24,000 bases of DNA, taken from assembly GCF_051216415.1 (NCBI RefSeq), contig NZ_JBPJZG010000006.1:206601-230600 (forward strand). The letters are read 5' to 3'. The position numbers were made by a program, and so were the translations under genes. Source of the DNA: Variovorax sp. LT1R20 (GTDB taxonomy: Bacteria; Pseudomonadota; Gammaproteobacteria; Burkholderiales; Burkholderiaceae_C). Under the pieces are notes generated by a model. That model ran no database searches. It was not told where the DNA came from and worked only from the letters and a program-made list of their open reading frames with translations. Below, piece by piece: positions 1 through 24,000 of the stretch (the first letter of the stretch is position 1; each line of letters begins with the position of its first letter).

Positions 1-2
1 CC

Positions 3-602
3 TACGAGCAGACCAAGATCGACGCCTTCGCCGCGCACTCGCGCGTGCCCGTCATCAACGGCCTCACGAACGAGTTCCACCCCTGCCAGATCCTGGCGGA
101 CATCTTCACCTACATCGAGCATCGCGGCTCGATCCAGGGCAAGACGGTGGCCTGGGTGGGCGATGGAAACAACATGGCCAACACCTGGCTGCAGGCGGCC
201 GAGATCCTGGGCTTCACGGTGCATGTGAGCACGCCCAGCGGCTACGAGGTGGACCAGTCGATCGCCGGCATCCGCTCGGGCGACAGCTACAAGGTCTTCA
301 AGGACCCGATGGAAGCCTGCCGCGGCGCCGACCTCGTCACCACCGACGTGTGGACCAGCATGGGCTACGAAGCCGAGAACGAGGCGCGCCGCAAGGCTTT
401 TGCCGACTGGTGCGTCGACGAAGACATGATGCGCATCGCCCAGCCCGGCGCCCTCTTCATGCACTGCCTGCCCGCGCACCGCGGCGAGGAAGTGCAGGCC
501 GAGGTCATCGACGGCCCGCAGTCGGTCGTGTGGGACGAAGCCGAGAACCGCCTCCATGCCCAGAAGGCGCTGATGGAGTTCCTGCTGCTCGGCAAGCTCT
601 GA
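3..602 (+). CDS. argF: Ornithine carbamoyltransferase, C-terminal part (5' end lies outside the window)
   Basis: The frame is open to the window edge. The translation contains SRVPVINGLT, DVWTSMG and HCLPAHRGEEV, motifs typical of OTCase. GC3 is high and the stop is at 600-602. Confidence 0.9.
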   Translation, partial: YEQTKIDAFAAHSRVPVINGLTNEFHPCQILADIFTYIEHRGSIQGKTVAWVGDGNNMANTWLQAAEILGFTVHVSTPSGYEVDQSIAGIRSGDSYKVFKDPMEACRGADLVTTDVWTSMGYEAENEARRKAFADWCVDEDMMRIAQPGALFMHCLPAHRGEEVQAEVIDGPQSVVWDEAENRLHAQKALMEFLLLGKL

Positions 603-628
603 GCAGCTGAAGAAGAAGGCGCGGCCGC

Positions 629-946
629 GTGTCCCATTGCCAGCAATGCGGCGCCTGCTGCGCCAGCTACCGCGTCGACTTCAGCGTGCATGAACTCGAC
701 GACAACGGCGGCCGCGTGCCGTCGGGCCTGGCGGTCGAGGTGAACGACGCCCTCTGCCGCATGCGCGGCACTGACCACACGCCGATGCGCTGCGCGGCGC
801 TCACCGGGAAGATCGGCCAAGCGGTGGCCTGCGGCATCTACGAATGGCGACCCAACCCGTGCCACGAGCTGCAGTCCGGCAGCGACGCCTGCGAACGGGC
901 GCGCGCCCGGCACGGCCTCCCTGCGCTCTCGTCGCTGGATTCCTGA
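629..946 (+). CDS. YkgJ-family (CxxCxxCC) zinc/iron-chelating cysteine-cluster protein
   Basis: GTG start at 629. The N-terminal HCQQCGACC cluster plus later Cys residues (CRMRG, CAALTG, ACGIYEWRPNPC) fit the YkgJ/UPF0153 pattern recalled from memory. Confidence 0.7.
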   Translation: MSHCQQCGACCASYRVDFSVHELDDNGGRVPSGLAVEVNDALCRMRGTDHTPMRCAALTGKIGQAVACGIYEWRPNPCHELQSGSDACERARARHGLPALSSLDS

Positions 947-1021
947 GCCACATCATCTCGTCACATCGTATGTTGTAAATAACCGACACCACGCCCCCTC
1001 GCCCGGCGCTAACTTCGCGCC

Positions 1022-1669
1022 ATGCGTTCTCTGCAACCCCAACCCCGCGTCTGGGACATCTCCCCCCCGGTGCATGAAGGCGCGCCGGTGTTCCCCGGCG
1101 ACACGCCCTACCAGCAGCGCTGGGCCGCGACCATTTCGCCGGACTGCCCGGTCAACGTCAGCGAGATCAAGCTCTCGCCCCACGTCGGCGCGCACGCCGA
1201 TGCGCCCCTGCACTACGACCCCGAGGGCCAGACCATCGGCAATGTCGATCTCGCGCCCTTCCTCGGCCCGTGCCGGGTGATCCATGCCATCGCCAAGGGG
1301 CCGCTGATCGAGTGGGAGCACATCGCGCATGCAGTGACGAGCGACCTGCCGCCCCGCGTGCTGGTGCGCACCTACGCCACCATGCCCGTCGGCCACTGGG
1401 ACCCGCAGCTCGCCGCCTACGCGCCCGCCACCGTCGAGCGCCTGGCCGCGATGGGCGTGAAGCTCATCGGCATCGACACCGCCAGCATCGACCCGGCCGA
1501 CAGCAAGACGCTGGAGAGCCACCAACGCATCCGCCGCCTGGACCTGCGCGTGCTCGAGAACCTCGTGCTCGACGCCGTGCCCGAGGGCGACTACGAACTC
1601 ATCGCGCTGCCGCTCAAGCTGGTGAGCGCCGATGCCTCCCCCGTTCGCGCCGTGCTGCGCAGTCTATGA
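1022..1669 (+). CDS. kynB: Kynurenine formamidase (cyclase-family arylformamidase)
   Basis: 215-aa ORF with the [13 protein letters not shown] metal-binding motif of cyclase/KynB proteins. It sits directly upstream of kynU and kynA. Confidence 0.9.
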
Positions 1670-1805
1670 ATCTCCCCCAGTCTTCGCGCACTTCGTGTCG
1701 CTACGCCAACCCCCTCGCCGGGGGCAACACCAGCGGCCCGGCAAAGCCGGTTCCGCGGTGTTCCACGACCGAAGCATCGCCAACCCCGACCCCACAAAAC
1801 CCATC

Positions 1806-3089
1806 ATGACCCTCGACGATTGCCGCGCGCTCGACGCGCAAGACCCGCTGCGCGCCCTGCGCGATCAATTCACCATTCCTGCCGACGTTCTCTACCTCGA
1901 CGGCAACTCGCTCGGCGTGATGCCCAAGGCGGCGCCCGCACGCATCGCCGAAGTAGTGACCAAGGAATGGGGCGAAGGCCTCATCCGCTCGTGGAACACC
2001 GCGAGCTGGTTCGACCTGCCGCAACGCCTGGGCGACAAGGTGGCCCGGCTCATCGGCGCCGCGCCCGGCGAAGTGGTGTGCACCGACAGCACCTCGGTCA
2101 ATCTCTACAAGGTGCTGTTCGCCGCCCTCTCGCAGCAAAAGGACAGCGGCCGCAAGCTGGTGATCAGCGAGCGCAGCAACTTCCCGACCGACCTCTACAT
2201 CGCCGAATCGCTGTGCCGCGAGCGCGGCTTCACGCTCAAGCTCATCGACGCGAGCGAACTGCAAGGCCCGGATTCGGTGCTGACCGACGAGGTGGCCGTG
2301 CTGATGCTCACGCACGTCAACTACCGCACCGGCGCCATGCACGACATGAAGGCCATCACCGCCGCCGCGCACGCGGTGGGCGCGCTCACGGTGTGGGACC
2401 TCGCGCACAGCGCGGGCGCCGTGCCCGTGGCGCTGAACGACAGCAATGCCGACTACGCGATCGGCTGCGGCTACAAGTACCTGAACGGCGGCCCGGGCGC
2501 ACCGGCCTTCGCATGGGTCAACACCCGGCACGCGGGCCAGTTCGAGCAGCCGCTGTCGGGCTGGTGGGGCCACGCGGCACCCTTCGAGTTCACGCCGCAC
2601 TACCGGCCCGCACCGGGCGTGGGTCGCTACCTCTGCGGCACGCAACCGATCATCGCGCTGGCAGGTCTGGAGTGCGGGCTCGACACGGTGCTCGCCGCCG
2701 AAGCCTTCAACAAGGACCAGGGCGCGATGGCCGCGCTGCGCACGAAGTCGCTCGCGCTCACCGATCTCTTCATCAAGCTGGTCGAAGAACGCTGCGCGGG
2801 ACAAGGCCTCTCGCTCATCACGCCACGCGACCACGCGCAGCGCGGCTCGCAGGTGTGCCTCAGCCGCGACGAAGGCGCCTACGCCATCGTGCAGGCGCTG
2901 ATCGCGCGCGGCGTGATCGGCGACTACCGCGCCGGCGATTCGCAGATGCCCGACATCCTGCGCTTCGGCTTCACGCCGCTGTACATCGGCTTCGAGGATG
3001 TGTGGAACTCGGTCGAACACCTGGTGCAGGTGCTCGAGACGGGCGAGTGGCGACGCGAAGAATTCAACCGCAAGAACGCAGTGACATGA
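1806..3089 (+). CDS. kynU: Kynureninase (PLP-dependent)
   Basis: Kynureninase-like sequence starts at [15 protein letters not shown] (ATG 1806). It includes the [15 protein letters not shown]-lysine region. The 58 upstream codons of the ORF (from 1632) are Pro/Arg-rich and were judged non-coding. Confidence 0.92.
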
Positions 3090-3934
3090 CCGCCGAAAAA
3101 CACACCGAGAACATCGTCCACGAAGAGAAGGCGCAACTGGACTTCAGCAAGTCCATGAGCTACGGCGACTACCTGCACCTGGACGAGATCCTCAACGCCC
3201 AGCACCCGCTCTCGCCCGCGCACGACGAGATGCTGTTCATCGTGCAGCACCAGACCAGCGAGCTCTGGATGAAGCTGATGCTGCACGAGCTGCGCGCAGC
3301 CACCACCTGCATCGCCGATGAGAAGCTGGCCGACGCCTTCAAGAGGCTCGCGCGGGTGAGCCGCATCATGGAACAGCTGGTGAGCGCATGGACCGTGCTC
3401 TCGACCATGACGCCCCCCGAGTACACGGCGATGCGCCCCTACCTCGCCAACTCCAGCGGCTTCCAGAGTGCTCAGTACCGCTGCATCGAGTTCGCGCTCG
3501 GCAACAAGAACGCCGCGATGCTCAAGCCACATGCGCACCGCGCCGATCTGCTCGCGCAGGTCGAGGCGGCCTACCGCTCGCCATCGCTCTACGACGAGTC
3601 GCTGCGCCTCCTCGCGCGCCACGGCCTGCCGGTGCCTGCCGACCGGCTGGAGCGCGACTGGACGCAGCCTTATGAATCGAGCGACGGCGTCGAGGCGGCC
3701 TGGCTCGTGGTCTACCGCAACCCGCACGACCACTGGGACCTGTACCAGCTCGGCGAAAAGCTCACCGACCTCGAAGACGCCTTCCGCCTCTGGCGTTTCC
3801 GCCATGTGACGACCGTCGAACGCGTGATCGGCTTCAAGCGCGGCACCGGCGGCACGGGCGGCGTGAGCTACCTTCGCAAGATGCTCGATGTGGTGCTGTT
3901 CCCCGAGATCTGGAAGCTGCGCACCGACCTCTGA
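3086..3934 (+). CDS. kynA: Tryptophan 2,3-dioxygenase
   Basis: The last 282 aa of the 704-aa ORF ([11 protein letters not shown]...[11 protein letters not shown]) read as TDO. ATG 3086 overlaps the kynU stop (ATGA), which suggests translational coupling. Confidence 0.92.
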
Positions 3935-3941
3935 GCGTCAC

Positions 3942-4255
3942 AGGCCGCGTGCAACAATCGCCGCGGCACCGGACCTTCAAGACTCGACAAGGCAGGCGAT
4001 TCGTCGCTTTCCTTGTGCTGCGGGGCACCCCCGCGGTGGATGGATGGGTACGCATTTCGGCGCGTGAGCGGGACTGCGCTATCGCGCAGCGCAGCTAGCG
4101 CATCACCGGCTGGTTGAAGGGCCGGTTGCCACCTTCGTTCCACTTCACCGCCTTCATGACGCGCGAACCGAGCTACAGGGAATGGATTGCACGCGGCCTC
4201 GCGCATGCCCTGCTGGCCGATGCGAGGCAGCCGGGCGGCACCGCGCCGAATGCGT
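3942..4255 (+). ncRNA. Candidate retron non-coding RNA region (msr-msd-like structured leader); boundaries uncertain
   Basis: A perfect 13-bp inverted repeat joins 3942-3954 (AGGCCGCGTGCAA) to 4187-4199 (TTGCACGCGGCCT). A second long-range pairing joins 4050-4064 to 4242-4255 (14 bp, one bulged T). Local hairpins lie at 3987-4016 (UUCG loop), 4074-4089 and 4105-4126. The region sits immediately 5' of a retron-type RT. No branching G could be assigned with confidence. Confidence 0.3.
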
Positions 4256-5541
4256 TGCGTGCGCGGGCCGAAGCGGCACTGGGCGCCGATCCGCCGTGGC
4301 TGACGCTGCTGGCCGAAGAACTCGGCAAGCGCTCGCTCGCGACATGGGAGCGCACCGATCTTCCCGGGCTGACGCAGGCGATCCTCGACACGCCGGCGCT
4401 GGAGCTGGCCTTCGAACAGGACGAACTGCCCCGCATTCGCCGGCTCATCCTGCGTCCGGCCGACATGCTCCCGCGCCCGATGGGCCTCGACCACTTCGCC
4501 TTGCCTCGGCTGCCCACACTGGCCGATCTCGCGCAGTGGCTCGAACTCGAACCCGACCGCCTCGCGTGGCTCACCGCCGCATCGCAGTCCTTCCGTGCGC
4601 CGGACACATCGAGCCCGCGCCCCGCATCGCACTACCGCTACCAGATGCAGTCCAAGCGCCTCGGCGGCCTGCGGCTGCTCGAGATTCCCAAGGCTGACCT
4701 CAAGCGTGTGCAGCGCCGCATCCTCGACGACCTGCTGCAGCAGATACCGGTGCACGAGGTGGCCCATGGCTTCGTGCAGGAGCGCTCGGTCGCGAGCCAT
4801 GCGGCCGCGCACGTCGGCAAGGATGTGGTGATCGGCTTCGACCTGCGCGATTTCTTTCCCAGCGTTCGCGCATCGCGCGTGCATGCGCTGTGGCGCACGC
4901 TGGGCTATCCCGAAGGCGTGGCGCGCGCGCTCACCGCGCTGTGCACGCACCGCACGTCGACGGCGGTGATCGAGCGCCTTCGCGACGACGGCGGGCTCGA
5001 CTGGATGGGCGCCAAGCGCCTGGCCGAACCGCATCTGCCGCAGGGCTCGCCCTGCTCGCCCGCGCTGGCGAACCTCTGCGCCTTTCGCCTCGACCTGCGG
5101 CTCGAAGGACTGGCGTGGGCCTTCGGCGCCACCTACACGCGCTATGCGGACGACCTCGTGTTCTCGGGTCCTGCGACGCTCCGCGGGCAGTTCAACGCGC
5201 TGCGTGCCTGGGTCGACGGCATCGCTGCCGACGAAGGCTTCGCGTTTCATCCGCGCAAGGTGCGCTGCATGCCGCGGCACCACCAGCAGCGCGTGACGGG
5301 CGTGGTCGTGAACGAGAAGGCGAACACGCCGCGCGTCGACTTCGACCGGCTGAAGGCGGTGCTTCATCAGTGCGTGCTGCACGGCCCCGCAAGCCAGAAC
5401 CGCGCGAAGGTGACCGACTTCCGCGGCCACCTGCTGGGCCACATCGCGTGGATCGGCCAGTTCAATCCGGCGCGCAAGGCAAGGCTGATGCGCCTCTTCG
5501 AACGCATCGAATGGCCAGTCGTCCCGCAATCGGCGGGCTGA
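4156..5541 (+). CDS. Retron-type reverse transcriptase with N-terminal extension
   Basis: The protein is collinear with retron RTs such as Ec86 as I recall them. Shared features are LADLAQWLELEPDRL, YRYQMQSKRLGGLRLLEIP, IGFDLRDFFPS (motif A, from 4834), LPQGSPCSPALANL (5035-5076), YTRYADDLVFS (YADD 5143-5154) and QRVTGVVVN (VTG 5293-5301). The start is uncertain. Candidates are ATG 4156 (given), TTG 4114 (ORF-track start), TTG 4255 and ATG 4465. None has a clear Shine-Dalgarno sequence. Confidence 0.88.
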   Translation: MTREPSYREWIARGLAHALLADARQPGGTAPNALRARAEAALGADPPWLTLLAEELGKRSLATWERTDLPGLTQAILDTPALELAFEQDELPRIRRLILRPADMLPRPMGLDHFALPRLPTLADLAQWLELEPDRLAWLTAASQSFRAPDTSSPRPASHYRYQMQSKRLGGLRLLEIPKADLKRVQRRILDDLLQQIPVHEVAHGFVQERSVASHAAAHVGKDVVIGFDLRDFFPSVRASRVHALWRTLGYPEGVARALTALCTHRTSTAVIERLRDDGGLDWMGAKRLAEPHLPQGSPCSPALANLCAFRLDLRLEGLAWAFGATYTRYADDLVFSGPATLRGQFNALRAWVDGIAADEGFAFHPRKVRCMPRHHQQRVTGVVVNEKANTPRVDFDRLKAVLHQCVLHGPASQNRAKVTDFRGHLLGHIAWIGQFNPARKARLMRLFERIEWPVVPQSAG

Positions 5542-5614
5542 ACGCTCGCATGTACCGGTTGCCACACCCGCGCAAAGCGCTACATTTTTGGCAACAACGA
5601 CGGAGGCTACTGCC

Positions 5615-6865
5615 ATGCACAACATCCGGTTCTCACCCGACGAGATCTCCACCTTGCGGGCACACGGCGTCGTGCTGTTCGCGGATCGCGTGATCTTCGA
5701 TGCGCAGCCGCCGATGCCGGCGCAGCAGATCGCGGCGGTACAGGCCCTCTGCGCCGGACCGATTCCCGAGGCGCTGGTCGCGTTGTGGCAAGAGACGGCG
5801 GGCGGCCGCCTCGACTACGACCTAGCGCTGCCGATGAACGGCAACATCGAAAACGTGAGCTGGTCGGAGCTGTTCTGGGACGGCAGCGACGGCTACCGCG
5901 ACCTGCAGGGCTGGATCGAGCATGAGCAGGCGCTGGCCGAAGACGCCGCCGCCGAGAGCGGCACGCCCTGGAGCGGCAAGATCACCCACCTGCCCTTCGG
6001 CGGCTTCGAGTACCTCGACCGGATCTACACCGTGGTCGAGTCCGGCGAAGCATACGGCCGGGTCATCGCATGGAAGCAGGGCCTGCCGCCGGCCTGGACG
6101 CACGCACTGCACGAAGACACCCTGAGCACCGTCGCGCCGGACCTGCACGGCGCCTTCGCGGCGCTGCACCTGGACGAAGACCCGCTGGCCCCCACGAGCG
6201 ACTACTTCTCGGGCCAGACCCTGCTGCAGTACCTGGACGACCGCCACCAGGACCACGGGCTGGACCTCGACCTGATGGACAAGCTGGTCACCTTCTACTG
6301 CCGCGCGGTGGTCGACTGGCGCACGCCACTGGCGGACGGCACGCTGCGCCATCATCCGGCGCTCGCGCGCGCGGCGCTGCACCACGCGATCGCGACCGAC
6401 GATGCGCAGCTGGTGGCCGAGCTGGCGGCTTCGGGCGTGAGCTTCGACGGGCCGCAGCAGGGCAGCGCCCTCGCGACCGACGTTGCGCTGAGCCAGAGCG
6501 CCTTCGCAGCGGCTGCGGCCCTGGTGCGCGCGGGCGCGCCGGTGGCGGTCGATGCCTTGCGCAGCGTCGATGGCCAGATCGCGCCCGAACTCACGAGCGC
6601 GCTGCTGGCCAACGGCGCCGAGCCGAGCGTGGCAGCCATCGTCAAGTGCGTGGCCTGCGGCGCCCCCGCAAGCGCGCACCTGATCGCCGATGCCTGCACC
6701 GAAGCCGGCATCGACGTGCCGCCGGCCTTTGTCGCGGACCGCGACGCGATGCTGACGGAACTGGAAACGACGTTGGTGAAAGTGCGCGATGGCTCGCTCG
6801 GCCACTACCTCGGGCCGGAAGGCTTGGCGGAACGCATCGAGCACCTGCAGACCTTCAGGCTCTGA
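5615..6865 (+). CDS. SUKH (SMI1/KNR4)-like N-terminal domain plus ankyrin-like C-terminal repeats; putative partner/effector of the RT
   Basis: ATG 5615 is preceded by GGAGG at 5602-5606, whereas the ORF-track start at 5588 lacks an RBS. Residues ~35-190 (nt ~5717-6184) fit the SUKH pattern, including IPEALVALWQETAGGRLDY and LPFGGFEYLDRIYTVVESGEAYGRVIAW. Residues ~245-370 (nt ~6347-6724) contain ANK-like units such as ALHHAIATDDAQLVAELAASGVSFDG. The gene is 73 nt downstream of the RT on the same strand. Domain calls come from pattern memory, not a search. Confidence 0.65.
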   Translation: MHNIRFSPDEISTLRAHGVVLFADRVIFDAQPPMPAQQIAAVQALCAGPIPEALVALWQETAGGRLDYDLALPMNGNIENVSWSELFWDGSDGYRDLQGWIEHEQALAEDAAAESGTPWSGKITHLPFGGFEYLDRIYTVVESGEAYGRVIAWKQGLPPAWTHALHEDTLSTVAPDLHGAFAALHLDEDPLAPTSDYFSGQTLLQYLDDRHQDHGLDLDLMDKLVTFYCRAVVDWRTPLADGTLRHHPALARAALHHAIATDDAQLVAELAASGVSFDGPQQGSALATDVALSQSAFAAAAALVRAGAPVAVDALRSVDGQIAPELTSALLANGAEPSVAAIVKCVACGAPASAHLIADACTEAGIDVPPAFVADRDAMLTELETTLVKVRDGSLGHYLGPEGLAERIEHLQTFRL

Positions 6866-6877
6866 AGGCCGGAGCGC

Positions 6878-8062
6878 TCAACCGCCGTACAGCCAGGGCT
6901 GATCAAGCAACCGCGCACCGAGCGTGCGCATCGCGAGGTCGCGCCCCAGGCGCACAGCGCCGGTGGCATGGAAGACCTCGCCGTTGCGCCGCGCGCGCGC
7001 CTGCACCTGCGCATTGCGCTGCCAGCGCGCCTCGGCGTAGCGCGCGAAGGCTGCGGGCACGTCGGCCGCGGTGCCATCGCCGAGCGCATCGGCCAGTGCG
7101 ACCGCATCCTCGATTGCCATGCCGGCGCCCTGCGCGAGGTACGGCACCATCGGGTGCGCCGCATCGCCCACCAGCGCGACGCGCTCGTGCGCCATGTCGG
7201 CGGCAGAAGTCAACGGCGCGCGGTCGCTGAGCGACCAGGCGCGCCAGCCGGGCATCGCTTCGAGCAGCGCCTGCAGGCCGCCGCCGCTGCGGCCCGTGGC
7301 CTGTTGCAGGGCCGCGATGCTGCTGGACTGGTCCCAATCGCGCGCATCGCCGGCCGGGGCGGATTCGGCGATCACCACCACGTTGAGCCAGTCGCCGCCA
7401 CGCACCGGGTACGCCACGGCGTGGAGATGCGGGCCCAGCCACACATCGACCTGCTGGCGCCGCAGCGCCGCGGGCAAGTCCGCCTGCAAAGCCAGCGCGC
7501 GCCAGGCCGTGTGGCCGGTGACGCGTGGCGGCTCCGCGGCGGAGGGTGTATCGAGTTGCCGCCGCACCAGGCTCCAGAGGCCATCGGCACCCACCAGCGC
7601 CTCGCCCTCCCAGGCGCGGGCGTCGGCGCTCGAGACGCACACGAGGTCGTCGCTGGTCTCGACCTGCCTGATCTGCGCGGCAGTCACCAGCGTACCGATG
7701 CCGCGCGCACGCACCGCTTCGAGCAGCAGTGCATGCAGGTCGGCACGGTGTGCACAGAAGTAAGGAGCGCCGTAGCGTTGCTGCATCGCATCGCCCAGTG
7801 GAAGGCGGGCCAGCACGGCATCGCTGCCGGCGCTGCGGACCACCAATGCGTCCGGGCGCGCCGCGATCTTCGCGAGGCCCGTGCCCAGGTCCAATTGTTG
7901 AAGGCGCCGCGTGACGTTGGGACCGAGCTGCACGCCGGCCCCGATCTCGCCGAAGACCGGCGCCTGCTCGAAGACATCGGCGCGGTGCCGGCCCCGCGAG
8001 AGCGCCAGCGCCGTGGCCAGCCCCCCGATGCCGCCCCCGGCGACGAGGATGTGCGTGGGCAT
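6878..8062 (-). CDS. FAD-dependent aromatic-ring monooxygenase (salicylate/3-hydroxybenzoate hydroxylase-like, UbiH family)
   Basis: The sequence starts MPTHILVAGGGIGGLATALAL (GxGxxG dinucleotide fold). It also has GAGVQLGPN and the C-terminal VALVGDAAHPMVPYLAQGAGMAIEDA FAD fingerprint. ATG at 8062 was chosen over the upstream TTG at 8122. Confidence 0.85.
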   Translation of the reverse strand: MPTHILVAGGGIGGLATALALSRGRHRADVFEQAPVFGEIGAGVQLGPNVTRRLQQLDLGTGLAKIAARPDALVVRSAGSDAVLARLPLGDAMQQRYGAPYFCAHRADLHALLLEAVRARGIGTLVTAAQIRQVETSDDLVCVSSADARAWEGEALVGADGLWSLVRRQLDTPSAAEPPRVTGHTAWRALALQADLPAALRRQQVDVWLGPHLHAVAYPVRGGDWLNVVVIAESAPAGDARDWDQSSSIAALQQATGRSGGGLQALLEAMPGWRAWSLSDRAPLTSAADMAHERVALVGDAAHPMVPYLAQGAGMAIEDAVALADALGDGTAADVPAAFARYAEARWQRNAQVQARARRNGEVFHATGAVRLGRDLAMRTLGARLLDQPWLYGG

Positions 8063-8103
8063 CGGACTCAGAGGCTGGGAGGTAATTCGGCGTGACCGAG
8101 CAG

Positions 8104-8196
8104 CCCCCGCAAATGGCTCCAATCAAGGCGCAAAGCACAGCCATAGCTCGGGCTATGGCGAGCATTTGCAACGCGGAGTGGGGCCATTTGCGGGGG
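8104..8196. repeat. 93-nt imperfect palindrome (long hairpin) in the intergenic region
   Basis: The outer arms 8104-8121 (CCCCCGCAAATGGCTCCA) and 8179-8196 (TGGGGCCATTTGCGGGGG) are complementary at 17/18 positions. The exception is a T:G pair that would be a U.G wobble in a plus-strand RNA. A middle pairing joins GCAAA 8130-8134 to TTTGC 8165-8169. The apical 8-bp stem GCCATAGC 8140-8147 / GCTATGGC 8152-8159 has a TCGG loop. Confidence 0.6.
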
Positions 8197-8229
8197 ATGA
8201 GCGGTCATGCCGGATTGCCTCTCAGCCTC

Positions 8230-8508
8230 TCAGCTGTTCGAGAGGGGCTTGTCGGCTTGCGTGGCGTTGGTGTTGCCGGGCTTCTTGGGGGTGCAGCTGC
8301 CGCAGCTGTCGCAGGAGCCGCAACCCGAAGTCTTGGCGAGCGAGGCGGCCAGCTGGTTGGCGCGCTCCTGGTCGACCAGGCCGGCGCGCTGCGTGCCGGC
8401 CGCCAGCTTGTGGGCCGCGCTGCGCCGCCAGCCGGCGGGCATCCAGCGCCAGACCGCATAGAACGCGGCCGCCGCGACGATCAATCCGACGATCAGTTGT
8501 TGCGTCAT
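8230..8508 (-). CDS. FeoB-associated Cys-rich membrane protein
   Basis: It starts MTQQLIVGLIVAAAAFYAVWRW (one N-terminal TM helix) and has a C-terminal GCGSCDSCGSC cluster. It begins 34 nt downstream of the feoB stop on the same strand. Confidence 0.7.
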   Translation of the reverse strand: MTQQLIVGLIVAAAAFYAVWRWMPAGWRRSAAHKLAAGTQRAGLVDQERANQLAASLAKTSGCGSCDSCGSCTPKKPGNTNATQADKPLSNS

Positions 8509-8542
8509 TTCTTCTTCAAACCTTTCAGCGTCAGGAACGGTT

Positions 8543-10462
8543 TTAACCCGCTCCGAGTGCCACCGCAACGTGGTAGGTGATGAAGCACGCCGCGTAGGCC
8601 AGCGCGAACAGGTAGCCCGCCATGATCCACACGTACTTCCACGACGCCGTCTCGCGCTTCACCGCGGCCAGCGTCGAGATGCACTGCGGCGCGAACACGT
8701 ACCAGACCAGCAGCGACAGCGCCGTTGCCAGCGACCAGCTGCCGGCGATGAGCGGCTCGAGCGCGCCGGCCACGTCGTCGCCGGTGGCCGAGAGTGCGTA
8801 CACCGTGCCCAGCGCACCCACCGCCACTTCGCGCGCCGCCATGCCGGGCACCAGCGCGATCGAGATCTGCCAGTTGAAGCCGATGGGCGCAAAGATGTAT
8901 TCGAGCCCGCGGCCGATCATGCCGGCCAGGCTGTACTGGATGGCCGGGCCGGTCGCGCCTTCGGGCGGCGACGGGAAGGTCGACAGGAACCACAGCAGGA
9001 TCGTGAGCGTGAGGATGATCGTGCCCACGCGCTGGATGAAGATCCACGCCCGCTCGTAGAGGCCGAGCGCCAGGTTGCGCAGGTTTGGCCAGCGGTAGGC
9101 GGGCAGCTCCATCAGGAGCGGCGAATGCTGCGTGCTGTCGCGAAAGCGCTTCATCACCCAGGCCACGGCCATCGCCGAGACGATGCCGAACACGTACAGC
9201 GCAAAGAGAACCACGCCCTGCAGGTTGAAGACGCCGCCCACGGTGCGCGCCGGAATGAAGGCCGCGATCAGCAGCGCATACACCGGCAGCCGCGCCGAAC
9301 AGGTCATGAGCGGCGCGATCATGATGGTCGTGATGCGGTCGCGCCAGTTGCTGATGGTGCGGGTCGCCATCACGCCCGGAATGGCGCAGGCAAAGCTCGA
9401 CAGCAGCGGAATGAACGAGCGGCCCGACAGGCCCACGGTGCCCATCACGCGGTCGAGCAGGAAGGCGGCGCGCGGCAGGTAGCCCGAGTCTTCGAGCGCG
9501 AGGATGAAGAGGAACAGGATCAGGATCTGCGGCAGGAACACGATCACGCCGCCCACGCCCGCGATCACGCCGTCGACCAGCAGGCTCTGCAGCATGCCTT
9601 CGGGAATGGCTGTTTTAAGCAGGTTGCCGAGCGCCTCGGTGCCAGCCTTGATGGCGTCCATCGGCACATTGGCCCAGCTGAACACGGCCTGGAACATCAG
9701 GAACATCGTGACGGCCAGCACCAGCATGCCCCACACCGGATGCATCACCACGCGGTCGATGCGGTCGCTGGTGGCGAGGCTGCCGACCGGCTCCTTCACC
9801 GCGAGGCCAAGGATGCGGCGCACCTCGCGCTGTGTGGCGAGCACGTCGTCCAGGCCCGGCGCCTGCCAGGGCTGCGGCGCGGCGGCGGCGACCGGGGCGT
9901 CGAGCGCTTCGAGCAGGTTCTTCGCGCCGCCGGTATGGACGCCGACGGTTTCGATCACCGGCACGCCCAGCTCGCGCGAGAGCACGGCGGTGTCCACCGC
10001 AATGCCCTGCTTCTTGGCCATGTCGGTCATGTTGAGCGCGACGACCATTGGCAGGCCCAGCTTCTTCGCCTCGAGCACGAGGCGCAGGTTCAGGCGCAGG
10101 TTGGTGGCGTCGGTCACGCACACCAGCAGGTCGGGCAGGGCTTCGTTGCTCTGGCCGGTGACGATGTCGCGGGTGACGGCCTCGTCGGCGCTGAGCGCGT
10201 TCAGGCTGTAGGCGCCCGGCAGGTCGAGCACGAAGACGCGGCGGCCCGAGGGGGTGCGGAGAGTGCCTTCCTTGCGCTCGACGGTCACGCCGGCGTAGTT
10301 GGCGACCTTCTGGCGGCTGCCGGTCAAGAGGTTGAAGAGCGCGGTCTTGCCGCAGTTCGGGTTGCCGAGCAACGCGATGCGTCCCGGCTGGGCGGTGGGG
10401 GCGAAGCCACCGGGTCCCTGGATGACGGCTTCAGCCATGGTTGGCGGCTCCCGGTGTGACAT
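8543..10462 (-). CDS. feoB: Ferrous iron transporter FeoB (G-domain plus polytopic permease)
   Basis: The translation has LLGNPNCGKTALFN (G1), DLPGAYSL (G3) and a long polytopic C-terminal region. The alternative ATG at 10438 has the better RBS (GGGAG 9 nt upstream) and would overlap the feoA stop by 8 nt. Confidence 0.95.
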   Translation of the reverse strand: MSHREPPTMAEAVIQGPGGFAPTAQPGRIALLGNPNCGKTALFNLLTGSRQKVANYAGVTVERKEGTLRTPSGRRVFVLDLPGAYSLNALSADEAVTRDIVTGQSNEALPDLLVCVTDATNLRLNLRLVLEAKKLGLPMVVALNMTDMAKKQGIAVDTAVLSRELGVPVIETVGVHTGGAKNLLEALDAPVAAAAPQPWQAPGLDDVLATQREVRRILGLAVKEPVGSLATSDRIDRVVMHPVWGMLVLAVTMFLMFQAVFSWANVPMDAIKAGTEALGNLLKTAIPEGMLQSLLVDGVIAGVGGVIVFLPQILILFLFILALEDSGYLPRAAFLLDRVMGTVGLSGRSFIPLLSSFACAIPGVMATRTISNWRDRITTIMIAPLMTCSARLPVYALLIAAFIPARTVGGVFNLQGVVLFALYVFGIVSAMAVAWVMKRFRDSTQHSPLLMELPAYRWPNLRNLALGLYERAWIFIQRVGTIILTLTILLWFLSTFPSPPEGATGPAIQYSLAGMIGRGLEYIFAPIGFNWQISIALVPGMAAREVAVGALGTVYALSATGDDVAGALEPLIAGSWSLATALSLLVWYVFAPQCISTLAAVKRETASWKYVWIMAGYLFALAYAACFITYHVAVALGAG

Positions 10463-10778
10463 GGATCAACGCAGCCTCGTGGCGGCGCAATGCGAAGGTG
10501 GTGTGCCCCAGGCGCACTGCCAGCGGCTCCCGGCCCGGAATGCCGCTCGCGACGATGCGCACCGCCTCGCCCGGCACGAAGCCGATTTCGGTCAGGCGCA
10601 GCACGAGCTCGCGGTCGTCCGCGCCCTCGGGGCGGGCCACGTCGAGCACGGTGGCCCATTGGTTGTTCGGAAGCTGGTCGAGGCGCAGGGCGACGGCGGT
10701 GGAGGCCGGCGCGGTGCCGAAGTCGTTGGTTCGCACGGTGGGGCGGCGCCCTGGATATCCGGACGCACCTGTAAGCAA
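10431..10778 (-). CDS. feoA: FeoA (SH3-like ferrous iron transport protein A)
   Basis: A FeoA-like core (LDQLPNNQWATVLDV...LRLTEIGFVPGEAVRIV...PLAVRLGHTTFALRRHEAALIHV) sits directly upstream of feoB. The start is uncertain: TTG 10778 (ORF limit) or GTG 10736. Confidence 0.85.
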   Translation of the reverse strand: MLTGASGYPGRRPTVRTNDFGTAPASTAVALRLDQLPNNQWATVLDVARPEGADDRELVLRLTEIGFVPGEAVRIVASGIPGREPLAVRLGHTTFALRRHEAALIHVTPGAANHG

Positions 10779-10807
10779 AACCTAGATGCTATCAATTCTC
10801 AATTGCG

Positions 10808-10848
10808 AAGACCTGACTAAAGCCCTATGACCTCGCGGATCAGGTCTT
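10808..10848 (-). repeat. 9-bp perfect inverted repeat (hairpin) between the phosphoesterase stop and the feoA promoter region
   Basis: AAGACCTGA 10808-10816 is complementary to TCAGGTCTT 10840-10848, with a 23-nt loop. It lies 14 nt downstream of the stop at 10862 on the minus strand. No U-run follows, so a terminator role is only a possibility. Confidence 0.45.
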
Positions 10849-10861
10849 TCCAGCGGCGGAA

Positions 10862-11320
10862 TCAGGCCAGCTCGACGATGCGCGCCGACACCGCATCGCC
10901 ATCGACGATGAGTTCGGCAACGGCGATTGGCAATTTGAATCGCCGCGGGCCGGCGCTGCCCGGGTTGACGTAGAGCACGCCGCCGCGCTCTTCGACCTTC
11001 GGCTTGTGGGAATGCCCGGAGACCACCACGCGAACGCCGGCGCCGGCGGGATCGATGTCGATCTGCGAAAGGTCGTGGATGGCATAGATGACCACGCTTC
11101 CCACCTTCAGGAATTCCATCTCCGCAATGCCATCGGCCCAAGGTTCCCGGTCGTTGTTGCCCCGCACGACCGTCAACGGCGCGATGGCCGCGAGCGCCTC
11201 CAGGATGCCGGCGTTGCCGATGTCTCCGCCGTGCACGATGAAATCGCTGCCCTGCAGGAAGGCGGTGGCTTCGGGCCGCAGGAGGCCGTGCGTGTCGGAG
11301 ATGAGGCCGATGCGGTGCAT
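10862..11320 (-). CDS. YfcE/MJ0936-family metallophosphoesterase
   Basis: 152 aa starting MHRIGLISDTHG. It carries the GGDIGN, GNND and SGHSHKP metal-binding motifs of calcineurin-like phosphoesterases. The upstream part of the 292-aa ORF is Arg/Gly-rich and was rejected. Confidence 0.85.
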   Translation of the reverse strand: MHRIGLISDTHGLLRPEATAFLQGSDFIVHGGDIGNAGILEALAAIAPLTVVRGNNDREPWADGIAEMEFLKVGSVVIYAIHDLSQIDIDPAGAGVRVVVSGHSHKPKVEERGGVLYVNPGSAGPRRFKLPIAVAELIVDGDAVSARIVELA

Positions 11321-11389
11321 AGGATGAAAGTTCTTCTCGCTAACCCGAAGGTGCGGCAATGCGGGTCGGGGACGCCGCTTGGCAAAGGC

Positions 11390-12874
11390 ATGATCGCCGC
11401 CATGCCCGAGGACATCATCGCACCCCCCACCCTTGCCGAAACGCCCGAAGCGGCATCGGCCCTTCCCCCTTCGCCACCTGCCGAACCACCCGTTGCGCCG
11501 CGCGCGAACCTGCTGCACTGGGTCGCGGCGGGCCTGCGCACCGCCTTCCTGCAGCCGCCGCGCATCGAAGCCGCGCCCGCGCCCTGGCAACTGTTGCTGC
11601 TCGTGCTGCTGCCGGAGCTGCTGTGGATCGGCCTCGGCCGCTTCGAGGTGCGCGGGCCAGCCGAGCTCAGCCCCACGGTCGCGCTCTACCAGTTCTGGAT
11701 GTGGGGCGCGCTCGCGTGGCTGGGCTGGGGCGCGTTGCAAGGCGGGCCGAGCCGGCTCGCACGCTGGCTGGTGCTCGCCACCTGGGCCTCGTTCCCGGTC
11801 AACCTGCTGTTCATGAGCCTGACGCTCGCCCTCACGTACGGCTGGTCACCCGCATTTCTCAAGAGCACGACAAACGTCTGGCTGGTCTACGGCTTCGGCT
11901 ATGCGTGGATGCTGCTCGCGATCACCCGCCTCACGGTGCGCGAGGCCGTCGTGCGCTGGCGGATCGCCTTGTCCGTGCCCGGGCTCGTGGCGCTGATGGC
12001 GCTGGGTTTCTGGCAGTCGCTCAACATGCAGGAACGTGTCTGGCACGTCGACTACGCCGCCGCAGCGGCGGCCCAGCCCCGGCGCCCGAGCCTGGAACTC
12101 ACGCAGGAAGTCTTCGAGCAGCAGCAGGCGCTGTGGGAGCACGCCGTGGCCGGCATCGGCGAGCGGCAGCCGGGGCAGGTCAATGTCTATGGCCTCGTGT
12201 TCGCGCCCTACGCCGCCGAAGACGTGTTCCTTCGCGAAAGCACGATGGTCGCCAAGCTGCTCGAAGAGCGCTTCGATGCGAAGCAGCGCGTGCTGCATCT
12301 GGCCAACCACGCGACCACCGCCGACACGCTGCCCTGGGCCACGCCGCTCAACCTGCAGCGCGCCATTGCAGCGCTCGGCCAGCGCATGGACCGCGAGAAC
12401 GACCTGCTCGTGGTCTATCTCACCTCGCATGGCGCGCAAGACCACCAACTGGCCGCCACGAACGGCGCGTTGACAGTGCCGTGGCTCACGCCCGAAGACC
12501 TGCGCAAGGCCCTGGACGACGCTGGCATCCGCCACCGCGTGCTGGCGATCTCGGCCTGCTATTCGGGCGGCTGGATCGAACCCCTGGCGAACGACGACAC
12601 GCTGCTGATGACCGCCGCCGACGCCACGCACACCTCCTACGGCTGCGGGCGCCTGTCGGACCTGACTTTCTTCGGCCGCGCGATGTTCGACGAGGAACTG
12701 CGCAAGACCCGCTCGTTCGAAACCGCCTTCGCAGCCGCTGTGCCGGTGATCAAGCAGCGCGAGATCGACGCCGGCAAGGACGACGGTTTTTCCAACCCGC
12801 AGATCAGCACTGGCGAAAAGATCCGCCCGGTGCTCGACCAGCTTGCGCGGCGGCTCGATGCCGCCGGCAAGTAA
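11390..12874 (+). CDS. Membrane-anchored peptidase C13 (legumain/caspase-fold) family protein
   Basis: The C-terminal domain has VVYLTSHG (catalytic His-Gly) and VLAISACYSGGW (catalytic Cys), as in clan CD C13 peptidases. The N-terminal ~230 aa are hydrophobic with several predicted TM helices. The start is uncertain (ATG 11390 or 11402). ORF sequence upstream of 11390 overlaps the divergent phosphoesterase gene and has low GC3. Confidence 0.75.
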   Translation: MIAAMPEDIIAPPTLAETPEAASALPPSPPAEPPVAPRANLLHWVAAGLRTAFLQPPRIEAAPAPWQLLLLVLLPELLWIGLGRFEVRGPAELSPTVALYQFWMWGALAWLGWGALQGGPSRLARWLVLATWASFPVNLLFMSLTLALTYGWSPAFLKSTTNVWLVYGFGYAWMLLAITRLTVREAVVRWRIALSVPGLVALMALGFWQSLNMQERVWHVDYAAAAAAQPRRPSLELTQEVFEQQQALWEHAVAGIGERQPGQVNVYGLVFAPYAAEDVFLRESTMVAKLLEERFDAKQRVLHLANHATTADTLPWATPLNLQRAIAALGQRMDRENDLLVVYLTSHGAQDHQLAATNGALTVPWLTPEDLRKALDDAGIRHRVLAISACYSGGWIEPLANDDTLLMTAADATHTSYGCGRLSDLTFFGRAMFDEELRKTRSFETAFAAAVPVIKQREIDAGKDDGFSNPQISTGEKIRPVLDQLARRLDAAGK

Positions 12875-12886
12875 CGCGAGCGCCGA

Positions 12887-15754
<2,868 letters not shown>

Positions 15755-15830
15755 AGAGGAACTCCTGTTGTTTCGTGGAAGCTCCTCAAGGATAGCGGGG
15801 ATCAATGTCAATTGTTGTAGTCGGTCTTCC

Positions 15831-15864
15831 CCCTGAGGCTCTCCCCGCGCCGGGCGCCTCAGGG
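15831..15864. repeat. 9-bp perfect inverted repeat (GC-rich hairpin) between the small membrane protein gene and acnA
   Basis: CCCTGAGGC 15831-15839 is complementary to GCCTCAGGG 15856-15864. The 16-nt loop itself contains CCCG/CGGG. No U-run follows on either strand. Confidence 0.5.
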
Positions 15865-15916
15865 CGAGAAATGCCGGGTAGACGGGCGTTGCCGGCACCT
15901 CTCGCGTCGCCTGCGG

Positions 15917-16330
15917 TCAGGCCAGCGCCATGCCGGCGCGGCTGCGGGTGCGGCGCAGGCCCGTCCATTGCAGCTCGGCCAGCACGACCACGCACACGGC
16001 CTGCGCCAGCACCCAGGCCACGCCCAGCGCAGTGACCGCGAACATGCCGCTCACCAGCAATGCGATGCAGGCCACGGCCCAGCCGAAGTTGCCGAAGATC
16101 ACGAGGCCGATCAGCGTGCGCGGCGACGTGGCGCGGCTGGCCATGAAGGCGGCGAGTGCCGCATACGCCAGCAGGAACACGCCGGTGCCCATCAGCAGCG
16201 CTGCGGGCAGCCCGGTGAGCCCTGCCAGCGCGTCGGTGAATGCCACCTGCAGCGCACCGGTCGCGGCGCAGGAGGCGGCGTCGGCCCACATCACGTTGGG
16301 CAGGAAGCGGGGGGAAGCAAAGACGGACAT
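15917..16330 (-). CDS. Small integral membrane protein (about 4 TM helices), function unknown
   Basis: 137 aa starting MSVFASPRFLPNV, preceded by a strong AAGGAG RBS. The composition is hydrophobic throughout. It is divergent from the MmyB-like regulator gene. Confidence 0.6.
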   Translation of the reverse strand: MSVFASPRFLPNVMWADAASCAATGALQVAFTDALAGLTGLPAALLMGTGVFLLAYAALAAFMASRATSPRTLIGLVIFGNFGWAVACIALLVSGMFAVTALGVAWVLAQAVCVVVLAELQWTGLRRTRSRAGMALA

Positions 16331-16463
16331 GTGGATCTCCTTGGGGTGGATACGCTGCAAGCCAGTCCTGCCGCGTTGGAGCCAATGATTCCGCGGGGCA
16401 TGCATCGCGTCGATGACCTGGGAGGTCATGGCGCCGTGCCGGCACCACGCCAGAATGCGGGCC

Positions 16464-17312
16464 ATGAACACCATCCGCACCACCCATTCGTCCAAGGCCA
16501 GCCAGCCTGGCGCGCGCGATCCGTTCGGCGCGCACCTGCGGCACTGGCGCACCCACCGGCGCCTGAGCCAGCTCGACCTGGCGCAGGAGGCCGAGGTCTC
16601 GACCCGGCACCTCAGCTACGTGGAAACCGGCCGCGCCGCACCCAGCCGCGAGATGGTGCTGCGCCTGGCCGAGCGGCTGGAGGTGCCGCTGCGCGAGCGC
16701 AACGCGCTGCTGGTGGCGGCCGGCTTCGCGCCGATGTACCGGCAGCGCTCGCTCGACGACCCGGCGCTGGCGTCGGCGCGCCGCGCGGTGGACCTGGTGC
16801 TCAAGGGGCACGAGCCCTTTCCCGCGCTCGCCGTCGACCGCCACTGGAACCTCGTGGCCTACAACGCGCTGGTGCCGATGCTGATGGCCGGCGCGGCGCC
16901 CGAGTTGGTGGCACCGCCGGTCAACGTGCTGCGCCTGAGCATGCACCCCGGGGGACTCGCCTCGCGCATTGCCAACTTCGCGCAGTGGCGCGCCCATCTT
17001 CTGGAGAGGCTGCAGCAGCAGATTGCCGCGACGGGCGACGCCGTGCTGCAGGCGCTGCACGACGAACTGGAGGCCTTCCCCGCCCCCAACGTGAGCCACG
17101 ACGCGCCGAAGACCGACACCGACCTCTCGGGCGTGGTCGTGCCCTTTCAACTCGTCACGCCGAACGGGGTGCTGAGCTTCATCAGCACCACGACGATTTT
17201 CGGCACACCGGTCGATGTCACGTTGCAGGAACTGGCGGTGGAGTCGTTCTTTCCGGCCGATGCGCAGACGGCGGCGGCGCTGACGGAGATGGCGAAGCAA
17301 GCGGCAGGGTGA
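16464..17312 (+). CDS. XRE-family HTH regulator with MmyB-like ligand-binding domain
   Basis: An N-terminal HTH (FGAHLRHWRTHRRLSQLDLAQEAEVSTRHLSYVETGRAAPS) is followed by PFPALAVDRHWNLVAYN..., typical of MmyB-like regulators. ATG 16464 (MNTIRTT) was chosen. Confidence 0.8.
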   Translation: MNTIRTTHSSKASQPGARDPFGAHLRHWRTHRRLSQLDLAQEAEVSTRHLSYVETGRAAPSREMVLRLAERLEVPLRERNALLVAAGFAPMYRQRSLDDPALASARRAVDLVLKGHEPFPALAVDRHWNLVAYNALVPMLMAGAAPELVAPPVNVLRLSMHPGGLASRIANFAQWRAHLLERLQQQIAATGDAVLQALHDELEAFPAPNVSHDAPKTDTDLSGVVVPFQLVTPNGVLSFISTTTIFGTPVDVTLQELAVESFFPADAQTAAALTEMAKQAAG

Positions 17313-19476
17313 GGTTCTCGTCCTCGGCTTTCTGTGCCGCCGGGCCTTCGAAGTCGTCCACCTGGATGACCTTGTCGGCCGCCCGCAGGTAGGCCAGCGC
17401 CAGTTCCGGGTCGGGCGCCGAACGCGCGGCCTCCTCCAGCGAATTCGTGCGGCGCAGCACCTTGTTGAGCGCGGTCGTCGTGTCGCCGAGTTGCACGCCC
17501 AGCTCCATCGCGTGCATCAGGTCGCGCAGGCCGCCGGCCGCCGGTTCACTGAGGTCGGGCGCCAGGCGCTCGACGATGCGCGGATTCGTACGCAGCAGGT
17601 CCGCCAGTTCGATGAGCTGCACATCGCGCAACGGCGCCAGGTGCGCGGTGCGGCGCAGCACCAGCGCGCCGATCACGCGACGGCCGGCCGTCGGCAGGTT
17701 GGCGTAAAGATCGCGCAGGATCTTGCCGGCCTCGTCGAGCTGCAACCGGATCGCTGCCTGCGCAAACGGCAGCAGCTCGGGCGCCGCATCGACGCGATAG
17801 CGCCAGACGCACGCACTCGCCAGGTACAGGTGCGCGAGCACGTCGCCCAGGCGCGCCGACAGCAACTCCATGCGCTTGAGCTTGCCGCCGAGCATGCCCA
17901 TCGCGAGGTCGGCGGTGAGCGCGTACTTGGCGCTCATGCGCGCGATGAGCCGCGCCTCGCGCGCCAGCGCTTCCGGCGGCGCACCGAGCACCGGTGCGCC
18001 GAACAGGCTGTGCCACAGGTTGACCGCCACATGCTTGCCGTGCGCGATCAGCGCCTTGCCGAGCGCGGTTTCGTCGTTCGCCTGCACGGCGGCCATTTCA
18101 TCGAGCACATGCGGATGGCAGCGCACCGCCCCCTGCCCGAACACGATCAGCGCACGCGTGAGGATGTTCGCGCCCTCCACCGTGATAGCGATCGGTGCCT
18201 GCCGGTAGGCCACGCCGAGCAGGTTCGACGGGCCCGAGATGATGCCCTTGCCGCCGAGGATGTCCATGCCATGGTTGACCGCGCGGCGCCCCGCCTCGGT
18301 GAGCTGCACCTTGAGGATCGCGCTCGCCACGCTGGGCCGCTCGCCCTTGTCGAGCGCGGCGGCGGTGAAGCGCCGCGCCGCATCGCTCGCATAGAGCTCG
18401 GCCGACATCTGCGCGACCAGCCCGGCGATCGCATGGAACTTGCCGACCGGCAGGCCGAACTGCTCGCGGATCTGCCCGTAGCCGTTGCTGACGTACAGCG
18501 CCGTCTGCTGCATCGACGAGCCGAGCGCGGGCAACGAGATCGCGCGGCCCGCGGCCAAGCATTCCATCAGCATGCGCCAGCCCTGGCCGACCTGTTTTTC
18601 GCCGCCGATGATCCACTCCATGGGCACGAAGACCTGGCGCCCGTGGATCGGGCCGTTCATGAAGGCACTGTCCATCGGGCGATGGCGCCGGCCGATCTCC
18701 ATGCCCTCGTGCGGCACGGGAATCAGCGCGCAGGTGATGCCCAGCTCGCGCTGGCCTTCGGGCCGGCTCTCGTCCACCGCATGGAAGGCCAGGCCCACCA
18801 CGGTGGCGACGGGCGCGAGCGTGATGTAGCGCTTGTCGAAATCGACCAGGAAGCCGCGGGTCGGCTTGCCGTTGAACTCGCGCTCGACGATCACGCCGCG
18901 GTCGGGAATCGATGCGGCGTCTGAACCTGCATATGGCGACGTCAGCCCGAAGCACGGCAGCTCGCGGCCATCGGCCAGGCGCGGCAGGTAGTGCTCCTTC
19001 TGCGCGTCGGTGCCGTAGCGCAGCAGCAGCTCGGCCGGGCCGAGCGAGTTGGGCACCATCACCGTGACGGCCGTGGCCACGTTGACGGTGGCGATGCGTG
19101 CCACGACGGTCGCATGCGCGTAGTGGCCGAAGCCGAGGCCGCCGAACTCCTCGGGAATGATCATTCCGAAGAAGCGTTTCTCGCGCAGGAAGCGCCACAC
19201 CTCGGGCGGCAGGTCGTGCGCCTGGTCGATGGCGTGGTCGTCGAGCATGTGGCAAAGGGTGCGCACCTCGTTGTGCAGAAAGGCCTGCTCGCGCTCCGTC
19301 AACTGGTTGGGTCCCATGGCGGCGAGCGCATCGAAATCCGGGCGCCCCGCGAAGAGCTGGCCTTCGAACCCGACGGTGCCGGCCTCCAGCGCCGCACGCT
19401 CGGTGTCGCCCAGCGGCGGCAGCGCCTTCGAGAAAGGCTGCATGGCCCATCGGCCGATCAATGAAGCCAGAGGCAT
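17218..19476 (-). CDS. fadE: Large FadE-type acyl-CoA dehydrogenase
   Basis: 752 aa. The ACAD core includes FFGMIIPEEFGGLG, CFGLTSPYAGSDA and ITVEGANILTR, followed by the long C-terminal helical extension seen in FadE. The MPLASLIG start is preceded by AAGGAG. Confidence 0.9.
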   Translation of the reverse strand: MPLASLIGRWAMQPFSKALPPLGDTERAALEAGTVGFEGQLFAGRPDFDALAAMGPNQLTEREQAFLHNEVRTLCHMLDDHAIDQAHDLPPEVWRFLREKRFFGMIIPEEFGGLGFGHYAHATVVARIATVNVATAVTVMVPNSLGPAELLLRYGTDAQKEHYLPRLADGRELPCFGLTSPYAGSDAASIPDRGVIVEREFNGKPTRGFLVDFDKRYITLAPVATVVGLAFHAVDESRPEGQRELGITCALIPVPHEGMEIGRRHRPMDSAFMNGPIHGRQVFVPMEWIIGGEKQVGQGWRMLMECLAAGRAISLPALGSSMQQTALYVSNGYGQIREQFGLPVGKFHAIAGLVAQMSAELYASDAARRFTAAALDKGERPSVASAILKVQLTEAGRRAVNHGMDILGGKGIISGPSNLLGVAYRQAPIAITVEGANILTRALIVFGQGAVRCHPHVLDEMAAVQANDETALGKALIAHGKHVAVNLWHSLFGAPVLGAPPEALAREARLIARMSAKYALTADLAMGMLGGKLKRMELLSARLGDVLAHLYLASACVWRYRVDAAPELLPFAQAAIRLQLDEAGKILRDLYANLPTAGRRVIGALVLRRTAHLAPLRDVQLIELADLLRTNPRIVERLAPDLSEPAAGGLRDLMHAMELGVQLGDTTTALNKVLRRTNSLEEAARSAPDPELALAYLRAADKVIQVDDFEGPAAQKAEDENLTLPLASPSPSAPPPSAHRPERTTPPPVPAT

Positions 19477-19605
19477 GAGGTCTCCTTCGCCGCGACGGAT
19501 GCGCGGATCGACCTCCATGCTGGACTTCACCGCACCCGCGCAGGGCCGGTCAAGAGCGTTCGTGCGTGTCGGATTCGGGCGCGCCCCCGCCGCCCGCAGG
19601 GTGAT

Positions 19606-20244
19606 TCAGCGGCGCTTGGGCGCCTGTCCGGCCGGAGCCGCGGGAGCTGCTGGAGCCGACGCGGCGGCGGGCGTCGAAGGGTCCCGCCAGCCGTATTCGA
19701 CGTAGCGGCGGATCACGAGGCAGCCCGGCGGCGAATCGATCAGCGAGACCGACGAGGTCGGCTCCTTGGGATCGGTGTAGACCGCGTAGATGGGCAGCAG
19801 GCGCGTCATCTGGTAGTCCTTGAGTTCCTGCTCTGCGACGCTCTGGCAGGTGAAAGGCGCGACCGAGATGCGTTCGGCCGACACAGTGCAACTGCCGCTG
19901 TCGCCGGGAATCGCGGTGATCGAGGCGGCCACGCCGGCGTTCGGGTACTGGATGCCGACCAGCGAGAACATCGGGCCGTCGTCGGGGCGCTTGCGGTCCC
20001 AGTCGAGCAGCACGTCGTGGCCGCGGCTGCCCTGCACGGTGAGCGTCGCGAGCCGCGTGATGGCGGGCAGACAGCGCTTGATGCCCACGCTGGTGGCGGC
20101 GCGCGTGAGCGTGTCCTGCGGCGCTGCGGCCGGCGCCTGGGGCACCAGCACGCCCTGCGCGAGCGCGGTGCCGGCCATGGCCCAGGCGGCCACCGTCGCC
20201 ACCGCAGAGAGCAGCCGCGCGAATCGTTGTGTTGCTGTCTTCAT
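19606..20244 (-). CDS. Exported protein of unknown function (Sec signal peptide; Ala/Pro-rich tail)
   Basis: MKTATQRFARLLSAVATVAAWAMAGTALA-QG reads as a signal peptide. The C-terminal tail is low-complexity (PAAASAPAAPAAPAGQAPKRR). The gene starts 23 nt after the DUF2827-like gene stop on the same strand. Confidence 0.6.
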   Translation of the reverse strand: MKTATQRFARLLSAVATVAAWAMAGTALAQGVLVPQAPAAAPQDTLTRAATSVGIKRCLPAITRLATLTVQGSRGHDVLLDWDRKRPDDGPMFSLVGIQYPNAGVAASITAIPGDSGSCTVSAERISVAPFTCQSVAEQELKDYQMTRLLPIYAVYTDPKEPTSSVSLIDSPPGCLVIRRYVEYGWRDPSTPAAASAPAAPAAPAGQAPKRR

Positions 20245-20267
20245 CCGGGTCCTCTTCTCACGCGTAC

Positions 20268-21419
20268 TCACGCGTAAAGGCTCTCGATGGCGGCGGTGTA
20301 GATGCGCACGTTCTCCTCACCCTCGGGATCGAGCTTCGCGACGAGCTGGCGTGCGCGCTCGCGATAGGCCGGCAGGTTGGCATCGTGCGTGGCAAAGGCC
20401 TCCTGCAGCGCGCGGCCACCCTCCTCGCAGTCGAAGTCGTGGTAACGGTAGCCGCAGTCGCCGATGAGGTGCGAGTTGTGGATCAGCGGGTAGCCGCCGT
20501 AGAGCGCCTCGTAGTAGAGGTAGTTCTGCCCGTTCTCCCAGTGGTGCGCGAAGACGGCGTCGACGTTGCCCGGCAGCACCTGGTACAGCGGGAAGCGCCC
20601 CTCGAAGGTGGCCAGGCCGTGCTGCACGATGTTCAGGCTCTGCGCGAAGCCGACGAACAGCGGCTTCTCCTTGAGGTGAAAGCTGTTGTAGACCCACACC
20701 CGCTCGAGCAGTCGGGGCTGCGCACGGTGCGCCGCCTCGCAGCCGAGCATGGGAATGAAGCTGGTCTTCACCATGCAGATGTTGGGCTCGAAGATGGCCA
20801 CGCGCCAATGCTTGCGCCCCGGCTCGTAGTCGAAACGCTTGTCGTCCCCGGCACGCGCCATGGCCTTCTCCAGCACCATCGGGCTCCAGAGATGCGGCAT
20901 CAGCCGCACCGGCGCGCGGAAGGTGCTCGCAAAGTACGGCTTGCACGACACCTCGTACTCCGGCAGCGTCCAGACTTCGTCGTAAGGCGCGCCCGAGACG
21001 AGCATGCCGTGCGGCTTGTTGAAGATCATGCGTTCGATGTCGATCACGTAGTCGTTGCCCACGCGCATCGAGACGATCTTGCCGCCGCGTTCCTTGAACG
21101 CCACCGACCATTCGCGCGCCAGCTGCGCGCTCATCTCGATCATGAGATCGAGCTCTTGCGCGGCGGTGGCCATGTCGATGATCGGCACGGGCGAATCGGC
21201 CAGGAAGTTGGTGGCGTCCGCCGGGCCGCCGTCGCCGCCGCCCGCCACCAGCACCGTGCTGGCCACGCGCGGCGAGCGCATCAGGAGCATCACGAGGAAC
21301 AGGCAGTTCTGGTAGACGCCGTTTTCCCAGAGGCTCTGCTCGCCCTTGCGGATGAAGATAGAAACGCCGACCCGGAGTTTTGCGGGCATGGCTGAAGGGG
21401 AGTTCTGCATTTCGCTCAT
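20268..21419 (-). CDS. DUF2827-like protein, paralog 2 (family assignment from memory)
   Basis: 383 aa. It is clearly paralogous to the upstream gene, sharing LWENG..QNCLFL, VAIFEPNICMVK and HHWENGQNYLYYEALYGGYPLIHNS. ATG 21419 overlaps the upstream stop (ATGA). Alternative starts are at 21410 and 21389. Confidence 0.7.
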   Translation of the reverse strand: MSEMQNSPSAMPAKLRVGVSIFIRKGEQSLWENGVYQNCLFLVMLLMRSPRVASTVLVAGGGDGGPADATNFLADSPVPIIDMATAAQELDLMIEMSAQLAREWSVAFKERGGKIVSMRVGNDYVIDIERMIFNKPHGMLVSGAPYDEVWTLPEYEVSCKPYFASTFRAPVRLMPHLWSPMVLEKAMARAGDDKRFDYEPGRKHWRVAIFEPNICMVKTSFIPMLGCEAAHRAQPRLLERVWVYNSFHLKEKPLFVGFAQSLNIVQHGLATFEGRFPLYQVLPGNVDAVFAHHWENGQNYLYYEALYGGYPLIHNSHLIGDCGYRYHDFDCEEGGRALQEAFATHDANLPAYRERARQLVAKLDPEGEENVRIYTAAIESLYA

Positions 21420-22567
21420 GCGGCTTTCCTCACGCCGTCGGCACGGAATGCGGGGTCGCCGCCCACGAGATGGAGCAGCCGCCGTGCATAGCCATCGATG
21501 TTTGCCTGATGCAGCGGATCGATCGCATCGAACATGCGCTGGCTGCGGGCGCGGTAGTCGTCCAGTTGCGCATCGTGCCCGCGTACCGCCTGCAGCAGCT
21601 GGTCGGTACCGGCGGCGATGTCGAAATCGGGGTAGTAGTAACCGGCATCGCGCAGCCAGGGCGAGTTGTGCACGAGCGGGTAGTTGCCGTACAGCGCGTC
21701 GAGATAGCTGTAGTTCTGGTCGTTCTGCCACTGGTGCGACACCACCGCATCGGCAAACTGCACCATGAACCCCGCGAAGTCGTGTCGCCCATGGAAGATG
21801 GCCTTGTGCTGGCGCACGATGTCCAGCGAGTTCGCCATGTAGAGCATCGTCGCGTGGTCCTTCAGGTGCAGGGTGTTGAGCACCTGCATCGAGGTCACGG
21901 CGTTCGGATCGACGCGGTAGGCACCGTCGCAGATCAGCATGGGCACGCTGCTGGACTTCACCACCGAGATGTTGGGCTCGAAGATCGCCACGCGGAAGCC
22001 GGGCTGCTCGGCGGTGCGCGGCGTGTAGCCGAAGCGATAGCCCGACGCCGCCACTTCGGTCACGCGCTGGTCCAGGAACTGCGGCGACCAGAGGTACGGG
22101 ACTTCATGCACCGGGCAACGGTGCAGGGTCCGCATCATCGGTGCGAAGACGCCATCCTTGGGCAGCAGCCAGACCTCGTCGCAGCGGTCGGGCTTGCTGA
22201 AGTGGCCCTTGTCGCTGAACACGATCGGCTCGGCCAGCGCCACGAAGGGTTGCCCCACGCAATGGAAGACGGCACGCCCGCCGCAGGCGCGGAAGTACGA
22301 GAGCCATTGCACGTCGAGCGCGCCGGCCATCTCGATGACCACGTCCAGCGCATCGGTCAGCTCGCGGGCGCGACCGATGGCAAGGCCCATGGCGGACAGG
22401 TCGACCTGCGGCGGCATGGCCTGCTGGTCGCCCGCATCGACCAGCGTGACGGACTCGACAAAGTCGATGCGTTGCAGCAGCCGGGCGAGAAACAGGACGT
22501 TCTGCCCCATCCCATTTTCCCAGATGTTCTGCCCCGCGTGAGTGAGGACTGAAATACCAATGCGCAT
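21416..22567 (-). CDS. DUF2827-like protein, paralog 1 (family assignment from memory)
   Basis: 383 aa starting MRIGISVLTHAGQNIWENGMGQNVLFL. It also has VAIFEPNISVVK and SHQWQNDQNYSYLDALYGNYPLVHNS. GC3 is high. Confidence 0.7.
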   Translation of the reverse strand: MRIGISVLTHAGQNIWENGMGQNVLFLARLLQRIDFVESVTLVDAGDQQAMPPQVDLSAMGLAIGRARELTDALDVVIEMAGALDVQWLSYFRACGGRAVFHCVGQPFVALAEPIVFSDKGHFSKPDRCDEVWLLPKDGVFAPMMRTLHRCPVHEVPYLWSPQFLDQRVTEVAASGYRFGYTPRTAEQPGFRVAIFEPNISVVKSSSVPMLICDGAYRVDPNAVTSMQVLNTLHLKDHATMLYMANSLDIVRQHKAIFHGRHDFAGFMVQFADAVVSHQWQNDQNYSYLDALYGNYPLVHNSPWLRDAGYYYPDFDIAAGTDQLLQAVRGHDAQLDDYRARSQRMFDAIDPLHQANIDGYARRLLHLVGGDPAFRADGVRKAA

Positions 22568-22584
22568 GGGGGTGAGTGTGTACC

Positions 22585-22620
22585 AAAAAAAATGGCTCCC
22601 GCACCATCGGCGCGGGAGCC
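22585..22620 (-). terminator. Rho-independent terminator downstream of the adhesin gene
   Basis: The minus strand reads GGCTCCCGC-GCCGATGGT-GCGGGAGCC followed by ATTTTTTTTGG. That is a 9-bp GC-rich stem, a 9-nt loop and a T8 tract, 30 nt after the TAA stop at 22651. Confidence 0.85.
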
Positions 22621-22650
22621 ACGTTGCTGCAGCTACTCTAGTTCAGTGGC

Positions 22651-24000
22651 TTATTTCCACTTCCAGCCGATGCCGGCGTTCACGCCCCACTCCTTGCCGG
22701 TGGTGGACAGACCCGCGCCCCAGGACATCTTGCCGTCATCCGACAGGGCCTTGAAGGTCAGCGCCACGGCGCTGTAGCCCTTGTAGTTGCCGAAGCCCAC
22801 GCCCACGGTCTTCTCACCCGGGTAGAGCGTCGGCAGGTAGGTGCCCGACATCGCAAAGGCCATCGCCGAGCCTGAGTAGGCAATGCGCGCCACTTCGCCG
22901 ACCTGGCCCTGGACCTGGTTCAGCTGCTGCACGTTGACCGCGTCGCCCGGCAGGATGCCCGGTGCCACGTTCGAGATGCGCGTGCCGCCCGGCGCCTGGC
23001 CGCCACCCAGCGTGATCTGGTTGTAGTTGACCGACCCGTCGGGGTTGGTCGCGTACTGCACGCTGCTGGCCTTGGCTGCGGTCGATGCGGCCTTCAGTTG
23101 CGCGACGTTGGTCGCATCGCTGTCGGCCGAGCCGGCCGCCACACCGGTGATCTGGCGGAACTGGCCGTTGGCTGCGTCGCCCACGGACACTGCGGCTTGC
23201 GTGCTGGTCGTGGCTCTGATGGCTGCTTCCTGCTCCGCGTTCGCACTGCCGGGGATGTAGCCGACGATGCCCGCTGCGGTCGTCGCCTTGGACCCCGCGC
23301 CCAGCGCCACGCCACCGCTTTGCGTGACCAGCGAGCCGAAGCCGATGGCCGTGCCTTGCGAGATGTTCTGCGCCTTGCTCAGCACCGTGCCGCCGGCATC
23401 GGCCTTGTCGCCCAACGCCACGCCACCGCCACCTGCGCGGGAATCGACGCCGATCGCCTGCGAGCCGGTCGCCAGGGCGCCCGAACCGATCGCGATAGCG
23501 TTGGCCCCCGTGGCCTGCGCGCCGAAGCCGATGGCGACTGCGCCGTCGGCCGTTGCCTTCGCACCGTTGCCGGCGGCGAAGGAGTTGGCGCCGCTGGCCA
23601 GCGACTGCGGCCCGATTGCCACGGCTTCCTGACCGATTGCCTGGGAGTCGGCCGCCGTCGAGTTGGCGTGGAAGTACTTGGTGCCCTTGTCGTTGATCGT
23701 GTTGACCGTCGTGCTCAGGCTGCTGATGCTGCTCGTGGCGGTGCTCAGGCCCGTGGAGGTCGAAGTCGACAAGCTGGCCAGGCCGCTGGTCGAGCCGCTC
23801 ACGCTGGTGGACAGACTGTTGAGGCTGCTGTTGGTCGTGCTCAGGCCCGTCGACAGGCTCGAGATACCGCTGGTGGCAGTGCTCAGTCCGCTTGACGTGG
23901 ACGTCGACAGGCTGTTGACGTTGCTGTTCGTCGTGCTCAGGCCGGTCGACAAGCTGCCGACGCTGCTGGTCACGGTGCTCAGGCCGGTCGACAGGCTGCC
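22651..24000 (-). CDS. Trimeric autotransporter adhesin (YadA-like), C-terminal part; 5' end outside the window
   Basis: The C-terminal YadA-type membrane anchor reads AYSGSAMAFAMSG...GVGFGNYKGYSAVALTFKA...NAGIGWKWK. Head-type repeats are present (KYFHANS, AVAIG, AFAAG, AIAIG). A Ser/Thr-rich SLSTGLSTTNS stalk continues in frame to the window edge. Confidence 0.9.
   Translation of the reverse strand, partial: GSLSTGLSTVTSSVGSLSTGLSTTNSNVNSLSTSTSSGLSTATSGISSLSTGLSTTNSSLNSLSTSVSGSTSGLASLSTSTSTGLSTATSSISSLSTTVNTINDKGTKYFHANSTAADSQAIGQEAVAIGPQSLASGANSFAAGNGAKATADGAVAIGFGAQATGANAIAIGSGALATGSQAIGVDSRAGGGGVALGDKADAGGTVLSKAQNISQGTAIGFGSLVTQSGGVALGAGSKATTAAGIVGYIPGSANAEQEAAIRATTSTQAAVSVGDAANGQFRQITGVAAGSADSDATNVAQLKAASTAAKASSVQYATNPDGSVNYNQITLGGGQAPGGTRISNVAPGILPGDAVNVQQLNQVQGQVGEVARIAYSGSAMAFAMSGTYLPTLYPGEKTVGVGFGNYKGYSAVALTFKALSDDGKMSWGAGLSTTGKEWGVNAGIGWKWK
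23700..24000 (-). repeat. In-frame tandem coding repeats of the adhesin stalk (about 96-nt / 32-aa period with 14-18 aa subrepeats)
   Basis: Copies of the unit GTGCTCAGGCC(C/G)GT(C/G)GACA(A/G)GCT start near 23741, 23836, 23933 and 23974 (the copy at 23741 is degenerate). They encode SLSTGLSTTNSxxNSLSTSxSSGLSTATSxIS-type units. Confidence 0.7.

Follow-up and report, generated by a model that had tools for sequence, protein, structure and literature searches.

A probable stand-alone retron next to a SUKH-ankyrin gene in Variovorax sp. LT1R20

Features of the locus

The window is a stretch of 24,000 nt from Variovorax sp. LT1R20 (contig NZ_JBPJZG010000006.1, positions 206,601 to 230,600), and all positions are numbered from its first nucleotide. 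The interval 3935–6877 contains two open reading frames on the same strand, one for a reverse transcriptase (RT) and one for a protein of 416 aa. On the left it is bounded by the kynA gene for tryptophan 2,3-dioxygenase (3086–3934, forward strand; Pfam Trp_dioxygenase, 4e-73), and on the right by a convergent gene for a FAD-binding monooxygenase (6878–8122, reverse strand; Pfam FAD_binding_3). Both are host context, with kynA lying outside the element. In relatives that have no RT at this position, and in other Variovorax species, kynA likewise borders the locus, and synteny of the monooxygenase gene extends to every Variovorax locus and to those that are RT-less. A first-pass annotation of this DNA was correct in its coordinates, motifs and gene order.

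The segment upstream of the RT gene (3962–4131, forward strand) forms a putative retron-like ncRNA of the msr-msd type, as judged from its fold, consensus structure and a covariance model (R1). Starting at the 5′ end the RNA forms the a1 arm (3965–3980), that pairs with the a2 arm (4114–4130) to close the structure. This is followed by an unpaired G (3981), the candidate branching G, which is present in 77 of the 82 aligned sequences. The strand then continues as hairpin 1 (3987–4016), hairpin 2 (4017–4037) with an invariant GGGG/CCCC stem, a weak hairpin (4042–4057) and a longer msd-like stem-loop (4058–4112). Before it passes into a2 there is a second unpaired G (4113; 79 of 82 sequences) that opposes the first. 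All of these elements lie on the forward strand. About 7 nt upstream of a1, within a block that aligns among Variovorax, is the hexamer AACAAT (3953–3958, forward strand), which is TACAAT in six other Variovorax species. The consensus scanner made no call at this position, and so we only infer that the hexamer is a −10-like promoter element; no convincing −35 element was found for it.

The leader folds more stably than its shuffled counterparts (z = −3.16), with equal stability reached in two of 200 shuffles. In 82 of 84 related loci, from many genera, model R1 matched over its full length just upstream of the RT. Over the 82 loci the paired cells amount to 90.1%, compared with 37–42% in slid controls, and compensatory change is seen in 53 of 59 pairs; the covariation was counted on an alignment that had been fitted to the covariance model, so that the pairing figures are somewhat inflated, though the slid controls are also far lower. 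The closing stem comprises 15 bp, all of which covary. The structured leader proposed in the first-pass annotation is thus confirmed, both by its stability relative to shuffles and by its conservation with covariation, and the assignment of this segment as a genuine retron-like ncRNA of the msr-msd type is supported by the aligned sequences. A perfect 13-nt inverted repeat (3942–3954 and 4187–4199) was considered as an alternative a1/a2 pair and rejected, as it falls outside the block conserved in Variovorax and outside the covarying structure. A search of Rfam 15 over 3700–7100 at a permissive threshold returned nothing relevant.

The RT gene (4156–5541, forward strand) extends from an ATG at 4156 to a stop codon ending at 5541, and encodes 461 aa. 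The translation contains the motifs FDLRDFFPS, LPQGSPCSPALANL, YTRYADDLVFS and QRVTGVVVN, the active site being YADD and region Y being VTG. It matches Pfam RVT_1 with 64 bits (cut-off 29.6). In PADLOC, retron models take all the top places (retron_other/RT_other 472 bits, RT_outgroup 447 bits and RT_XIII 315 bits), and the match to retron_other is nearly full length. The models retron_other and RT_outgroup are the best for all 14 members of the clade that were aligned, and the former name occurs in published PADLOC output. The best match in the PDB is the Ec86 RT (1.4e-30), and at E ≤ 0.001 retron RTs alone are matched. A closer kinship with group II intron or Abi enzymes, which the first-pass annotation had named as the outcome that would speak against a retron, is contradicted by NCBIfam scores far below the cut-offs (36 bits versus 300 for the group II intron RT, and 31 versus 390 for Drt2). 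By its motifs and profile matches the protein is a retron-type RT, as the annotation had read it.

Residues Y330, A331, D332, D333, T381 and G382 are invariant in the alignment of the 14 clade members. Region X of the RT is HAAAH, and aligns with NATPH of Ec86; the canonical motif, located between RT2 and RT3, is NAXXH. Across the clade the A and the final H are invariant, and the N is replaced by H throughout (HAxxH). The histidine is the most conserved residue of the NAXXH motif. The RT also has a helical N-terminal extension of ∼150 aa, for which a Pfam search gave no match. The AlphaFold2 model of the RT is of low quality (mean pLDDT 62). The dN/dS ratio of the RT is 0.15–0.26.

The second gene (5615–6865, forward strand) starts after a gap of 73 nt. 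Family profiles, an AlphaFold2 model and a Foldseek search identify its predicted product as a SUKH-1 (SMI1/KNR4) domain with ankyrin repeats. The 416-aa protein itself scores 17.3 bits with Pfam SMI1_KNR4 (PF09346), below the cut-off of 25.4, while its relatives pass this cut-off (37–50 bits) together with those of Ank and Ank_4. The family profile matches ankyrin-repeat and DARPin chains over positions 250–345 (best whole-sequence E-value 3.2e-29). The AlphaFold2 model (pLDDT 93.7) has helix pairs over residues 248–363, and its Foldseek matches comprise the Knr4 core, BF1740, FBXO3 and DARPins, so that both folds are represented and the earlier SUKH plus ankyrin-like reading holds. Neither a recognisable toxic or enzymatic domain nor a PADLOC match was found for the protein. 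The exact protein is absent from the contig index, and its genomic contexts were drawn from homologues.

The spacer between the two genes contains a promoter-like element, TTGCCA-16-TACATT (5559–5586, forward strand), followed by a GGAGG ribosome binding site. It is the sole sigma-70-like site found in 3700–7100 (0.1 expected), and is conserved among Variovorax species. The promoter-proximal part of the spacer aligns with the kynA–SUKH spacers of two RT-less loci (L091 and L093). No terminator-like site was found between the RT and SUKH-ankyrin genes, so that they may be co-transcribed in Variovorax.

Association and inheritance of the two genes

The RT and SUKH-ankyrin genes are adjacent in all eight RT-bearing Variovorax loci examined, and this adjacency is confined to one Variovorax sublineage. 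Elsewhere the two occur independently. None of the 76 loci with RT and RNA outside Variovorax has a SUKH-ankyrin neighbour, nor do these 76 share a neighbour of any other kind; the neighbours sampled are ordinary genes. A neighbour search over 85 RT loci revealed synteny at the level of the genus only, involving genes for an MFS transporter, LysR, an H-NS-like protein, an ABC ATPase, an aldehyde dehydrogenase and a response regulator. Conversely, SUKH-ankyrin genes occur without the RT at eight loci. Three of these are the same site, with the order kynA, SUKH-ankyrin, monooxygenase (in Variovorax sp. PAMC 28711, a Comamonadaceae MAG and a third contig), and further RT-less contexts are found in Rhizobacter, B. 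cenocepacia and two others. Rhizobacter and B. cenocepacia have both genes, in non-adjacent positions.

The first-pass annotation had described a 2.9-kb insert carrying a two-gene cassette with a SUKH/ankyrin effector, and had put forward conservation of the pair as neighbours as a check. The loci with one gene and not the other do not bear out such a cassette, and the pair is not conserved outside the one Variovorax sublineage. What the RT-less relatives lack at this site is only ∼3935–5541, that is the RNA and RT, and so the insert is the RNA plus RT module alone (∼1.6 kb). Comparison of these loci shows the SUKH-ankyrin gene as a resident neighbour, present at the site before arrival of the retron and most likely no partner of it. 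The idea that a SUKH/ankyrin binding protein acts as a novel type of retron effector is unsupported, and the locus should not be counted as a new type of defence system.

The same annotation took the locus for a small isolated islet, and this too needs revision. The locus is syntenic in eight Variovorax species and has no GC anomaly. The dS values of the RT and SUKH-ankyrin genes (0.26–0.53) are similar to those of the flanking kynA and monooxygenase genes, with dN/dS of 0.15–0.30. Since its composition and synonymous divergence match those of the flanking genes, it is not a recent mobile islet. The SUKH-ankyrin gene is single-copy, at a fixed site and under purifying selection. The RT clade extends over at least 80 species, mostly of the Burkholderiales. 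Full-length relatives were not found in phage records, and among plasmid records they were confined to megabase Burkholderia replicons. Actinobacterial relatives have 38–43% identity, and the ncRNA matches upstream of them are weak and correctly placed. Judged from these comparisons the RT clade is inherited largely vertically.

Interpretation of the locus

The segment 3962–5541 is probably a stand-alone, effector-less retron belonging to a large clade, mostly of the Burkholderiales, with largely vertical inheritance, and with the SUKH-ankyrin gene as an independent resident. The clade corresponds to PADLOC retron_other. It probably also coincides with clade 11 of Mestre et al. (2020), whose cassettes are stand-alone, an assignment based on its stand-alone status, the actinobacterial relatives (38–43%) and their weak but correctly placed ncRNA matches.

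The anatomy of the RNA taken with established retron biochemistry suggests how such an element might act. Transcription would start near a1, a1 would pair with a2, and the msr hairpins would be bound by the RT. The enzyme would then prime from the 2′-OH of the unpaired G3981 and copy the msd stem-loop from ∼4112 back to ∼4058, giving a predicted short msDNA still joined to the RNA. The RNA plus RT module is not accompanied by an effector, and the complex of RT and msDNA may act in defence together with a partner from another locus, or may have a domesticated cellular role. The SUKH-ankyrin gene belongs to the kynurenine/Feo neighbourhood and has kept its own promoter-proximal region; most likely its product is protein-binding and immunity-like, and independent of the retron.

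That product could be an orphan fused immunity protein of a polymorphic toxin system, directed against toxins of competitors and unrelated to the retron; we regard this as a possible but not a favoured account. It concerns the second gene only, and is compatible with the stand-alone retron. SUKH and ankyrin (‘Imm-ank’) domains are both listed as immunity modules, often fused to others (Zhang et al. 2012, PMC3482391), and the 416-aa product is cytoplasmic, stands alone and consists of binding modules only. Against this, there is no adjoining toxin gene or polyimmunity array among the called genes of the contexts inspected, and a conserved single-copy gene under purifying selection at a fixed site is unlike the typical variable immunity cassettes.

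For the retron itself, it is conceivable, at somewhat lower odds, that the clade has become domesticated, such that the RT–msDNA complex has a cellular function or a partner in trans and does not act as a classical abortive-infection toxin–antitoxin system. The grounds for this are the strongly covarying ncRNA, the purifying selection, the fixed sites among housekeeping genes and the occurrence in at least 80 species. If it were so, Variovorax would provide a tractable model for the role of an orphan retron.

It is improbable that the retron inserted and the Variovorax sublineage then recruited the resident SUKH-ankyrin protein as a partner, creating a new sublineage-restricted tripartite system in which that protein is a sensor or an effector held by the RT–msDNA complex. 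The two genes lie on one strand, and the 73 nt between them contain no terminator-like site; this would suit such co-option, as would the protein-binding nature of both modules, the co-occurrence of the genes (if non-adjacent) in Rhizobacter and B. cenocepacia, and the modular gain of partners by retrons, type XIII having helical-repeat accessory proteins (Mestre et al. 2020). The two genes have remained side by side in eight Variovorax species, but since the whole neighbourhood is syntenic this has no special weight. Moreover, the SUKH-ankyrin gene was at the site before the retron and has retained a conserved promoter-like element and a ribosome binding site of its own, its product has neither a recognisable toxic or enzymatic domain nor a PADLOC match, and the RT clade persists without it in at least 76 other species. 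Least probable of all is that the RT has a different function and the RNA upstream of it is an ordinary cis-regulatory 5′ leader, so that no msDNA would be made and the element would be no retron: msDNA is a prediction for this clade, region X departs from the canonical motif and an Rfam match is absent, but the RNA has the hallmark architecture of retrons, with terminal a1/a2 pairing, the opposing Gs, msr-like hairpins and a longer 3′ hairpin, and the RT is closest to enzymes proven to make msDNA.

The stand-alone retron remains the best account, and the locus is a well-defined example of a catalogued and uncharacterised class, the effector-less retrons that are inherited with the host genome. 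Whether such orphan retrons have partners in trans, or roles other than defence, was explicitly left open by Mestre et al. (2020). The locus could be used to test this, since its ncRNA model is clean, relatives that naturally lack the RT exist for the same site, and its hosts can be cultured and have known phages.

Comparison with known systems

In the catalogue of Mestre et al. (2020), the stand-alone (msr-msd)-RT cassettes comprise RT clade 11 with ncRNA families A and B, and a branch of clade 2 that is Ec107-like. The present element likewise has a retron RT and an ncRNA closed by a1/a2 without a recurrent accessory gene. Partly vertical inheritance and relatives in both Actinomycetota and Pseudomonadota are in common with these cassettes and with PDLC02949 (‘retron_other’). 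It differs in the N-terminal extension of ∼150 aa and the HAxxH of region X, and in that the Variovorax cassette happens to adjoin a SUKH-ankyrin gene.

Type XIII (Mx162/Retron-Mxa1, Mx65, Sa163 and Ne144) is the closest typed RT family (315 bits), and largely vertical inheritance has been reported for it too. In type XIII the partner genes encode SWIM-zinc-finger and WGR/HEAT-ARM proteins, whereas there are none here, and for the RT the retron_other score exceeds that of RT_XIII by 157 bits. Membership of type XIII was rejected on these scores, on the lack of a PADLOC match for the neighbouring gene and on the absence of conserved neighbours of the RT. A PADLOC ‘retron XIII’ has been reported in two papers on Variovorax; the published table refers to a different, canonical locus of a Variovorax genome, with HEAT-ARM, WGR, SWIM and RT genes.

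The RT motifs and the logic of the ncRNA are shared with Ec86 (Eco1) and other tripartite defence retrons. Those have an adjacent co-inherited toxic effector and are usually found in prophages or defence islands, whereas the present locus has no effector and lies among housekeeping genes. Lastly, the domain composition of the 416-aa protein is like that of the SUKH-1 and ankyrin Imm modules (Zhang et al. 2011/2012). In contrast to the immunity modules of polymorphic toxin systems, the SUKH-ankyrin gene has no neighbouring toxin gene and is conserved, in single copy, at a fixed position in the chromosome.

Reverse transcriptase and flanking genes

The interval between kynA (stop at 3934) and a convergent FAD-dependent monooxygenase gene (stop at 6878) contains two ORFs on one strand. 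The first (4156–5541) encodes a reverse transcriptase (RT) of 461 amino acids counted from a conserved ATG, and the second (5615–6865), beginning 73 nt 3′ of it, encodes a 416-aa SUKH-ankyrin protein. The RT exceeds the threshold for Pfam RVT_1, and its translation contains the motifs FDLRDFFPS, LPQGSPCSPALANL, YTRYADDLVFS and QRVTGVVVN. The description in the first-pass annotation is thus accurate; its interpretation is supported in part. Elsewhere in the window, the C-terminal third of a 622-aa protein (11006–12874, plus strand) matches Peptidase_C13 (legumain-like), its gene adjoining Feo iron-transport genes, and two adjacent or overlapping paralogous ORFs (20271–22567, minus strand) are full-length DUF2827 matches (462 and 402 bits).

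The best PADLOC model for the RT is PDLC02949 (RT_other; named 'retron_other' in a published PADLOC table), matched over almost the full length with 472 bits. PDLC03740 (RT_outgroup, 447 bits) and RT_XIII (315 bits) follow, with the remaining retron types all below RT_XIII. PDLC02949 was best for every member of the scoring set, the window RT and 13 diverse relatives. Solved structures matching at E ≤ 0.001 are retron RTs without exception, headed by Ec86 (1.4e-30), and scores on the NCBIfam group II intron RT and Drt2 models fall far under their cut-offs. The RT is thus retron-type, as had been proposed. Of the two retron signatures of Mestre et al. (2020), the RT clade carries region Y (VTG) without variation, while region X reads HAAAH throughout, aligned with NATPH of Ec86 and retaining the most conserved H. 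Clade members also share a conserved N-terminal extension of ~150 aa, mostly helical, in which no domain is recognisable; in the window it spans 4156–4620 (residues 1–155) and has no Pfam match. Relative to Ec86 there is also an insertion of ~27 aa directly before the LPQG motif (4951–5034, residues ~266–293).

Leader RNA

The 170 nt 5′ of the RT (3962–4131) have a mean identity of 91% among eight Variovorax species, and the flanking spacer is variable. In the consensus fold a 15 bp stem, formed by a1 (3965–3980) and a2 (4114–4130), encloses three hairpins, of which two are well formed (3987–4016 and 4017–4037) and the third is weak, followed by a longer stem-loop at the 3′ side (4058–4112). 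A covariance model built from the eight Variovorax leaders found full-length plus-strand matches ending just 5′ of the RT start in 82 of the 84 RT loci, from Rhodoferax, Polaromonas, Hydrogenophaga, Ramlibacter, Roseateles, Burkholderia, Paraburkholderia, Sulfuriferula and other genera. Paired cells make up 90.1% of the model alignment, compared with 37–42% when partners are slid by 1–3 columns; fitting the alignment to the model raises these figures, but the margin over controls is still large. Changes on both sides occur in 53 of 59 pairs, and none of 500 shuffles matched the observed values. An unpaired G follows a1 in 77 of the 82 leaders (G3981) and another precedes a2 in 79 (G4113), corresponding to the 'two opposing G residues' of canonical msr-msd transcripts. 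No Rfam family matches. The structured leader noted previously is upheld by its conserved fold, covariation and opposing G residues, and on this sequence evidence we conclude that it is a retron ncRNA.

Relationship of the RT to the SUKH-ankyrin gene

The Pfam SMI1_KNR4 match of the 416-aa protein is weak. Its family has ~180 representatives at 50% identity, including some that exceed the SMI1_KNR4 and ankyrin cut-offs, and the family profile matches ankyrin-repeat proteins at positions 250–345 (best whole-sequence E-value 3.2e-29). The high-confidence structure model (pLDDT 93.7) resembles the Knr4 core, the SMI1/KNR4 protein BF1740, FBXO3 and DARPins. None of the PADLOC models matches the protein. 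The original domain call was right. In one metagenomic relative (P0245, 861 aa) two SUKH-ankyrin units lie in tandem in a single polypeptide.

The first-pass annotation read the two genes as a cassette, and they are not. Among the 84 RT loci SUKH-ankyrin lies 3′ of the RT in eight Variovorax loci only. Clustering of flanking ORFs revealed no neighbour common to several genera; genus-level neighbours, as sampled, are ordinary genes. SUKH-ankyrin homologues with no RT beside them, alone amid housekeeping genes, are present in four genomes, among them Rhizobacter and Burkholderia cenocepacia. The decisive case is provided by three deeper relatives (Variovorax sp. PAMC 28711, 72% identity; a Comamonadaceae MAG, 72%; a third contig, 64%) in which kynB-kynU-kynA, SUKH-ankyrin and monooxygenase-DUF6587-FeoB-FeoA are arranged identically to the window. 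At this site they have neither RT nor ncRNA, and kynA is separated from SUKH-ankyrin by 22–68 nt. The ~35 nt directly 5′ of the SUKH-ankyrin ATG, including a conserved promoter-like element and RBS, are common to RT-bearing and RT-less loci. The unit that was gained here, or less parsimoniously lost, is therefore the RNA and RT alone (~3935–5541), and SUKH-ankyrin is a resident gene, most likely unrelated to the adjoining retron.

Both SUKH and ankyrin belong to the known immunity-type modules, and fusions are frequent; since no toxin gene lies beside SUKH-ankyrin in any context inspected, an immunity-type protein is less likely than not. Co-option of the resident gene for the retron in the Variovorax lineage is improbable, and is retained because no terminator-like site was found between the two genes. 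Nine Burkholderia cepacia-complex loci (L039, at 7375–8022, L058, L059, L061, L069, L072–L074 and L078) share a conserved ORF that lies ~70 nt 3′ of the RT in the same orientation and encodes an H-NS C-terminal domain; this genus-level neighbour might just as easily be taken for a partner.

GC content is flat over the whole region, and GC3 of both genes is that of host genes. Synonymous divergence between Variovorax species is 0.26–0.53 for both, with kynA and the monooxygenase gene alike, and dN/dS of 0.15–0.30 indicates purifying selection on each. RT identity declines roughly in step with taxonomic distance. Full-length RT relatives are absent from phage records and occur among plasmid records only on megabase Burkholderia replicons. 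Judged by sequence, the RNA and RT module is not recent in this genome. Tsukamurella tyrosinosolvens 'plasmid 5' (NZ_LR134447.1, locus L094) is no evidence for a plasmid-borne RT because polA and rpsA surround it; though labelled a plasmid, the record looks like chromosomal sequence.

Comparison with known retrons

The best-supported model, which we consider probable, is a stand-alone retron in which the RT would prime at G3981 to make a predicted short msDNA. Stand-alone (msr-msd)-RT cassettes were described in one branch of clade 2 and in clade 11 by Mestre et al. (2020), who also noted vertical inheritance for some retrons, which 'may have been domesticated'. In a 2026 survey clade 11 A/B are still groups that lack recurrent accessory genes, and an enrichment of A is reported for Pseudomonadota, Actinomycetota and Acidobacteriota. 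Actinobacterial relatives of the window RT (38–43% identity) have weak but correctly placed ncRNA-model matches at their 5′ side, and membership of clade 11, assigned from these relatives and matches rather than from reference data, is likely. The matches in Dietzia (L095:2771–2929, E 0.008) and Tsukamurella (L094:3520–3684, E 0.18) lie on the right strand, one of the two including a GGGG-CAA-CCCC hairpin; there are hints that the leader family reaches into Actinomycetota.

Type XIII is the closest typed family, but it has SWIM and WGR/HEAT-ARM partners that the window locus lacks; with the lower RT_XIII score, this identity is excluded. Reports of a 'retron XIII' in Variovorax strains concern another locus. 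The supplement of PMC11953036 places a canonical type XIII retron (HEAT-ARM, WGR-HEAT, SWIM, RT) at contig1 4343790–4351229 of a Variovorax sp., so that two kinds of retron can occur in the genus. Its PADLOC table reports no stand-alone retron_other RT for that genome. The window retron belongs to an already known, uncharacterised kind, of which this instance is new.

What the first reader, a model, noticed from the sequence alone, without database searches (positions are those of the whole stretch)
3942..4199. Perfect 13-bp inverted repeat bracketing 258 nt just upstream of the RT: candidate retron a2/a1 stem
Seen in sequence: AGGCCGCGTGCAA (3942-3954) is the exact reverse complement of TTGCACGCGGCCT (4187-4199). 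My rough estimate is that a perfect 13-mer match within a few hundred nt is expected by chance well below once, even allowing for GC bias. Established knowledge: retron msr-msd is bracketed by inverted repeats a2/a1 of about this length (12-13 nt in the E. coli retrons I recall). The RT ORF usually starts some tens of nt after a1. If the RT starts at TTG 4255, the gap would be 56 nt. Two features do not fit. No G directly follows the left arm (the next bases are CAATCG, nearest G at 3960). The right arm also lies inside the longest version of the RT ORF (starts 4114 or 4156). The left arm starts only 8 nt after the kynA stop, and I see no sigma70-like -35/-10 pair. Transcription may therefore depend on read-through from the kyn operon, which would be unusual for a retron.
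Basis: partly seen in the sequence, partly recalled or inferred. Interest (0 to 1): 0.7.

Follow-up and report, generated by a model that had tools for sequence, protein, structure and literature searches.

The report
Retron RNA gene; stem arms misassigned

Summary
The perfect 13-nt inverted repeat (3942-3954 / 4187-4199) exists exactly as described. It is not the retron a2/a1 stem. It survives only in the four or five closest Variovorax relatives, decays there without compensation, and is absent from 13 of 18 homologous loci. Its left arm lies on and just upstream of a positionally conserved -10 promoter box. Its right arm is codons 11-15 of the RT, which starts at ATG 4156.

Nested inside is a roughly 168-nt element (about 3964-4131) conserved upstream of every RT homologue examined: 22 loci from Variovorax, Polaromonas, Albidiferax, Aquabacterium and metagenome contigs. 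Its closing stem is 3965-3980 / 4114-4130, and 6 of the 12 pairs scored in its core show compensatory changes. An invariant G (3981) follows a2 directly and an invariant G (4113) sits opposite. Two msr-type hairpins and one msd-type stem-loop lie inside. a1 ends about 25 nt before the RT start.

The RT is retron-type by PADLOC (RT_other, 5.5e-142), by its closest solved structures (Ec86, Eco2, Eco7 RTs) and by its HAxxH, VTG and YADD motifs. No effector gene is consistently linked, and the downstream SMI1/KNR4 gene also occurs without the RT.

Best reading: an ordinary stand-alone (msr-msd)-RT retron cassette of a kind already described. Interest is low to moderate.

The parts
3942..3954 (+). 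It lies in poorly conserved DNA between the kynA stop and the ncRNA, and its 3' end overlaps the extended -10 region. It is not part of the conserved ncRNA.
   Evidence: I4. Alignment A1. Per-locus arm comparison. Pair counts.
4187..4199 (+). It covers RT codons 11-15 (I-A-R-G-L), and its conservation is explained by protein coding.
   Evidence: translation. W10, I11, A12 and R13 are at least 90% conserved and A16 is invariant; homology starts at residue 1-3 of the ATG-4156 protein.
3950..3958 (+). Candidate extended -10 promoter element, TGcAACAAT. Other loci carry TACAAT, TAGAAT, TAGCAT, TAAGAT or TAGGAT at the same position. The inferred transcription start is about 3964-3966.
   Evidence: a -10-like hexamer sits a similar few bases before the ncRNA 5' end in all 22 loci despite unrelated upstream DNA. 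A3954, A3956, A3957 and T3958 are invariant. The consensus scan found no full -35/-10 pair. The transcription start is inferred, not mapped.
3964..4131 (+). Conserved retron-type ncRNA (msr-msd) core, about 168 nt.
   Evidence: alignment and RNAalifold; model R1 finds it upstream of all 22 RT homologues at E = 1e-14 to 1e-43. (covariation). (z = -3.54, 0 of 200 shuffles fold as well).
3965..3980 (+). a2 arm of the true closing stem. The core is 3968-3980 (ACCGGACCUUCAA), with a GGC extension at 3965-3967.
   Evidence: I5; 6 of the 12 pairs scored (core 3968-3980 / 4114-4126) have compensatory changes and 96.9% of cells pair; the extension covaries, GGC/GCC in Variovorax against GAC/GUC in Polaromonas.
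3981..3981 (+). Invariant G immediately 3' of a2. This is the candidate branching (priming) guanosine.
   Evidence: A80, A81 and G82 invariant. (G in all 22 loci). The role is inferred from retron biology and was not tested.
3987..4016 (+). msr hairpin 1: CAAGGC/AGGCGA, a UUCG loop, then UCGCUU/UCCUUG.
   Evidence: MFE; inner helix GCGA/UCGC is kept and 2 of 4 pairs are compensated. By inspection of the alignment, the outer part changes to GCGGGAC/GUCCGC in Polaromonas; this was not counted formally.
4017..4037 (+). msr hairpin 2: GCUGCGGGG, a CAC loop, then CCCCGCGGU.
   Evidence: 9 bp, 99.5% of cells paired, with CGCGGGG/CCCCGCG replaced by CAUGGGG/CCCCAUG in Polaromonas.
4058..4112 (+). msd-type stem-loop, the candidate template for reverse transcription. 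The exact msDNA ends are unknown.
   Evidence: (helices 5-7). The assignment as msd is inferred from its position between msr and a1.
4113..4113 (+). Invariant G immediately 5' of a1, opposite G3981. This is the 'two opposing G' feature of retron ncRNAs.
   Evidence: G in all 22 loci. The feature is described in the legend of Figure 2B of PMC7736814.
4114..4130 (+). a1 arm of the true closing stem: UUGAAGGGCCGG(U)UGCC.
   Evidence: (I5).
4156..5541 (+). Retron-type reverse transcriptase, 461 aa. It has a roughly 150-aa N-terminal extension, whose first ~100 residues are modelled as a helical bundle, and carries region X HAAAH, YADD and region Y VTG.
   Evidence: PADLOC RT_other 5.5e-142, RT_outgroup 1.8e-134, RT_XIII 2e-94. 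(NCBIfam retron RT families); the best solved-structure matches are the Ec86, Eco2 and Eco7 RTs. (motif invariance). (model).
5615..6865 (+). SMI1/KNR4 (SUKH)-family gene, 416 aa. It is a neighbour and probably not a dedicated retron component.
   Evidence: weak PF09346 match. (sources name it SMI1/KNR4); it is intact in genomes where the RT is deleted (L018, L019) or missing (L029, L028). It is absent next to the RT in the other genera.

Best explanation
The locus is a stand-alone retron cassette: promoter, msr-msd ncRNA, then RT. In the Variovorax lineage it sits between kynA and an SMI1/KNR4 gene.

Inferred mechanism:
1. Transcription starts near 3964-3966 from a conserved -10 element.
2. 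The RNA closes on itself through the a2/a1 stem 3965-3980 / 4114-4130.
3. The RT, translated from ATG 4156 on the same transcript, recognises the two msr hairpins (3987-4016 and 4017-4037).
4. The RT primes from the 2'-OH of G3981 and copies the msd stem-loop leftwards from about 4112. This would give a branched msDNA of roughly 50-65 nt.

A fast-evolving promoter-proximal spacer happens to match a protein-constrained stretch of the RT gene. It is not part of the retron RNA architecture.

Shown here: the repeat itself, its lack of conservation, the nested covarying structure, the invariant Gs, the retron-type RT and the lack of a conserved effector. Inferred: the transcription start, the priming at G3981, the msDNA extent and any defence role.
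For: - Nested stem: RNAalifold places the closing helix at 3968-3980 / 4114-4126. Over 22 loci, 96.9% of cells pair and 6 of 12 pairs carry compensatory changes. The whole-structure covariation score is 0.250 against 0.154 in shuffles (0 of 500 reach it) and at most 0.095 when partners are slid.
- Reach of the element: a covariance model built only from Variovorax and Polaromonas finds it directly upstream of the RT in Albidiferax, Aquabacterium and two metagenome lineages (56-66% aa identity) at E = 1e-14 to 1e-23. The arm sequences differ there but still pair.
- Invariant Gs: G3981 after a2 and G4113 before a1 are present in 22 of 22 loci.
- Promoter: the -10 hexamer is positionally conserved in 22 of 22 loci with unrelated upstream DNA.
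- RT start: homology begins at residue 1-3 of the ATG-4156 protein, the N-terminal motif is conserved, and the stretch just upstream of the ATG is rich in indels.
- RT family.
- Outer repeat not conserved.
- Precedent: stand-alone (msr-msd)-RT cassettes are described for RT clade 11 and a branch of clade 2 in PMC7736814. Clade 11-A is enriched in Pseudomonadota according to the bioRxiv preprint 10.64898/2026.05.14.725207.
Against: - No transcript ends and no msDNA were measured.
- No full sigma-70 -35/-10 pair was found by the consensus scan. The window's own -10 is the weaker AACAAT.
- The msd-type stem is short and imperfect compared with classic retrons.
- No Rfam family matched.
- Alignment A3 was fitted to the model, which inflates the pairing counts somewhat. 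The independent MAFFT/RNAalifold run nevertheless shows the same compensated pairs.
- No effector was found, so the biological output is unknown.
- The RT ORF is frameshifted in L014 and L016 and deleted in L018 and L019. The element is therefore dispensable in some lineages.
- Within the closest clade, left-arm bases 3944-3954 are invariant, so a lineage-specific role for the outer repeat cannot be fully excluded.
Confidence: 0.85

Rival explanations
1. One reading: the 13-nt repeat 3942-3954 / 4187-4199 is the functional a2/a1 stem, or an outer extension of it, of a 258-nt msr-msd. The RNA would be transcribed by read-through from kynA, with a1 overlapping the RT coding region.
For: The repeat is perfect and locally improbable (1.6% of local shuffles). 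It brackets the conserved ncRNA, and both RNAfold runs use it as the closing helix. No terminator-like site lies between kynA and the element. It is retained at 11-13 nt in L001, L002 and L016.
Against: It is absent from 13 of 18 homologous loci. Only 57.7% of cells pair, and 7 of 13 pairs depart only by unpaired cells. In L014 the right arm changed (GGC to AGT) with no compensating change on the left. No G follows the left arm. The left arm overlaps the conserved -10 element, so it would lie upstream of the transcription start. The right arm is explained by a conserved peptide motif. In the other genera, and in L005 and L009, the cassette is not preceded by kynA. Window-wide, such repeats are expected by chance in 46% of shuffles.
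Confidence: 0.05
2. The outer 13-nt repeat is a lineage-specific regulatory add-on. In kynA read-through transcripts it would clamp the whole ncRNA and RT codons 11-15 into a long-range helix, and so modulate RT translation or ncRNA processing in this Variovorax subclade only.
For: Bases 3944-3954 are invariant among the five closest loci, whereas 3935-3943 vary. No terminator separates kynA from the element. The window holds more perfect long-range repeats than shuffles predict, 4 against 0.67.
Against: Only five closely related sequences are available (RT 90-94% identical), so invariance carries little weight. The invariant bases also coincide with the promoter spacer and extended -10. The pairing is eroding at its outer end and in L014. 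A helix that starts 31 nt into the ORF is poorly placed to block initiation; this last point is inference.
Confidence: 0.07
3. The conserved upstream element is not an msr-msd template. It would be a structured 5' leader that regulates or recruits the RT without being reverse-transcribed, as in non-canonical RT systems that make little or no msDNA at rest.
For: The msd-type stem is short. There is no Shine-Dalgarno sequence before ATG 4156. No effector is linked. Some retron clades give no detectable RT-DNA when tested (PMC10849725). Type VI retrons are reported not to make msDNA constitutively (abstract of 10.1101/2025.10.22.683967).
Against: The element carries the full canonical retron layout: a closing a2/a1 stem, an unpaired invariant G after a2, an opposing invariant G, two 5' hairpins and a 3' stem-loop. 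The RT keeps its catalytic YADD and the retron X and Y motifs.
Confidence: 0.1

Closest known systems
Stand-alone (msr-msd)-RT retron cassettes: RT clade 11, and a branch of clade 2, in Mestre et al. 2020 (PMC7736814). These are the clade11-A and clade11-B groups of the 2026 SPIRE survey.
   Same: A retron-type RT has a canonical-looking msr-msd immediately upstream and no recurrent accessory gene. Clade 11-A is reported as enriched in Pseudomonadota. The RT's best PADLOC models are the untyped retron models RT_other and RT_outgroup, not any of types I-XIII.
   Different: Clade membership could not be checked, because neither the Mestre reference tree nor the clade-11 covariance models were available. 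Mestre et al. describe clade 11 as essentially restricted to Actinobacteria, whereas this lineage is Burkholderiales. Here the cassette is syntenic across many Variovorax species.
Type XIII retrons (RT clade 10; Mx162, Mx65, Ne144, Sa163)
   Same: It is the best-scoring typed RT model (RT_XIII 2e-94). The inheritance pattern looks vertical. From my own recollection, not checked here, Mx162 RT is also a long RT with an N-terminal extension.
   Different: The defining SWIM Zn-finger/winged-helix protein and the HEAT/ARM partner are absent. The neighbours give no PADLOC hit, and Pfam shows only a weak SUKH match. RT_XIII scores about 155 bits below RT_other. From recollection, not checked here, the ncRNA is also much smaller than Mx162's.
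Retron-Eco1 (Ec86), type II-A3, the structurally best-known retron
   Same: It is the closest solved RT by sequence (1.4e-30) and by fold (Foldseek 3e-14). The ncRNA logic is the same: an a2/a1 closing stem of about 12-16 bp, a branching G directly after a2, a G opposite, and an RT start a few tens of nt after a1. The Ec86 details are from my own recollection, not checked here.
   Different: There is no NDT/DNA-binding effector. The RT carries an extra N-terminal extension of about 150 aa. Region X reads HAxxH rather than NAxxH. There is no detectable ncRNA sequence similarity and no Rfam match.

Membership tests
Retron (msr-msd ncRNA + retron RT) | [quoted passage not shown] | tested here: met
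   PADLOC retron RT models reach 5.5e-142. The top 18 fold matches and all 14 sequence matches to solved structures are retron RTs. YADD, T381-G382 (VTG) and H215-A216-x-x-H219 are invariant in 18 homologues. The first residue of region X is H rather than N.
Retron (msr-msd ncRNA + retron RT) | A structured ncRNA gene contiguous with the RT gene and on the same strand | tested here: met
   A conserved 168-180-nt element ends about 10-30 nt before the RT start in all 22 loci.
   Only 57.7% of cells pair over 18 loci. Seven of 13 pairs depart only by unpaired cells. The pair is present only in the closest clade.
Retron (msr-msd ncRNA + retron RT) | Terminal inverted repeats a2/a1 that close the ncRNA and are maintained in relatives, tested on the nested pair 3965-3980 / 4114-4130 | tested here: met
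   96.9% of cells pair, and 6 of the 12 scored pairs (core 3968-3980 / 4114-4126) have compensatory changes. The GGC/GCC extension covaries to GAC/GUC.
Retron (msr-msd ncRNA + retron RT) | A conserved unpaired G immediately 3' of a2 (branching G), with an opposing G 5' of a1 | tested here: met
G3981 and G4113 are invariant in 22 of 22 loci.
Retron (msr-msd ncRNA + retron RT) | One to three msr hairpins followed by an msd stem-loop inside the closing stem | tested here: met
   The hairpins are 3987-4016 and 4017-4037, and the stem-loop is 4058-4112. The msd stem is short and imperfect.
Retron (msr-msd ncRNA + retron RT) | Production of branched msDNA with a 2'-5' linkage | not testable with these tools
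   This needs msDNA purification and sequencing.
Retron (msr-msd ncRNA + retron RT) | A third component: an effector gene or a fused effector domain | tested here: not met
   No neighbour is shared across genera. The SMI1/KNR4 gene is present without the RT in L018, L019, L028 and L029. No C-terminal fusion was found; only RVT_1 is detected. This matches the published stand-alone cassettes.
Type XIII retron (clade 10) | A linked SWIM Zn-finger/winged-helix protein, usually with a HEAT/ARM-repeat partner | tested here: not met
   The neighbouring ORFs give no PADLOC hit and no SWIM Pfam hit.
Type XIII retron (clade 10) | An RT best matched by the type XIII model | tested here: not met
   RT_XIII scores 315 bits, against 472 for RT_other and 447 for RT_outgroup.
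Clade 11 stand-alone retrons (Mestre 2020) | An RT that falls in clade 11 of the reference phylogeny | not testable with these tools
   The reference sequences and tree are not held; the paper's supplements are unavailable.
Clade 11 stand-alone retrons (Mestre 2020) | An ncRNA that matches the clade 11-A or 11-B covariance model | not testable with these tools
   The models are not available here. Rfam has no matching family.
Clade 11 stand-alone retrons (Mestre 2020) | [quoted passage not shown] | tested here: met

The most novel reading that the evidence does not exclude
This Burkholderiales RT lineage could be a domesticated, largely vertically inherited retron that works without any dedicated effector gene. 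Its conserved N-terminal extension of about 150 aa would act as sensor or effector, or in Variovorax the resident SMI1/KNR4-repeat neighbour would have been co-opted. In this subclade the perfect 13-nt repeat would couple the element to read-through from the tryptophan-catabolic kyn operon. None of this is excluded by the data, and none of it is supported beyond synteny and the absence of a conserved effector.
Probability: 0.08. Interest if true: 0.55.

Novelty: new member of a known kind. Interest (0 to 1): 0.25.

Why it matters
The result gives correct coordinates for a retron ncRNA in a poorly studied group, the effector-less retron RTs of Burkholderiales: a2/a1, the candidate branching G and the msd. 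It also provides a covariance model that finds the element across at least four genera.

Stand-alone retrons are the least understood retron class. It is not known what they do without a toxin partner. A chromosomally stable example with natural RT-deleted and frameshifted siblings (L018, L019, L014, L016) is a convenient system for asking that question.

For annotation practice, the case shows that the longest perfect inverted repeat near a retron RT is not necessarily a2/a1. Covariation is needed to assign the arms, not perfection of the repeat.

Tried and rejected
- Rfam. Scans of 3000-7500 and 3900-4250 at E up to 10 gave only chance-level hits and no retron or msr family.
- Sigma-70 and terminator consensus scan of 3700-4400. 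Nothing was found. The promoter call therefore rests on positional conservation of the -10 hexamer only.
- Alternative RT starts. TTG 4114 was rejected because it coincides with the a1 arm, the stretch 4137-4152 is rich in indels and unconserved, and homology starts at ATG 4156. TTG 4255 was rejected because residues 1-33 upstream of it are conserved as protein.
- SMI1/KNR4 gene as retron effector. This was considered and judged unlikely. The gene is absent next to the RT outside Variovorax. It is present without the RT in four loci, at least one of which (L029) keeps its conserved upstream region. It gives no PADLOC hit.
- Type XIII membership. Rejected, because there is no SWIM or HEAT partner and the HMM score is lower.
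- Mestre et al. supplementary tables, to look up the clade of Variovorax RTs. They are not held.
- Full-length RT structure model. It has mean pLDDT 72 and confirms a retron RT fold. The N-terminal helical domain was not searched separately.
- Metagenome-contig scan and the 1.84-billion-representative protein search. Neither was run, because 22 loci already gave clear covariation.

Full report
**1. Observation**

The window carries AGGCCGCGTGCAA at 3942-3954 and its exact reverse complement TTGCACGCGGCCT at 4187-4199, with 232 nt between the arms (pair I4).
- The kynA stop (TGA 3932-3934; TIGR03036 and PF03301 matches) lies 8 nt before the left arm.
- The bases after the left arm are CAATCG.
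- The right arm is inside the RT ORF.

A perfect repeat of at least 13 nt with arms at most 400 nt apart appears in 1.6% of dinucleotide shuffles of the local 800 nt. Over the whole 24-kb window (68% G+C) it appears in 46% of shuffles (mean 0.67). The real window has four such repeats. The repeat is real, but it is only moderately surprising for a reader who scanned the whole window.

**2. The ORF**

ORF 4114/4156-5541 is a retron-type reverse transcriptase.
- PADLOC gives RT_other 5.5e-142, RT_outgroup ('retron') 1.8e-134 and RT_XIII 2e-94, followed by many other retron RT models.
- NCBIfam's best hits are retron St85 and Ec67 family RTs, below their cut-offs.
- All 14 sequence matches to solved structures are retron RTs, led by Ec86 at 1.4e-30.
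- An AlphaFold model (mean pLDDT 72) has retron RTs as its top 18 Foldseek matches in the PDB.
- Across 18 homologues, YADD, the VTG triplet of region Y and an H-A-x-x-H version of region X (NAxxH) are invariant (the motifs are defined in PMC7736814).

The true start is ATG 4156. Homology to Polaromonas proteins of 60% identity begins at residue 3. W10, I11, A12 and R13 are nearly invariant. The DNA just upstream (4137-4152) is unconserved and full of indels.

**3.

One genome scan returned 17 full-length homologous loci from Variovorax and Polaromonas. Eight more loci came from four RT proteins from Albidiferax, Aquabacterium and metagenome contigs, two loci per protein.

The 13-nt pairing fares as follows.
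- It is perfect only in the window and L001.
- It is 12 nt in L016 and 11-12 nt in L002.
- In L014 it is degraded by one mismatch and one wobble, with no compensating change.
- It is absent (2-7 of 13 positions pairing) in the other 13 aligned loci.

Counted formally, 57.7% of cells pair and 7 of 13 pairs depart only by unpaired cells. The left arm falls in DNA that is otherwise unalignable between species.

**4. What is conserved instead**

Alignment A1 shows a block from about 3952 to 4135 that is far better conserved than the flanks.

RNAalifold closes this block with the nested repeat 3968-3980 / 4114-4126, which is pair I5. A covariance model built from the Variovorax and Polaromonas sequences (R1) then found the element immediately upstream of the RT in every more distant locus, at E = 1e-14 to 1e-23. 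The arm sequences there are different but still complementary. Examples are GCCAGCGCGCCAA/UUGGCGCGCUGGU and GUCGGCCCUUCGA/UCGAGGGGCCGGC.

Over 22 loci the closing helix pairs in 96.9% of cells, and 6 of its 12 pairs carry compensatory changes. The whole structure has a covariation score of 0.250, against 0.154 in shuffles (0 of 500 reach it) and at most 0.095 when partners are slid. That alignment was fitted to the model, but the independent MAFFT run shows the same compensations. A three-pair extension also covaries: GGC/GCC in Variovorax becomes GAC/GUC in Polaromonas.

A G directly after a2 (3981) and a G directly before a1 (4113) are invariant in all 22 loci. This is the 'two opposing G' arrangement drawn for retron ncRNAs in PMC7736814.

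Inside the stem lie these elements.
- A hairpin with a UUCG loop at 3987-4016.
- A 9-bp GC-rich hairpin at 4017-4037, which covaries from CGCGGGG/CCCCGCG to CAUGGGG/CCCCAUG.
- A short predicted hairpin at 4042-4057, which is less well supported.
- A 3' stem-loop at 4058-4112.

a1 ends about 25 nt before ATG 4156.

**5. Promoter**

The consensus scan finds no full -35/-10 pair. However, a -10-like hexamer sits a similar few bases before the first paired bases of the ncRNA in all 22 loci, although the DNA upstream of it is unrelated between contexts. The hexamer is TACAAT in most Variovorax, TAGAAT in Polaromonas and Albidiferax, and TAGCAT, TAAGAT or TAGGAT elsewhere.

The window's clade has AACAAT preceded by TG at the extended -10 position. 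The inferred transcription start is about 3964-3966, which would leave the left arm untranscribed unless kynA transcripts read through. Read-through is possible, since there is no terminator-like site, but it is not needed. In Polaromonas, Albidiferax, Aquabacterium and the metagenome loci the cassette follows unrelated genes. In L005 and L009 extra DNA separates kynA from it; in L005 this carries a 397-aa gene on the opposite strand.

**6. Third component**

The downstream 416-aa gene (5615-6865; SD GGAGG at 5602-5606) is an SMI1/KNR4 (SUKH) family protein according to its database names and a weak Pfam match.

It follows the RT in all Variovorax loci that carry the RT. It is nevertheless unlikely to be a dedicated retron component, for these reasons.
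- It is intact where the ncRNA and about 420 RT codons have been deleted (L018, L019).
- It follows kynA directly in Variovorax sp. PAMC 28711 (L029), where its upstream sequence resembles the one in the window.
- It sits in an unrelated context without an RT in Rhizobacter (L028).

No homologue lies next to the RT in the other genera, and no other neighbour recurs. [quoted passage not shown] It is consistent with the best PADLOC models being the untyped retron RT models. Type XIII is excluded because its SWIM/winged-helix and HEAT/ARM partners are absent. I could not place the RT in the reference phylogeny or run the published clade-11 ncRNA models, so clade membership stays open.

**7. Mechanism (inferred)**

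The RNA is transcribed from its own promoter and folds through a2/a1. The RT binds the msr hairpins, primes on the 2'-OH of G3981 and copies the msd stem-loop from about 4112 leftwards. The product would be a branched msDNA of roughly 50-65 nt. What the msDNA-RT complex does without a linked effector is unknown.

The cassette is syntenic across at least 15 Variovorax species-level genomes. It is also frameshifted in two of them (L014, a MAG, and L016) and deleted in two others, so it is dispensable.

**8. The 13-nt repeat itself**

The most economical reading is a recent match between a fast-evolving spacer and a coding stretch that cannot change freely. The match was inherited by a small clade and is already eroding. 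A lineage-specific regulatory role in read-through transcripts cannot be excluded with only five close sequences, but nothing supports it.

**9. Verdict**

There is a retron ncRNA, but the arms were misassigned. This is a new member of a known kind, the stand-alone retron cassette. Interest is low to moderate.

Noticed in passing
L018:3934-4117 and L019:3944-4123 (equivalent to window 3935-5541): In V. boronicumulans CC172 and Variovorax sp. 770b2, the ncRNA and about 420 RT codons are replaced by roughly 50 nt (CGCTTGGTTGTTAGACCATCCATAGTCCAACAGATTGTTGGAC) that carry their own small inverted repeat. Only the last ~40 RT codons remain, and the SMI1/KNR4 gene is intact. This may be a scar of a mobile-element event.
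   Followed up: partly
L014:4640-4650 and L016:4767-4786: The RT ORF changes frame once in each of these two close relatives; L014 is a MAG and L016 is Variovorax sp. IB41. This is either pseudogenisation or assembly error.
   Followed up: partly
L005:2593-3786 (minus strand), between kynA and the retron; similar extra DNA in L009: About 1.3 kb of extra DNA separates kynA from the retron. In L005 it encodes a 397-aa protein that I recognise by eye as resembling YhcG/DUF1016 PDDEXK nucleases; no family search was run. The kynA-retron junction may be an insertion hot spot.
   Followed up: no
window 1754-1768/1989-2003, 8104-8117/8183-8196, 11252-11267/11539-11554: Three further perfect long-range inverted repeats of 15, 14 and 16 nt lie in the window. 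Four in total were observed, against 0.67 expected from dinucleotide shuffles. The 8104-8196 pair lies near the 5' end of the minus-strand monooxygenase gene.
   Followed up: no
window 5568-5598: A hairpin-like GGTTGCCA...TTTTTGGCAAC lies just upstream of the SD of the SMI1/KNR4 gene. A related motif is present in the RT-less locus L029, which suggests that this gene has its own control region.
   Followed up: no
window 4132-4155 and the equivalent stretch in all loci: No Shine-Dalgarno sequence precedes the RT start in any genus; the leader is C/U-rich and variable in length. RT translation may be intrinsically weak or unconventional.
   Followed up: no
window 4156-4620 (RT residues 1-~155): The RT has a conserved N-terminal extension. 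Its first ~100 residues are modelled confidently as a helical bundle (pLDDT 82-94). It has no Pfam match. It was not searched separately against structure libraries.
   Followed up: partly
L026:5359-5967: In one metagenome relative, a 202-aa TPR-repeat ORF overlaps the RT stop codon on the same strand. It is the only candidate co-transcribed partner seen outside Variovorax.
   Followed up: partly
window 6878-8122 (minus strand): An FAD-dependent monooxygenase, closest to 3-hydroxybenzoate 6-monooxygenase in NCBIfam but below the cut-off, converges on the SMI1/KNR4 gene. It is syntenic throughout Variovorax.
   Followed up: no
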